A program made the translations under genes and the position numbers. Shown here piece after piece: positions 1-64,000 of a stretch of 64,000 bases of DNA (position 1 is its first letter; every line of letters starts with the position of its first letter). The notes under the pieces are model-generated. The model worked only from the letters and a program-made list of their open reading frames with translations, was not told where the DNA came from and searched no databases. The stretch is from Fibrobacteria bacterium. Its GTDB lineage: Bacteria; Fibrobacterota; Fibrobacteria; UBA11236. Where the stretch lies: assembly GCA_041746255.1 (NCBI GenBank), contig JBGTHM010000099.1, positions 29,970 to 93,969 of the forward strand. Direction: 5' to 3'.

Positions 1-503
1 TTAATAACGATTGCCTTCTTCCATTCAGCGAAATTGCGTTTTACCTCCTCAAATGTATAGTCCAGGCCTCCCAAAGACCGAAGCTTGTCGAAAAATTCCT
101 TGCGGCCATCTTCAATTTCCTGGGTATTCAATTGGGAAAGTACTGGCCCCGTGAAAGTATCTATCAGGTAAAACCTTTTGTCGATAGAATTCCAGTCGAG
201 GTATTGCATAATCGACGATGCCATGAAGCCGACATTAGTACCACATTCGACAAAATCACCAGGAATTTTTGAGGCATTTACGGCGCACCATATTCCAATA
301 TGGATTCGCCATTCATGCATGGGGTCATTCCCACGAGTGGTTTGGAGCCCCCTTTCGTAAGCCTGCCGAAATCTGCGATCAGTTCGGAATGCATCGCTAT
401 GATAAGTAAATAGGCCATCCTGATCGTAATTGGAGCGAAAAGGCATTACCCGAATGCCTTTACTTTTGAGGTAAGTTTTGATCAATTTCCGGAATGAATT
501 CAA
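1..503 (-). CDS. TylF/MycF/NovP-family O-methyltransferase (3' end runs off the window)
   Basis: Not in the ORF track. Translated by hand from TTG at 503 (GGGAG RBS upstream): LNSFRKLIK...HEWRIHIGIWCA...IPGDFVECGTNVGFMASSIMQYLDW...FYLIDTFTG. GDFVECG and DTFxG are TylF-family motifs. Confidence 0.75.
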   Translation of the reverse strand, partial: MNSFRKLIKTYLKSKGIRVMPFRSNYDQDGLFTYHSDAFRTDRRFRQAYERGLQTTRGNDPMHEWRIHIGIWCAVNASKIPGDFVECGTNVGFMASSIMQYLDWNSIDKRFYLIDTFTGPVLSQLNTQEIEDGRKEFFDKLRSLGGLDYTFEEVKRNFAEWKKAIVI

Positions 504-529
504 TCGGGCTCCCGTACTGGATAATACGG

Positions 530-1810
530 CTAAAATAGACGTATTCGTTTAAAGGTAATGGCCATCATTAAGAGGTTAAGATAAATGTACCAGAACTCCC
601 AAAGGGGCACATGGTAGCTCAAAAGGATTATTCCGACAATTATACCCCAGATGCCCAGAAGAAATACGGACGGTTGCCTGATGAAATTCTGATAAAAAAT
701 CGATAGGAAAATACCTCCAAACAGGGACAGGAGGAATACGCCGGTGATTCCAAAATCCTTGTATAAATGCCAGACGTAAATGGTGGTATTCAATCCTTTT
801 ACGAGTTGAATAGACTCGTTCATAATGGTGTCAAAGCCGTAACCGAGGTCCAGCGTACCCTCCAGGCGGGTAAGGTACAACGGGGCACGAAACAATCCTA
901 CGCCGTATTGAAATGGATAGTAATTGTCTCCTTCCACAAATTTCCTGACGGCAAAGTCGAAGTTCCAGAAATTATTTGCCACGTAGGCGTAAATGTTCGA
1001 GGCCCACGCGATATTTTTCGGAAGTTTTATTTTAACCATTTCATTAAACGTGCCCACGGCATCCAGGTTGGCGCGTACGAAGAAAGCGGCCAGGAAAAGG
1101 ATAAGCAATACAAGGAAGCCGGAAACGATATGTTTGAGGTTCAAATTTTTAGACGCGTAGTGGTAAATTACGACAAAGAAAATGATGAACCGAAACAAAT
1201 CGAAGCGTGTCACCAAGGTAAGGAATAGCAGAAGCGTCAGCGTGAATGCGAATATACAGGTTCGTTTTTTCACCTTGGAAATTCGACCCAAGAATAATAT
1301 TTGCGCTGCTATCATCATGCTTATAGGGCCAAAGAATAATCCATGGCTGGTTGGCCCGGTTGCCAGAAAAAAACGGATTCGAGACTTATCTGGGTTACTT
1401 GAAAACATGGGGATTTCCCCGGTAATCGCATAGGATACGAGAAAGCTTATGATGAATATGGAAAAGGAAACGAAAAAGACCCTGTAAACCCAGGTCCAAT
1501 CGACTGTCTCCGCATCGGCGTGCAGCCGATCCTTTAATTCTTTAAAACTAAACGTCCAGCCGGTATTTTGGGCCGAAGCAACCAGAGATCCGGCTATGTT
1601 GCCGAATAGGAACATTCCTGTCGCCCCATAGAATAATATTGAAGAGGTTGTCGACCATGGAGTTTGCAACCTGCTGAGGTTGAGGGAGTATACAACCAAG
1701 AGCAGAGAATAGACGCCAAGGTATATGCGTGAAGGCGAGACCAGATCCTGTCTAAGGTAAATCGCACTAAAAATGACTATTAATAGTATGGATAAGTATA
1801 CCAGGGTCAT
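530..1810 (-). CDS. wzy: Wzy-type O-antigen/oligosaccharide repeat-unit polymerase
   Basis: 426 aa with about 10-11 hydrophobic segments and a large periplasmic loop. C-terminal NTTIY..HLYKDFGITG motif. Lies in a polysaccharide locus. Confidence 0.75.
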   Translation of the reverse strand: MTLVYLSILLIVIFSAIYLRQDLVSPSRIYLGVYSLLLVVYSLNLSRLQTPWSTTSSILFYGATGMFLFGNIAGSLVASAQNTGWTFSFKELKDRLHADAETVDWTWVYRVFFVSFSIFIISFLVSYAITGEIPMFSSNPDKSRIRFFLATGPTSHGLFFGPISMMIAAQILFLGRISKVKKRTCIFAFTLTLLLFLTLVTRFDLFRFIIFFVVIYHYASKNLNLKHIVSGFLVLLILFLAAFFVRANLDAVGTFNEMVKIKLPKNIAWASNIYAYVANNFWNFDFAVRKFVEGDNYYPFQYGVGLFRAPLYLTRLEGTLDLGYGFDTIMNESIQLVKGLNTTIYVWHLYKDFGITGVFLLSLFGGIFLSIFYQNFIRQPSVFLLGIWGIIVGIILLSYHVPLWEFWYIYLNLLMMAITFKRIRLF

Positions 1811-2252
1811 AATTAATTGTGAAAATACATCGGGTGAAAGTTCATCGGGGGGACGGCGGGATTATTCCAGTAGTTAGTAGATTTTTGGCATATGCAAGTA
1901 TACCTGGAAAAGGCGTATATTTTCGGATTACATTTGGGAAACCGCCCCGAAAAGATACAAATTCTGCATATAATAGACAAAATCGGATTATGAGCCAGGT
2001 ATAGACGTTTGAAGCAGATGATCGGGATGGCCAAAACGCGAGGGTGTAAAAAGTTCCAATCCTCAAGGCGGAATCAGTAGGATTAAGGAACCTTGAGGGT
2101 TTTCACACGACTATCCAATTTGATTACGAAGATTTCAAATCCGTTCTACTCAACGTTTTGGGACCCATTCCTGGCTCGCTACTATCTTGATTTGATGCAA
2201 TAAAGCTTAGCCGAAAAAAGAAATTCCATTTAAAACAACTTGGACATCTACC

Positions 2253-2726
2253 TTATTCGACTAATGAATAATTGAGTTTACCAATTGAATGTAACGAATC
2301 TCCGAATTCACCTATATCCAATTTTCTCCGATTTTTATCGTAGATTCCGCTACTATTGATGGATAAAATCAATTCTCTGGGTAGAGTCATGCCGAGGGTA
2401 TGGAGGAAAGTCAGGGATGCGCAATTGTCTACATCGGAGTAACGACTCTGCATGTTTACATATGCTCCGGGATACATATTTGAGTCCAGATACATCATCG
2501 AAATCGGACCATCATAGCCGTATAGGGATGGACTGTCGATATAAATTTTTTCAGAAAAGCATATTTTTAAGGTGTCTCCAAGGCCGATTTCTGAATTTGG
2601 CCCAGGGGAAACGGAGAAAATCGACAACTGTGATTTTTTTCCTTCTTCGGGAGAGGTTTCGCAACCAACAAGTGCAAGTACAAGTACAAGGAACGAAATA
2701 GCTAATAACCTGTTTTTACCGTTCAT
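2253..2726 (-). CDS. Hypothetical lipoprotein, probable Ig-like (Big_5/SbsA-like) domain
   Basis: Lipobox LVGC after a hydrophobic signal. The segment 'SVSPGPNSEIGLGDTLKICFSEKI' resembles the start of Big_5 domains. Confidence 0.6.
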   Translation of the reverse strand: MNGKNRLLAISFLVLVLALVGCETSPEEGKKSQLSIFSVSPGPNSEIGLGDTLKICFSEKIYIDSPSLYGYDGPISMMYLDSNMYPGAYVNMQSRYSDVDNCASLTFLHTLGMTLPRELILSINSSGIYDKNRRKLDIGEFGDSLHSIGKLNYSLVE

Positions 2727-2994
2727 ATTTTTTCCGATTAGCGTGAAGGATTACAAATTATGGCAAACTTGTACCTTTGTCAATACCATTAAATATGATG
2801 CTTTTTCCAATCGGAGGGGATTTTCTGCCGAGTTCTGGTTCGAATGCAAACTACTTCCCCGACTGGATTAAGGGTATGGAAGTATCTATCCTAAAAAAAC
2901 CAAAACGAGACAATGAAGGCTTAATGAACAAAGCCAGCTTGTCTGATGACAGTTAGGGTGTTATTTTACTTATTTTGAGGAAAATTCCAGAGAT

Positions 2995-3570
2995 ATGGAA
3001 ATCCCCCCCGGCTTTGGATGGCTTAAGGCAGTGAGTGCGGCCTGGGCCTTCTACCTCTATAATCATGTTGTAACCAAGCTTCCCTTTTATAACCTCAGGC
3101 GCATATACCTGACCCGTGTCCTGAGCATGTCGATACACCCTACTGTCGCGGTGCATATGGGCTGTTTTTTCACTGGGAGGCTGGTCAAGATTGGAGCCGG
3201 AACAGTTCTGAACCGTGGCTGTTATGTGGATGGCCGTGCGGGAATGGAAATCGGCGAGAATGTCAGTATCTCTCCCTATACCTACCTACTCTCCCTTTCC
3301 CATGACCCCCAATCTCCCGTCTTCTCCACCGTCGCAAAACCCGTCCGCATCGGTTCCTTTGTCTGGATTGGAGCGCGGGGCATGGTACTCCCCGGATCGA
3401 ATATCGGTGAGGGTGCCGTAATCGGTGCCGGTTCCGTGGTTACTTGCGACATCGAACCCTACGCAATCGCCGTAGGTGCCCCGGCCAAGAAAGTAGGCGA
3501 AAGAAATCGCGGCTTGAACTATTCTTTGGGCTATTTTCCCCTGCTGGATACGGACATTTTGCTCCCGTGA
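2995..3570 (+). CDS. Hexapeptide-repeat O-acetyltransferase (WcaF/maltose acetyltransferase-like)
   Basis: Left-handed beta-helix repeats: [34 protein letters not shown] and GAPAK. Confidence 0.85.
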
Positions 3571-4742
3571 AAATCCTGTTCATTTCCTCCATGTTTTTGT
3601 TCCGTGAGAGTCGATTCGGGGGGGCTAAGCGACTTTATTATCTGGCTAAGGAATTGGAGAAACGAGCGGAGTTGCATGTATTATGCCTGGATGTTTGTCA
3701 CGAAAGCGAGGCGGCAGCGTGTTTTGGGCCCGAATTTGCAAACTTATACTCAATTCCCCTCGATTTTAATGAAAAGAATGGTTTTTTCTCCCTCAGCCTT
3801 CCCATAAATCTTTCACCAAAATTAGACAAAGTCAAAGCAACATGGTTTCCATACGTCGATACCTCTTTCGATGCCGTAGTATTGGCCTATCCCGCAGCTT
3901 TGTCTTTCCTGGAAAAGGGATTGGTTAAATTGCCTGCGAATAGGTTGTATATCGAAGACGACCTGCCTTTGGAAACTTATCGGAAGGATTTCGCTTCCGG
4001 AAATCCGCTTCCGAAACGGATTTATAAATACCTTCGGTACCTTCAATTGTACGCCTACTATCGTAAACGGCTTCGAGAGGTGCGGACGTTCGTGGCTATT
4101 TCCCGGGAAGAGGAGCAAATTGTCAAAAAGGATTTCCCCGGCATCAAAACAATCGTGATGAAATATGGGTTACCAAAATCGGAGATTCCCGAACGGATGA
4201 AAAACGCGAAGAGAGCCAGGCTCGGTTTCATCGGGAATTTCCAGCACCCACCGAATCTGGACGCCATGCTTTGGTTGCTCGAATCATTATTCCCTTATCT
4301 GCACCGCAACCATCCAAACCTTAGTTTAATCATCGCCGGTCGCTATATACCCGAGCATTTGATTCAGCATCATGCGGTTCGGGATGGGGTTGAGTTTATG
4401 GAAAGCCCCGAATCCCTGAACATTTTTTACGATAACATCGGAATTTTTATCAACCCCATCCGGACGGGTCGTGGAATGCGCACCAAAGTGGTCGAGGCCG
4501 CTGCATATGGCAAGCCCATCGTTTCCACCGTATTAGGCGCGGAGGGTATGGAAGACCTTCGCATCCGTAAAGTGGACAATGAGGTCGGAATATTAGCGGA
4601 GGTGGAAAAATTACAGGACCCCAATGAATGGGAAAATGATTCCGATTTTAATTACCACCGTATCCGAGAGTTTTATACCCAAGAAGCAATGGCGGATTCC
4701 CTTTGGCGCGGGATTGAACCCGATTTTCCGAATCGGCAGTGA
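3567..4742 (+). CDS. GT4-family glycosyltransferase
   Basis: The GTG start at 3567 overlaps the upstream stop (MKILFISS...). Contains [13 protein letters not shown] and [19 protein letters not shown]. The ORF-track start at 3444 looks over-extended. Confidence 0.85.
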
Positions 4743-4799
4743 AACGGCTTCAGAATTTGCGTACGGTCGGAATGTATTTTTAGCGATTCGAAATAGCCT

Positions 4800-5723
4800 A
4801 TGCCAGCAGTCGTATCGATCATCATCGTAACTTGGAATACCCGGGATCTCACTCTGGCCGCGGTGGAATCCGTGATCAAGCATGAGGTATCCGTACCTTA
4901 TGAAATTTTGGTAGTGGATAACGCCTCCAGCGATGGGACGGCGGACTTGTTGCGTTCCCGCTACCCCGATGTCCGGGTGCTGGAAAATCGGGAGAATGTG
5001 GGTTTTGCAAACGCGAATAATATCGGCGTCAAGGCGGCGAACGGTGAGTTCGTGCTTTTGCTGAATAGCGATGCCTACTTAATCGAGGAGATATTGCCGG
5101 AATGTCTGAGCCTTTTTCAACGAATGCCAGGGGCTGGAATTCTCGCCCTTCGCTTGAACAACAGCGATGGCTCTCTGCAACCGGGAGTATTTCGATTTCC
5201 CACGCTCTTTTCGGCATTCACAGAAATTTTCCATACGACATCGGGAATAACCCGAGATATGACTCGTTTTCAATTAAACTTGGACAAGGCCCTTAACCGA
5301 GTGGATTGGGCGACGGGCGCATTTTTGATGGTCCGGAAAACAGATTATTTGCGTGTCGGGGGAATGGATGAATCCATTTTCATGTATGCGGAAGACATTG
5401 ATTTCTGCCGTAGAAGCCTTTCTCAAGGAATACCCTGCTTCTATGCCCCAGGAAAAAGCCTTGTGCATTTAGGCGGAGGCAGCCAGGGAAAATCAATCCA
5501 ACAGACGTTGTTACTGACTGATAACGGGAGGATGGCTTATTGGAAAAAGTGGCATGGTCCTTTTTCTTCTTTGCTATTACGGAAAAATTTTATACTGCGG
5601 TCTTTGATTCGAGGAATAGTCCTGGTTGGATACAGTCAACTTCAACGGAATCCACTGGTGGAACTCAAAGGCAAGGCGCATTTGCGACATGCGTTATACT
5701 TGTTAAGGCATTTGCATGGATAA
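4800..5723 (+). CDS. GT2-family glycosyltransferase (WbbL-like)
   Basis: Motifs VSIIIVTWN, VVDNASSDGT, NVGFANANN, LLNSD, FMYAEDIDFC. Confidence 0.9.
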   Translation: MPAVVSIIIVTWNTRDLTLAAVESVIKHEVSVPYEILVVDNASSDGTADLLRSRYPDVRVLENRENVGFANANNIGVKAANGEFVLLLNSDAYLIEEILPECLSLFQRMPGAGILALRLNNSDGSLQPGVFRFPTLFSAFTEIFHTTSGITRDMTRFQLNLDKALNRVDWATGAFLMVRKTDYLRVGGMDESIFMYAEDIDFCRRSLSQGIPCFYAPGKSLVHLGGGSQGKSIQQTLLLTDNGRMAYWKKWHGPFSSLLLRKNFILRSLIRGIVLVGYSQLQRNPLVELKGKAHLRHALYLLRHLHG

Positions 5724-6783
5724 GATTCTTTTCGATGGCCGATGGATTTTGCCAGAGCGTACGGGAGTGGGAAATTTCGCCCTGAACTTGATTCGTGCTT
5801 TAGGCGATACGGGCAGACCTATCGGGGTCGTTCTCAGCAAGAATGCGCCGTCCTTCGCACTACCCGAAAACGTAACGGTATTTCACACCGGAGTCGATAT
5901 TCGGAATCATCCGCTGACGGAGTTGTTCGAACAGGTTTGGATTCCCTGGTTGTGTTATCGTTTCGGGTATACGCGATTTGTATCTCTGGAAGGAAGGGCG
6001 CCGATTTTTCACCCGGGAATCAGGACTTTTCCGTTTATTTATGATATTTCTTTTTTGCAGGTCAAAGGATCGTATGGTTTTAAATACAGACTATTTCTTT
6101 TCGCCAATTTGGTGATCAGTCGACTTTTCGCCACCCGCATCTTAACCATTTCCAAGTCGGTACGTCGCGAGATAGGCAGTGCGGTAAGAATTCACCCGGG
6201 GAAAATCGCGATTATCACTCCGTCCCACAGCAACTTGGAATTGGAGATTCGTCCAGACGGTGTGGATGGGAAAACACCGTTCTTCCTTGGCATTGGTTTT
6301 ACCAACCCAAGGAAGAACCTAGAGCCATTGATTCGCGCATTTAATCGAGTGTATATCGAGAATCCAAATGTCGCATTGATGTTGACCGGAGATAAAGGAT
6401 TCATTGAGGGTTATGCCGGGGAATTACCGGGTATTCGAAACTTAGGATTTGTAAAGGATTCCGAATTGGCATGGCTTTACCGGAATGCTACCGCATTGGT
6501 ATTTCCTTCCTTGAACGAAGGGTTTGGAATTCCCTTGCTGGATGCCATGCGCTTCAAATGCCCAATTATATGTTCCGATATTGCCGTATTTCGAGAGGTA
6601 GCCGGTGATTATGCGGATTATTTTAATCCGGCGTCTCCGGCGGACATTTCCGATAAAATGGAATCCATACTGAAATCACATACGGTAAATCATCGCTCTT
6701 CATCGAACGCTCTCCGGTTCTCCTGGGAAGTTTCCGCTGAAAAATTGCTTGCGTTTGTCGAAACACTTAACGTTGAGGAATAA
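5716..6783 (+). CDS. GT4-family glycosyltransferase (MtfB/WbdB-like)
   Basis: Motifs RTGVGNF, PRKNLEPLIRAF, FPSLNEGFGIPLLDAM, RFSWE. Confidence 0.88.
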   Translation: MDKILFDGRWILPERTGVGNFALNLIRALGDTGRPIGVVLSKNAPSFALPENVTVFHTGVDIRNHPLTELFEQVWIPWLCYRFGYTRFVSLEGRAPIFHPGIRTFPFIYDISFLQVKGSYGFKYRLFLFANLVISRLFATRILTISKSVRREIGSAVRIHPGKIAIITPSHSNLELEIRPDGVDGKTPFFLGIGFTNPRKNLEPLIRAFNRVYIENPNVALMLTGDKGFIEGYAGELPGIRNLGFVKDSELAWLYRNATALVFPSLNEGFGIPLLDAMRFKCPIICSDIAVFREVAGDYADYFNPASPADISDKMESILKSHTVNHRSSSNALRFSWEVSAEKLLAFVETLNVEE

Positions 6784-6785
6784 CC

Positions 6786-7526
6786 ATGGGTCTGGAAATT
6801 AATATCAATCGGGAAAATTATCCCGATTTCCGTGCATACCTTGGTGAGCAAGAATACCGGCTTTTAAAGGATGTGATTGCGAGCTTGATTGAGAAAAATT
6901 GCATTCGGAAGGAGAATTTACTTGATTTAGCCTGTTGGGATGGCGAGTCAACCCGGTATTACGGTGACCGGCTTGGGATTAAAGATTTACATGGCATTGA
7001 CTTTTTCGAAGAACAAATCGAAAAAGCGAAAGGCCGGGGCGTGAAGGTGCTGAAATGCGATTTGGAAGCGGAAATCTTTCCCATTGATGATGCCGTTTTC
7101 GATATAGTGGTTGCCAACCAAATTTTTGAGCATTTGAAGCAAATTTACAGGCCCTTATCGGAAATCCACCGGGTGTTAAGGCCTGGTGGACATCTCCTAT
7201 TCAGTGTGCCCAATCTATCCGCATTGCATTGCCGATTGCAACTGCTATTGGGAATTCAGCCGAGTACCATCAAATTATTCGATGCTCATGTTCGCGGATT
7301 CACTCCATCCGCCACCCGGGATTTTCTGACCTTGAATAACCTGTTCGAAGTGGTGGAATACCGTGGATCGGGATTTTATCCTTTCCCGCCGCCCTTGTCG
7401 AAGCGGTTGTCCGCGCTATTTCCCCGATTCGCGGTGTATCAAGTCTATCTACTGCGAAAAACCAACAGTAAGGGGAAAACCTGGCAACAGGAAATCGCGG
7501 AAAAGCCCTTGCAGACGACTTATTGA
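6786..7526 (+). CDS. Class I SAM-dependent methyltransferase
   Basis: Motifs LLDLACWDG and FDIVVANQIFEHL...EIHRVLRPGGHLLFSVPN. Confidence 0.85.
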   Translation: MGLEININRENYPDFRAYLGEQEYRLLKDVIASLIEKNCIRKENLLDLACWDGESTRYYGDRLGIKDLHGIDFFEEQIEKAKGRGVKVLKCDLEAEIFPIDDAVFDIVVANQIFEHLKQIYRPLSEIHRVLRPGGHLLFSVPNLSALHCRLQLLLGIQPSTIKLFDAHVRGFTPSATRDFLTLNNLFEVVEYRGSGFYPFPPPLSKRLSALFPRFAVYQVYLLRKTNSKGKTWQQEIAEKPLQTTY

Positions 7527-8593
7527 CGATAGGCGGAGAGAGTTTCCCGAGCGGTGCCTTCCCAGGAAAAGCGGGCGCAATTCCTATATCCTTTGTCTAC
7601 TATCGCGGAAAATTCCAGTGAGCCTCGGTGGCATCGAGACATTAAGTCCGTCAAGCCGTCCAAGTCTCCATTTTCAAAATAGAGGCATCCCGATCCCCCG
7701 ATTTCGGTTAAGCTGGAATTAGCCGCGGAAATAACGGGACAACCTTGGGATTGGGCTTCTAGAATGGGAAACCCGAACCCTTCATATAAGGACGGGTAGA
7801 TCAGTGCGGCGGCTTGTCGGTAAAGTAGCCGAAGTTCATCATCTGAAAGGTACCCTTTGAAGGTCACATGTTTTTCCATACCCAAGTGAGCAATTAAAGG
7901 GGCTAGATGGGATTGTTTCCAGCCTTTTGCACCGACAATATCCAAATTCTGGGCTATCCCGTATTTTTCTTTGAGTCGATGCAAAGCCCTGATGGCCAGT
8001 TCCAGATTTTTACCGGGTTCCAAAGTTCCGACTGCCAGAAAATTTCCTCGTTCCGTCGATTCAGGTTCCCTGGAAATAACAAATTTGCACGCGAGGTGCA
8101 CGACGCGGGATTTACCCCGTGCCGATGGATAATGCGACTGCAAGTCGCGCATGGTATTCATGGAATCGCACAGGATGGTTATGGGTTTTCTGCAAGAGAG
8201 GCTTATTCCCAAACCGAGGTAGATTCGTTTGAGAAGTCCGAATCGGGCGGGTAAAACTTTATGGCATAAGTCATGTATGGTCACGACTTGCCTTTTACGG
8301 GAAAAAAGGATAGCGACATTTCCCACCGAATGCACCACCTCGAAACGCCATAGGAAAAATGGAAGAATGACTTGGGAGATTGCTACTTTTCCCAATATTG
8401 ATTTAACGGGAAAGTGCTTGATGCGCACCTTTTCAGGCAAAGGGGTCAAAGAGGCCGCGGCTGTCGAATTGGTAAAAATGGTGATCGATTGAATCTCCGG
8501 ATTTTCAGCCAGCGCCAGGGTTAACATTCGGGTGTAATATCCGATCCCGGCTAGGTTTGCCGGAAGGGTCAATGCATTCAAGGCAATGCGCAT
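7520..8593 (-). CDS. GT4-family glycosyltransferase (MtfB-like)
   Basis: Motifs AGIGYY, VTIHDL, VGTLEPGKNL, YPSLYEGFGFPILEA, RFSWE. Confidence 0.9.
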   Translation of the reverse strand: MRIALNALTLPANLAGIGYYTRMLTLALAENPEIQSITIFTNSTAAASLTPLPEKVRIKHFPVKSILGKVAISQVILPFFLWRFEVVHSVGNVAILFSRKRQVVTIHDLCHKVLPARFGLLKRIYLGLGISLSCRKPITILCDSMNTMRDLQSHYPSARGKSRVVHLACKFVISREPESTERGNFLAVGTLEPGKNLELAIRALHRLKEKYGIAQNLDIVGAKGWKQSHLAPLIAHLGMEKHVTFKGYLSDDELRLLYRQAAALIYPSLYEGFGFPILEAQSQGCPVISAANSSLTEIGGSGCLYFENGDLDGLTDLMSRCHRGSLEFSAIVDKGYRNCARFSWEGTARETLSAYRQ

Positions 8594-8619
8594 GGTCAGT
8601 CGACAAAATTTAAAAGGGT

Positions 8620-9408
8620 GTGATTGAAATGCTGAGTAGGCTCGGAAAGCTCCTTAAGCCCAAAAACCTTTGGCTCCTGACGGGAGCGAAAAAGGGATTT
8701 TGCCCCGTGTGCCGACGGTCCACTTTGTTCGTCTTTCCGGATCCTCCGGCAACTGTCAGAAATCATGCCATGTGCGTGTTTTGTCGAAGCGCTTCCCGGA
8801 ATCGTCATCTCGCCAAATGCATTTTGGACGAATTTCGCGGAAAGGGTATCGTCCGCCTGTCCGATTTTTCCCGACGCCCGGAGCTTCGGGTTTTCCATAC
8901 GGCTTCCGGAGGCATCATAAGCGACGCTTTGGGTAAGGGGAAAAACATTGTGAGGGCCGAGTTTTTCGAAGGCGTGTCTCCCGGAGATTACCAGGGCGGA
9001 GTGCTTTGCCAGGATTTGGAAAACCTTACTTTTCCTTCCGATTTCTTCGATTTGATTATTTCGGAGGATGTATTTGAGCATCTTAAAGATTATTCCCGGG
9101 GGTTTGCCGAAGTCCATCGAGTGTTAAAGCCGGGTGGATGCCATATTTTTTCCATTCCCTTTTATTTCGACCGAAAGACCGAATCGCTATTTCGCCGAAT
9201 CGAAAGCAGCTATGAGCCGATTGGTCCCATTGAATACCATGGGGATCCGATTCGAGGGCAAATCCCGGCTTATTCCCGATTCGGTTATGACTTACTCGAA
9301 TTTCTTCGCTCAAACGGCTATTCTGTAAAGGTTGAAATCTCACAATTTGAAGAAAATATCCGTTACGGTACTTACAATAGTTATACCTTCATGACCTGGA
9401 AGTTGTAA
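8620..9408 (+). CDS. SAM-dependent methyltransferase with N-terminal CxxC..CxxC Zn ribbon
   Basis: CPVC...CVFCRSASRNRH, followed by QDLENLTFPSDFFDLIISEDVFEHL..EVHRVLKPGG. Confidence 0.8.
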   Translation: MIEMLSRLGKLLKPKNLWLLTGAKKGFCPVCRRSTLFVFPDPPATVRNHAMCVFCRSASRNRHLAKCILDEFRGKGIVRLSDFSRRPELRVFHTASGGIISDALGKGKNIVRAEFFEGVSPGDYQGGVLCQDLENLTFPSDFFDLIISEDVFEHLKDYSRGFAEVHRVLKPGGCHIFSIPFYFDRKTESLFRRIESSYEPIGPIEYHGDPIRGQIPAYSRFGYDLLEFLRSNGYSVKVEISQFEENIRYGTYNSYTFMTWKL

Positions 9409-9438
9409 TTTTGAGTCCGACGCGCCCCTCGAAAAACC

Positions 9439-11094
9439 TCATGGGGACTTTTGGTAAATCATAATCGTGATAACCAGACTTAAAATTGCCGGAACCATTT
9501 GAATAATTGGCATATAAACCGACATATACCGTTTAAATTCGATTGACGAAGGCACTACGATGATGTCTCCGGCCGCGAGTTCATTCACCCCTTTTATTTT
9601 AACCAGCTTTTGGTAATTCCCTATTAGGAATTCATTCTGCCTGTCCGCTCTTCTGGAATATCCTCCTGCCTGTTTTATATAATACGAGGTGGTCTTTCCC
9701 TTCACATAGGGATATGCTCCGGGTCTCTCAACGCCTCCGCTCACGTGCACAAATTTTTCCGGTTCCGGGAAATAAATTTCATCTCCATCACTCAATTTAA
9801 TGTGACCACGGTGGTTTTTTATTTCCACGATGCGATAGTCGCCCATTTTATGTAGGTCGAAAAGGGAAGCATTAATTTCCGGTCTGGATTTCTGCAAATT
9901 TATCAAAGCCATATCCATCTGTTGACGGGAGGAAATTTCCTGGGAATAATTCTCATCAATGAATGGATTCTTCCCACCGTTTTCGGAGTTGAAAACGGTT
10001 TTCGCGGATTGGAGGACATAGGCATTTTCAAAGGTTCCGGAGCCAACCAGGCCGCCAGCGAGACTCAACACGTCGGCCACCGTGGTCTCATTTTCGACTA
10101 TGGGATACTTTCCGGGTCGGGCGACATTCCCTCCAATGGATACTACGGTAATTCGATTCGGGCGGCTATTTCCCGGAACGGTTACTACGGAATTGTTGGG
10201 AATGAGGACGCTCGGTGCTTGGGCCAGTGAGTATTTCATGATTTCGGGCATTCCCCTCGCATTTTGGGTTTGGACATAGATGGAGGTGGTGTCTGCGGAG
10301 GATTTCAACCGTACGATATCGAGAATATCCTCTAAAGTTTCGTTTTTCTTTATAGGTATCCACTCCGCATCGAAATCGATTACTTCCCCGGTTACCATTG
10401 CTCTTCGATTGACCGATTCGAGCGTGATATTGTCTCCGGGATAGAGATAGGGGTTCTGGGAAAGATCATGGCGTACCATAAAGCGTAGTAGATCGAATAT
10501 CTGGGTGGAATCCCTATTGGAGATCTTGACTTCGCGAAAATTATAGGCTCTGATATCCGGCACTCGTTGCAAATTGGCCGTTGTTATGGCGTCAAGCAGA
10601 CGCTTGGTGCCCTCCAAGCGGTGGGTACCTGGGTTGGACAGGATACCGCCCACGGTCACAACCGGGCTTTTCGGAGCTTGGAGATTGACGTAAATTTCAT
10701 GGTTTTTTTTCAATATCCCCTTAACTTGGTGGGCTATGATATTTTTCGCTTCGATTAAGGGAATTTTTCCTAGTGTTATCAATCCCAAATCAGAGATATA
10801 AAGATTTCCATCCTGATCTACCGTCGCGAAATATTGTTGACTCGGCATTCCGACTATGGATACTTGAAAAACATCGCCACCGCCCACGATATAGTTTTCC
10901 GGATCAATGGAATTGTCCAAGGTGGTTGCTGACGCGTTCATCCCCTGGCCTGTCGCTCCCAAGTCTCCGAATATGCGCTTTTTCATGGCGGAAGAAAGAT
11001 CGAGGGCACTCGAATTTTGCAATGTAAGAACAAGCGCCATCAGCGCCAGGGGCATGTAAATGCGCTGAGTCATCAATGCGGGTCCGCCTTTCAT
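9439..11094 (-). CDS. Polysaccharide export protein (Poly_export + several SLBB domains; Wza/KpsD-like OPX)
   Basis: Signal peptide. YIVGGGDVFQV export domain. Repeated SLBB motifs (GNVARPGKY...AGG, SGGVERPGAY...QAGG). Hydrophobic C-terminal helix. Confidence 0.85.
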   Translation of the reverse strand: MKGGPALMTQRIYMPLALMALVLTLQNSSALDLSSAMKKRIFGDLGATGQGMNASATTLDNSIDPENYIVGGGDVFQVSIVGMPSQQYFATVDQDGNLYISDLGLITLGKIPLIEAKNIIAHQVKGILKKNHEIYVNLQAPKSPVVTVGGILSNPGTHRLEGTKRLLDAITTANLQRVPDIRAYNFREVKISNRDSTQIFDLLRFMVRHDLSQNPYLYPGDNITLESVNRRAMVTGEVIDFDAEWIPIKKNETLEDILDIVRLKSSADTTSIYVQTQNARGMPEIMKYSLAQAPSVLIPNNSVVTVPGNSRPNRITVVSIGGNVARPGKYPIVENETTVADVLSLAGGLVGSGTFENAYVLQSAKTVFNSENGGKNPFIDENYSQEISSRQQMDMALINLQKSRPEINASLFDLHKMGDYRIVEIKNHRGHIKLSDGDEIYFPEPEKFVHVSGGVERPGAYPYVKGKTTSYYIKQAGGYSRRADRQNEFLIGNYQKLVKIKGVNELAAGDIIVVPSSIEFKRYMSVYMPIIQMVPAILSLVITIMIYQKSP

Positions 11095-12779
11095 AAATAT
11101 TTCACTACGAACTCCCCCGAAACTACGGGAGTACTAAATTTTGGTTTTGGACTTTCCCGTCCATTATCGATGAATGACCAGCCTGCGGCCAATCGGTATG
11201 AGACCCAATATCCGTGGGAAAAGGTTGATTCCAAGCGCCAATCATTCCGGATTGCGGTTCCCTCCGATAGGAACTCCTTGGTAGTTCCATCAATCATGGC
11301 GTCGTGGATATGGAATAGGGAGGCGCCTCTGGCGTCCGCCCCCATTTGCTCAACGGTATAGTTTAGTCCAATTTGCATATACGAGGTCAGCGTTTGCCTT
11401 AAGCTAATTTTCATGCCATGCGAATTCGGCGGCAACGAACTTCCCAACAAATGCCCGAAATGCTGCATCTGGTTATCCGACGTATGATGGCCAAATACCC
11501 ACGGTTCCACCCTGGCATATTCCATTCCCAAAGAGGCTCCTGGCAGAAATAAATCCACCGTTTCCAATCCAACCGAAAAGGCGTACTTGTTACCCCAATA
11601 ATCACCGAGCAACTCGGCCGGATTGAGCAAGTCGTCCAGAAATAAATCGGCATACATCCTAATCCCACGCATAGGAACCCAACTCGCGTCGAATCCCATT
11701 CCGATATTATCGCGGTCTCCCAGGTAATGTTCAGCCACGAAGAGGGGAACCAGCGGCAGGGCATAGGTCGGCTCAAATGGACGACTGTAAACAACAATTT
11801 CATAAATGCCCAATTTGACGTTCCGTGGCAGTTCCGTCTCCAGGCGGTGAGCGGAAACATAAGCGGAAGAATCGCTGAACAGTCCCGTTCTCTTGGCGAA
11901 GAACTTGGTATAGCGAAAGGGTCCCATCTCGAATACCGTGCGCGCTTGCAACATGGGTGCTCCCTGACCGGGATATTCGTAGCCTCGGCGGTATGTGCCG
12001 GGAAAGGGGTCTCCTTTGTAGCCACTGCCTTCGTCAAAAGCAGGGGATTCCTTGACCCAAAACCAGGGAGCTGTGGAAAAGGAGGGGTGTTGCCATTGAC
12101 CGAATCCCCATTGGTTCCAATCGTAACCTGCGTCCAATCTGAACCCGGTGGCTTTGTAGGAAAATACGGCACGATAGCCGTCGAAAGTGCTGACATTGTC
12201 CAAATCATCCGGATCGCCATTACGGCCTTGTTCCGCATTGTAGGGTAAACCCCGCTGCGGATCGTAATTCATCTTGAAACGGGGATGGTAGGAACGTTCG
12301 GACCCGATAAAGGCTCCGGCGGTGAAGGACAGGTTATTCGATAGGGAGCCATCCACCTGAGCGCCCAGCGTTCCGAATCCATAGGTGTCCGCATGAGGTA
12401 CCGAGTCCTGATGGAAAATGCCGGTATAGTAACGAACCGACCCCAATAAGGACTGTTCACCAGCGCTCCATGCCAGGGGTGAATTTGTGATGCGCAAAGA
12501 ATCGTCCAATTCCCGGCGAAAATCACGAACCCTCGCCCTTTCCCAAGGGGTAAGGGAGGCTTCCGTCTCAGCGGCAATACGAAGGGCCGACAATACTTCG
12601 CGCTTGGATAGCGGCAGACTTCCGAGTGGGAGAGATGGGATGGCCTTCTTTACCTCCAATGAGCGTAAAAAGGGATAGACGGGATGTCCGGCTTCGATGG
12701 GCTGCGCCATCGGGGCGCGCTGCCAGGAAGGAATTCCCACGGTACAGATAAAAAAGAGCACTTTTATGTTTCGAATCAC
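11091..12779 (-). CDS. Wzi-family capsule assembly outer-membrane beta-barrel
   Basis: N-terminal helical part (HPVYPFLRSL...PLSKREV), then YVSAHRLE, GIYEIVVY, DNIGMGFD, LFLDD and LGSSLPPNS motifs. Adjacent to the OPX gene. Confidence 0.7.
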   Translation of the reverse strand: MIRNIKVLFFICTVGIPSWQRAPMAQPIEAGHPVYPFLRSLEVKKAIPSLPLGSLPLSKREVLSALRIAAETEASLTPWERARVRDFRRELDDSLRITNSPLAWSAGEQSLLGSVRYYTGIFHQDSVPHADTYGFGTLGAQVDGSLSNNLSFTAGAFIGSERSYHPRFKMNYDPQRGLPYNAEQGRNGDPDDLDNVSTFDGYRAVFSYKATGFRLDAGYDWNQWGFGQWQHPSFSTAPWFWVKESPAFDEGSGYKGDPFPGTYRRGYEYPGQGAPMLQARTVFEMGPFRYTKFFAKRTGLFSDSSAYVSAHRLETELPRNVKLGIYEIVVYSRPFEPTYALPLVPLFVAEHYLGDRDNIGMGFDASWVPMRGIRMYADLFLDDLLNPAELLGDYWGNKYAFSVGLETVDLFLPGASLGMEYARVEPWVFGHHTSDNQMQHFGHLLGSSLPPNSHGMKISLRQTLTSYMQIGLNYTVEQMGADARGASLFHIHDAMIDGTTKEFLSEGTAIRNDWRLESTFSHGYWVSYRLAAGWSFIDNGRESPKPKFSTPVVSGEFVVKYL

Positions 12780-13792
12780 TGATTGTTCAAGAAGGCGAGC
12801 GCCTCTTCCGCTCTGCGTTTGTCGCCGTTATTGTAATAAACCGCGGCGATATTTTCCACGCCGATACGCCCCTGCATGCTTCCCAACTTGAACGCAGCGG
12901 TGAATTCTTCCAAGGCATTTTCGTAGCGCTTTTGGCGAAAAAGGATAATGGCACGCTTCAAATGGACGTCCGGCTTACGGATGCCTGCCCGAATGGCCTC
13001 TTCCAGCGCGAGCAAAGCCAGATAATCCATATCCCTGCCTTCATGGATGGAAGCGATGCGCAGGTAATATTCCAATCTTTGCGGCGCCATGACAAGGCCT
13101 TCTTCATAGGCCCGCACCGCCTTGGTCTCCTTCCCGTCGGATTGATAGAGATGGCCCAGGTAAAAATAGGCCTGGGCCGTAGCCGTGGTCATGAGTAGAG
13201 CGTCTTCCATTACCTTCTGGGCGCTTTCGAAATCACGCACCTTCGCGTAGGCTTCCGCCATGGCGAAATGGATGTCGACCTGGTCCGGCTCGATTTTGAG
13301 GGCGGCTTCGAAATTACGTAAGGCTTCGGTGGCGTCTCCGGCTTTGAGTGCGGATTCGCCTATGATGCGGTAGGCCGACAAGGTGGGCCCGTCTATTTCC
13401 AGTACCCGGGTCAGGCTGGCTACGGCATCTCCCAAAGCGCCCATTTCGTAAAACACTTCCCCGAGCAAGAGCCAGGCCCGGGAAAATTCCGGCGCCTCTT
13501 CGATGGCCCGTCGGTAGGCGATTACGGCTTTGGGATAATCTCCGTTTTGTACATGGCAATTCCCCAGGTTGAACCAGGCGAAGACCCGGTTCTGCGGGGT
13601 TTTGGTGGCCTCGTAATAAAGGGCGGCGGCTCCGTTGAAATCGCCTTTTTCATAAAGCTGGTTGCCGCGCTGCAGTGGCGGCAGGTTTGGCGCCGGCGGA
13701 TTGGATGATGAAAACGCATAGGATAACAGAAGGAAAAGAGCGGTCGCCTTGAGCTTCGCGGTAATCCCGGACGATGCAAAGATTTTGCGCAT
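12776..13792 (-). CDS. Periplasmic tetratricopeptide-repeat protein (TtpD-like)
   Basis: Signal peptide plus tandem TPR repeats (AWFNLGNCH...A..AYRRAIEEAP). Last gene of the TonB cluster. Confidence 0.85.
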   Translation of the reverse strand: MRKIFASSGITAKLKATALFLLLSYAFSSSNPPAPNLPPLQRGNQLYEKGDFNGAAALYYEATKTPQNRVFAWFNLGNCHVQNGDYPKAVIAYRRAIEEAPEFSRAWLLLGEVFYEMGALGDAVASLTRVLEIDGPTLSAYRIIGESALKAGDATEALRNFEAALKIEPDQVDIHFAMAEAYAKVRDFESAQKVMEDALLMTTATAQAYFYLGHLYQSDGKETKAVRAYEEGLVMAPQRLEYYLRIASIHEGRDMDYLALLALEEAIRAGIRKPDVHLKRAIILFRQKRYENALEEFTAAFKLGSMQGRIGVENIAAVYYNNGDKRRAEEALAFLNNQ

Positions 13793-13793
13793 G

Positions 13794-14450
13794 TCAGTTC
13801 ACCTCGAAAATAATCGGAAGTTTGAAGCGCTGACGCACGGGAACATTTTGCAGGGTTGCGGGACGGAAACGCAGGTTACGCGCGTATTTGAGGGCTTCGC
13901 CCACGAAACCGTACCCCTTGGGGTTTTCTTCGAGAACCTGCAACTCTTCTACGAACCCGCGCTCGTTCACCACGAAAAGCAGATCAACCCGGCCGCCAAC
14001 TCCTTCTCGCCGGGCTCGTGGCGGTACTTGCGGGTCTCCGGGACGGTTGACCAACTGGGCGTCGGTATCGGTGGCGCCCATATCATAAGTCATTACGCCG
14101 GGGCCCGAGCCCGAGCCGATGGTGCCTGAGCTGCCGCTACCCTGGGCCAAGGCGGGACCCGAACCTCCGGCCGGACTTAAATCCAGTTTCAGGCCGCCCA
14201 CCGACATGGGGCGAGGGGCGGATTCGGGCCGCTGCCGTGGCTCCACCGTTTTGATTTCCTTGATCTCGCGTTTGTCCATTTCCTGCCTCTCGGGGGGCGT
14301 ATAGACGATTTCCCTTTCGACATCTTTGTTGAGAGCAGCCTTCACCTCATCTTGCCTTAGGAAGGCATGGATAGCGGGTACCAACAGGATCAAAGCCAGG
14401 TTGATACCCAGGGCAGACAGAAAAAGGACGATGCGTACGCGTATGTTCAT
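13794..14450 (-). CDS. tonB: Energy transducer TonB
   Basis: N-terminal TM anchor, Pro/Gly-rich linker, and a TonB_C domain (PPRARREGVGGRVDLLFVVNERGFV...FRPA). Confidence 0.88.
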   Translation of the reverse strand: MNIRVRIVLFLSALGINLALILLVPAIHAFLRQDEVKAALNKDVEREIVYTPPERQEMDKREIKEIKTVEPRQRPESAPRPMSVGGLKLDLSPAGGSGPALAQGSGSSGTIGSGSGPGVMTYDMGATDTDAQLVNRPGDPQVPPRARREGVGGRVDLLFVVNERGFVEELQVLEENPKGYGFVGEALKYARNLRFRPATLQNVPVRQRFKLPIIFEVN

Positions 14451-14863
14451 TCCTTAACCGAAGAAATGGAAACCTTTTTCACATCGGCCAGATTACACTC
14501 GTCCAGAACGTCTACCGTTGTGGCGATGGAAGCCTCCCTATCGGCCACGATAACCACCGCGCGATTGGGGTCCTGCGCCATATATCGCTTGAGAATGGTT
14601 CCCAATCCCCTCAGGGTGGCGGGACTTTCATTGACATGAATGTTACCCTCCCGAGTAATCCCGATGAGAATGGGCTGTTTGCTCAGAATTTGCGAGGTGC
14701 TGGCCTTGGGCTTGTTAATATCCAGGCCCATTTCCTCGGTGAAGGTACTGGTTATCACGAAGAAGATAAGCAGGAAAAAAAGCATGTCGATCAAATTGAT
14801 GAGATTCAGTTCCGCGGTTCGCCGCGGCCGGCGAACAATGCCGAAATGCTGCGCCTCTTTCAT
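14447..14863 (-). CDS. exbD: Biopolymer transporter ExbD
   Basis: LNLINLIDMLFFLLIFF with the conserved TM Asp, and VVIVADRE. Confidence 0.9.
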   Translation of the reverse strand: MKEAQHFGIVRRPRRTAELNLINLIDMLFFLLIFFVITSTFTEEMGLDINKPKASTSQILSKQPILIGITREGNIHVNESPATLRGLGTILKRYMAQDPNRAVVIVADREASIATTVDVLDECNLADVKKVSISSVKE

Positions 14864-15414
14864 GCCCAGACCTCTCCCTCAGGTGTGCCGGTGATGCCCA
14901 ATGCCGTTCGCAGCGAATCGCTTTCGATTTCGTCGGCCCGGTTCTGCAAGTGGTTATGTAAAAGAATGAGCGGAAATGCCACCACCAGTCCGGCTTTGGT
15001 GGTCAAGAGCGCCTTGGCGATGCCGCCGGCCATCATGGCGGGATTGCCGGCGCCATACAGAGTAATCACGTGGAAGGTGGCCATGATCCCCGAAACCGTT
15101 CCCAGTAATCCCAATAAGGGAGCCGCCGCCGCTATCACCGAAATGGTGGAAAGTCGGTCATGCAAGGCGGGCAGGCTTTTGTGGAGGCTCTCGCGGGCGC
15201 GGTTGCGGGTAGCCTGTTCGCCCAAGGGATGGGTTGCGGCGAGGGTTTGTTCCAGTTCGCGTCGCATACGCGCTTCCGCGGTACGGAAATACCACCAGCG
15301 TTCCAAGGCGAGGTACCACCCGACCTGGCCGAGGACGAATATGGCCAGCATAATCCAACCACCCTGCCGGGTGATATGCCAAATCTCCTGCATCGCGAAT
15401 TCAAAGTCGGTCAT
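14860..15414 (-). CDS. exbB: MotA/TolQ/ExbB proton-channel protein (short ExbB2-like)
   Basis: APLLGLLGTVSGIM...AGGIAKALLTT. Confidence 0.88.
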   Translation of the reverse strand: MTDFEFAMQEIWHITRQGGWIMLAIFVLGQVGWYLALERWWYFRTAEARMRRELEQTLAATHPLGEQATRNRARESLHKSLPALHDRLSTISVIAAAAPLLGLLGTVSGIMATFHVITLYGAGNPAMMAGGIAKALLTTKAGLVVAFPLILLHNHLQNRADEIESDSLRTALGITGTPEGEVWA

Positions 15415-15445
15415 TTTTCATCCATGGCACCCATCGAAGGCAAGG

Positions 15446-16939
15446 CTAATCCTGCGGCCAGAGCGCGTTCAGCGATTTAACCGAAAAGAGCTGCATTTCG
15501 TTGACGATTCTGTCCACGCGATTGGCGAGATAATTATGGACCAAGAGCGCCGGTACGGCGATTATCAAACCCGCTTCCGTGGTAATCAATGCTTCGCCGA
15601 TGCCTCCAGCCAAAAGTTTCGGGTCGTTGACTCCGAATTGGGTGATGGAGTGGAACATGGCGATAAGCCCGGATACGGTTCCCAGCAGTCCCAACAGAGG
15701 GGCGGCCGCACCCAAAACCGAAATGGTGGTCAAATGCTTCTCCAAGGCCGGAATTTCGCGCAGCATGACTTCCTGCACCGATTTTTCGGCTTGCTGCCTA
15801 CTGTTGTCCCGATTGGAAGCCACCGTTTTGATAAGGCCCATTACCAGATTATGCGGGCGTTTCTCGCATATGGCTAATGTCTCATCATAGTTTCCGGCTT
15901 CGAGCGCTTTAATGGCATTGGCGTAAACGTCGGGGTTGGCGGAACGCCGACGGGTGAGGTAAGTGATTTTTCGGGTGAAAAGTATTGCAATTACAACCGG
16001 TAAAATCAGCAGCGGAATCATGAATACTCCGCCGATTTTGATGGCGGCGATCAACCCACCCCAAAATCCCAGCTTCTCCTGTTGGGTATACCCCTTTCCC
16101 TGAGTTTGATTGGGGAGCAAATCGACGGGTACCAGAAAGGTTTCGCCGGTTCTCGCCGCGGCTTGATCCAGGGCTTTTGACAAGGCTTCCGTGGCGGATA
16201 TGGGTATATCCTCCCGCCATTCGTATCGCGTTCCGGACACGGAGGGTGAGGTTAACAACAAGCCGACGCGTCCGCTTTCCTGGTCGCGATAGGCCTTGGT
16301 TATCGCTCCCAGCCGCAGCAAGGTGCCTTGGGAAGGCATGTCGTTCGCCCCTACGAAACTGGCGGGCTCGGCGACAACCTCACGGCTGAGACGGATTTCA
16401 GCCTTCTCGAATTCCAGCAAGGCACGTAAAACCTCATGGGGTGAATCCTTTTTGATGTCCCCGGCCTGACGCAAACGGTTTAGGCGCTCGAGTCTTTCCG
16501 TCATCTTGGCGGGAAATCCCTTATCCAACTGAGCCGCCAAGATTTGCATTCTTTCCAGCATGAGACCATTGAGAGCGAGGAAGGAGCGTTGCTCCGATTC
16601 CAAATCCGCTTCCCATCTTTCCGCATCCCTTAGATAGCCTTGTAATTCCTCGTGCAACCTGTCGCCTTCGAAATTCTGGGTTTCCACCCGCAATTTGATT
16701 TCATCGTACTCCTGATTGAACTTTTCGCGGGCTTCCATGTCGACACGACGGTCTTCCCACCTTTTGGAAACGATGCGATCGCGTAAGCGTTTCGCCTCCT
16801 CCAGTTCGATTTTAAGCGCCTCAAGCTGGTCAGCCCTATCGTCGGCGCGAACCTGGGAATGGGCGGGGAGAGTAAGCATTATGGCGGACAGGACAACGAA
16901 AACCATGGGGAAATATTTGTGAAGCCGCGAGTAGGTCAT
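15446..16939 (-). CDS. TtpC-like protein: coiled coil + DUF3450-like periplasmic domain fused to a MotA/TolQ/ExbB domain
   Basis: Signal peptide, coiled coil, 'FPAKMTERLERL...LLRLGAI' segment, and C-terminal APLLGLLGTVSGLI...GGIGEALITTEAGL. Confidence 0.8.
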   Translation of the reverse strand: MTYSRLHKYFPMVFVVLSAIMLTLPAHSQVRADDRADQLEALKIELEEAKRLRDRIVSKRWEDRRVDMEAREKFNQEYDEIKLRVETQNFEGDRLHEELQGYLRDAERWEADLESEQRSFLALNGLMLERMQILAAQLDKGFPAKMTERLERLNRLRQAGDIKKDSPHEVLRALLEFEKAEIRLSREVVAEPASFVGANDMPSQGTLLRLGAITKAYRDQESGRVGLLLTSPSVSGTRYEWREDIPISATEALSKALDQAAARTGETFLVPVDLLPNQTQGKGYTQQEKLGFWGGLIAAIKIGGVFMIPLLILPVVIAILFTRKITYLTRRRSANPDVYANAIKALEAGNYDETLAICEKRPHNLVMGLIKTVASNRDNSRQQAEKSVQEVMLREIPALEKHLTTISVLGAAAPLLGLLGTVSGLIAMFHSITQFGVNDPKLLAGGIGEALITTEAGLIIAVPALLVHNYLANRVDRIVNEMQLFSVKSLNALWPQD

Positions 16940-17823
16940 GGTCGACCTCCCGTTGCCGGAGCGGCTTTGATGGGCTGAGCGGTTGCGGTATCGCTTGCAG
17001 CAGGAGTAACCTTGGGCTTACCGGATGATTTTGGCTGGACCGCGATAAAGGGCAGGGAAACCAGTTCCGGCGGGGTTTTGCCTTCGGCTACGCTCAAGGC
17101 CAGGACCACCCCTTTGCGAGCCTCGGGTGAAACATCCGTGTCCAACCAAACATAACCTGAATCGGAGGGCGCTAAATGGGCGACATGTTTTCCGTCCTGA
17201 CTGACGAAACCCAGGAAGACGGCACCGAGCCGCACGAATTTTCCGTCCAGATTGCGGCCATCAAGGGTTCGATGCACTCCCGCATAGACTTCGCTGTCGC
17301 GAGAGAATCCAACCGCCTCTTCGATCGCTCCAAAAATACGAAACAAACCCTCCTCAACTCCCAAGGTACCCGCTTCGAGTGACTGGCTCAGGTTTTCCAA
17401 TTCGGCAATCCGACGTTCGTGCTGATAGGGAAAGTCTTGCCGAAAAAAGGAGGCCAGCTCCCGGCTTTCTTTAACCAGGTGCGCCCTAAACTCCTCCTGC
17501 TTGCGTTGGTAAAGAGCGATCTGGTTTCTGTGGGCATTCTTCCGTGCTCCAGACCTCGCAACTTCTTTTTTCAAGCTGTCGACTTTATTCTGGCTCAAGA
17601 CCAATTGTCGATTGATGGCCGCGAATTTCTCCGCTTTGCTTTTTTCGAATGCTTGCGCCCGTTTCAGTTCGGATTGGTGTAAATCCTTTTCCCGCGCGAT
17701 TTCCTTTTCTACACGGTCCAGCTCCCTTTGTACGGACGAAAGCGTCTCCTGCCCGGCTAGCGGAAGGAAACAAATCAGAAAGAGGGATGCGCCGGAAAAA
17801 AATGTTCGCAAGATACTCTGCAA
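16936..17823 (-). CDS. DUF3450-family (TtpB-like) periplasmic coiled-coil protein
   Basis: Start reassigned to TTG at 17823, which has an AAGGAGG RBS. Signal peptide, coiled coil, and DFPYQHERRIAEL...FVRLGAVFL motif. Confidence 0.75.
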   Translation of the reverse strand: MQSILRTFFSGASLFLICFLPLAGQETLSSVQRELDRVEKEIAREKDLHQSELKRAQAFEKSKAEKFAAINRQLVLSQNKVDSLKKEVARSGARKNAHRNQIALYQRKQEEFRAHLVKESRELASFFRQDFPYQHERRIAELENLSQSLEAGTLGVEEGLFRIFGAIEEAVGFSRDSEVYAGVHRTLDGRNLDGKFVRLGAVFLGFVSQDGKHVAHLAPSDSGYVWLDTDVSPEARKGVVLALSVAEGKTPPELVSLPFIAVQPKSSGKPKVTPAASDTATAQPIKAAPATGGRP

Positions 17824-17864
17824 GAGAACCCTCCTTTTTAGCGAAAGCGGCGTGCACAAACTAT

Positions 17865-17888
17865 AAAAAAGGGGGCATTCAGCCCCCC
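17865..17888 (-). terminator. Rho-independent terminator of xylA
   Basis: Minus strand reads GGGGGC-TGAAT-GCCCCC followed by TTTTTT, just after the xylA stop. Confidence 0.75.
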
Positions 17889-17914
17889 GAAGAAACAACG
17901 ACCCGATGTTGAGG

Positions 17915-19225
17915 TTACAGGTAAGAATTGAGAAGAATTTCGAATTTCTCCTGCTTGCCGGAGATTTTGGCGGGCTCACCATTCTCCAAGGCCCACTTTT
18001 CCAATTCCTTGAAATTGGTGGCGCCTTCCTCGATTTTAGCTCCGATACCCTTTTCATAAGATGAGTAGCGCTGCTTGACCCGGTCGGCCAATACTCCGTC
18101 TTCCTTCATTTTAGCGGCGATGATCAGCCCGCGGGCGAAAGCATCCATACCACCAATATGGGCCAGGAATAGGTCTTCCACATCGGTGGACTCGCGGCGA
18201 ACCTTGGCGTCGAAATTCAGTCCGCCGGTACCCAATCCACCTTGATTGAGTACAATCAGCATGGCCAGGGTCGTGCTGCGATGGTCCATGTTGAATTGGT
18301 CGGTATCCCAGCCCAACTGCGGGTCGCCCGTATTGGCGTCAATGGATCCCAGCTGACCGTAGCGAGAGGCGATTTCCAGGTCATGTTCGAAGGAATGACC
18401 GGCCAAAGTGGCATGGTTGGCTTCGATATTGAGCTTGTATTCCTTATCCAGGCCGTATTGCTTGAGGAATCCCATTACCGTAGCCGCGTCGAAATCGTAT
18501 TGGTGCTTGGTGGGTTCCTTGGGCTTGGGCTCGATGAGCAAAGTTCCCTTAAAGCCGATTTCCTTTTTGTATTGGGCTGCCATATGCAAAAAGCGGGCAA
18601 AATGATCCAGTTCGCGGCGCATATCGGTATTCAGCAGGGATTGGTACCCTTCGCGTCCACCCCAAAAAACGTAGTTCTCACCACCGAGTTCCAAGGTGAC
18701 TTCCATGGCCTTTTTCACTTGGGCTGCGGCGTATGCGAAGACATGGGCGTCAGGATTGGTGGATGCGCCATTCATATACCGGGGATTCGAAAAGAGATTG
18801 GCGGTGCCCCAGAGCAGTTTAATTCCGGTTTCGCCCTGGAGTTTTTTGGCTTCTTGAACCACGGCGTCCAAATTCCGATTACTCTCGGCCAGCGATTTGC
18901 CTTCGGGGGCGATATCCCGGTCGTGAAAGCAATAGTATTCCACACCGAGTTTTTTCAGAAATTGAAAGTTAACCTGCATGCGGCGAATCGCATTTTCCAC
19001 CGAATCCGATCCGTCTTCCCAGGGACGTTTGATGGTGCCGGGACCGAAAGGATCGCCACCCATGCCACGGAAGGTATGCCAATAAGCCACCGAAAAACGC
19101 AAGTGGTCCTTCATGGTTTTACCGAGAATTTTTTGCTCCGCATTATAGTATTTGAAGGCCATGTCATTCTTGGAATCGGGTCCCTCAAATTGGATAACGG
19201 GAATTTCACTGAAATAATCGGACAT
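17915..19225 (-). CDS. xylA: Xylose isomerase (class II)
   Basis: Motifs [61 protein letters not shown]. Confidence 0.97.
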
Positions 19226-19331
19226 AATCAGATGCTCCTAAGGTCAGGTTTTCAGAAACTCAATTTAACCGAAATTGGTAATTCCTGCACATTTTTTCGT
19301 CGAAGGGTGGGGGAGTTCACCCCGATAGGGC

Positions 19332-19544
19332 CTATTCGAGTGGCAGTTCAGGGCTTTGGGGTTGTAAGCGCTTCTCTTCGGCGGCAAAGCGGAGTAGGGC
19401 TTCGATATCCGGTCGGCAACTTCCGCATCCGGTGCATACGCCCAGTTTCCGGCTCAGGGAGTCGACAGTCAGGCATCCGGCTTCAATAGCAGCCAGGACG
19501 GCGCTTTTTTGGACATCGCGACAGTAGCAAACGGGTTCGGACAT
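19332..19544 (-). CDS. BFD-like [2Fe-2S]-binding protein
   Basis: VCYC...CTGCGSC pattern in 70 aa. Confidence 0.8.
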   Translation of the reverse strand: MSEPVCYCRDVQKSAVLAAIEAGCLTVDSLSRKLGVCTGCGSCRPDIEALLRFAAEEKRLQPQSPELPLE

Positions 19545-19743
19545 GGGTAAATGTGCAATTTATGGCGAAATGGTGTGTTTGGGTAACCTTATCCCAGTAT
19601 ACATGCGACGACCCCATGGGACAATCAGAATCCCGTCCTTGCTGCATGCTTTTCCCCGGATAAGCCCGGTAAATATTTTTGGGACCTATTTGGGACAAGC
19701 GCGGAGCAAAAAATGCAAGTTACCGACCAACAACAACTTAGAG

Positions 19744-19820
19744 TGGTCGGGATGGCCGGATTCGAACCGACGACCCCTTCGTCCCGAACGAAGTGCTCTA
19801 CCAGACTGAGCCACATCCCG
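19744..19820 (-). tRNA. tRNA-Pro(CGG)
   Basis: Sequence CGGGATGTGGCTCAGTCTGGTAGAGCA...CTTCG TT CGG GA CGAAG...GGTTCGAATCC...CCCGACCA folds as a cloverleaf, with CCA encoded. Confidence 0.96.
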
Positions 19821-19993
19821 AAATTCACCCGCAATTTCGCTTTGCCTAACCCGAAAAAGGTGTCGGCTTTTGCAAGTACCGCCTGTTTCCCGTGCGGGAA
19901 ACCGGTCGAAGTGGAGACAATTTAGTACACCAAGACCGGCATAACAAGTCCAGCGGCGCCGGAAGCCCATCCGAAAATGGGCATCGATTAAGC

Positions 19994-21388
19994 TTAAGGT
20001 ATATAGGCGTTTTCGCCGTGGAGGCTGAGGTCGAGACCGTTATTCTCCTCTTCCGGAGTGACGCGCAGCCCAATAGTGGCGTCAACCACTTTCAGGATGA
20101 TGTAGCTGCCGATAGCCGCGATGGCGATTGTGATCATTACGGAAAGCCCTTGGCGCATAAGCTGAGACAGGCTTCCGGCCAGAGACATGGCCACCCCGTC
20201 CACTTCATAGGTGGATACGATGGCTTCGTTGACAAGGGGGCTGGCGAGCAGCCCGGTGGCCAGGGCTCCCAGGATTCCGCCGATGCCGTGGATACCGAAG
20301 GCGTCGAGGCTGTCGTCATATCCGAAGGCGTGCTTTAATTTGGATACCGCCAACAAACACACCACTCCCGAAGCCAATCCGATCAGCATCGCCGCGGGTA
20401 CGGTTACGAACCCGGCGGCGGGGGTTATGGCCACCAGTCCGGCTACCATTCCCGAGGCGGCGCCTAAAACCGTCGCTTTGCCGTTGATGAATTTTTCTGC
20501 CATCATCCAACCCAGGGCGGCGGCGGCGGAGGCGAAATGGGTGGCGGCGAAGGCGCTGGTGGCAAGAGAGCTTGCGCCCAGGGCGCTACCGGCATTGAAG
20601 CCGAACCAGCCCACCCAGAGAAGGGCCGCGCCGATTAGACTGAAAACGATGTTGTGGGGCAGCATCGATTCCGTCGGATATCCGAGGCGCTTTCCCAGGA
20701 CCAGGGCGCAAACCAGTGCGGAAACGCCGGAGCTGATATGTACCACCGTGCCTCCCGCAAAATCCAGGGCGGGGATGGTCGCGCCGTCGACCCAATTGAA
20801 CAGACCGCCCGCTCCCCACACCATGTGAGCCAGCGGAAAATAGATGAAAGTGGACCAGAGAATGGTGAAAAGCACGAAGGCTCCGTATTTCATTCTTTCC
20901 GCGAAGGCCCCGCTGATGAGGGCCGGCGTAATGATGGCGAACATGAGCTGGAAAAGCATGAAGGTTTGTTGGGGAATGGTCGCGGCATAGGTCGGATTGG
21001 GCTCGGCTCCCACGCCTTTAAGCAAGAAATATTGAAAAGGATTTCCGAAGAAAGCGTTTCCTTCCCCGAAGGCAACGCTGTATCCATAAAAAGCCCATAA
21101 TACGGAAACAATGCCCATGGCGGAAAAACTATACATCATGGTGGAGAGGACGTTTTTACGTCGCGACAATCCGCCGTAAAAAAGCGCCAGCCCAGGAGCG
21201 GTCATGAGGAGTACCAGGGCCGCGCTTATCATCATCCAGGCGTTGTCGCCCGTATCGATGGATAAAACGGCCTCGGTTTCCTTCGCGGTGGAGAGTTGCA
21301 CGGCGCCCGCCAGTACCGATAGGAAGAAGGTTTTAGCCGAGGTCGTGAATTTACTGTAACCGGACATTTGTGATCCCTTTCTTGACAT
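19994..21388 (-). CDS. amtB: Ammonium transporter AmtB
   Basis: Motifs PGLALFYGG, FQLMFAIIT, DFAGGTVVH, WFGFNAGS, DDSLDAFGIHG (twin His intact). An alternative start at 21367 has a better RBS. Confidence 0.95.
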   Translation of the reverse strand: MSRKGSQMSGYSKFTTSAKTFFLSVLAGAVQLSTAKETEAVLSIDTGDNAWMMISAALVLLMTAPGLALFYGGLSRRKNVLSTMMYSFSAMGIVSVLWAFYGYSVAFGEGNAFFGNPFQYFLLKGVGAEPNPTYAATIPQQTFMLFQLMFAIITPALISGAFAERMKYGAFVLFTILWSTFIYFPLAHMVWGAGGLFNWVDGATIPALDFAGGTVVHISSGVSALVCALVLGKRLGYPTESMLPHNIVFSLIGAALLWVGWFGFNAGSALGASSLATSAFAATHFASAAAALGWMMAEKFINGKATVLGAASGMVAGLVAITPAAGFVTVPAAMLIGLASGVVCLLAVSKLKHAFGYDDSLDAFGIHGIGGILGALATGLLASPLVNEAIVSTYEVDGVAMSLAGSLSQLMRQGLSVMITIAIAAIGSYIILKVVDATIGLRVTPEEENNGLDLSLHGENAYIP

Positions 21389-21499
21389 TTCTTTTCCAAA
21401 GAAAGGCGGAAAAGTAATATTGTCGCGGATTGGATCAAAGTGTCAAAGAGAAGGTAAATGTAAAAATACGTAACCTACAGGTTTACTCTATAAAAACGG

Positions 21500-21532
21500 A
21501 AAAAGAGGATGGAAGGAAACCCTCCATCCTCT
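21500..21532 (-). terminator. Rho-independent terminator after the second amt gene
   Basis: Minus strand reads AGAGGATGGAGGG-TTT-CCTTCCATCCTCT followed by a T-rich tail. Confidence 0.8.
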
Positions 21533-21556
21533 CGGCTTGAGGCCGATATTCCGGCT

Positions 21557-22912
21557 TTATCCCTTGGTGGTCGAGATCGTGAAGTCGGCGTAGGCCGACA
21601 TTCCGTGTTCGCCCATATCCAATCCCCCCAATTCTTCTTCGGCGCTGACGCGAAGTCCCATGACCGCCTTCACTATGGCGAATATTACCAGCGCTGCGGC
21701 GAAGGTCGCGACGCCGTAGGCGAGCACACCCACCGCCTGGATTCCCAGTTGCGCCAGGCCGGCTTTGGCTCCGAAAATCCCGACAGCCAAGGTTCCCCAT
21801 ATTCCGCATACGAGGTGAACCGAAATCGCTCCCACGGGGTCGTCGATACGGATTCGGTCGAAGAAAACCACCGAGAAGACCACAATCACGCCGGCGATGA
21901 AGCCGATGGCGATGGATGACCCCATGGCCATCTGGTCCGCGCCAGCCGTGATGCCGACCAGTCCTGCGAGAACACCGTTGAGTATCATGGTGAGGTCCGG
22001 CTTCCTGGAGGTTACCATCAAAGTGAACATTGCTCCGATCGCTCCCGCCGATGCGGCCAGGGCCGTGGTTACCAGTACCAGGGAAGTCGCTCCGGGGTCG
22101 GCGCTCAAAACGGAACCGCCGTTGAATCCGAACCATCCGAGCCAGAGAAGAAAAACACCGATAGTGGCCAAGGGCATGCTATGTCCGGGAATGGGACGGA
22201 CTTTGCCGTCGACGAATCTTCCCAAACGGGGTCCCAGCAGAATTACCCCCGCCAAGGCGCCCCATCCGCCCACGGAATGCACCAGTGTGGATCCGGCGAA
22301 GTCGTAGAAACCCATGCCGTCCAACCATCCGGCGCCCCATTTCCACGATCCCAGGATGGGGTAGATAATGGCCACGAAAACCGTGGAAAAAACCAGGAAG
22401 GAGTTCAATTTGATACGCTCCGCAACAGCACCTGAAACGATGGTGGCAGCGGTGGCTGCGAACATGGCCTGGAACAAAAAGTCAGTCCAGTACGTATAGC
22501 CTTCGTTGTAGGCGGAGGTTATACCCGCCTCGTCGGTAGTGATTCCGAAACCGGCGAAACCGAATATCCCCATGGAATCCTCGGCGAACCCAGGGTACAT
22601 AAGATTGAATCCCACCAAAGCGTAGGTCACGATTCCGATGGGGAGAATCAGGGCATTCTTGAAAAGGATATTGACCGTATTCTTCGCCTGGGTCAATCCC
22701 GATTCGAGCGAGGCGAAGCCAAGATGCATGATAAACACCAAAGCCGCGGCCAACATCATCCAGATGTTGTTGGCTGTGAACATTTCCGCGCTGACACCCG
22801 CCGCCTCGGCCTCCTGGGCGGAAACCGCCCCCGCCAATAGGAGTGGCGCGGTTAAAAACAGCGCTCCGGCCCTGGGTAGCTTGAAGACTAATTGATTAAT
22901 TCTTTTCGGCAT
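21557..22912 (-). CDS. amt: Ammonium transporter (second Amt, different subfamily)
   Basis: Motifs MHLGFASLESG, FQAMFAATAATIVSGAVAER, DFAGSTLVH, DDPVGAISVH. Start placed at MPKRINQ. Confidence 0.93.
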   Translation of the reverse strand: MPKRINQLVFKLPRAGALFLTAPLLLAGAVSAQEAEAAGVSAEMFTANNIWMMLAAALVFIMHLGFASLESGLTQAKNTVNILFKNALILPIGIVTYALVGFNLMYPGFAEDSMGIFGFAGFGITTDEAGITSAYNEGYTYWTDFLFQAMFAATAATIVSGAVAERIKLNSFLVFSTVFVAIIYPILGSWKWGAGWLDGMGFYDFAGSTLVHSVGGWGALAGVILLGPRLGRFVDGKVRPIPGHSMPLATIGVFLLWLGWFGFNGGSVLSADPGATSLVLVTTALAASAGAIGAMFTLMVTSRKPDLTMILNGVLAGLVGITAGADQMAMGSSIAIGFIAGVIVVFSVVFFDRIRIDDPVGAISVHLVCGIWGTLAVGIFGAKAGLAQLGIQAVGVLAYGVATFAAALVIFAIVKAVMGLRVSAEEELGGLDMGEHGMSAYADFTISTTKG

Positions 22913-22986
22913 AATACACCCTTTTCTGATGACTTGTCCTTCGTGTTCCCCCACGGGGCCACCTATTGCATCTGTCGGCTTACCAA

Positions 22987-23002
22987 AGCACTCTTTGTGC
23001 CA
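22987..23002 (-). promoter_or_regulatory. Sigma-54 (-24/-12) promoter of amt
   Basis: Minus strand reads TGGCAC-AAAGA-GTGCT, giving exact GG-N10-GC spacing. Confidence 0.75.
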
Positions 23003-23170
23003 ATCATCTAGACTGCGACAATTCGGAGAAATCGGAGGTTTCGGTCCAATATTGAAAAGAGATTGTCAATATTTGCTGAAAGTGTCATTTTTGGAATGAC
23101 AAATATTGGCAGACAGTGACAAATGACGGGTTTGGAAAATCGGGCCGGCTCGGATTAAGCCTGGATGGGC

Positions 23171-23869
23171 TTAGAAGGCGAGGTGTTGTTTAACCAGTTC
23201 GGGAGTGAGGTCGGAGGTATTACCGCTTAAGAGAATTGCGCCTCTATCCATGATGTGGTAGCCGTCTCCCAGGGATTTGGCAAATTCAAAAAATTGTTCC
23301 ACCAGTACGATGGCGAGATCGCCTCGTTGCTTCAATTTTCGCAGGACGCTCTCGATTTCCCATATGATGGAAGGTTGTATTCCCTCAGTCGGTTCGTCCA
23401 ACAGCAAAACTTTGGGATCGCCCAGTAAAGCGCGCGCAAGGGCCAATTGTTGCTGTTGTCCGCCACTCAGGTTTCCACCCAGCCGTCGTTTCATAGTTCC
23501 TAAAAAAGGAAATAAATCGTAAATCTCGTCTTCGGGCACTTTCTTCAACCCATCGGTCCTCGCTTGGAGGCCTAACTGCAAGTTTTCGAACAACGTTAAT
23601 TTGGGAAAAATTTCTCGGCCTTGAGGTACATAGGCGAGGCCTAGCTTCGCTCTTTTATAGGGAGTAAAGGACGTGATATCCTTTTCTTCCCAGGTTATGC
23701 GACCCTTGCGCGCGGGTAATAAGCCCATCAGGGTTTTCAGTAAAGTGGTTTTTCCCACCCCGTTTCGTCCCATAATGGCAGTAACCGTGCCAGGCGCGAA
23801 CTCCATGTTCACCTCACGCAAAATGCGGCTTTCCCCGTAGTAGGCGTCGATATTTTCGATTTTAAGCAT
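23171..23869 (-). CDS. urtE: Urea ABC transporter ATPase UrtE
   Basis: Motifs GRNGVGKTT, YVPQGREIFP, LSGGQQQQLALARAL, LDEPTEGIQPSI. Confidence 0.93.
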   Translation of the reverse strand: MLKIENIDAYYGESRILREVNMEFAPGTVTAIMGRNGVGKTTLLKTLMGLLPARKGRITWEEKDITSFTPYKRAKLGLAYVPQGREIFPKLTLFENLQLGLQARTDGLKKVPEDEIYDLFPFLGTMKRRLGGNLSGGQQQQLALARALLGDPKVLLLDEPTEGIQPSIIWEIESVLRKLKQRGDLAIVLVEQFFEFAKSLGDGYHIMDRGAILLSGNTSDLTPELVKQHLAF

Positions 23870-23906
23870 GGGATCCCTCTACCTTTCGCCTTGAGTTGGA
23901 GCAGGG

Positions 23907-24656
23907 TTATCCGCGTGTGGAGCGGCCCAGGTAACGCTCAATCACTTCTGGGTTCTCCTGTACCGATTCCAGGCTGCCTTCGGTCAATACTCGCCCTTCG
24001 CAAAGTACGGTAACCTTGCGGGCCAGTTGTCGCACAAACTCCATGTCATGCTCGATAACGATGATGGAATGCCTCCCCGACAAATCCAGTAGCAGCCTGC
24101 CGGTCTTCTCTGTTTCCTCGTCCGTCATTCCCGCCGCAGGTTCGTCTATAAGTAAAAGTTTCGGATCCATGGCTATCAGCATTCCGATTTCCAACCATTG
24201 CTTCTGTCCATGTGACAGGTGGGAAGCCTGCCGGTTCAGGGAATCGGCCAATCCGACGGTGAAGGCGATATCCCCGATGCTACTGCGAAGCGTTGAGGCG
24301 CTTCGGGAGAACAGAGTGGAGAAAACCCCTTTTGCATCCTTATGAGCCAACAGGAGATTGTCATAAACGCTGAGGCTACCGAATACGGTGGGAGTCTGAA
24401 ATTTTCTCCCCACGCCCAGGGAAACGATTTCCGCTTCGGTTAATTTCGTCAAATCCTTCCCCGCCATTTCGGCTTTTCCGGAAGTGGGTTTGGTTTTTCC
24501 GCACAGCACATCGAGAAAAGTGGTCTTACCGGCTCCGTTGGGTCCGATAACGACACGTAATTCATTTTCAAAAAGTTCGAAGGTATCGATATCCAAAGCT
24601 TTGAACCCGTCGAAGGATACGCAAAGGCTTTCAACGTATAGCTGTAACTCCTTCAT
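23907..24656 (-). CDS. urtD: Urea ABC transporter ATPase UrtD
   Basis: Motifs SFDGFKAL, GPNGAGKTT, GRKFQTPTVF, LSHGQKQWLEIGM. AGGAGG RBS precedes the ATG at 24656. Confidence 0.93.
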   Translation of the reverse strand: MKELQLYVESLCVSFDGFKALDIDTFELFENELRVVIGPNGAGKTTFLDVLCGKTKPTSGKAEMAGKDLTKLTEAEIVSLGVGRKFQTPTVFGSLSVYDNLLLAHKDAKGVFSTLFSRSASTLRSSIGDIAFTVGLADSLNRQASHLSHGQKQWLEIGMLIAMDPKLLLIDEPAAGMTDEETEKTGRLLLDLSGRHSIIVIEHDMEFVRQLARKVTVLCEGRVLTEGSLESVQENPEVIERYLGRSTRG

Positions 24657-25755
24657 GGGTCGCTTCCTCCTTTCCATCGAGCGGAGATTTTTTCCTGGGA
24701 AAAACTTTTCGAACCACGCCGGTAATTCCCTGGGGAAAGAAGAGCACGACTCCGATAAACAGGCTCCCTAGAAAATAAAGCCAGGTTCCCGGAAAGCGTG
24801 CCGTGAGGTAGCTATAACAGAGGTTGACTCCCAGCGCCCCCACCACCGCGCCTACCAGGGTTCCACGGCCGCCTACGGCGACCCAAATCACCATTTCGAT
24901 GGAACTCCTTACGTCCATTCGGCCGGGAGTAATGATTCCGGTTTGCGGAACATAGAGCATGCCGCCAATTGCGCCTAATACGGCCGCAAACACGAATACG
25001 AAAACCTTGAAGTTCGTGACCGAATAACCGGTGAAGCGGACGCGGTTCTCACTGTCCCGGATAGCGATAAGCAATCGTCCCAACTTTGATCCCACCACGG
25101 CTCGACAGGCGATATACGCCAGGATTAAAACAGTTGCGCTGACAAAATACAGGGCTTTTTTTGTGCCTTGCGAAGAAAGATCGAAGCCTAGTAGAGTTTT
25201 GAAATCGGTAAGTCCGTTGGTGCCACCGAGCATGGTTTCGTTGCGCAGGAAAATCAGCCATAGCGCAAGGGCTAAAGCCTGGGTAATGATGGAGAAATAC
25301 ACTCCTTTAATGCGGCTGCGGAATGCCAGAAAACCAAAAATCAATGCGAAGAGGCCGGGCACGGCGATGGATAGGATTATCGCCAGGGGAAAATTGTGGA
25401 ACGGTTGCCAGAACAGGGGAAGTTTCTCGACCTGGTTCCACACCATGAAATCCGGTATGGCGATGCCGTAAACCCCTTCGGTGCCGGTTTCGAGCAGCAT
25501 ATGCATGCCGAGTCCATAGCCCCCCATGGCGAAAAAGGCCGCCTGGCAGAGCGAGAGAATGCCGGTGAATCCCCAGATTAAATCGATCCCCAGCGCGGCG
25601 ATGGCGAAACAAAGGTAACGCCCCAATAGATTCAGAGTTAAATCGGAAACGAGGCCTAGCGCATTTCCGATGGGAAGCGCGACTATGAAAATCAGCACCA
25701 TCCAGGCGGGACCTGGATAGGCGCGTAACAGGGTGAAATATTCAGCCTTCTTCAT
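24631..25755 (-). CDS. urtC: Urea ABC transporter permease UrtC
   Basis: Motifs IPDFMVWN..LPLFW, FRSRIKGVYFSIITQAL, GGTNGLTDFK, SIEMVIWVAVGGRGTL. Confidence 0.93.
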   Translation of the reverse strand: MKKAEYFTLLRAYPGPAWMVLIFIVALPIGNALGLVSDLTLNLLGRYLCFAIAALGIDLIWGFTGILSLCQAAFFAMGGYGLGMHMLLETGTEGVYGIAIPDFMVWNQVEKLPLFWQPFHNFPLAIILSIAVPGLFALIFGFLAFRSRIKGVYFSIITQALALALWLIFLRNETMLGGTNGLTDFKTLLGFDLSSQGTKKALYFVSATVLILAYIACRAVVGSKLGRLLIAIRDSENRVRFTGYSVTNFKVFVFVFAAVLGAIGGMLYVPQTGIITPGRMDVRSSIEMVIWVAVGGRGTLVGAVVGALGVNLCYSYLTARFPGTWLYFLGSLFIGVVLFFPQGITGVVRKVFPRKKSPLDGKEEATHEGVTAIR

Positions 25756-27478
25756 ATCGCCCTTTCGCCGGAAAAAGGCCGGAGGGTTTTTGTTGCAGGA
25801 AAAAAATGACCAAGACCAGCAAAGTGACTTTGGCGTATACGGCTTGGAGGTAGGGCTCCATGAATTTATTGAGAAGGCCGATTCCCAGTCCGGAAAATAA
25901 GGCTCCCGTCAATTTCCCAACACCCCCGGTAACCACCACCAAAAACGAATCCACGATATAGTTTTGCCCCATTCCCGGATCCACGTTGCCGACCTGGGTC
26001 ATGGCCCAGCCCGCAACGCCCGCGATACCGGTTCCCAGTGCGAAAGTCAAGGTGTCGATACGGCGAGTATGAATGCCCAAGCAAGAGCTCATGGCGCGAT
26101 TCTGGGTGACGGCGCGAATGCGCATGCCTAGCCCGGTGCGATAGAAAAGTATGGCCATGCAGAGTACGATGGTTGCGGTTAATGCGATTATGAAAAGGCG
26201 ATTGTAGGGAAGGACTACGGTGGGAAAAATCTCCCAGCCTTGTGACAACAAAGCTGGCGTTGACACGGAGGTAAGATCCCCGAAGATGTGGCGCGCGCCC
26301 TGGATTAATAATAGGCTTACTCCCCAAGTCGCCAGAAGGGTTTCCAATGGCCTTCCATATAAGCGTCGGATGATGAGAAATTCCACCAGCATGCCCATGC
26401 CGGCTGCCACCAAAAAAGCTGCGGGTAGGGAGGCGGGGAAAAACCACCCGGAATAGGATGCGGGTAGGTAGCGGGTGAATAACTCCTGTACAACAAAAGT
26501 GGCATACGCTCCTATCATCATAAACTCGCCATGCGCCATGTTGATTACGCCCATGAGCCCGAATATCACGGCCAATCCCAGGGCCATGAGTATGAGGATG
26601 GAACCGAGGCTGATTCCGGAAAAGAAATTCTGTATCGCACCGGTAACCTGGGTCCATGAGTTGATACGGGCAAGACTGCGATTTATCGCATCACGCACCG
26701 CGCTTTCCGCTTCAGGGTAGGTCCCCTCTCCGTCTTGCGTCACTCGAAATTTCAAATCGGAAACGGCATGCACTGCGTGGATTTTTCCCAGACCCTCGGC
26801 CGCGGCCAGGCGCTCCATGGGATTTTCGGAAGCAAGCCGCAGCCGGAAAAGGGATTCCTGCAAGGTATGCGCCACGGATTTATCCGTTTCCCTGGTCAGG
26901 GCATCTTCAAGCATGGGGATGGTTTGTGCCTCGCCCAACGAAGCCAGGTTGCGGGCAGCCTGCTTACGCAAATCGGATGCTGGGCTGCGTAATTGCATGG
27001 AAGTCAGGAAAGGTTGAATTACCGCTCTCATGGCTCGATTGGTTTCGAACTCCACCAAATCATCGGGCGCTTGTAGGAGAATTTCTCCGTCCGATGCGGT
27101 TATGGGAGTGAAGGGGTAGGGCATATAAAGAGGCACCCAAAGGGCATCGTCCTGGATCATTTCGGCACCCGCAACGACCAGCAACGGAGCATCACCCTCA
27201 ATAGGCGAATACCAATAAACGGATCCCTTATAGACAGCTTCCAAAAAGGGATGTAATTGGGGGTCTCCCATTGCGGACAAGTCTTCGATGGCTCCGAGAG
27301 CCTGGTCCTCCTCACCATGCAAGGATTGAAAGATGGAGTCGATATGGGAAGTTCGCGAAGAATTCCCGCTAGGGAGTAAGGAACTCTCCCCGGCCATGCT
27401 TGGGTTGCCTGCGAATAATAGGATTACCCAGGCCAGGGATATAAGGATCATCGGCGACATGGTGTGGGCCCCGTGCAA
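25742..27478 (-). CDS. urtB: Urea ABC transporter permease UrtB with periplasmic HEAT-like N-terminal domain
   Basis: Motifs GLMGVINMAHGEFMMIGAY, RPLETLLATWGVSL, YIVDSFLVVV. The start may be the ATG at 27460. Confidence 0.92.
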   Translation of the reverse strand: MHGAHTMSPMILISLAWVILLFAGNPSMAGESSLLPSGNSSRTSHIDSIFQSLHGEEDQALGAIEDLSAMGDPQLHPFLEAVYKGSVYWYSPIEGDAPLLVVAGAEMIQDDALWVPLYMPYPFTPITASDGEILLQAPDDLVEFETNRAMRAVIQPFLTSMQLRSPASDLRKQAARNLASLGEAQTIPMLEDALTRETDKSVAHTLQESLFRLRLASENPMERLAAAEGLGKIHAVHAVSDLKFRVTQDGEGTYPEAESAVRDAINRSLARINSWTQVTGAIQNFFSGISLGSILILMALGLAVIFGLMGVINMAHGEFMMIGAYATFVVQELFTRYLPASYSGWFFPASLPAAFLVAAGMGMLVEFLIIRRLYGRPLETLLATWGVSLLLIQGARHIFGDLTSVSTPALLSQGWEIFPTVVLPYNRLFIIALTATIVLCMAILFYRTGLGMRIRAVTQNRAMSSCLGIHTRRIDTLTFALGTGIAGVAGWAMTQVGNVDPGMGQNYIVDSFLVVVTGGVGKLTGALFSGLGIGLLNKFMEPYLQAVYAKVTLLVLVIFFLQQKPSGLFPAKGRYEEG

Positions 27479-27480
27479 TC

Positions 27481-27509
27481 GTGTACCGCCCGGTAATTAG
27501 GCGGTACAC
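27481..27509. other. Intercistronic stem-loop between urtA and urtB
   Basis: GTGTACCGCC-N9-GGCGGTACAC is a perfect 10-bp inverted repeat with no U-tract. Confidence 0.65.
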
Positions 27510-27526
27510 TGTGGAAAAGAGGAGGT

Positions 27527-28825
27527 TTATTTAGTGGCTTTGGTATAGGTTCCTTGATGATTCACGTGATCGCAGCTTTTATCGGGGCTGGTATACATCG
27601 ACCAAGGCTCCGGATTGACCAGCCCTTTGGATTTCCATACGACTTTGAATTGCCCATCTTTTCTGATTTCACCGATATAAACGGGCTTGGCCAAATGGTG
27701 ATTGTTGGCATCCATTTGAACTTTGCCGCCGGGGGCGTCGTTCATGAGCCCGTATAGAGCGGGACGGACTTTGTCGACGTCGAAGGATTTGGCTTTTTCG
27801 ACGGCGTCTTTCCAGAGGTAAACTCCGACATAAGACCAGTGAATCGGGTCGCCTGTGACGCGATTGGCTCCGCCCGGAAGTTTATTCTTGACCGCGAAAG
27901 CTTTGAAATTCTTGGTGAAGCGGGCGTTTTCGGGAGTCTTTACCGATTGGAAATAATTCCAAGCTGCGAGATGGCCTACGAGAAATTCGGTATCCATCGA
28001 ACGCAATTCGTCTTCGGCTACCGAAAAAGCCATGATGGGCACCATGGAAGAGGTTAGGCCCTGGTTCGCGAACTCTTTATAAAAGGGAACGTTGGAGTCG
28101 CCGTTGATGGTGGAGAGTACCGCGGTTTTTCCGCCAGCGGAAAATCTCTTGATCTTCTGTACTATAGTCTGATAATCCTGGTGGTGGAAGGGCGTATACT
28201 CCTCCACGATATCCGATTCAGGAATTCCCTTAGCCAATAAAAAGGCTTTCAAGATTTTATTAGCTGTACGCGGAAAAACATAATCCGTTCCCAAAAGGTA
28301 GAAGCGTTTATAATCGCCTCCTTCCTTGCTCATCAAATACTCAGCCGCGGGAATCAACTGTTGATTGGGAGTGGCGCCGGTATAGATGACATTACGGCTG
28401 CATTCCTCTCCTTCGTATTGGACGGGGTAAAAGAGTAAGCCATTATTGTTTTCGAAAACCGGCAGCACGGATTTTCGGGAAACCGAGGTCCAGCAGCCGA
28501 ATACCACGGAGACTTTGTCCTGTAACAGCAGGCGTTTGGACTGTTCTGCGAACAAATCCCAATCCGAAGCGGGATCCACCACCACCGGGTCAATTTGCTT
28601 TCCGAGCACGCCGCCTTTGGCATTGATTTCTTCCACGGCCATCAAAACCACGTCGCGTAAAGAAACTTCCGAGATTGCCATGGTACCGCTCAGGGAATGC
28701 AGCACTCCAATCTTGACTTTTTCTACGGCTTTTTTTTCAGCTTGGGCGCCCCAAGGCAAGGCCAGGCCCGCGATGAGCGATAACCCGCGGGCGGTTCGAA
28801 ATAGTGGTGTTTTCCAATTTAACAT
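27527..28825 (-). CDS. urtA: Urea ABC transporter substrate-binding protein UrtA
   Basis: Motifs GVLHSLSGTMAISE, DPASDW, FGCWTSVSRKSVLP, YPVQYEG, GTDYVFPRT. Start at MLNWKT with an AGGAGG RBS. Confidence 0.95.
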   Translation of the reverse strand: MLNWKTPLFRTARGLSLIAGLALPWGAQAEKKAVEKVKIGVLHSLSGTMAISEVSLRDVVLMAVEEINAKGGVLGKQIDPVVVDPASDWDLFAEQSKRLLLQDKVSVVFGCWTSVSRKSVLPVFENNNGLLFYPVQYEGEECSRNVIYTGATPNQQLIPAAEYLMSKEGGDYKRFYLLGTDYVFPRTANKILKAFLLAKGIPESDIVEEYTPFHHQDYQTIVQKIKRFSAGGKTAVLSTINGDSNVPFYKEFANQGLTSSMVPIMAFSVAEDELRSMDTEFLVGHLAAWNYFQSVKTPENARFTKNFKAFAVKNKLPGGANRVTGDPIHWSYVGVYLWKDAVEKAKSFDVDKVRPALYGLMNDAPGGKVQMDANNHHLAKPVYIGEIRKDGQFKVVWKSKGLVNPEPWSMYTSPDKSCDHVNHQGTYTKATK

Positions 28826-28880
28826 AGGTGTTCCTCCTGAGTGGAATGTGATGACGATTCTGAAATCCTCTTCAAGAAAC

Positions 28881-28896
28881 AGCAATTCCAGTGCCA
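28881..28896 (-). promoter_or_regulatory. Sigma-54 promoter of urtABCDE
   Basis: Minus strand reads TGGCAC-TGGAA-TTGCT, a consensus -24/-12 site. Confidence 0.85.
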
Positions 28897-28967
28897 CGGA
28901 CTGAAAAATTTCTGCCTGCACAATTGCAGCGAATTTCCGTACAAGTGGCAAACAATTTCCAGGAGAA

Positions 28968-29042
28968 TGGACGAGAGTGTAAATTAGTGGCAGGGCTTGT
29001 AACGTCGTATCATCTCTTGGCAGTAAATGTCTCTTTTTGGAA
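28968..29042. promoter_or_regulatory. 10-bp-phased TGNCA-like array (candidate enhancer/UAS) between the divergent urt and ure promoters
   Basis: TGGAC, TGTAA, TGGCA, TGTAA, TATCA, TGGCA, TGTCT and TGGAA begin at 28968, 28978 ... 29038, exactly every 10 nt. Confidence 0.5.
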
Positions 29043-29104
29043 AGCACCCGCAGTTGCTTAGGGGGCCCTAACTCAGCAAGTCACTCATTCCGGTTGGGAT
29101 TATC

Positions 29105-29120
29105 TGGCACTATTTTTGCA
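29105..29120 (+). promoter_or_regulatory. Sigma-54 promoter of the urease operon
   Basis: TGGCAC-TATTT-TTGCA, a consensus -24/-12 site. Confidence 0.88.
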
Positions 29121-29158
29121 AACGATGAGATAGTGAATAAGCAACAACTCATCGCATT

Positions 29159-30004
29159 ATGGTAGTGGCAACCCTTCCGAAAGCGACGCGGTTGCGGGTT
29201 GAAAAAGTAAGGGGACTCTCGCGTCTAGTACTCCATAGCGAGCAGCCCCCCGTCAAAGCCTTGTCTCCGCGGAACCGTACCGGAGCCGCCCGGATCGTTT
29301 TAAGCAGCTATGGCGGCGGTATCGTCCAGGGGGATCATGCGCGGGTAGAGTTGGAATGCGGCGTGGGAGCCGGTGTTTTTCTGGGGACGCAATCCTCTAC
29401 TAAAATCTATCCCACTCCCGAGCGATCCAGCGGTCAAACTTTTCACGGTACGGTCCATGCTGCCGGACTGATAGTCTCCTGGCCAGATCCAATCGTTCCC
29501 TATGCGGGAAGTCGGTTTAATCAAAACCAGGTTTGGCGGGTTGAGTCGGATGGCAATTTGTTGGCGGCTGATTGGCTGCAACCGGGACGGGAAGCCAATG
29601 GTGAAAGGTTCCGCTATGAAAGGTTCACAAGCGATACCTCGATTCGTTTGGCGGGGGAGTTGGTCATTCATGATCGCTTCGAATTTCGCCCGGGGGTGCA
29701 AAACCCGCGAAGTCCGGCCCATTTCGGCGGATTCGGAGGAATGCTTAACATCTATATAGTGGGGGATAGGTTGTGCGGAAATATGCGGGAGCTTGAAGGG
29801 CCTTTGCTTGCGTGTAACCGACCGGTTAGTCCGGGATCTCCAGCCCGCCTGTTGGTGACTTTCTCCGCGCTTCGTCCCAATGTTTTTTTAGTGCGCGCCC
29901 TGGGCATCGCGAAAGCCGATCTCGATCCGTTGGCGGACTTGATTTGTGCGCAGTTGGCCAGGCCGGAACTCTTAGGATTCAATCCCCTGGAAAGGAAATG
30001 GTAG
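29159..30004 (+). CDS. ureD: Urease accessory protein UreD
   Basis: Motifs SSYGGGIVQGD, TQSSTKIY, PDPIVPYAGSRFNQ, GREANGE. First gene of the ure operon. Confidence 0.88.
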   Translation: MVVATLPKATRLRVEKVRGLSRLVLHSEQPPVKALSPRNRTGAARIVLSSYGGGIVQGDHARVELECGVGAGVFLGTQSSTKIYPTPERSSGQTFHGTVHAAGLIVSWPDPIVPYAGSRFNQNQVWRVESDGNLLAADWLQPGREANGERFRYERFTSDTSIRLAGELVIHDRFEFRPGVQNPRSPAHFGGFGGMLNIYIVGDRLCGNMRELEGPLLACNRPVSPGSPARLLVTFSALRPNVFLVRALGIAKADLDPLADLICAQLARPELLGFNPLERKW

Positions 30005-30010
30005 AGAAGA

Positions 30011-30802
30011 ATGCATCTAACCCCCAAAGAACTGGAAAAATTGATGCTGCATGGCGCGGGCTTTCTGGCGCAAAAGCGTCTTTGGCGAGGCTTGCGTCTT
30101 AATTATCCCGAAGCCACCGCTTTATTGGCCACTCAATTGCTGGAGTTTATCCGGGACGGCGAAACAGTGGCCGAGCTGATGGAAAAAGGCAAGCGCCTGC
30201 TGGGTTTCGCGGATGTACTGCCGGGTGTGGCGGATATGCTTGAAGATGTGCAGGTGGAAGGCACCTTTCCCGACGGCGTCAAGCTGGTTACCGTGCATTT
30301 TCCGATTTGTACCGATAATGGCGACCTTGACTTGGCATTATATGGTTCGGGCTTGATTCCGAACCCAACAACTTTCGAAAAACGCTATTCAGGAGCCTAC
30401 AATGAAACGGAAGGTTTAGAAACAGTGCCAGGCGATCAATCCCTTATGGAAGGCTACCTTGAGCTCAACGAAGAGCGCGAGGTGCTAAGCCTGGCTGTTA
30501 CCAACACCGGCGACCGGCCGGTTCAAGTGGGATCGCATTATCCGTTCTTCGAGGTCAATGCGGCCTTGCTCTTCGATCGGGCGCGGGCATTGGGTTTTCG
30601 ATTGAACATTCCCAGCGGGACGGCGGTTCGATTCGAACCGGGTGAAGCCAAAAAGGTGGAACTGGTGGCCTTGGCCGGTGAACGGCTCATCTACGGAGGA
30701 AATGGTTTGATTCAAGGCGCCTGGAATGCGGAGGATGCGGAGAAACTGGCCGATGCCGCGCAACAGCAGGGCTTCCGGCATGAAAAGGAGGGGAGGGAAT
30801 GA
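30011..30802 (+). CDS. ureA: Urease gamma/beta fused subunit
   Basis: Gamma domain ([11 protein letters not shown]...LNYPEA...[17 protein letters not shown]) fused to beta domain ([19 protein letters not shown]...[10 protein letters not shown]). Confidence 0.95.
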
Positions 30803-32514
30803 AGCTCAATCGACAAGGTTATGCGGATATGTACGGCCCCACCACCGGGGATTGTATCCGCTTGGCGGACACGGAATTATTCATCGAAGTCGAAAAAGAT
30901 TTCGCCGTATACGGGGAAGAATGCAAATTCGGCGGAGGCAAGGTGCTGCGCGACGGCATGGGGCAAGCCGCCGGGGCGATACCGGAAAGCGCGCTCGATT
31001 TGCTCATCACCAACGCCCTGGTGGTGGACTATACCGGAATCTACAAGGCCGATATCGGAATCAAGCACGGACGGATCGCCGCCATCGGCAAAGCCGGAAA
31101 CCCGCATACCATGCCGGGAGTGACTCCGGGTATGCTGGTGGGGCCTACCACCGAGGTGGTGGCCGGAGAAGGGCAAATCGTGACCGCGGGCGGCATCGAT
31201 TGCCACATTCATTTCATTTGCCCCCAACAAATCGACGAAGCCCTGGCCTCGGGAATAACGACCATGCTTGGTGGTGGAACGGGTCCGGCCACCGGAACCA
31301 ATGCCACCACTTGCACCCCCGGCGCAATCCATATCGAAATGATGTTGCGCGCCACCGATGCTTACCCGCTCAATTTCGGATTTTTCGGAAAAGGCAACTC
31401 GTCGCTTCCCGGCGGTTTGCCCGAGCAGGTTGAGGCCGGCGCCATCGGACTGAAGTTGCATGAGGATTGGGGCACCACGCCGGCCGCCATCGATTGCTGT
31501 CTTTCTGTGGCGGAAGCTTACGACGTGCAAGTGGCCATTCACACCGACACCCTGAATGAATCGGGATTCGTGGAAGCCACCATCGAGGCTTTCAAGGGCC
31601 GGACCATCCATACCTTCCACACCGAAGGCGCGGGCGGGGGGCATGCGCCCGATATCATACGGGTTTGCGGATTGCCCAACGTGCTACCTTCCTCCACTAA
31701 CCCGACCCGGCCATATTCGGTAAATACCATCGACGAACATCTCGACATGCTCATGGTCTGCCATCACCTCGATAAGAATATTCCCGAGGACGTGGCCTTC
31801 GCCGAGAGCCGCATACGCGGGGAAACCATCGCCGCCGAGGATATTCTGCATGATATGGGAGCCATATCCATCATGGCGTCCGATTCGCAGGCCATGGGCC
31901 GTGTCGGAGAAGTGGTTTTGCGTACCTGGCAAACAGCCCATAAAATGAAAGTGCAGCGCGGCGCGCTGGAATCGGATAGGCAGTCGATCCGAAAAAGCGA
32001 TAACTTTCGGGTCAAGCGGTATATCGCCAAATACACTATCAATCCCGCCTTGGCCCATGGCATCGCCCATGAGGTCGGCTCCGTAGAGGTCGGCAAGTTG
32101 GCGGACCTAGTCCTGTGGAAGCCCGCCTTTTTCGGTATCAAACCGGAAATGGTGCTCAAAGGCGGAATCATTGTCCAGGCGCAAATGGGCGATCCCAATG
32201 CCTCCATTCCCACACCGCAGCCTTCGTTTTCCCGCCCGATGTTCGGAGCGATGGGTAAGGCGCCGGCCCGCAACTCCCTCGCTTTCGTCTCGCAAGCCTC
32301 GCTGCCGAAAGTTGAATCCGAATACCATCTCGGCAAACGCGCGGTTGCGGTTCGGGGCTGTCGAAACCTCGGGAAAAAGGACATGGCGCTTAACGATGCC
32401 ATGCCCCATATCGAGGTCAATCCGGAAACCTACGTAGTCAAGGCCGACGGTGAGAGGCTGACCTGCGAACCCGCGGAACGCCTTCCGCTCAGCCGACTGT
32501 ATTCCTTTTTTTGA
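30799..32514 (+). CDS. ureC: Urease alpha subunit
   Basis: Ni-ligand motifs [43 protein letters not shown]. Confidence 0.98.
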
Positions 32515-33218
32515 TGACAGGCGGCGAAGTGAAGACCCTGGGTTGGATGGAATTATTGCAACTGGCGGATTCGGCCTTGCCGGCCGGCGGATTCGCTTTT
32601 TCCAACGGATTGGAAAGTCTGGCCAAGTTGGGTCAATTGCCCTCGCTATCCGCTTTCGAAGCGTATCTGCAAAGTTACCTGGAGCAGGTTGTGCAAGGTG
32701 AGCTGGCTTTTCTTAATTCCTTTATGCGTTCCTATCGTGGCGAGGATGGTGAGCCGCTAGCAATTGTGGCCGAAGAATGGAACGCCTTTCTGACTGCGCC
32801 TTCCTCGCGCCGCGCCAGTCTGTCGCAGGGCCGTGCTTGGTTGCAACTCGCAAAAGTGTTCGACCCAGCCGCCGAAACCGAGGTGCGTGAACGGCTGTCC
32901 CAAGCCGGGAATGAGTCGCAGTTCCATTTTCTCCCGGTCTTCGCCTTGGTGTTGGCGGCCCTGGGAGCGTCCGGGTCGCAGGTCCGCACTTTGTTTCTGC
33001 ATATTTCCCTGAGGGACCAGATCAGTTCGGCTATCCGGCTGGGCCTCGTGGGTTCGCTGCAGGGCCAGGCTTTGCATCGGAATCAGGTGAACCTGTGTGT
33101 CACCCTGGAGCGGAATTCGGAAAGCCTCGATTTCCGTCAGGCTGTCAAATCCACACCATTATTGGAACTGGCCCAAAATCACCACGAAAGATTGTATTCC
33201 CGTCTCTTTCAGAGCTGA
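32511..33218 (+). CDS. ureF: Urease accessory protein UreF
   Basis: Motifs [38 protein letters not shown]. Confidence 0.92.
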
Positions 33219-33264
33219 CGGTAGATAGTCGCCCTTTCCCCATTGCTTACAAGGAGAAAATTCC

Positions 33265-34068
33265 ATGCCTTCATCCCAACACGAAGAAAACGGCCACGAG
33301 CATTATCACCCGGAAACCGGTATGCACCGGCATCACCATGGCGAAGGCGGGCATACCCATGAGCCACTAGATTCTCCCGGCGATTTCAACCTTCGTGAAC
33401 TGTCCAAACCCGACAGGGATTATCGCAGTCGGGCCTTCACCATCGGCATCGGCGGCCCGGTAGGCTCCGGGAAAACCGCATTGTTAAAAGCACTGTGCGA
33501 GTCGCTGCGCGAGAAATACAGTCTTGGAGTGGTGACGAATGACATTTTCACTCGCGAAGACGGTGAATTTCTGGTAAGAAACAAAGCGCTGTCCGAAGAC
33601 CGTATCACGGCGGTGGAAACGGGCGGCTGCCCGCATGCCGCCATTCGCGAGGATGTCTCACTCAACATGGCCGCTCTGGAGGATATGATGGCCAAGCATA
33701 AGGGACGGATCGATTTGCTTTTCGTAGAAAGCGGCGGCGACAACCTTGCGGCTCATTTCGGAAGGGAGCTTGCCGATTACACCGTTTATGTCATCGATGT
33801 TTCGGGGGGCGATAAGGTCCCTCGCAAAGGCGGACCGGGGATTACCCAGGCAGACCTGCTCGTCATAAACAAAACCGATTTGGCCACCTTTGTCGGAGCC
33901 GACTTGTCGGTGATGGACAGGGATGCGAAACGTATGCGGGGAGAAGGGCCTGTGATATTCGCCCAGGCGAGCCATGGAAAAGGTGTGGCTGAGATTCGCG
34001 AGCATATTCTTGCGGGATGGCGGGTAGCAACCCCAAACAGTCAGGCTAAATCTGTTAGGAGGGCTTAA
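33265..34068 (+). CDS. ureG: Urease accessory GTPase UreG with His-rich N-terminus
   Basis: Motifs [28 protein letters not shown]-terminal HEHYH..HRHHH..HTHE. Confidence 0.96.
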
Positions 34069-34113
34069 CAAAACCAAGCCAGGTTTGACACATTTGGAGT
34101 TGAAGCTCAATTA

Positions 34114-34158
34114 TGTCAGTATCTGTCAGCTAAAATCTAAAAATGTCATCAAATGTCA
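34114..34158 (+). promoter_or_regulatory. Phased TGTCA direct repeats (candidate enhancer) upstream of the porin-P-II genes
   Basis: TGTCA at 34114, 34124, 34144 and 34154. Confidence 0.5.
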
Positions 34159-34234
34159 TACCTCTTTCAGTCCTTTTTCATCAGAAACCGAGCATTTCAG
34201 AACTTCAAAGGGAAAACCGGCTTTTCCAATTCAC

Positions 34235-34250
34235 TGGCATGAGGATTGAT
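34235..34250 (+). promoter_or_regulatory. Probable variant sigma-54 promoter of porin-P-II
   Basis: TGGCAT-GAGGA-TTGAT. The -12 element reads GA instead of GC. Confidence 0.5.
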
Positions 34251-34312
34251 AAGTGGTTGGAAAGAGTCTGCCCCGGCCAGTCCGGTCTGGGTGAATAAAA
34301 AGAGGAGTTCTA

Positions 34313-35245
34313 ATGAAAAAGTTGAAGAAGTTACCCTTGATGTTAACCATGTTGGGCGTTGGCGCCTCAGCACCCCTGGCGGAAATCCGGCTCACCGAAA
34401 ATTTAGGGGTCGGTGGCTTTATCGACATGTCGACTTCCTATGACGACGTAAGTGAGGAATTCGTCGGAGGATTCGACCGGTTTGATCTGGAGTTCTTTTA
34501 CAATTATGGCGCCGTTTCCGCACGTGCCGATATCTCTGCGGTAGACGAGGGGGTCGGTTTCGTCCAGGGATTCGTCACATACACCATCGATGGTTTCGCT
34601 GTAACCGCAGGTAAGTTTTTAAGCTCTTCCGGGTTCGAAGCCGCGAAAGCGCCCGGCCTTTACCAATATTCCTATTCGAAAAATTGCGATGGTACCCTAC
34701 CGGGTGGATGTGCTTATGGCGGGTACCAACATGGTTTAGCCCTATCCTACGGCACCGACATGTTCGCGCTTTATGGTTCGGTGGTTGCAGGCGTTTGGGA
34801 CGGAAGCAATACGGATTTCAAAACCCCGGGCTTCGAAGCGCAATTGTCCCTCACTCCCATTGAAGGGGTTACCGCCAAGGTAGCTTACCTCTATGACATA
34901 CTCGATGAGGTGGGCCATGACCAGCAGCAATTGGTGAACGCTTGGGCCTCTTACGAAACCGGTCCCCTGACCGTCGCTGCTGAATACAATCTGCTCATGG
35001 ACTGGGGCGCGAATGGGGTGAATGGAAATGGTTGGTTGGCAATGATCAACTATGCCTTCCTGGAAAAGGCCGCCGTAACCTTGCGCTACAGCGGAGTTGT
35101 TCTGGATGATGGCGACATGGATACCGAAGTGACCTTTAGCCCGAGTTATGCCATAACCGATAATCTGGCGGTTTTGGCCGAAATCAAGAGAGAGCTTGAT
35201 GCCGAAGTGACGAGCTTTGCCGCCGAGGCCCTGTTCACCTTCTGA
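34313..35245 (+). CDS. Outer-membrane beta-barrel porin (BBP2/OmpL-like, putative)
   Basis: Signal peptide, amphipathic strands, 'AGKFLSSSGFEA....LYQYSYS' motif, and C-terminal ...EALFTF. Confidence 0.7.
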   Translation: MKKLKKLPLMLTMLGVGASAPLAEIRLTENLGVGGFIDMSTSYDDVSEEFVGGFDRFDLEFFYNYGAVSARADISAVDEGVGFVQGFVTYTIDGFAVTAGKFLSSSGFEAAKAPGLYQYSYSKNCDGTLPGGCAYGGYQHGLALSYGTDMFALYGSVVAGVWDGSNTDFKTPGFEAQLSLTPIEGVTAKVAYLYDILDEVGHDQQQLVNAWASYETGPLTVAAEYNLLMDWGANGVNGNGWLAMINYAFLEKAAVTLRYSGVVLDDGDMDTEVTFSPSYAITDNLAVLAEIKRELDAEVTSFAAEALFTF

Positions 35246-35330
35246 ATTCAAGGATATGGATGACGCAAGGGAGATCGGGAGACTAATCCCGCTCTTCTGA
35301 GCAGAACGGCGAATTTTTCATTACTTTTAA

Positions 35331-36319
<989 letters not shown>

Positions 36320-36519
36320 GCTTTTTTAAACTTTTCGGCCCTTAAAAACCCCTGAAAAGGCCCATAATGCCGTTTTTACCGTAGTTTTCGTATAATTCGC
36401 TGCATATAAACGGGCTTTTTAATCTAGATTAATTGCTTCCCAGTCAGCACCGATCAATAGGCTTTTGATTGGACACATCCTCTTCAGTGGGTTTCGTGCA
36501 TGAGCACTTATTTTTTCGT

Positions 36520-36870
36520 ATGAACAAAAAGACCTTCTTCAGTCGCAATTTCGTTAAAAGAGGGGACTATGTCGTTGAGGTTTCCGGCGATTTGACCTAT
36601 GAAACCATAGATGTGTTGCGGAACGAATTCGCCTTATTGAGGATGCAACAAACCCAAAATAAGGTTGTAATCGATTGCACCGGAATTACCATGCTCTCGA
36701 GCGTGGGTCTGGGAGAATTCTCCCGGCTTATCAAATGGGGCATTGACAATTCCTGCCTGATCAAAATCGTGTGCCATTCCAATCACGTAGTAGAAGTTTT
36801 GGAAATTGCCGGCATCACGGATATGGTTCCTCTTTTTCCGACCCTGGAGATGGCGCTAAATGCGGATTAA
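36520..36870 (+). CDS. STAS-domain protein (anti-sigma factor antagonist)
   Basis: VVEVSGDLT...VVIDCTGITMLSSVGLG...EVLEIAGI..LFPTLEMAL. The start could be 36469. Confidence 0.8.
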   Translation: MNKKTFFSRNFVKRGDYVVEVSGDLTYETIDVLRNEFALLRMQQTQNKVVIDCTGITMLSSVGLGEFSRLIKWGIDNSCLIKIVCHSNHVVEVLEIAGITDMVPLFPTLEMALNAD

Positions 36871-36906
36871 TTTCCGCAAACCCGATTAAAATAGAGGACG
36901 TTCCTT

Positions 36907-38037
36907 TTGCAAGACGCGCAGGCTATTCTCAGTTCCGTACAGGCAATAAACGCGGTCCGCGATAGCATCGCCTCGCGGCATTCCCTGGTAGGGTTCGACG
37001 GGTTCGTGGATGTGATAAACCGTCCGGTCGCAACCCGCCAAAGCAGCCGGGAATATACCCCTGTCGAAACCATTGCAGATTTCGGGGCGCGGATTTCTTC
37101 CGCTGCCGGAAAATCTTCCAATATCGAGTTGGTCCCCCAAGTCGAAAAAATGGGAGGCAATGGTCCTTTGATGTCCATGGCTCTATGTGGCATGGGCGCT
37201 CAAGTTACCTGCCTCGGCCTTTTGGGCTATCCGGACATCCTTCCGGTGTTCAAGCCCTTGCTTATGGCCTGTAAATCAACTGTTTCAGTAGGTAACCCCG
37301 GCCATACGGACGCCATCGAGTTCAGCGACGGGAAAATCATGCTGGGGAAGCTCAATACCCTGGTGGATATGAGTTGGGAACGGCTGGTCGAGGTGATGGG
37401 GGAAAACCGGCTCCGGGATACGATTCTGGGAAATGACCTGGTGGCTTGCACCAATTGGACCATGCTGACCGAGATGAACGGAATTTTGGAACGGCTGATC
37501 GCCATGATTCCCCCGGGGTCGCCGGTTAAATTCTTTTTCGATTTGGCTGATCCGGAGAAAAGATTGGCGGAAGATTTACGTCAAGTCCTTGGATTGATTC
37601 GGTCTTTGGGTGCAAAGGCGAAATGCGTTTTGGGATTGAACCTCCGGGAGGCGGAACAGGTCGGGCACTTGCTGGGTCTGAGCGACAGCGTAGAGGAAAC
37701 CGAGTCGGGCGTGGAAGCCGCCGCCGTGAGTATTTGCCGAAAATTAGAACTGTGGGGCGTTGTCGTCCATGGCATCAAGTTCGCCGGCGCCTGCTTGGGT
37801 GACGAGCATGCCGGTGTTGCCGGACCTTATTGTCCTGCGCCCAAATTGTCGACCGGAGCAGGCGATCATTTCAACGGCGGTTTTTGCGCCGGTTTGCTGG
37901 GAGGGCTTTCGGTGCGCGAGGCCCTCTACCTGGGAGTGGGAACTTCGGGCTGTTATGTCCGCTCCGGCAACAGCCCGACTATTCCTGACGTTACAAGACT
38001 GCTTACGGCTTGGGCCCGCGAAGAATTGCAGGATTAA
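36907..38037 (+). CDS. PfkB-family carbohydrate kinase
   Basis: Motifs GFDGFVD, MGGNG, NLREA, STGAGDHFNGGF. Confidence 0.8.
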   Translation: MQDAQAILSSVQAINAVRDSIASRHSLVGFDGFVDVINRPVATRQSSREYTPVETIADFGARISSAAGKSSNIELVPQVEKMGGNGPLMSMALCGMGAQVTCLGLLGYPDILPVFKPLLMACKSTVSVGNPGHTDAIEFSDGKIMLGKLNTLVDMSWERLVEVMGENRLRDTILGNDLVACTNWTMLTEMNGILERLIAMIPPGSPVKFFFDLADPEKRLAEDLRQVLGLIRSLGAKAKCVLGLNLREAEQVGHLLGLSDSVEETESGVEAAAVSICRKLELWGVVVHGIKFAGACLGDEHAGVAGPYCPAPKLSTGAGDHFNGGFCAGLLGGLSVREALYLGVGTSGCYVRSGNSPTIPDVTRLLTAWAREELQD

Positions 38038-38061
38038 GCAGACGCCATCGGCGTCATCTGC

Positions 38062-39132
38062 TTAATCTTTCCAAAGTAATTCGGTTTTCGTAATTCGCTC
38101 ACGCACCTGCTCCCGAAGCGACTTGGGAGCAACGGGAATGAGATCGGGCGCCAGCGACAAAATCCAGTTGATGAAATCGGGTTTGAGCAAAACCTTGAGT
38201 TCAAAGTAAGTCCGCCCCGCGCGCTTGACGATTTTTCCCGGCGGATTGAAATGGCTTTCGGATAAATACTTTTCCAGCCACCCTTCCCGCACCCACAGGC
38301 TGACGTTTTCCGGTTCTTCTCCCGGCTGCCGGGGCCATTGTCCAAAGCAATATTTATAGTATTCACGAATCTGAAAAGCGGGATCGCGCGTGAAAGTGGC
38401 GGGAGTCGCGATGCACCTTTTGATGCGCTTTATCACCAGACTTTTATCCGCGCCTTTATTGGCTTCGGCCCGGCCAATGAGATAGAGCGTGCCGACACGC
38501 AGGCAGATTTGATAGGGACAGAATTTGAACTCCGCTTCTTCATGCGTATATCCGGAGTAACGGATGTGCACGATATGCGTTTCCAGAACGGCCTTTTCCA
38601 AAATTTTCAAGATGCCGGGCGCCGGATCGGCTTCGGCGAAGGGTCCGTGATCGATATGATAGGCTTCGGTTTCCGGCGAGGGAGTGGCGTCGGCCGTCTC
38701 GTCGCGCCTTTCAAGCCATGCCACGAGTCCCGAAATCGCCTGGGAATATTTGGGGTTGCCGCCCGCGTAAAGCTCCGCCTTGATTTTTTCGAGCATGGGG
38801 ATGAACCGCTTCGGCATATCCTCTCGCGACTGGATGGAATAGAAGGACTTTTTGCTGGAGCCTTCCTGATGGTAGACCAGCCCGCAATTCCATTTACGTA
38901 ATTCGGATAGGTAGCGTTTGACGGTTCTCTCATCGACCCCGAGGCTTGAGGCCATTTGTTGCAAAGTTAGGCCATGCTCCGAGGCTTGCAGCAAATCGAG
39001 CAGACGATGGATTTTAAATGCTTTGTTGCCCGGGCCCGGCTTGGGCTTGGAATTCCGGCCCACCTCGAGTATGCGTCGGCTTAACGTGGGAAGGGGGGCC
39101 TCTGCGCTTTTTTGCTTTTTCAGGGATGCCAT
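38062..39132 (-). CDS. HTH + WYL (+WCX) transcriptional regulator
   Basis: N-terminal wHTH (LTLQQMASSLGVDERTVKRYLSEL), WYL-type core (IRYSG...CPYQI..RVGTLYLIG..IKRIK), and C-terminal WILSLAPDLIPVAPKSLRE. Confidence 0.82.
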   Translation of the reverse strand: MASLKKQKSAEAPLPTLSRRILEVGRNSKPKPGPGNKAFKIHRLLDLLQASEHGLTLQQMASSLGVDERTVKRYLSELRKWNCGLVYHQEGSSKKSFYSIQSREDMPKRFIPMLEKIKAELYAGGNPKYSQAISGLVAWLERRDETADATPSPETEAYHIDHGPFAEADPAPGILKILEKAVLETHIVHIRYSGYTHEEAEFKFCPYQICLRVGTLYLIGRAEANKGADKSLVIKRIKRCIATPATFTRDPAFQIREYYKYCFGQWPRQPGEEPENVSLWVREGWLEKYLSESHFNPPGKIVKRAGRTYFELKVLLKPDFINWILSLAPDLIPVAPKSLREQVRERITKTELLWKD

Positions 39133-40406
39133 GCTTTGTCAACGATAGTCAAATTGTTGATGATTTTGAAATTCCGTGCCGCCCAAGCCGCGGATAGGCC
39201 CGCAAGGTGTTTTTGCGAAGCGGAAGCGATAAGGCCGTCGAGGCAGAGGCCGTCCGGGAGAGTATGTACCTGCAAGGCGATTATCCCCATCCAATCCCGC
39301 TTCAGCGCCGCTAGAATGTCTGTTTCTTTGCGTCGGTCGGACTCTCCGGCTTCGCTTTCGCTTTCGAAGCCACAGACTAAACTGCGCATTCCAGGCAGGT
39401 CGCCAAGATGGCTCTCCACCTGCGATTGGTGCAGCGGGCCCACGACTTTGCCGGTCAGGGTTACGCGTCCCTTTTTTACGGAAACTTTGATGTGGGCTAT
39501 CGGTAGCGGGCCAGTCACCAGTTTTTCGAGGATATCGAAATGCAATTTCGTATCCGAATTTCCAGATTGGTAGGCTGGGGCCAAGTAATTCAATACTCCC
39601 AGCACCCCTGGAATCTCCCGGCACTGTCGCGATAGGTTGCAGCCTTCCCGGTAGCTTTCGCAAATGCCTTCCAAGGATACGATGCCATGGAGTACGCGGT
39701 AGACGATGCGTTTTTCGGTGCGTTTATCGGATCGTCTGTTTCCTAAACCGGCATGCTTGTTTCGGATCACCATTAATTCGCGTAGGGCGGAATATATTTC
39801 CGCATCGGGGCTGGCGGGTTGGCCGGATTTGGGGGTGTTTTCCATGTCACCCTTTTCCCACGCTACGGTCAAGGTGGGCCAAGGCGCATATTCCATTCCG
39901 ATGGCATGGCCGGAGAGGTTTTTATGAGTATCGTAAACCCGATCACCCACCGCAATCGCTTCCACTTCTTCCGGGAAAAGCCGGTAGGGTTCGACGGAGA
40001 GCTCTGCGTCCGGTTGCAGCAGCACGGCATCGAATGGCTTTTCGTTTTCTTCTACTGGCCGCAGGGAAAGGGATTCAGAGCCTTCCTGGCGGAAACGGGC
40101 ATTTACTTTGCCTTTCTTCCGCGTCTCGGGAAAGTAAACCTTGTCGCCAGCGACGATTCGACTGAGTCCGGCGATTTTAAAGCCGTTGGTGCGATTTTCC
40201 AGGGGTTGCAAATCGCGGAAAGCGGCGGCGGGGAGCATTCTTTGGCGTCCGCATGGATTGCAAACGCAGAGGAGGGGAACGGGTGCGTTACCCTGGGCCC
40301 CGATGGTCAAGGCTTCTTCGGCCCAACGTTCGTGCAAAGTGGAGTGCTTGCAAGCGGGGCAGAAAAGGGGCGCGGCTCCGATTCTGAACGGGTAGCCGGG
40401 CAGCAT
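39120..40406 (-). CDS. BON-domain protein with N-terminal Zn ribbon and SH3/KOW-like modules
   Basis: CPAC...CNPC, two 'VAGDKVY/VGDRVY' segments, and C-terminal BON-like repeats (GIVSLEG...IPGVLGVLNYL; IKVSVKKGRVTLTGKV; IINNLTI). Confidence 0.65.
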   Translation of the reverse strand: MLPGYPFRIGAAPLFCPACKHSTLHERWAEEALTIGAQGNAPVPLLCVCNPCGRQRMLPAAAFRDLQPLENRTNGFKIAGLSRIVAGDKVYFPETRKKGKVNARFRQEGSESLSLRPVEENEKPFDAVLLQPDAELSVEPYRLFPEEVEAIAVGDRVYDTHKNLSGHAIGMEYAPWPTLTVAWEKGDMENTPKSGQPASPDAEIYSALRELMVIRNKHAGLGNRRSDKRTEKRIVYRVLHGIVSLEGICESYREGCNLSRQCREIPGVLGVLNYLAPAYQSGNSDTKLHFDILEKLVTGPLPIAHIKVSVKKGRVTLTGKVVGPLHQSQVESHLGDLPGMRSLVCGFESESEAGESDRRKETDILAALKRDWMGIIALQVHTLPDGLCLDGLIASASQKHLAGLSAAWAARNFKIINNLTIVDKAWHP

Positions 40407-40433
40407 ATTTAAACCTGATCCATTAATCCGGTT

Positions 40434-41903
40434 TCAGGTTGTTTGGGCGGAACGCATATAGTTGGCGGCGGCCAAGAGGCGCTTGAGCACGGTTTCCCGT
40501 CCCAAGGCCGCCATGAGTTCGAACAAGCCGGGACCGAAAGGAATTCCGGAGAGCGCCAGCCGGGTAGGGTGAATGAGTTCGGCGGTTTTGATTTGCAACT
40601 TTTCGCTCAGGTCGCGATAGAGGCCTTCCAGATTTTCGATGGAGAAGGGATCCAGCTTTTCGATTGCGGCGGCCAGGGTATCCAGTCTTGCTTCGGCGCC
40701 CGGTACAAAATGTTTACGGGCGGCTTTTTCCTCGTATTCCTTGGGCTCTTCGAAGAAGTAACGTCCGAAATCCACGAAGTCGGGAAGCCGTTTGGAGCGG
40801 TCTTTCAGCAGGGAAACGGCGGTGAGGATATAGGCATCGCTGAACCGGCTTAACTCCAATCCGGCGGAAAGCCAGCGTTCCTTGACGAGCGGCAATAAGT
40901 CTTCCGGGCTGCGCTGCAGGAAGTACTGTCCGTTAAGCCACTCCAGTTTCTTTTCGTCGAAGACGGCGCTCTTGGGATTGACCCGCTCCAGAGTGAATTT
41001 TTCGACCAGGGTTTCGCGTTCCATGAATTCGAGGTCGTCGCCGGGGCTCCATCCCAGCAGCGAGAGAAAATTCACCAGGGTTTCAGGTAGGTAGCCCAGT
41101 TCGCGGTAATCGCCGACCGAGGCCGCGCCCTTGCGTTTGCTCAATTTACCTCCGCCTTCGGCGAGGATAATGGGGAGGTGCACGAATACCGGCGGCTCGT
41201 AACCCAGGGCCTGATAAATGAGAATGTGCCGCGGTGTGCTGGGAATCCATTCGTCCCCACGCAAGACATGGGAGATTTCCATGACATGGTCGTCAACGAC
41301 ATTCGCGAGATGGTAAGTGGGAAACTTGTCGGTTTTCAGCAACACCAAATCGTCCAGCACGCGGTTCTGGGTTTCGATGGTTCCTCTGACGAAATCCTGA
41401 AAGCGGGTCGCACCATGGAATGGCGTTTTCAACCGGACGGTATAGTTCTCGCCGGCGGCGACGCGCTCTTTGGCTGCGTCGGCGGGGATGTTGCGGCAAC
41501 GCCTATCATAACTGGAAGGAAGGTTGTTTTTCTTTTGCTGTTCCCGCAATTCGTCCAAACGCTCGGAGGTGCAAAAGCAGGGATAGGCATTGCCTTCGTC
41601 CATCAGCCGCCGGGCGGCTTCCTGATACAGCGGCAACCGCTGCGACTGGAAATAGGGCGCGTGGGGGCCGCCTACTTCGGGGCCTTCGTCCCAGGAAAGT
41701 CCCAGCCATTTCAAATCTTCGATGAGGGAATGGAAGGCTTTTTCGTCGTAGCGGGTTTGGTCGGTATCTTCAATACGCAGAATGAAGTCGCCCCCCTTAG
41801 CCCGGGCGAAAAGCCAATTGAAGATGGCGGTGCGGGCTCCCCCGACATGGAGATATCCGGTGGGACTGGGGGCGAAGCGGACGCGAACTTTTTTTTCTGA
41901 CAT
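40434..41903 (-). CDS. gltX: Glutamate--tRNA ligase
   Basis: RFAPSPTGYLHVGG (HIGH), KLSKR (KMSKS), YHLANVVDDH. Confidence 0.97.
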   Translation of the reverse strand: MSEKKVRVRFAPSPTGYLHVGGARTAIFNWLFARAKGGDFILRIEDTDQTRYDEKAFHSLIEDLKWLGLSWDEGPEVGGPHAPYFQSQRLPLYQEAARRLMDEGNAYPCFCTSERLDELREQQKKNNLPSSYDRRCRNIPADAAKERVAAGENYTVRLKTPFHGATRFQDFVRGTIETQNRVLDDLVLLKTDKFPTYHLANVVDDHVMEISHVLRGDEWIPSTPRHILIYQALGYEPPVFVHLPIILAEGGGKLSKRKGAASVGDYRELGYLPETLVNFLSLLGWSPGDDLEFMERETLVEKFTLERVNPKSAVFDEKKLEWLNGQYFLQRSPEDLLPLVKERWLSAGLELSRFSDAYILTAVSLLKDRSKRLPDFVDFGRYFFEEPKEYEEKAARKHFVPGAEARLDTLAAAIEKLDPFSIENLEGLYRDLSEKLQIKTAELIHPTRLALSGIPFGPGLFELMAALGRETVLKRLLAAANYMRSAQTT

Positions 41904-42168
41904 GGATTTAGGCTTTTTATCGGCGTGATGAGGGGAAAGAGGCTGGATTCAGGGAGCCCCGAATAGGCTTGGAATAAGGCAAATTAAACAAATTTCAGGG
42001 GTTTTGTCCAACCTTGAATCCTCCCAGGGTCGAAGCGGGTCAACTCGAAAAATCGAGAAAAAAGATGAAGTATTCGAGGAAAGGATTAATCCCTTTTTCA
42101 TCCTTTCGGCGGATTCTAAACAATTCAATTCAGCGGTAATATTCCCATACACAAAAAGTTGAGGTTAT

Positions 42169-43275
42169 ATGCGAAACGTTTATACCGAGTTGAATTCTGT
42201 TTCCCCAGTTTCCGCCTTATCGCTTTCACCGTCGGGTCCTACGGGACGATTATCCGGCTCACTTCTGAAATTAGTCCTTTTGGCTTCCGTGGTTGCGACC
42301 TTTGCGCAGCCCCAGGATCCCGTCAATCTACGGTCCACCGCCCAATTCGCCGTTTTGGCCGGCTCCCTGATTTCCAATATTCCAGGATCGGCCATAACCG
42401 GAGATATCGGGCTGAGCCCAGCCGGTGGCAGTATGATAACCGGGTTCGGCCCCAACGAAGTGACGGGGTCGATTTTCACTGTTGACGCAACGGGTCCGGC
42501 GGGATCGATTACCGCCGCCTCGGAATTAACCACCGCCCAAGGGGATTTGACCCTGGCCTATAACGATGCGGCTGGCCGGACACCGATTCCTTCCGGTCCC
42601 TTCCTCAACCCGGGATCGGGAAACATGGGTGGAATGACCCTGGAAGCCGGACTGTATAAATTCACCAGCGATGCCTCCATTGACGGCTCGGACCTTACCC
42701 TAACGGGCACGGCCACTGATGTTTGGATTTTCCAAATCGCCTCCGAACTCGTAGTCGGCAACGGAATCAAAATAATTCTCGCAGGCGGCGCCTTACCGGC
42801 CAATATCTTCTGGCAAGTCGGCACTTCGGCGACCTTGGGAACCACTTCGGTTTTCAAAGGGACCATCATGGCCGACCAATCGATTTCGATGAATACCGGC
42901 GCTACCCTGGATGGACGTGCCTTGGCCAGTATCGCCGCGGTCACTTTAGCCTCCAGTACGATTACCCGTCCGGGATTGACAAGCACGATTGTGAACCAAA
43001 AGCGAGCGGCGACCGACTTTTCGTTCCTCGTAAGCCAGGATAATCTCAACGGAGCGGCGACCCTTTCGTTTACGGCGCCCCATAAAGGTAAAGCCGTCTT
43101 GACCCTGAAAAATATGCGGGGGCAGGAAATCGCCAAGTTATTCGACGGCGATATCGAAGCGGGGAAAACCACCCAGGTCCTTTTCCGGACAGAGGGATTG
43201 TCCAAAGGAATTCATTTTTCCAGCCTTGCATTAAACGGTATTCCGCACATGACCCGTAAAATTCTGATTCATTAG
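42169..43275 (+). CDS. Ice-binding-family protein (DUF3494) with T9SS/FlgD-like C-terminal domain
   Basis: Motifs FAVLAGS.I.N, ITGDIGLSP, AYNDAAGR, GLYKF, VWIFQI, NIFWQV, FKGTI, GRALA..AVTL. C-terminal LKNMRGQEIAKLF...LSKGIHF...TRKILIH. Confidence 0.88.
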   Translation: MRNVYTELNSVSPVSALSLSPSGPTGRLSGSLLKLVLLASVVATFAQPQDPVNLRSTAQFAVLAGSLISNIPGSAITGDIGLSPAGGSMITGFGPNEVTGSIFTVDATGPAGSITAASELTTAQGDLTLAYNDAAGRTPIPSGPFLNPGSGNMGGMTLEAGLYKFTSDASIDGSDLTLTGTATDVWIFQIASELVVGNGIKIILAGGALPANIFWQVGTSATLGTTSVFKGTIMADQSISMNTGATLDGRALASIAAVTLASSTITRPGLTSTIVNQKRAATDFSFLVSQDNLNGAATLSFTAPHKGKAVLTLKNMRGQEIAKLFDGDIEAGKTTQVLFRTEGLSKGIHFSSLALNGIPHMTRKILIH

Positions 43276-43334
43276 TTTTGGATCCCCTCTCAAATAAAAG
43301 TATCTCTAAAAAAGAACACCTGAGGAATTAAGCT

Positions 43335-43484
43335 ATGCTGTATACAATTGCCGTTATTTTACTTGTGCTGTGGTTGCTTGGATTAGTTTCTTCTTATACG
43401 ATAGGAGGTCTCATACACATCCTTGTCGTCATAGCGATTGTCCTTGTCCTTTTGAGAATAATCAGCGGAAGGAAAGTATTATGA
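43335..43484 (+). CDS. lmo0937-family small membrane protein (49 aa)
   Basis: Translated by hand: MLYTIAVILLVLWLLGLVSSYTIGGLIHILVVIAIVLVLLRIISGRKVL. GAGG RBS. Confidence 0.85.
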   Translation: MLYTIAVILLVLWLLGLVSSYTIGGLIHILVVIAIVLVLLRIISGRKVL

Positions 43485-43690
43485 TTCGGATTTTGGGTTT
43501 AGTCCTCACTGTAGCGGGGATCATCCTCATTATTTATGGGGTGAGAGCTTCGGAATCCTTCACCTCCGAAGTGTCGGAATTTTTTACCGGTACCCCTACG
43601 GATAAAACCATGGGGTTCCTGATCGGGGGTATCGCCTCTGCCGTGGGTGGAATAGCGATGCTATTGTTCGGCTCGAGAGTGAAGGGGTGA
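43481..43690 (+). CDS. DUF3185-family small membrane protein
   Basis: MIRILGLVLTVAGIILIIYGVRASESFTSEVSEFFTGTPTDKT... with an ATGA overlap to the upstream gene. Confidence 0.8.
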   Translation: MIRILGLVLTVAGIILIIYGVRASESFTSEVSEFFTGTPTDKTMGFLIGGIASAVGGIAMLLFGSRVKG

Positions 43691-43694
43691 ATCG

Positions 43695-43838
43695 ATGAAT
43701 GTTCAGATCGCGCTACAACCTCTATTGGCTTTGCTTGCGGGTATTTTAATCCTGATAATGCCCAGGCTACTCAATTATATCGTCGCGATTTATTTGATAG
43801 TGGTCGGCTTGGTGGGGCTTTTCGGGCTCCGCCTGTAA
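43695..43838 (+). CDS. DUF3096-family small membrane protein (47 aa)
   Basis: Translated by hand: MNVQIALQPLLALLAGILILIMPRLLNYIVAIYLIVVGLVGLFGLRL. Confidence 0.85.
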   Translation: MNVQIALQPLLALLAGILILIMPRLLNYIVAIYLIVVGLVGLFGLRL

Positions 43839-44803
43839 GTGCCCGTATCCGCTTCACTAAATTGAGACGGACCAAAGCGGGGAGGGTGATGCAAGAATTC
43901 CACCCTTTCCCTTCCGTCCTCCCATAATCCAACCGTAATCTCCGTCTGGGTGGCCTCTTTCAGCTTGTCAAAAGAGTTCCGCGCCATTTCGGATGCCAAT
44001 GACCGTGTTTCCGCTTTCCCGAATGGAAGTTTCGGGTCCGGGAAAATTCCCATGAATGCGCGGGTATCCATATAGGAGAGATGCAAGTCGCCTGGAGACG
44101 CCAGGATGTAATCGGTAAACGCGCCAAGCGCACCCAGGGTTACCGGGCTTCCCCCTTTGCAACTCGAAAGCGTGAGAAGGGCGAAGGGCTTTTCACTGCC
44201 GCTAGCGTCATTCCCGGTTAAAGCGAATTCTTGCAACCCCCGGGTAAATTCGGCCAAAGAGAAATTTCTGGAGGGGTAGGATGCGGAATAGCCTCGTCCA
44301 TCGCGTTCCGGGATTTCATGCCCGAAATAAAGCAAAATCCGGACAGGCGCTGAAGCAGAATAGGTTCGATAGAGGGCGACTTCCGAACCCAGGCTGGTTC
44401 CGTTTGCATAGCGAAGGTAAGTCTCCTCGCGGACTTTTTCTCCGAAACGAAAGTGGAAAAGAATTCCGTTTTTCACGGGAAAAAAGAACCGGGTACGCGC
44501 CGGTTTTTGGTGAAATATAAAGATCTCGGCATTCAAACCGGCGTGGGCGACTTCAATTGCCTGGGCAATGGCTTCTTGATCCGCGTAATGGCGGCGTCCT
44601 TGTGGGTCGTGATACGAATAGCTTGCATCTCCGTGAATCACATAAATCAATTGAAAGAGCGGTTGCTTACCTTCGTATGGTTGTCGGGCGGCAGGCTTAT
44701 CCTGCGAGTCACTACCTGGAGAATAGGCACAGCCCATCAGCAAAAAAAATGCCCCGGCGGTTGCCAGGGCATATACGATTCCGCTTTTGCCGAACAGCGT
44801 CAA
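43790..44803 (-). CDS. Lipoprotein, putative clan CD (clostripain/C11-like) cysteine peptidase
   Basis: Lipobox LMGC. ILLYFGH (His) and LLTLSSC (Cys) each follow a hydrophobic strand. TDYILASP resembles the C11 segment DYLVAS. Confidence 0.55.
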   Translation of the reverse strand: MTLFGKSGIVYALATAGAFFLLMGCAYSPGSDSQDKPAARQPYEGKQPLFQLIYVIHGDASYSYHDPQGRRHYADQEAIAQAIEVAHAGLNAEIFIFHQKPARTRFFFPVKNGILFHFRFGEKVREETYLRYANGTSLGSEVALYRTYSASAPVRILLYFGHEIPERDGRGYSASYPSRNFSLAEFTRGLQEFALTGNDASGSEKPFALLTLSSCKGGSPVTLGALGAFTDYILASPGDLHLSYMDTRAFMGIFPDPKLPFGKAETRSLASEMARNSFDKLKEATQTEITVGLWEDGRERVEFLHHPPRFGPSQFSEADTGTYRRSPKSPTKPTTIK

Positions 44804-44812
44804 GGAGCACTT

Positions 44813-45280
44813 TCAGAATATGATTATCAGCAACAGAATAATGATGATAAGCGCGCCGGTACTGATATAGAAGCCACCGCCGCTGAACCCCGCTTGTTCC
44901 ATGCTTTGCTGAACAGACCCCGCAAACGCGTCCAAATCACCGTCCACCACGGCATCATTACCTTCAGTGCCCTCGAGTATCGATAAGTGCTTTTGGAATT
45001 TTTCTTCGAGAGCCGCGAGGGTCTGTTTGTCCTGAGCATTAATCGAAGGCTTGGCTTGGATCTCCTTTAAGCCCGTTTCCATTTTAGTGAGGTAGTCGGA
45101 AAGGATGGTTCTTTTCGTTTCCGGGTTCTCGGCTTGCTGGACCTTCTGGACCATTTGGTTGAGAGAGGTTTTGAGTTTTTCCGCCAATAGGGTGGAATTG
45201 CTTTCCGCCCGAGTAGGGGACGCGAAGAGGGAGGCGGTTAGCAAAACTGCCATGGTACTGAGTCGATATAGCATATTCAT
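44813..45280 (-). CDS. Secreted helical protein with C-terminal SGGG + hydrophobic tail
   Basis: Signal peptide, helical body, ending in GFSGGGFYISTGALIIIILLLIIIF. Confidence 0.75.
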   Translation of the reverse strand: MNMLYRLSTMAVLLTASLFASPTRAESNSTLLAEKLKTSLNQMVQKVQQAENPETKRTILSDYLTKMETGLKEIQAKPSINAQDKQTLAALEEKFQKHLSILEGTEGNDAVVDGDLDAFAGSVQQSMEQAGFSGGGFYISTGALIIIILLLIIIF

Positions 45281-45474
45281 TCTCCTTGGTTCAGGAGTAA
45301 ATATAGGTAGCTAACGGATGGGTCGGAAGGGGAAAGCTTGGGGTAATCCCACCCCAATTTGAGTTTGGGAGTCGCAAACCGTAAAGGGCCCGAATCATTG
45401 CTCTCGCAAACGGCTGCAAGAAACCCAAATGTGCCCCCCGGCCGATACTTTCCGAAAATTTATTTAAACTGTAT

Positions 45475-45500
45475 GTAACATTGCTGAGTGGGGTTGCGAC
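45475..45500 (+). promoter_or_regulatory. ECF-sigma (ECF16/SigF-like) promoter of the MNIO operon
   Basis: GTAACA-N16-CGAC, 33 nt before the precursor ATG. Resembles the GTAACC-N16-CGAA consensus of Caulobacter SigF. Confidence 0.55.
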
Positions 45501-45533
45501 ACAGCATTGTCCACTAAACCGAGGAGTGATTAT

Positions 45534-45836
45534 ATGAACCACCACAACCTGATGAAACTTGCAATTGGAGGCTTATTGGCCGGGGGTATTGCGCTTACCG
45601 GCTGTAAAAAGAGTCCAACTTCCGGTAATCCGTCTGAAACCGACGCGGTTGCCGTCGCCAAGGCGGCATTGAAGGCGAAATGCGAAGCGAATGGCAAGGT
45701 ATACAAGGAAAACGACAGCTGTGCTGACTATAATGAATGCGCCGGCATTCAAATAAGCGGCAACACGGTGGTGGAACACGAATGCAAAGAGCACAATGAT
45801 TGCGCGGGCGCCTATTGCGCCGACCCCGCAGCGTAA
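45534..45836 (+). CDS. Cys-rich lipoprotein, putative MNIO RiPP precursor (bufferin-like)
   Basis: GAGGAG RBS. 100 aa with lipobox LTGC (C24). Cys at 50, 63, 69, 84, 90 and 95, with two C-x3-N-[ED]-C-A-G repeats. Lies directly upstream of DUF692. Confidence 0.8.
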   Translation: MNHHNLMKLAIGGLLAGGIALTGCKKSPTSGNPSETDAVAVAKAALKAKCEANGKVYKENDSCADYNECAGIQISGNTVVEHECKEHNDCAGAYCADPAA

Positions 45837-45841
45837 TTCCT

Positions 45842-46669
45842 TTGGAGCGAACTGCAATCGGGATGGGTCTTCGATTGCCGCATTACGGGCATATATTCGA
45901 GTATTGGCCCGATGTGGATTTTTTCGAGATTATCTCCGAAAACTTCTTGGGTGCAACCGGCCTTCCCTTGGCGCGGTTGCACCGGATTTTAGATCGCTAC
46001 CGGGTAGTGCTCCACGGCGTTTCCCTTAGTATCGCGTCCACCGACCCCCTCGACTACGATTACCTACGGCAATTGAAAAGCCTGGTCCGGTTGACGAAAG
46101 CACCCTATTTCACCGATCATCTTTGCTGGACTTCGGCGCAGGGAGCGCATTACCATGAATTGCTTCCCCTGCCCTTTACCGAAGAAAATGCCCGCTTCAT
46201 CGCTAAAAAAGCCGAAATCGTCCAGGATTATATCGATGCGCCTTTCGGTTTGGAAAATCTCTCCAGTTACGTTGCCTTTGCGGATTCCGAAATGAACGAA
46301 TGGGAATTTTTCAATACGGTCGTGCGACTTTCGGGCTGTCATTATATGTTGGATATCAACAACGTCTACGTTTCCTCGGTCAATCACGATTTCGCGCCCA
46401 CGCAATATATCGACTCCCTGGATTTTTCCCGGGTGTTACAATGCCATATTGCCGGCCACACCCGTAACGAGGATGGTACGATACTGGATACCCATGATCA
46501 GCCGATCATCGATCCGGTCTGGAAACTGTACGAATATGCGTGGGGACGTGGCGGCGGGTTTCCCACTTTACTGGAGCGGGACGGCAACATTCCGCCTTTC
46601 CCGGAAGCGCATGCGGAAGCCATGCAAGCCCGGGAATTCCAAATCAAGGCCGGCCATGCGGCAAGTTGA
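45842..46669 (+). CDS. MNIO-family (DUF692, BufB/MbnB-like) multinuclear non-heme iron oxidative enzyme
   Basis: Motifs GMGLRLPHY, FEIISENF, HGVSLSI, TDHLCW, LENLSSY, LDINNVYV, HIAGH, DTH, LLERD. Exact start uncertain (45800-45863). Confidence 0.93.
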   Translation: MERTAIGMGLRLPHYGHIFEYWPDVDFFEIISENFLGATGLPLARLHRILDRYRVVLHGVSLSIASTDPLDYDYLRQLKSLVRLTKAPYFTDHLCWTSAQGAHYHELLPLPFTEENARFIAKKAEIVQDYIDAPFGLENLSSYVAFADSEMNEWEFFNTVVRLSGCHYMLDINNVYVSSVNHDFAPTQYIDSLDFSRVLQCHIAGHTRNEDGTILDTHDQPIIDPVWKLYEYAWGRGGGFPTLLERDGNIPPFPEAHAEAMQAREFQIKAGHAAS

Positions 46670-47507
46670 TCCACCTCCGGCCCTGGTGGAGATGCAACGT
46701 CAATTCGGCGAGGTGTTGACCATGCCCTTTTGGTTCCAGGATGGAAAGGTGCGCCGGCAAATCGGCGCCTATCCCCCGGAATTGGTGCGACGGATGGTTC
46801 CCCGGGCGCAATTGACCGGGCGAAAAAGGTTGGCGGTTTATAACCGGCAATACTGGTATAGAATCCTCAATACCTTGCAAGGGGATTTTCCCTTGCTGAC
46901 AGCCCTGCTTACCGCTTACCGATTCAACCAATTGGCCACCGCTTATCTTGGTAAGTTTCCCTCTACGCATCCGTCCCTGCAGGAGTTGGCGCATGGATGG
47001 AACGACTTTTTATCCCGTGAATCGGAATGGGGTCAGTCGCTGTATCGGCAGGCAGCCGAGCTGGATACGATTTACCGGAAGGCTTTACGCGCGGAGGAGG
47101 TGGAAGCATTCAATCCCGCGTTGCTAAGTGAAAACGATTTGGAGAAGCTACCGCAGCAACCGTTGCGCTTTCAAGAGACTTTCGCCTTATTTACAGAGGA
47201 TTGGAACCTGGTGGAATGCCGCTTGTCGTTGGAAAGGACCGCTAAATCGGAGCAATCCATCACTCCCCGATACGGAAGGAGTCACTGGGCTTTTTACCGC
47301 GAGGCCTCTCGCCATCACTGGGTCAAGCTTACTCCCGTGCAGTTTTCTCTGTTATCCCTGCTCCATTCCGGTGAGACCTTGGAGGTCGCCTTATCCCGGA
47401 TTTCCGATAGAAGTTCCGAAGCGGAACTCGAAGAGTTACAGGGAAATATCGCCGCATGGTTTTCGCAATGGGTGGCTTGGAAGTGGTTCGCACCGAACCG
47501 AATTTAA
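46656..47507 (+). CDS. DUF2063-family MNIO partner protein (BufC/HvfC-like)
   Basis: RLAVYNRQYWYRILNTLQGDFPLLTALL...F..LA.AY...PS..PSL. The ATG at 46656 overlaps the end of DUF692. Confidence 0.88.
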   Translation: MRQVDPPPALVEMQRQFGEVLTMPFWFQDGKVRRQIGAYPPELVRRMVPRAQLTGRKRLAVYNRQYWYRILNTLQGDFPLLTALLTAYRFNQLATAYLGKFPSTHPSLQELAHGWNDFLSRESEWGQSLYRQAAELDTIYRKALRAEEVEAFNPALLSENDLEKLPQQPLRFQETFALFTEDWNLVECRLSLERTAKSEQSITPRYGRSHWAFYREASRHHWVKLTPVQFSLLSLLHSGETLEVALSRISDRSSEAELEELQGNIAAWFSQWVAWKWFAPNRI

Positions 47508-47529
47508 ATATCACCTGGGTTGGCGATTC

Positions 47530-48354
47530 TCAAAATGCCTGCCCGAGGCTTACGGAGTAGAACAAAGCCCGCTCTCCGGGAACACGTTGCCATTCTTCTC
47601 TTTGCTCCAATCGTTTCAGGGAGTAAACCGAATGTCCTATCCTCATCCCTAAGGAAGTTTTGTGCGCGAGCTTCAGATCGCCTCCCACCGAGGGAGCAAG
47701 GGTCAGTTTGAATTCCCGGTCGCCTTCCCAATAAGTGGGTATCCAAATCCAATAGTCCGTCATCAGCATTAAGGAGGCGCCGAGTTTGAAGCGGGGGTGA
47801 GTCCGCCAATCGATACCGACATAGGAGAAGCTGTGCCAACTGCCTCTATCCGCCAAGGCGCTGTTCAGGGCGGTACTTGCCTGCATGTCCATGGAGATGC
47901 CGACCGTTTTAAGGTTCGTAAGCATAGGAAAGGCAAAATTCATTCCTATCAATCCATCGATATTGCCTGAGCCTACGAAGACTTCATTGACCCGATAGTT
48001 CTCGACGGACCAGTCGTAGCCGAGGGGAAAGTCCAATCCGGTGCGCAGTCTCAAGGCTCCCCACTTATATCCGAGGGAGAAGCGGCCTTTTCCGGGAGTA
48101 TAGCGACTGGCTTCGAATAACTTATCGTGGGTGTAATTGAGGGATAGGCCGAGGTGACCGGAAAGTTTCCATAAAGAAAAATAGGCGTCCACTGCGGGAA
48201 GGGTCGCGTAGGTTTGCCGGTTTTCGTAATTACCGGCTGGATAGGAGTCCCAATTTCCCGCGGATACGCTGGCATATCCCAATCGGAAGGGGTTATTCAT
48301 GGCGAGCGAAGCGGTGGCGAATAGCAGTAACGGCAATAGAGGATTAACAGCCAT
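47530..48354 (-). CDS. Putative outer-membrane beta-barrel protein
   Basis: Signal peptide, alternating aromatic strands, 'FPLG....GSGNID' motif, C-terminal Phe, and an AAGGAG RBS. Confidence 0.6.
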   Translation of the reverse strand: MAVNPLLPLLLFATASLAMNNPFRLGYASVSAGNWDSYPAGNYENRQTYATLPAVDAYFSLWKLSGHLGLSLNYTHDKLFEASRYTPGKGRFSLGYKWGALRLRTGLDFPLGYDWSVENYRVNEVFVGSGNIDGLIGMNFAFPMLTNLKTVGISMDMQASTALNSALADRGSWHSFSYVGIDWRTHPRFKLGASLMLMTDYWIWIPTYWEGDREFKLTLAPSVGGDLKLAHKTSLGMRIGHSVYSLKRLEQREEWQRVPGERALFYSVSLGQAF

Positions 48355-48503
48355 CGGCGCTCCTTAAATGGGTATCTGGACACTCTAAGTATAGTAGGGG
48401 AGATTATTGTTACCGGTTATTATGACTGGTATAGGTTCTGTGATGTATTTAGGCGAGGGTAACGGTGGTCATTTGGCCACTTATGTCGGAATTCCTTGCT
48501 TTT

Positions 48504-48522
48504 TATACGCGACACGCGTATA
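48504..48522. promoter_or_regulatory. Palindromic operator within the promoter of the XRE antitoxin
   Basis: TATACGCG-ACA-CGCGTATA is a perfect inverted repeat between TTGCTT (48496) and TATATCAT. Confidence 0.65.
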
Positions 48523-48523
48523 T

Positions 48524-48580
48524 CATCTGAGCGAACGCGAAAAAAATACACTTGCCAAATTTTTGAGGGGCATAAAATGA
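48524..48580 (+). pseudogene. Probable 3' remnant of a RelE/HigB2-type toxin gene
   Basis: The frame reads HLSEREKNTLAKFLRGIK*, and its stop overlaps the antitoxin ATG (ATGA). It resembles the C-terminal helix of HigB2-like toxins. Confidence 0.4.
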
Positions 48581-49080
48581 AAACCAAAACTAAATCCCAG
48601 GAGCGGAATCGCTTTGAGCACCTGGAAAAGGAACTGCTGGATCTCAAGGCGGGCAAAACTCGGATGAAGGTCACCACGGTTGATCCCTTTTCCAATGCCA
48701 TGACCGTGCACTACGAGACCTATGAGGAAATGCAGGCTCGACATAAGACCAAACCGAAGGCGGCCGCTGAGTTCAAGCAATTAAGGCAGTCGGTTGGATT
48801 AACCCAGAAAGCGGCGGCCGAAGCTTTGAGGGTAAGCCCGAGGACTTTACAGGGGTGGGAGTCTTCACGATGCCCTATCAATCCAACGGCAGAGACGTTC
48901 CTCAGGGTAATTCGAACACACCCGGAAATTCTGGATGAGCTGCTAGTGCGCCACACATCACAGCTTTTGGCGAAGGAGACGGGGCTGGAGAAAAAGGTGC
49001 GACGCACTGCGGAGCGGGTCGGCAGGAAATTGGCACGGACCCGAGCGTCGAAGGCTCGCGCGCCCCAGCGGTCGAAGTAG
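48577..49080 (+). CDS. XRE-family HTH protein (HigA2/YiaG-like antitoxin)
   Basis: FKQLRQSVGLTQKAAAEALRVSPRTLQGWE...P...AETFLRVIRTHPEIL. ATG at 48577 with a GAGGGG RBS. Confidence 0.8.
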   Translation: MKTKTKSQERNRFEHLEKELLDLKAGKTRMKVTTVDPFSNAMTVHYETYEEMQARHKTKPKAAAEFKQLRQSVGLTQKAAAEALRVSPRTLQGWESSRCPINPTAETFLRVIRTHPEILDELLVRHTSQLLAKETGLEKKVRRTAERVGRKLARTRASKARAPQRSK

Positions 49081-49310
49081 GGACACCATTCATAAGTTGC
49101 AATCCAACTTGCTTTGCTTCCCCGTTTCCTCATTGCAGGGTTGAGGTGAAGGGCGGAACACCGAAGTGAATTTGAGTTCTCAGGTTAACGACCAACCGGT
49201 TTTTGGAGTGGAGGCAAACGGTAGTTTTTCTTCCCTTTAACCTCAAAATACCCTAAATAAGTCTATTTAACCTTGTAAATTAACGATTAGAATTATAATA
49301 TACAAGGTAT

Positions 49311-50549
49311 ATGTACTTCCCCCGGTTAATAGAACCGATTTTTCGCGCCTATCTGCAGGACTTTCCGGCCATTTTTTTAATGGGGCCGCGTCAAGTTGGG
49401 AAGTCCACTTTCCTGGCCCGGGAAATGACCGAATTCCGGATTTTTGACCTGGAATCACCTTCACTTTTCCAAGCCATTCAAGATGACCCGGAGCTTTTCC
49501 TTAAGGACCACCCTCAAGCAATTGTCTTGGATGAAGCGCAGAGGTGGCCCGCTCTTTTCGATGCATTACGGATCTCACTGGACAGGGATCCCCGTCCAGG
49601 CCGGTATATTCTGACAGGATCGGCATCGCCCCTTCTCAACCAAAGAGTATCCGAATCCTTAGCTGGCCGCATTGGACTGCTAACCTTACGTCAAATCAGT
49701 CTGAGGGAATATCTCGGAGCGGAAAAGAGCGATTGGCTGGAAGTCTTGAATTCGATGAAAACGGCGGACCAGATCTTTAAATGGTTCGGTGCGCATCCGA
49801 AACACGCACCCAGGGACGCCATGAATCGACATTGGTTCCGGGGTGGCTATCCCGATATATTGCTGGCGGAAAGCGATTCGGGGGCCTGGCGAAGGCAGGA
49901 CAGTTTTTTCAGATTTGTGGTGGAAAAAGATATTCCCATGCATGCGTCCGTACCGCCTGCGCGGCTAAACCTATTATTCAAGTTGTTAGCCCACCGACAT
50001 GGACAGCTTTTCAATGCATCAGAATTGGGGAGAGAGCTCAGCCTCAATTACAATACCGCGCAAGCCTCGGTTGATCTTCTGGAAGGCACCTTCCATCTCT
50101 ACCGTTTGCGTCCTTTTTTTAACAACCAAAGCAAAAGGTTAGTGAAATCGCCCAAGGTATATCTTACCGATAGCGGATTACTTCACTATTTGCTCGGCTT
50201 TCGAAATCATGAGGATTTGCTACTCTCCCCTTATGTCGGGGCCAGTTGGGAAGGCTGGGTCCTGCAAAACCTGATGGCTGATCTCGATCTTCTGGAACCC
50301 CGACCGGAATTGTACTTCTGGAGAACATCAGCCGGTGCGGAAGTGGATCTGGTTATTCGGCATCGAGGCCTTTTGATTCCGATAGAGATAAAACGGAAAG
50401 GCACATTGGGATACAGGGATGTGAAAGGCTTGGCGCATTTTATAGAAGACCACGGGTCACCATTCGGCTTGGTATTGCACGGAGGTGAGCAATTACTTCG
50501 CGTCTCGGAAAAAATCCTGGCAGTGCCCGCTACCTGGGTCTTGATTTGA
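49311..50549 (+). CDS. AAA_14 ATPase with DUF4143 C-terminal domain
   Basis: Motifs GPRQVGKST, LDEAQ, LTGSA, ESLAGR, GGYP, KSPKVYLTDSGLL, YFWRT..GAEVDLV, IEIK. Confidence 0.9.
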   Translation: MYFPRLIEPIFRAYLQDFPAIFLMGPRQVGKSTFLAREMTEFRIFDLESPSLFQAIQDDPELFLKDHPQAIVLDEAQRWPALFDALRISLDRDPRPGRYILTGSASPLLNQRVSESLAGRIGLLTLRQISLREYLGAEKSDWLEVLNSMKTADQIFKWFGAHPKHAPRDAMNRHWFRGGYPDILLAESDSGAWRRQDSFFRFVVEKDIPMHASVPPARLNLLFKLLAHRHGQLFNASELGRELSLNYNTAQASVDLLEGTFHLYRLRPFFNNQSKRLVKSPKVYLTDSGLLHYLLGFRNHEDLLLSPYVGASWEGWVLQNLMADLDLLEPRPELYFWRTSAGAEVDLVIRHRGLLIPIEIKRKGTLGYRDVKGLAHFIEDHGSPFGLVLHGGEQLLRVSEKILAVPATWVLI

Positions 50550-50661
50550 CCGGGCGGAAAATGGAGGCATTCGGTCTGAATGCCGCCGGTTCTTTTTGGC
50601 TAATTGGAATAGGGTGCAACAGTAAAATTGGAACTGGGGAATTGGCTCGATGCAATTTTAT

Positions 50662-50751
<90 letters not shown>

Positions 50752-51014
50752 GGACCAATAAAATCAGCAAATTTCTGCCCCCGAATGTAATTAATAAGGT
50801 GGGGCTATCAAAGATCCCCGCTAGGGCCGTTTGTATGAGGAAGAATCTCGGGCCACACAGGGAATAAGCCCGCATGAGGCCGAAACCTGGGTTTAAAACC
50901 GCCTTAATCGCGCAAAAACTACTATTTTCCCGCGTCGGGTTTGTATTTTCGGAGTTCCGGTATCAACCCCGCCGTTCCCGCGAATCGCTGTAGCCCAAAT
51001 GGGTATGGAGCCTT

Positions 51015-54000
51015 ATGACTTGGATGCGAAAGACCGCGTTGGTCGCCTTGATTCTGTCCGCAAGCAGTCTTGCCGCTGGTCTTGGCGCATTGTTGGCCCT
51101 GCAAATTGCGGTACGGCAAGCTCCGGGCGATACCTTTACGCGCGCGGGGATCATGCGCATCCTGACCAGCGAATCGGTGGTTTACTTCTCCGACGGAAAA
51201 ACCCGGCTCGGAACTTTTTTTGAAGGGACGCACCGGGACTATGTGCCCTATGACTCCATTCCCACGCTTTTAGTCGACGCACTGGTGGCGGCGGAAGACC
51301 AGAATTACTTCACCCATGGCGGAATTGACTACCGGGGTATCGCGGCGGCGGTGCTTGTGAATGTAAAGGCCGGTAAGGTCAAGCGCGGTGGCAGCACTCT
51401 CTCGCAACAGGCGGCAAAGAATCTTTTCAACCGCCGCGGACGCACGCTGAAGGGAAAAGTCTTCGAATTGGTGAACACTTATCGCCTTGAGCGGCATTTT
51501 TCCAAAAAAGAAATTCTCGAATTTTATCTCAATCAATTTTACGTCTCGGGTAACGGACACGGAGTGACCATCGCTTCGCGCTATTTCTTCGACAAGCCCT
51601 TGCACGAGCTTACGCTTATGGAAGCTGCTTTCATAGCAGGTTCGGTGAAAGGACCCAATCAGTACAATCCCTTTATTCAAAAGACGGAAGAGGCGAAAGA
51701 GAGGGCCTTGCGACGAGGCCAGGACAGAGTGGCTTATGTATTAGGACAAATGGTAAAAACGGGAAAAATCAATTCGGCCACATACAAAGATGCGATGCAA
51801 GAGGGCCTCCATTTCAAGCGAGGCGCGTTCCGTTTTTCCTTATCTACCAATATGGTGAAAGTACAGCGCTTATTGGAGCGGCCGGAAATGCAAAAACTCC
51901 TGGCGGAATTCGGAGTGGAGGACTTCATGTCCGCCGGTCTGCAAATACACACTACCCTCGATGCCGACATCCAAAAGGCCTCCGAATATGCGATGAATGT
52001 GAACCTTTCCCGGCTCGATCGAATCCTCAAGGGTTACGAACCGCCCCGTGATACGGCTATCAGTATCGTCTCGGCTTTCGAGCCCGGAGCCTTTTACACC
52101 GGCCGAGTCTGTTCGTTGCGGGTCGACAAGGGAGTTCCCCAAGGCGTGCAGGTGCGTTTCGGCGCCGTCAAGGCCTGGGTCAACCGGAAGGCCTTGGAAG
52201 ACTTTTTTTCGGATTGGAACCGTCATGAAACGGGAGCCGCCTCCTTGCCTTCACCGCAAGTCCAGACTGGATTGGTGAATCGTCTTTTTCCCTTGGGCGC
52301 CCCTATATACTGTTCGGTTGAATATGCAAAGCCTGATTCCATGAGAACGGGTTCGAAGAGACCGGCGCCTAAAAAGGTTGAGTTGCGAATCGAACAAATA
52401 CCGCTAATCCAGGGCGGAGCGCAGGTGGTCCGGCATGGGCGGGTGCTTGCCAACGTGGGCGGTTTCCAGAATACCGGCTATGACAGGGTCAACCAGGCGA
52501 AACGGCAAATCGGATCGGCCTTTAAACCTATGGTGTTCGCCGCGGCTTTGGAATTGGGTTGGAATATATTCGATGCGTTGCCGAATTACCGGCAGTTATT
52601 CCGGCTCGGCACCACTTTTTATTTTCCGAAACCCGATCATGAGCCCGAAGATACGGTGAGCATGGCATGGGCGGGACGGCGCTCGGAGAATATCGCCAGT
52701 GTCTACCTGCTTTTCCACCTTTTCGATAAAATCGATTTCGCCCGGTTTTGGGAGGTCTGCCGCGGTATCGGCATGGCGCCGGAAAATTTCCATATGGAAT
52801 CCGAGTTTCGCTTGTTCGTTCGCGATAGCCTGGGGTTGGTATTCAATAATGAAAGACGCCGCGAATTGGAGTTTCACAAGCTGGTTGTCGATGCCGGCTA
52901 CGACCTGATCTTTTCGGGTAAGCTGGCCGAAGCGGATTTCATCAAATCGCTCCCTTATGGGCTGGGATTCGAAACGGAACGACGCAAATACGAGGGAAAA
53001 GGAGATGCGGACTCCCGCCTGCGTCATGATATCCTGGGTAAGCATTTCCTGAATTATGTAGCCAAGGTCAGGCTCTGGAGGAACAGACAGGAAGGCGGTT
53101 CCGGCCTCCACATGGCGCGCCATGCCACCAGCGGCCAAGTGGGGCTTTTCGAGAAAATGCCTGCTTCACCCTGGCTGCCCACGGCAATGCCCGAATATTG
53201 GATTGACGACGATTCGCTTATGGTCGAGGGCGTCGTAAGTATCGCCACGCTTTCAAGAATATCCCAGGGATTGCAGCAGGTCGAGGATGATGGGGGAAGC
53301 AATCCGTACAGTAAGGAGAATTTATATGCCTCAGCGGATTTCAAGGCTTGGGCGGCCCTGCGGTATATTGTCGACTTTTCGCGCAAGCTGGGCGTTCGTT
53401 CTCCTCTGGATGCCGTTATCTCCTTTCCGCTCGGAGTGAATGTGATAACGTTGGGCGAGGCGGTGAACGCCTACCAGGTTTTCAAGGACGGCTATGCCTA
53501 TACCACGAAGGGCGGGGATAATCAGCTTTTCATCGAAAAGATAACCTTGCGCGACGGTACGGTTTTGTTTGAGGACGAAGCCAAGCGTATCCGGGTATTG
53601 AGCGAAAAAACCCGTGTGGGCCTGGAAAATATTCTGGGATTGGTGGTAACCGGAGGCACCGGCCGGGCCATCCACCAGGGAGTGCGCCTCAAGGGCGAAG
53701 GGGCGGAATTCCCGCTACCCGCCTTCGGCAAAACCGGAACCACCAACGATTATCGCAATGGAGCCTTCCTTGGATATTTCGCCGCTCCGAAATCGGGTAA
53801 AAAGGGTTTCGACACCCGCGAAGGCTATGTAACCGGAGTTTACGTGGGATTCGACGATAATACGCCTATGGTCCGGCGTGGCTTCCGGGGTACCGGCAGT
53901 TCTGTTGCAATACCCGCCTGGATTGACATCGCCGAAAACGTTTCCGAAATCAGCCAGTTCCGGCATGAAGTCGATTTTATGGATTTGGAAATCCTGGCGA

Positions 54001-54206
54001 CCGGTCATGCTCCCATGTTCGAAGCGCATAAGTATGAGAAATGGGTGGTATCCAAAAAGTCGGGTATGCCGGTGGATTCGCGACAAGTAGCCGTTATCGA
54101 AGCGTCGGGGCAGGAGTATCGCGAAGATATTTCCCATGAAATGGAATTACGGGAACCCGTGACCGATCCTTCCGTGTTGACCACGATATTCATGAAAAAG
54201 GAGTGA
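51015..54206 (+). CDS. Class A penicillin-binding protein (PBP1A-like) with large insertions
   Basis: Transglycosylase motifs EDQNYFTHGGID and GGSTLSQQAAKN. Transpeptidase motifs SAFK, SEN and KTGT. Confidence 0.9.
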   Translation: MTWMRKTALVALILSASSLAAGLGALLALQIAVRQAPGDTFTRAGIMRILTSESVVYFSDGKTRLGTFFEGTHRDYVPYDSIPTLLVDALVAAEDQNYFTHGGIDYRGIAAAVLVNVKAGKVKRGGSTLSQQAAKNLFNRRGRTLKGKVFELVNTYRLERHFSKKEILEFYLNQFYVSGNGHGVTIASRYFFDKPLHELTLMEAAFIAGSVKGPNQYNPFIQKTEEAKERALRRGQDRVAYVLGQMVKTGKINSATYKDAMQEGLHFKRGAFRFSLSTNMVKVQRLLERPEMQKLLAEFGVEDFMSAGLQIHTTLDADIQKASEYAMNVNLSRLDRILKGYEPPRDTAISIVSAFEPGAFYTGRVCSLRVDKGVPQGVQVRFGAVKAWVNRKALEDFFSDWNRHETGAASLPSPQVQTGLVNRLFPLGAPIYCSVEYAKPDSMRTGSKRPAPKKVELRIEQIPLIQGGAQVVRHGRVLANVGGFQNTGYDRVNQAKRQIGSAFKPMVFAAALELGWNIFDALPNYRQLFRLGTTFYFPKPDHEPEDTVSMAWAGRRSENIASVYLLFHLFDKIDFARFWEVCRGIGMAPENFHMESEFRLFVRDSLGLVFNNERRRELEFHKLVVDAGYDLIFSGKLAEADFIKSLPYGLGFETERRKYEGKGDADSRLRHDILGKHFLNYVAKVRLWRNRQEGGSGLHMARHATSGQVGLFEKMPASPWLPTAMPEYWIDDDSLMVEGVVSIATLSRISQGLQQVEDDGGSNPYSKENLYASADFKAWAALRYIVDFSRKLGVRSPLDAVISFPLGVNVITLGEAVNAYQVFKDGYAYTTKGGDNQLFIEKITLRDGTVLFEDEAKRIRVLSEKTRVGLENILGLVVTGGTGRAIHQGVRLKGEGAEFPLPAFGKTGTTNDYRNGAFLGYFAAPKSGKKGFDTREGYVTGVYVGFDDNTPMVRRGFRGTGSSVAIPAWIDIAENVSEISQFRHEVDFMDLEILATGHAPMFEAHKYEKWVVSKKSGMPVDSRQVAVIEASGQEYREDISHEMELREPVTDPSVLTTIFMKKE

Positions 54207-55048
54207 AAAGCATGACGAAAAGCGGCACGCCGAGAGGCAAGGCGAAAGGCAATTGGAATCGTGGAACGGTTGTGATACTGGGTGCAGCGATTTTCCTGTT
54301 GATGGGATGCGCATCCCAAAGCCCCGGAAAATTGCCCGCTGATCGGGGTAAACACTCGACAGTCGACGGTGCCGAAAAGGTAGGCGCCGACGATTGGAAC
54401 GCCCTACGTGAGTCCTTGGTAAACCCTCGTGATACCCTGATTCTGGATTTGCTTTCCGGATATCGTAACCTGATGGGCCATGCACAGGGCACGGTTCCCT
54501 TGGACGCCGGCCGTATGCAAAAGGCGCAGGAGGCCGCCTGGATTTTGGAAGCGGAATTGAGAAGCCAAGGGGGCATTCTCTCTTCCCAAATGCCGGAACA
54601 AGGTCGGGAGACTTTGTCCGAGCCGCGCCCTGGCGTGGATAAGGCCGCTCCCAAAACCGCGCCTCCGGATATGGGGTTATCGGAATCCAGCCGTCAATTG
54701 GTCGAATCGCATGGCTTCTCAGCGGCTTCCGATACGCTTTTCAACCAAGGCCATTACTTGGAAGGGTGGAAGGTTTTGCTGTCGGCATCCCCGGAGGTGA
54801 ATGACTTGGAAACCAGGCGGGAGCGTTTCGGAGGACGTTATTGTGAGGAAAAACGGCGCGTAGCCTCGCAAAATTTCATCGAATATCGCAAGGTTGAGAG
54901 CCTCGAACGGAAAAAAGCGTTGCTGGAATCGGCGCGTGTAGACCTCGAAAGTTGTCTCCTTTATTTTCCCGAAATCTTTGTCAGTGATAGGGTGAAAGAC
55001 AATCTTAAGTTGGTTCAAAGGGAGTTGGAGGCGCTTAATCGGAAATAG
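54203..55048 (+). CDS. Hypothetical helical lipoprotein
   Basis: Lipobox LMGC. GTGA overlap with the PBP1A stop. TPR-like helical C-terminus. Confidence 0.65.
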   Translation: MKSMTKSGTPRGKAKGNWNRGTVVILGAAIFLLMGCASQSPGKLPADRGKHSTVDGAEKVGADDWNALRESLVNPRDTLILDLLSGYRNLMGHAQGTVPLDAGRMQKAQEAAWILEAELRSQGGILSSQMPEQGRETLSEPRPGVDKAAPKTAPPDMGLSESSRQLVESHGFSAASDTLFNQGHYLEGWKVLLSASPEVNDLETRRERFGGRYCEEKRRVASQNFIEYRKVESLERKKALLESARVDLESCLLYFPEIFVSDRVKDNLKLVQRELEALNRK

Positions 55049-55090
55049 TCCGGATATGCCGGTGGGGCGAATCTTCTCCGATAATAAAAA

Positions 55091-57214
55091 TCACACTTGC
55101 TCTTGAGGGAGATCCGATCCGCTCGGCGCCGGCGGTTCCATGGAAAGGGCCAAACGGACTTTCGCCAGCAAGTCGTTTACCGAAAAGGGTTTGAGTAAGA
55201 GCGGAGCCTGGGTAATTTCTTCTGGTTTTTTCAGGATTTCCCCCGTGTAACCGGACATAATCAGGGTGCGCAATTTGGGTCGGACCCGGCGCAGGTTCCG
55301 GTATAAATCAGAACCATTCATTTTGGGCATAATCATGTCGGTCAGCAGTAAATCGATTTCACCGGAAAATCCCTGCGCAATTTTCAGCGCCTCTTCGCCA
55401 TTGCGCGCGTCAATCACCTTGTAGCCGTGCATTACCAGGATGTCGCGAACCATTTCGCGTACATCCTCCTCATCTTCGGCCACCAAAATGACTTCCGTTC
55501 CTATTGCTGCGCTTGCTTTGGGTAATGCGGCATCCTCGGGTGATTTCACGACGGCTTCCAAGCTTGGTAAAAGGATTTGAAAGGTAGTGCCCTCTCCCGG
55601 CGCGCTTTTAACACGTATGTCACCCATATGCTGGCGGACTATGCCGTATACCGTGGCAAGACCCAGGCCGGTTCCCTTACCAATTTCCTTGGTAGTATAA
55701 AATGGCTCGAAAATGCGCTGCAGAACCTCGGGTTCCATACCCTTTCCGAAATCGGTCACTTCGAGGAGAGCATAAGACCCGGATTTCAAATGCTTGTAAT
55801 TACGGGCTCGCCTGCCCTCGATTTTCAGATTAGCCGTCAAAAAGTTCAGGCTCCCGCCTCTCGGCATGGCGTCTTGGGCATTGAGCGCCAGATTCATCAG
55901 GATTTGCTGGATTTGCGTGGCATCGGCCCGTACCGCCTTCAGATTCGGATCCAGGGTAAACTTGAGTTCAATATCCTCCCGGATAAGACGGTGAATGATT
56001 TTTTCGAACCGTACAATTTCATCGTTCAAACTTACCGGCTTCATTTCCAGAATTTGCTTGCGTCCGAATGCCAGCAACTGCATGGTTAAATCCTTGGCGC
56101 GTTCGGCGGTCCGCATGATTTGGCTGAAATTCCGACGCATGGGATGATTCTCATCCAATTGCATCAATCCCATTTCGGCGTATCCGATGATAGGGGAAAG
56201 CAGGTTGTTGAAGTCATGCGCCACCCCCCCGGCCAAATGTCCGATGGCTTCCATTTTTTGGGCTTGGCGTAGCTGATCTTCGAGTTCGAGGCGGGCTTCG
56301 GTTTCTTTTTTTTGAACCGTGATATCGGCGATCATCGCCAGGGCGCCGAGGTATGTTCCCTTCTCATCTTGAATGGGGCTAGCGGAAATATTCACCCATA
56401 ATTTTTCTCCGTTCTCCTTATTGAAATGAAATTCAAAGCGCTCGCTTACGCCCTGATGGCGCAGCTGCAGGCGAGTTTTAATGAAGCGGATACCTTCCTC
56501 ATCCAAAAAATCGAAAAGGTGCCGCCCCAGCATTTCATCCGTTTTTCGCCCCAGCATTTCCGCCATCCGGGTGTTGACATAGCTGGTAAAATTTTCCGAG
56601 TCCAGGACCCAGATTCCCTCTTGCGCGGCCTGGACGATTCGGCGGAATTTTTCTTCGCTGAGCCGCAGCGCTTCCTCGATCCTACGCCTTTCGGTAATAT
56701 CCGTGATAAACCCTTCAATCGCCGTGAGAATTCCCTTTTCGGTATAGACGCCTACCCCTTGCTCCCACATCCATTTTTCCGTGCCTTCCCGCGTAATGAT
56801 GCGGTATTGTATTCTGAAAAAACGGTGCTGCTCCAAGGGGGCTTGCACTTCCTTATACACTCTTTCCCGGTCATCGGGATGGATGATGTTCCCCCAACTG
56901 GTCTTATGGGATAGGAATTCCTGGGCGGAATACCCTGATAAATCCAGGCAGCCCTCGCTGATGAACTGTGAAGTCCAATCCGAATCATTGTGGCAACGGT
57001 ATGCGAATCCCGGAAGGTTAGCCAGCAGGCGGGAGAACATCCCCCGGTTATCCAGGCTGTTAAAGACTAGAGGAGAAGACGAAAAACGTCGATTTCTTCG
57101 GTAACTTGCCCATCCGGGAAGGGAAAATGCCAATGCGGCTAATCCCCCCAGTAAAAACAAGGCGGAAATCCAATCGCCCAGGCCCGAAGGTCCGTGCAAT
57201 TCAGGCAAGCGCAA
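55091..57214 (-). CDS. Hybrid sensor histidine kinase/response regulator with two PAS domains (CckA-like)
   Basis: One TM segment, two PAS/PAC domains, H-box [36 protein letters not shown], and receiver motif LLTDMIMP. Confidence 0.92.
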
Positions 57215-57431
57215 ACTCCTTCGGGTTTCAGGTGATTCCTTGAGAATGGGGAGGGTCGTCGGCTTTCCATAAAGAAGACCGGGTCGATTTAATCGAATCG
57301 ACCCCCTTCTCCCTCCGTCCTAGACATTATCTAATTTTTACCCGGTCTTGCAAGAATTATTCCGGGAAACCAGGCTAACTTGTTGCTCTTTATCCCGGAG
57401 TGTCGAAGAAAGTGGGGAATTGCTGAATTCC

Positions 57432-58304
57432 ATGTCAAAATGTCCGGACCTGCATGAATTTCCCGCCGATGCCCTGCGAGCATTGCTCCCATTGGCTTTC
57501 GCTGAGGATGAGGGCGAGGGAGACATCACTTCGATCGCAACCATTCCCGAGAATACCCGCTCAACCGCCCACTTTATCGCCAAGGAGTCGGGAGTGGTGG
57601 CGGGTCTGGAGACCGTTGCCCTTGTGTTCGACTGGAAGGGGTTCCCGGCGCGTTACACGGGGGGCATACCAGCGGGAACCGAGGTCGCGGCGCATACCAA
57701 TTTATTGACGGTTGAGGCGGATACCCGCCATTTGCTGGTCTGTGAACGGGTCATACTCAATTTCCTGCAGCGTTTTTGTGGTGTCGCCACCGCAACGCAC
57801 AAACATGTACAGGCCCTGGCGGGAAGTACAACCCGACTTTTGGATACCCGGAAGACGCTTCCCGGTTACCGGGCTTTGGACAAGTATGCAGTGCGGGTCG
57901 GGGGCGGCTTGAATCACCGGTCGGGTCTTTATGATCAGGTTCTCGTGAAAGACAACCATATCCGGGCCTGCGGAACGGTTCGCGAAGCCGTAGCAAGGGT
58001 GCGCTCCCGGTATGGAAGCCGTTACCCGGTGGAAGCGGAAGTGACTACCCTGGCCGAGTTGGAAACCCTCCTGGACGCACACGTGGATATCGTGCTGCTG
58101 GACAATATGACCGATGACGAAATGGCACGCGCCGTGGAGAAAGTGCGGGGATTGGCGCCCCATATAAAATTAGAGGCAAGCGGAGGCATCGACCTCGCAC
58201 GGCTGGCCCGCATCGCGAAAATCGGGGTGGATTTCGTGTCGGTAGGCGCTTTAACCCATAGTGTCAGGGCCTTGGATATATCCCTGCAATTCGAGGAGGG
58301 ATGA
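57432..58304 (+). CDS. nadC: Nicotinate-nucleotide diphosphorylase (carboxylating)
   Basis: Motifs EDEGEGDITS, ERVILNFLQR, DTRKTLPG, NHRSGLYD..LVKDNH, LLDNM, EASGGI. Confidence 0.95.
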   Translation: MSKCPDLHEFPADALRALLPLAFAEDEGEGDITSIATIPENTRSTAHFIAKESGVVAGLETVALVFDWKGFPARYTGGIPAGTEVAAHTNLLTVEADTRHLLVCERVILNFLQRFCGVATATHKHVQALAGSTTRLLDTRKTLPGYRALDKYAVRVGGGLNHRSGLYDQVLVKDNHIRACGTVREAVARVRSRYGSRYPVEAEVTTLAELETLLDAHVDIVLLDNMTDDEMARAVEKVRGLAPHIKLEASGGIDLARLARIAKIGVDFVSVGALTHSVRALDISLQFEEG

Positions 58305-59134
58305 TGAATTCGCAAAAACCTTCCGCTCAGAGCGGAAAATCCGGACAAGGCCTTAACCTTGTCGTCGATATAGGCAATACCAATACTGTCATCGGATTTT
58401 TCCGGAACGGGAAAATAGTATCCAACTGGCGTTTGGCGACGCGGCGCGAAACCACGGAAGACGAAGTGGTTTGGTGGATACATAGCCTCCTGCTTCCCGC
58501 CAAAGTGAAGCGCTCCCTCAACGGCCTGGCCATGACTTCGGTGGTTCCCGCGCTGGATGGCGTATGGGCCCGCGCCTTAAACAAGGCCTTTGGCTTGACC
58601 CCGGAGATATTGGACTATTCCAATTGCGGCGGTTTGCGCCTGGAATATTCCATCCCCAGTCAAATCGGAGGCGACCGGTTGGCCAATGTGCTGGGGGCTT
58701 GGAGTCTGGGCATCGAGGCCGGTGTAGTTTTGGATTTCGGAACCGCAACCACCTTCGACGTTTTCAGTGATTACACCTATTGGGGTGGCATAATCTGCCC
58801 GGGTGTGCAAAGTTCCCTGCAGGGACTGGCTCAATCCGCCTCGAAAATATCGGAAGTGGAATTGCGCTGGCCCGAAACCGTGGTGGGAAAAACCACGGAA
58901 TCGGCTTTACGCACGGGTATTTTACAAGGGACTGTGGGCCAAGTGGAGTATTTGCTGAAAAGGGTATTCGCGGAGAAAAAAATGAAGAACCCGGTGGTGA
59001 TTTCCACGGGAGGGCTGGCCACATTGGTACAGGGCCATGCCCCGAGTATCCAACGAGTTGAACCCGATTTGACCTTGATGGGGCTCAATTTTCTACTTTC
59101 GCGCAAGCTTAAGCAAACGAAAGGCAAGCGATGA
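58301..59134 (+). CDS. coaX: Type III pantothenate kinase
   Basis: Motifs [37 protein letters not shown]. Confidence 0.93.
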
Positions 59135-60069
59135 AAAGGATATTGGTTACGGGCGGCTCTGGATTTCTGGGCTCCCATCTGTGCGAAAAACTGCTTTCGT
59201 TGGGGCATGAAGTCATTTGCCTGGACAATTTCTTTACGGGCCCCAAGCGCAACGTGCAACATTTGCGCAATCACCCCAATTTTGAATTGCTTCGCCATGA
59301 CGTGACCAATTCCATTTTTCTTGAAGTTGATCAAATTTATAATCTTGCCTGTCCCGCATCCCCTATCCACTACCAATACAATGCGGTCAAAACCATCAAA
59401 ACCAATGTGATGGGCGCCATCAACATGCTCGGTCTGGCCAAACGTGTGAAAGCGCGCATTCTGCAGGCCTCCACCAGCGAAGTCTATGGCGATCCCAAGG
59501 AGAATCCCCAGAGGGAGTCCTATTGGGGAAATGTGAATCCCATCGGCTTGCGCTCGTGTTATGACGAAGGCAAACGCGTGGCCGAAACCCTCTTCTTCGA
59601 CTACTCGCGTCAAAACGGAGTGGATATTCGCGTCATGCGCATTTTCAATACCTATGGCCCGCGCATGCATCCCGACGACGGGCGCGTGGTGTCCAATTTC
59701 ATCGTGCAAGCCTTGCGGGGCGAAGATATCACCGTATACGGAAACGGCTCCCAGACACGCTCCTTCTGTTACGCGTCCGATCTCATCGAGGGCATGGTCA
59801 AGCTTATGAATCACCCCGACTGCAAGGGGCCCATCAACATCGGCAATCCGGGAGAATTCACCATCCGCGAATTAGGTGAAATCGTAATCGAGTTAACGGC
59901 AAGCAAGAGCAAGATCGTCGAAAAGCCGCTGCCGAGCGATGATCCCCAACAACGCCGCCCCGACATTTCCCTGGCCAGGGAAAAGCTGGGTTGGGAACCG
60001 ACCGTTCCCTTACGCGAGGGTTTGGTGAAAACCATCGCCTATTTTGAAAAACTGCTCAGTACGAATTGA
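59131..60069 (+). CDS. UDP-glucuronate decarboxylase (UDP-xylose synthase) family SDR
   Basis: Motifs [54 protein letters not shown]. Confidence 0.92.
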
Positions 60070-60070
60070 T

Positions 60071-60871
60071 TCAGCCGGTTTTTTGCAACAGGGCGAACCA
60101 GGGTTTCCAGGTCGCTTTCACACCGGGCCCGGCGATGGAAAAGCCTTCGACATATCGACGGCACAGCTCCTTCAGGCGTTCCCGTGTCAGAAAGTGCCCC
60201 TCGGACGGGCGTAACGATGCTCCGACCCCTTGGATGCGGCGCAATAAATCCTCCGGAGTCTTATAGGTCTCTTCCCAGGAATCTTCCGCGAATACCTTGA
60301 CGGCCAACCCAGCCGTTTGCGCCGACGTTTCGATTTCCTCCCGATTCTGGCCGGGCCAATTTTCATAATGAAAAGGGGCGGACCGGAGGATGGATTGCAA
60401 CTCGGAGAAATTGTCTCCGAGCAGTCCCGACACCAGATAGCAGCCCTCTTGTTTGAGCCGCCGGGCTACCCAGTGCAAGTGCAGGGGTAAATCCGGAAAC
60501 CATTGCACCAAGGCGTTTGAGGCGATGAGGTCGAAGGTTTCTGGATCCGCCGCCGTTGCTTCGTCGCGGCTGCCCGCAGCATCCAGCACATACCAGCGCG
60601 GCATTTTCCCCTTGGGCTCCAAAGCGAGTGATTTACGGTTCGCCAGGACCATGGGCTCGGATACATCCGTAATATCCAGATCCATACGGGGATATTTTCC
60701 CAAGAGGTTCCGGGTAAGATGACCCGTGCCGGCGCCGATTTCCAGCGCGCGAGTGAATTCGCTTTCCTTGGGTAATAACGACACCAACGTGTCGGCCATG
60801 CGCTGTTGCACTTGGGAGTGGAGATTATAGGTTCCCGCCGCGCGGGAGAATCGCAAATGTCTGAATTCCAT
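60071..60871 (-). CDS. bioC: Malonyl-ACP O-methyltransferase BioC
   Basis: FSRAAGTYN..S.VQ, LEIGAGTG, ASNALVQWF, and LRRIQGVGA. Lies in the bio operon. Confidence 0.82.
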   Translation of the reverse strand: MEFRHLRFSRAAGTYNLHSQVQQRMADTLVSLLPKESEFTRALEIGAGTGHLTRNLLGKYPRMDLDITDVSEPMVLANRKSLALEPKGKMPRWYVLDAAGSRDEATAADPETFDLIASNALVQWFPDLPLHLHWVARRLKQEGCYLVSGLLGDNFSELQSILRSAPFHYENWPGQNREEIETSAQTAGLAVKVFAEDSWEETYKTPEDLLRRIQGVGASLRPSEGHFLTRERLKELCRRYVEGFSIAGPGVKATWKPWFALLQKTG

Positions 60872-60907
60872 GGGTCCGGCTAAGTTAGCTTTAGCGTACG
60901 TCGATGG

Positions 60908-61618
60908 CTAAATTCCAGAAAGAAGCTTTCCAATCGATTCCGCTTCCGTCAAAAATGGGATGTGCCCCTTGCCATAGTAGGTGATGCGTCGGGAAATCTC
61001 CCGTGGAGCTCCTGAGGCGTCGAACCGCTCACGGGCAAATGGACATGGAGAAATGGGGTCCTCCGGTGACGTTAGGAAAAACAATTGATCCCTTTTTTTC
61101 ACCAAGGCCAGCGGGTCAACTTTCACATCCCGGAGATAGTCCAGCCCTTGGGAGAGGGTAGTGGGGTCGAGGACATCCATTCGCCGGGCGCACAGTGCCG
61201 CGAATCGGTTGGCGTAAGGCGTATCCTTCGCCGCGGAATTCCAAAAATCATGCAGCACTCTGTCTTTATCATAGCGCAATTTACCTTGCATGGCGCGCAA
61301 CATCGCCTCCCGCTGGGGAATAGCGTTGACGAAATCCACTATGGGGCACAGCGAAAGCAGGGATGCACCATAAGGATTGTGCGCATTCGACTGGGAAAGC
61401 AGAAGGCGATGCAACGCCAGGCTACCCAGTGACCACGCTATCACCCAATCGGAAGGTGATAGGGGTAATAAGGCCTCTTCGAGTCGCGCCGGATTGAGGG
61501 AGGCTTCCATTCCATCCATGAATTGATGGCGCCACCCCGGGTACAGCGCGGCTATCTCCTTCTCCATAGCATCCAGGGGGCTACCCCAACCTCCGATCCA
61601 TAACAGATTTTGCGACAT
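60908..61618 (-). CDS. Alpha/beta hydrolase, BioH/BioG-like pimeloyl-ACP methyl ester esterase
   Basis: Motifs GGWG, AWSLG (Ser), EDPI (Asp), GHIPF (His). Lies between bioF and bioC. Confidence 0.7.
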   Translation of the reverse strand: MSQNLLWIGGWGSPLDAMEKEIAALYPGWRHQFMDGMEASLNPARLEEALLPLSPSDWVIAWSLGSLALHRLLLSQSNAHNPYGASLLSLCPIVDFVNAIPQREAMLRAMQGKLRYDKDRVLHDFWNSAAKDTPYANRFAALCARRMDVLDPTTLSQGLDYLRDVKVDPLALVKKRDQLFFLTSPEDPISPCPFARERFDASGAPREISRRITYYGKGHIPFLTEAESIGKLLSGI

Positions 61619-61620
61619 GG

Positions 61621-62805
61621 CTAGGGCACATCCATCGGAAGTAAGGCGTAGGCCTGTTTGAGAACGGTAAGAAATTCATCCAAATCCTTGTGAGACATGT
61701 CGCTGCGCAAATTGAAACGAATTCGCGCCGTTCCTTTGGGAACCGTGGGATGCCGTACCGGCAGTGCACGTATTCCCTTTTGAAACAACATTTTGGACAG
61801 CGCGATGGCTCTGGCATTGCTTCCCACCAGAATCGGTCGAATATGACTTCCGCTATTGCCGGTCGGCAAGCGCAAGTCTTCCAGGCGACCGGCGGCGTAT
61901 TCCGATAATTTCACAAGGTTCAGCGCATGGTCCGGTTCCGCTTGTGAGAGCCGCAAGGCCGCCAGCGCCGCACCGACTACCGCGGGCGGCAGGGCGGTGC
62001 TGAAAATGAAGGTCCGGGCTTGGTTGACCAGATAATCGATAACCGGCCCGGGACCGACCGCATAGGCTCCATAGCCTCCGTAGGCTTTTCCGAAACAGCC
62101 CATAAGCAGCAGCCTGTCGGGAACGGCGGATTGGAAATCAGTCATCAGAGAGGGATAGCATCCCGCCGAATGCGCCTCATCCAGCACCAAAAAGAAGCCG
62201 TATTTTTTCTGCAGGGAGAGCAAGTCGGCCAGAGGAGCGAAATCACCGTCCATGCTGAATAAAGTCTCCGAGCATACCAGACAATCGGATCCGTCCTTGG
62301 ACTTTTTCAACAGCGACTCCAACATGTTCATGTCGCGGTGGTGGTAGCGGTGGAAAGGCGTTCCGGCGATCTTCATGCCGTCGATCAGGCTGGCATGATT
62401 CAATTTATCGGCCAGGATGCAAGCGAATAAGGGTCCCAGCGATTGCAGAATGCCGAGATTGGCCGCATAACCCGAATTGAAAAGCAAGGCTTTGCCCAGA
62501 GGCAAGAGGGCTGCGATCTCGGCCTCCAGTTCCGCATGGATATCCAGGCCTCCGCCGAGCAATCGCGAGCCTCCCGAACCGGTTCCATATTTTTGCACAG
62601 CCTCCATCGCAGCTTTTCGCAAAACCGGATGATTTGCGAAACCGAGATAATCGTTGGAGCAGACGTTGAGATAGCTGCGGCCGCTGATTTCAATGCGGAG
62701 GCCGCACGGGCTTTCCATGGAAGTCAGCGAACGCAGAAGACCTTGACTACGGAGTTGTTCCAGGTGTGCGCGGAAAAAATTCAGGTCGGGCAATGGGTCC
62801 ACCAT
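61621..62805 (-). CDS. bioF: 8-amino-7-oxononanoate synthase
   Basis: Motifs SNDYLG, GSGGSRLL, SGYAAN, HASLIDG, FSMDGD, DEAH, FGKA (PLP Lys), FSTALPP. Confidence 0.93.
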   Translation of the reverse strand: MVDPLPDLNFFRAHLEQLRSQGLLRSLTSMESPCGLRIEISGRSYLNVCSNDYLGFANHPVLRKAAMEAVQKYGTGSGGSRLLGGGLDIHAELEAEIAALLPLGKALLFNSGYAANLGILQSLGPLFACILADKLNHASLIDGMKIAGTPFHRYHHRDMNMLESLLKKSKDGSDCLVCSETLFSMDGDFAPLADLLSLQKKYGFFLVLDEAHSAGCYPSLMTDFQSAVPDRLLLMGCFGKAYGGYGAYAVGPGPVIDYLVNQARTFIFSTALPPAVVGAALAALRLSQAEPDHALNLVKLSEYAAGRLEDLRLPTGNSGSHIRPILVGSNARAIALSKMLFQKGIRALPVRHPTVPKGTARIRFNLRSDMSHKDLDEFLTVLKQAYALLPMDVP

Positions 62806-63506
62806 TTTTCCAATCCAGCCTCCAGAGGCGCCAGCCAATCCGGAATGTCCTCCGCTTTTAAGCCCGCTCCCATTTGCAGGGAAGGCTGGTAAGGCAATTC
62901 TCCCATCAGGGGAAGGCCGGAAAAATCCAGCAGGGTTCGCAGGTTATCGTCGCCTATCTCAGGCCTTTCGGGTGTCGTTCGGGAGAATGCGATTCCGCCA
63001 ACCGGGACTCGGCGTTCCCGTAAAAATGCCAGGGTGGACAAAGTATAGCTGAGGGTACCCAGTTCCAACCCGCAAACCAGCAGGCTGGGAAAATTTCCCT
63101 GCAGCGCCAAGTCTACCAGAAAATCCGGCTTGCGATTGAGGGGAACGGCTGCCCCCCCAGCGCCTTCCACCACCAACAAGTCACAGTCGCCACGCAGGTT
63201 CTCAATGTCTTTGCCGAAGCGCTCAAGGTTCAATACTTGGTTCTCCCGTTCGGCAGCCAGGTGGGGCGATACCGCGGCCGAGAACCGTATCCCGGTCTTG
63301 GTGGTTATCGGAAAGGGCGCCATCCTGGCTATCCATTCCGAATCTCCAGCCGCTGTCTGCCCGGGTTCCATGGTAAAACCACATTGCACGGGTTTAAAAT
63401 AATGGGCGGAGATGCCCTTTTTCTCAGCCCAGAGCAGCAATGCGAGACTGAAGGCGGTTTTGCCCAGATCGGTTCCGGTGGCGGTGACGAATACGGCTTT
63501 TCCCAT
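62781..63506 (-). CDS. bioD: Dethiobiotin synthase
   Basis: Motifs FVTATGTDLGKT, KPVQCG, SPHLAA, VEGAGG, LGTL. Confidence 0.92.
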   Translation of the reverse strand: MGKAVFVTATGTDLGKTAFSLALLLWAEKKGISAHYFKPVQCGFTMEPGQTAAGDSEWIARMAPFPITTKTGIRFSAAVSPHLAAERENQVLNLERFGKDIENLRGDCDLLVVEGAGGAAVPLNRKPDFLVDLALQGNFPSLLVCGLELGTLSYTLSTLAFLRERRVPVGGIAFSRTTPERPEIGDDNLRTLLDFSGLPLMGELPYQPSLQMGAGLKAEDIPDWLAPLEAGLEKWWTHCPT

Positions 63507-63606
63507 GGGTAGGGAAAAATATTAACTCGGACGGCTGCGACCACCCCCAAGATTTTCCCCTCGAGACTTTTACCCCAGCCTTGCGAAACCCACGGGTGAG
63601 AGCGGA

Positions 63607-63635
63607 TTGACAAGGGGCCTTCTTCGCATTAGTTT
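63607..63635 (+). promoter_or_regulatory. Sigma-70 promoter upstream of tRNA-Val
   Basis: TTGACA-N17-TAGTTT. Confidence 0.6.
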
Positions 63636-63713
63636 TCCGGCAGCTCGTTTGACGGTGCGATGATATCGGGAGTCCTATCATGGGATTTTCATTTCCGTGC
63701 CTTATTTTTGACT

Positions 63714-63787
63714 GGACGATTAGCTCAGTTGGTTAGAGTATCACCTTGACATGGTGGGGGTCACTGGTTCGAATCCAGTATCGTCCA
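63714..63787 (+). tRNA. tRNA-Val(GAC)
   Basis: GGACGATTAGCTCAGTTGGTTAGAGTA TCACC TT GAC AT GGTGG GGGTCACTGGTTCGAATCCAGTATCGTCCA. CCA is not encoded. Confidence 0.95.
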
Positions 63788-64000
63788 GTCCGAGCTGAAT
63801 GGCGGCTGCTTTGGCCCACGTGGCTCATCAACGGGCACATTGCCCGCACCCTTTCCCGCGACTTTCGCAACATCCCGTAAAATCCGCTTCTTTTTGCATA
63901 AAAATATGGTAGAATGCCTGTGACCATTATCGTTACCGGCGGTGTCACTACCCCCACTTTGAAGCGGGTTCCCTTCTGCCTGAATACCTCCAATGAAGCA

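Follow-up and report, generated by a model that had tools for sequence, protein, structure and literature searches.

A Probable Bufferin-Like RiPP Operon

Three adjacent genes in the window (i.e., the whole 64,000-nucleotide stretch of DNA analysed) of a Fibrobacterota bacterium (genome, 4.59 Mb) are likely to form a bufferin-like RiPP operon, the product of which would be a mini-protein from an unnamed family, tethered by a lipid anchor and able to bind metal. All three genes are genuine and intact (Table 1), and their order, i.e., Cys-rich exported precursor, MNIO, and DUF2063 partner, is that of bufABC. The genes, this order, the lipobox, the intact MNIO, the precursor family, and its tie to one MNIO branch are read directly from the DNA. 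A previous sequence-only reading had proposed a bufferin-like MNIO/DUF2063 cluster here, which is supported by the gene order and by BufB as the best MNIO model.

Table 1. Features of the operon and its upstream region (window positions).
Feature	Position	Strand	Basis or remark
Putative ECF-sigma-type promoter-like motif (TGTAAC, 17 nt, CGAC)	45474..45500	+	60 nt 5′ of precursor ATG
Ribosome-binding site (GAGGAG) of precursor	45521..45526	+	Sequence; 7 nt 5′ of ATG
Precursor lipoprotein (predicted), 100 aa: signal peptide 1–23, lipobox Cys24, short linker, six-Cys domain	45534..45836	+	
Type II signal peptide, strict lipobox LTG-C24	45534..45605	+	Motif, hydropathy, conservation
Six-Cys domain: helix-Cys50-x3-G, strand, Cys63-x5-Cys69, hairpin, H-x-Cys84-x5-Cys90-x4-Cys95	45642..45833	+	AlphaFold2, Cys-loss patterns
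MNIO (DUF692), BufB-like maturase	45842..46669	+	Likely TTG start 45842; longest ORF from 45800
DUF2063 partner (BufC/HvfC-like), NGO1945_C-like C-terminal domain	46656..47507	+	Pfam/NCBIfam scores

The Maturase and Its Partner

The MNIO matched PF05114 with 320.8 bits (cut-off 25). Among five MNIO models, the best was NF050167 (BufB), at 305.3 bits, 4.7 under its cut-off of 310, followed by HvfB (259 bits; cut-off 360) and, far lower, ApyH (68 bits), ChrH (45.6 bits), and MbnB (42.4 bits); the protein is thus below every NCBIfam cut-off. Its closest solved relative is 3bww (E 9e-48). The metal ligands had been described as intact, and ten conserved residues (H72, D106, H107, E152, D185, N188, H216, D230, H232, and E259; P0002 numbering) are indeed invariant in 12/12 aligned MNIOs; these presumably include the iron ligands known from work on MbnB and TglH. 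Position 120 of the enzyme is Glu, a site filled by Asp in at least 90% of the aligned relatives. The most likely start is TTG 45842, since a start at ATG 45863 would exclude the invariant G21.

In keeping with the layout of bufferin-type partners (N-terminal DUF2063, RRE-like C-terminal domain), the partner matched PF09836 (DUF2063) with 51.2 bits (cut-off 27.2), while its C-terminus scored 19.1 bits with NGO1945_C (PF22106), below the cut-off of 27, and the whole protein scored 37.4 bits with NF050145 HvfC (cut-off 142). With its ATG at 46656, the partner gene shares 14 nt with the end of the MNIO gene, confirming the overlap reported previously. No DoxX or sigma gene was found among the neighboring ORFs scanned, again as reported; the genome has two DoxX matches, both on other contigs, and no NrsF anti-sigma gene was found in it. 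This absence had also been taken to set the cluster apart, which it does not, because Buf2 clusters usually lack a sigma gene and Caulobacter buf2 lacks DoxX.

The Precursor Belongs to an Unnamed Six-Cys Family

The six Cys (50, 63, 69, 84, 90, and 95), LTG-C24, SCADYNECAG, and ECKEHNDCAG are all present in the precursor as claimed. Its domain belongs to an unnamed six-Cys family, for which 146 distinct domains were collected from Fibrobacterota, Myxococcota, and metagenomes; in Fibrobacterota, the predicted lipoproteins contain one such domain or two to four in tandem. In a precursor-first search, 30 of 296 genomes matched and, after six matches (signal peptide only) and two of another precursor type were dropped, 22 domain loci were retained, 19 of them with an MNIO within 1.5 kb and three with none near. 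The second precursor type is found in convergent orientation. In an MNIO-first search, for which MNIO patterns were used because the precursor alignment is too variable for a pattern scan, 54 of the 80 metagenome loci carried the domain. A single branch (support 99 with FastTree, 108 rows; 98 in a smaller, quick IQ-TREE run) set all 83 distinct family-adjacent MNIOs on a side that holds none of the 11 Buf2-linked or two Buf1-linked MNIOs sampled, in a tree that is not an unbiased survey, because the samples were drawn with patterns from the clade of this MNIO.

A single-sequence word search returned only the precursor itself (one of eight candidates). A full HMMER scan gave 32 matches, from which the long ones were set aside as unrelated, as was the Cys/Thr-rich repeat protein P0025. 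Pfam gave no match for the six-Cys domain in 24 family proteins (some carry cytochrome c matches elsewhere), and a search for solved relatives by sequence gave zero matches for the family profile and 12 weak, unrelated ones for Buf2. Fold searches gave no clear match (Foldseek PDB, best E 1.2; VIA-align, best Z 3.5; viral library, best E 0.32), and these empty searches do not establish a new fold. The nearest ESM Atlas clusters are unnamed and mostly from Myxococcota (scores 0.84–0.88). A structure search of that resource was uninformative (model pLDDT only 0.40). Another ESM Atlas cluster, with 13% BufA1 at a score of 0.79–0.80, is a lead only.

The sequence-only reading had suggested scoring the precursor against BufA1, BufA2, and HvfA models, and it lies outside all three. 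With NF050166 (BufA2) it scored 12.5 bits (cut-off 60), whereas 7/7 true Buf2 controls passed with 77–133 bits; none of 24 family proteins passed either (at most 24.7 bits for proteins of up to three domains and 53.8 for four domains). Since the precursor is outside the BufA1, BufA2, and oxazolin models, the suggestion of an undescribed subfamily probably stands, with the published CxxxxC and DAG-RiPP candidates compared by description only. That the family is already catalogued, with the same mechanism, among lipoprotein Buf2, “CxxxxC”, or unclustered Cys-rich ORFs (PMC12452194) or DAG-RiPP clusters II–IV or X (PMC13056109) is rather unlikely on what could be seen of these sources. The family has six conserved Cys like Buf2, and of the NCBIfam precursor models BufA2 consistently scores highest with it. 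In addition, Cys90-x4-Cys95 is a CxxxxC, and PMC13056109 describes cluster X as lipoproteins with a conserved CxxxxC. That paper also names Myxococcota four times, and PMC12452194 reports hundreds more Cys-containing ORFs before MNIO genes. Against such an assignment, besides the NF050166 scores, DoxX is a core gene of the CxxxxC clusters, 54% of which also contain Lactamase_B_2 (PMC12452194), whereas neither was found in 108 of 146 neighboring ORFs at 32 family loci (a set with many short ORFs left out). In the genomes that were searched, the cluster had neither gene next to it. Moreover, a published genome table lists Sorangium cellulosum GCF_000067165.1 with zero Buf1, zero Buf2, zero EGKCG, and five MNIOs. 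Strain So ce56, which we take to be the source of that assembly, has a family member (L024) beside its MNIO.

Predicted Cysteine Roles in the Six-Cys Domain

An AlphaFold2 model of the unmodified domain (pLDDT 72; model residue 1 is protein residue 34) comprises a helix (H4–19) followed by four strands (E23–27, E38–42, E45–49, and E59–63). The linker previously placed before the core is therefore present in part, as a short linker, while residues 37–52 are predicted to form a helix that belongs to the domain itself. The core is acidic, as had been stated, with a domain net charge of −6; of 11 Buf2 controls, 10 range from 0 to +7 and the eleventh is at −4. CxxxN[ED]CAG occurs twice across six frames of the genome, the number found in the precursor gene, and doubled CxxxNxCxG occurs once; these repeats, present as described, are peculiar to this copy, and the family motif is HxC-x-G-x-N-x-C-x-G.

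Gly is found at +2 of the four central Cys in 87, 100, 77, and 97% of the 146 domains and not at the first or last Cys. In this precursor, the +2 residues of Cys63 and Cys84 are Asp and Glu instead of Gly, and these acidic residues could hinder modification. All six Cys are kept in 127 domains, the third alone is lost in 17, and the first and last are lost jointly in two (a single event, in two near-identical genomes). These natural losses point to a predicted Cys50–Cys95 disulfide and to Cys63, 69, 84, and 90 as predicted MNIO targets; with one disulfide and four modified Cys, a shift of −18 Da is therefore predicted. Residues 24–100, unmodified, have a calculated monoisotopic mass of 7961.57 Da. 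Buf2 has an outer disulfide, four modified central Cys, and a shift of −18 Da (10.1101/2024.03.18.585515). The best hhalign register equates Cys63 and Cys69 with Buf2 Cys I and II, under which Cys63 would instead be the disulfide partner.

It is quite improbable that the precursor is unmodified or partly modified, as an ordinary three-disulfide lipoprotein, or that the MNIO of this clade installs other chemistry (oxazolone-thioamide or macrocycle). Six Cys can pair as three disulfides, and AlphaFold2 folds the unmodified domain; the acidic +2 residues, Glu120, and an MNIO below all NCBIfam cut-offs are also compatible with such alternatives. However, three disulfides are hard to square with the loss of a single Cys in 17 domains, the tight linkage to one MNIO branch spans two phyla, and the MNIO is far from ChrH, MbnB, and ApyH and close to BufB.

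Relation to Bufferins and a Possible Rearrangement

The cluster shares with Caulobacter vibrioides BufA2-BufB2-BufC2 the precursor-MNIO-DUF2063 order and the absence of a DoxX or sigma gene, and with Buf2 in general (BUF_6/12Cys; NF050166/NF050167) six conserved Cys, CxGxNxCxG-type units, an export signal, and, by prediction, an outer disulfide with four modified Cys. BufA1 motifs are of the N-x-C and H-x-C-x-G types with a Cys-x-x-x-GG element, and all of these are shared; in contrast, bufferin 1 has four conserved Cys instead of six, the precursor has no match to PF10048 (DUF2282), and here there is no DoxX in the cluster and no NrsF in the genome. Oxazolins (HvfA/Buf_EGKCG), some of which are lipidated, also have an MNIO and a DUF2063 partner, but the EGKCG repeat is absent here and the MNIO is well under the HvfB cut-off.

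Differences from Buf2, beyond the acidic core, the NF050166 scores, and the separate MNIO branch, concern the order of elements. The Cys spacing is 12-5-14-5-4, compared with about 5-5-6-5-12/13 in Buf2; a hairpin lies between the two Cys pairs, unlike in Buf2; and the domain is predicted to be helix-first, whereas the BufA2 fold is strand-loop-strand-helix-strand. When the order of elements was compared between models, the helix came first in the domain model and near the end in a Buf2 control model (pLDDT 53). The core aligned with Buf2 (hhalign probability 88.7–93%, P 3e-6 to 3e-7), while the swapped helix segment gave P 0.025 (0.0023 taken alone). Helix-CxxxGG ends bufferins and begins this domain, which suggests, if faintly, that bufferin parts were reordered, probably by circular permutation.

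The Predicted Lipid Anchor

The precursor is a well-supported predicted lipoprotein, as had been proposed from LTG-C: its signal has a hydrophobic core (the Kyte-Doolittle mean over 11 residues peaks at 2.04), Cys24 is invariant in 15/15 aligned relatives, and Lgt and LspA are encoded in the genome. A lipobox-like Cys follows a hydrophobic stretch in 120 of 133 family proteins (strict consensus in 43), i.e., approximately 90% are lipoproteins by this measure, compared with about 16% of Buf2 bufferins with predicted lipoprotein signals (PMC12452194). The anchor had been put forward as the novelty of the subfamily; this part of the claim is not supported, with lipoprotein Buf2 and DAG-RiPPs already known (PMC12452194, PMC13056109). 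PMC13056109 names lipidated MNIO RiPPs DAG-RiPPs, reports lipidated bufferins and oxazolins from mining, and shows both lipidation and modification experimentally for NedA. DAG-RiPPs (e.g., DybA and NedA) likewise have a lipobox precursor beside an MNIO and a partner, with predicted cytoplasmic modification preceding Lgt/LspA maturation, although the core here is neither CPACGMG (DybA) nor EGKCG (NedA). By motif, the precursor is a candidate DAG-RiPP, i.e., an MNIO-associated precursor of 50–160 aa with a lipobox Cys. Such a system, lipid anchor included, is already known, and the anchor itself adds little.

Proposed Mechanism and Regulation

For the operon, we infer the modification chemistry, lipidation, and copper binding as follows. 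Metal or redox stress would lead to transcription of the operon by an ECF sigma factor whose gene lies elsewhere. The precursor would be held by the DUF2063 partner in the cytoplasm, where the MNIO would oxidize Cys63, 69, 84, and 90 to 5-thiooxazoles (−4 Da each). Sec would export the precursor, Lgt and LspA would lipidate Cys24 and remove the signal, and the Cys50–Cys95 disulfide would form, for a core total of −18 Da as in Buf2; the tethered domain would then sequester copper in the envelope.

The pattern TG[AT]AAC-N16/17-N[GT]AC was found at −60 to −93 in 9 of 18 family-precursor upstream regions, this one included (0.1 expected from shuffles), a relaxed pattern fitted post hoc, after the sequences had been seen, to kin that are not independent. 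A first pattern, GTAAC-N17-CGA, matched only this window (1/21), and a sigma-70/terminator scan was at chance level. In one relative (L003), the precursor gene is directly preceded by a sigma-70 r2/r4_2 gene. In the genome, the motif has 24 sites outside long ORFs, many of them probably chance, including sites 5′ of two DUF3047 genes, a methyltransferase, and an FAD/4Fe-4S protein, none an evident copper exporter.

Fusions and Possible Redox Roles

Of the 133 family proteins, 41 have a CxxCH (heme-c motif) downstream of the domain; Pfam recognizes cytochrome c in some of these, and Sorangium members additionally carry a MopE-related motif and EF-hands; three cytochrome-fusion loci adjoin DUF3570 genes. 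These fusions, together with the other promoter-motif genes of the genome, would fit a modified domain that serves as a redox or electron-transfer site trading electrons with cytochrome c, or that responds to another stress (oxidant or metalloid). We regard such a role as unlikely: this precursor has no cytochrome domain, many of the promoter-motif sites are probably chance, the characterized BufB-type products reviewed bind copper (10.1101/2024.03.18.585515), and Buf1-cytochrome c fusions have already been reported and read as copper-related (PMC12452194). A bolder proposal, to which as a whole we give a low probability, makes this domain a third bufferin type that arose by circular permutation and works as a portable module served by an MNIO branch of its own. 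It would be lipid-anchored in Fibrobacterota; in myxobacteria, where its fusion partners are MopE-like, EF-hand, and cytochrome c domains, the enzyme-made thiooxazole metal site would be a protein-derived redox cofactor wired to heme and not a passive copper sponge.

Significance

In myxobacteria and Fibrobacterota, the family accounts for “orphan” MNIO genes, i.e., those missed by the current BufA1, BufA2, and EGKCG profiles, and it yields a profile-ready family with testable assignments, i.e., four modified Cys, one disulfide, and −18 Da. Should the rearrangement hold, local CxGxNxCxG units, and perhaps the conserved leader, would be what BufB-type enzymes read, not the whole bufferin fold, which would bear on how BufBC recognize their precursors. 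The cytochrome c fusions in cultured Sorangium strains make thiooxazole roles beyond copper sequestration directly testable.

Three-Gene Cluster

The sequence-only reading had described a precursor gene followed by genes for an MNIO (DUF692) and a DUF2063 partner, and all three were found as described by sequence and Pfam analysis. The precursor gene has a good ribosome-binding site and encodes a hydrophobic signal ending in LTG-C24, followed by six further Cys; its motif CxxxN[ED]CAG, quoted in that reading, occurs twice in the six-frame translated genome, the number held by the precursor gene itself. The MNIO, for which a TTG is the most likely start codon, presented 320.8 bits with PF05114 and retains the His, Asp, Glu, and Asn residues that are invariant across 12 aligned MNIOs and are presumably the iron ligands. 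It is the only MNIO found in this genome (100% complete); its nearest relatives (53–66% identical) come mostly from Fibrobacterota MAGs, with Sorangium next. The partner, starting at an ATG, contains a DUF2063 domain and a weak NGO1945_C match. LspA (signal peptidase II) presented three matches in this genome (G000), on contigs C5, C18, and C53; Lgt is encoded as well. None of the ORFs flanking the cluster matched a Pfam or NCBIfam family over cut-off, and no tie to the cluster was found for them.

Features of the cluster and of the surrounding window
Feature	Coordinates	Strand	Evidence
HTH-WYL-WCX regulator	38062-39132	-	domain matches
Ice-binding-like secreted protein	42169-43275	+	PF11999, 197.5 bits
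Cluster-flanking ORFs (337, 155, and 274 aa), apparently exported	43790-45280 and 47530-48354	-	sequence
Precursor, 100 aa	45534-45836	+	sequence
Precursor leader motif	45546-45590	+	sequence
MNIO (DUF692)	45842-46669	+	PF05114
DUF2063 partner	46656-47507	+	DUF2063 domain
Xre-type HTH protein, antitoxin-like	48496-49080	+	domain matches
AAA_14/DUF4143 ATPase	49311-50549	+	domain matches

Precursor Family

A Pfam scan of the precursor gave no meaningful match, and the peptide, which had been read as a variant, indeed fell outside the bufferin 2 model BufA2 (NF050166; 12.5 bits vs. a cut-off of 60). None of 24 family members scored passed this cut-off, whereas all seven canonical Buf2 taken from this set of loci did. 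Relatives were drawn from a HMMER scan that found 32 hits among 1.84 billion representatives, from profile searches, genome loci, and metagenome loci; all sequences fetched contained 146 distinct domains in 133 proteins, with the pattern F-x3-Ca-x3-GG...Cb-x5-Cc-x-G...H-x-Cd-x5-Ce-x-G-x2-Cf, where Ca to Cf are Cys50, 63, 69, 84, 90, and 95 here. One domain is present in 123 proteins, two in eight, three in one, and four in one; 41 of the 133 carry a downstream CxxCH. A lipobox-like Cys behind a hydrophobic stretch was found in 120 (strict consensus in 43); of the 13 without it, several are incomplete sequences. Lipoprotein and non-lipoprotein leaders of the family keep the motif LxxLA[IL]xG[LI]xAG, as would be the case if the partner recognised the precursor by its signal peptide. 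At locus L086, a two-domain precursor appears to be cut into two ORFs by one in-frame TAG; its relative at L061 is a single ORF.

Myxobacterial members (L009–L024, L113, L129, L162, L168, P0027, P0029, P0049–P0068) have the six-Cys domain fused to cytochrome c, often together with a MopE-related motif and EF-hands; DUF3570 genes adjoin L113, L129, and L162. These cytochrome fusions suggest a redox or other-stress role of the domain, which we consider improbable.

Among 296 genomes of the phylum, 30 presented a match and 22 the true domain, with an MNIO within 1.5 kb at 19 of these 22 loci; L068, L079, and L081 have no MNIO within 1.5 kb of the precursor. Metagenome loci fetched by MNIO pattern contained a family member in 54 of 80 cases, many of the other 26 being short contigs; the precursor (n = 60) was upstream of the MNIO in 15, downstream in 15, tail-to-tail in 25, and head-to-head in 5. 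Gene order also varies within Fibrobacterota, the precursor lying behind the partner in L008, L055, and L057, and two precursors being in tandem in L006. In the MNIO tree (FastTree), a branch of 108 rows (support 99; 98 in a smaller IQ-TREE run) unites all 83 distinct member-adjacent MNIOs with 25 other rows and contains no Buf1- or Buf2-linked MNIO; because patterns from this clade were used for sampling, the tree is evidence of cohesion, not exclusivity. Family, locus, and tree counts include three loci of one relative's genome, G021 (L047, L063, L074), on which no conclusion rests. A further branch of MNIOs (17 rows, support 98–99) occurs in related genomes (L038–L054, L059) but not in this genome; at the 10 loci examined, these MNIOs are tail-to-tail with non-lipoprotein precursors bearing two HxCKGxNxCKGxGGC units, and no P0003-like partner was found within 1.5 kb. 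This second precursor type shares the leader motif and scored 17 bits with BufA2 (one tested).

Sorangium cellulosum So ce56, which we take to be assembly GCF_000067165.1, has a family member (L024); for this assembly, the PMC12452194 genome table gives zero Buf1, zero Buf2, zero EGKCG, and five MNIOs.

Novelty and Relation to Bufferins

The lipid anchor and the missing DoxX and sigma genes had been put forward as features of a variant that could be undescribed; prior reports on Buf2 and DAG-RiPPs mean that neither feature is novel. PMC12452194 predicts lipoprotein signals for about 16% of Buf2 bufferins and finds sigma/anti-sigma genes in Buf1 but not Buf2 clusters; 10.1101/2024.03.18.585515 describes Caulobacter buf2 without DoxX. 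Lipidated MNIO RiPPs are defined as DAG-RiPPs in PMC13056109, which reports mining of lipidated bufferins, oxazolins, and one CxxxxC cluster, and demonstrates triacylation plus a −12 Da modification for NedA; our precursor is a predicted DAG-RiPP. No description of the family was found in the main texts of the open-access papers searched. It is unlikely that the family is already catalogued in supplements of published surveys, which would concern its novelty and be compatible with the mechanism proposed below. The main candidate identity is the CxxxxC family of PMC12452194; however, its usual neighbours, DoxX and Lactamase_B_2, were absent from the 108 ORFs scanned (of 146 neighbours, 32 loci) and are unlinked to the cluster in the genomes checked.

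In a profile comparison, the Cys63–Cys90 region matched the core of Buf2 (probability 93%, P = 3e-7). A second, out-of-order segment paired Cys50-x3-G weakly with the Cys-x3-GG at the Buf2 C-terminus (P = 0.025). The AlphaFold2 models have the helix at the start of the precursor domain (pLDDT 72) and towards the end of a Buf2 control (pLDDT 53). The out-of-order segment and the helix position fit a circular permutation of the bufferin domain, for which, given the weak second segment and models compared by helix order, we consider the odds about even. Sequence and fold searches found no solved structural relative.

The six Cys are kept in 127 of the 146 domains; the third alone is missing in 17, and the first and last jointly in 2 (L062 and L089, near-identical and non-lipoprotein). 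Gly occupies position +2 of the four central Cys in 87, 100, 77, and 97%, and not so for the outer two. These patterns, and the analogy with Buf2, suggest a Cys50–Cys95 disulfide and four MNIO-target Cys, i.e., Buf2 logic in a different geometry. Against this assignment, the joint first/last loss is a single event, the best hhalign register puts Cys63 on disulfide Cys I of Buf2, and two of the family's Gly positions are occupied by Asp65 and Glu86 in this copy. The 17 domains with Ala or Gly in place of the third Cys (L158, L162–L165, L167–L171, L175, L176, L178, L180, L182, L185) make up a five-Cys subfamily with three predicted modifications.

Regulation

TGTAAC-N17-CGAC is located 60 nt upstream of the precursor ATG and resembles the Caulobacter SigF promoter, GTAACC-N16-CGAA. 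A relaxed pattern (TG[AT]AAC-N16/17-N[GT]AC), which is post hoc and applied to related, non-independent regions, was found at −60 to −93 ahead of 9 of 18 family precursors (0.1 expected); of 898 tiles cut from these loci, 14 contain it. The genome contains 20 sigma-70 family matches, and no NrsF was found in it; in relative L003, a sigma gene is immediately upstream of the precursor. Control of the cluster in trans by an ECF sigma factor is a reasonable inference from these sequences. Genes near the cluster in relatives include DUF547 (L003) and DUF2064 (L107). In this genome, 24 sites of the ECF-like motif lie outside long ORFs; among them are sites upstream of two DUF3047 paralogues, of a methyltransferase that we take to be ArsM-like, and of an FAD/4Fe-4S protein (G000:C51:2815, C115:122287, C121:4531, C34:12266), and these genes may share a stress regulon with the cluster.

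Proposed Function

According to 10.1101/2024.03.18.585515, Buf2 is shifted by −18 Da, with central Cys at −4.03 Da and outer Cys unmodified, and Buf1 binds Cu(II). The precursor system would work like that of Buf2, yet is outside BufA2 by profile and Cys spacing. An unmodified precursor, or one with other chemistry, is quite improbable. Most probably, the MNIO and its partner would install four thiooxazoles in the precursor, which would be exported and anchored via Sec/Lgt/LspA and, as a membrane-tethered protein, would sequester copper in the envelope.
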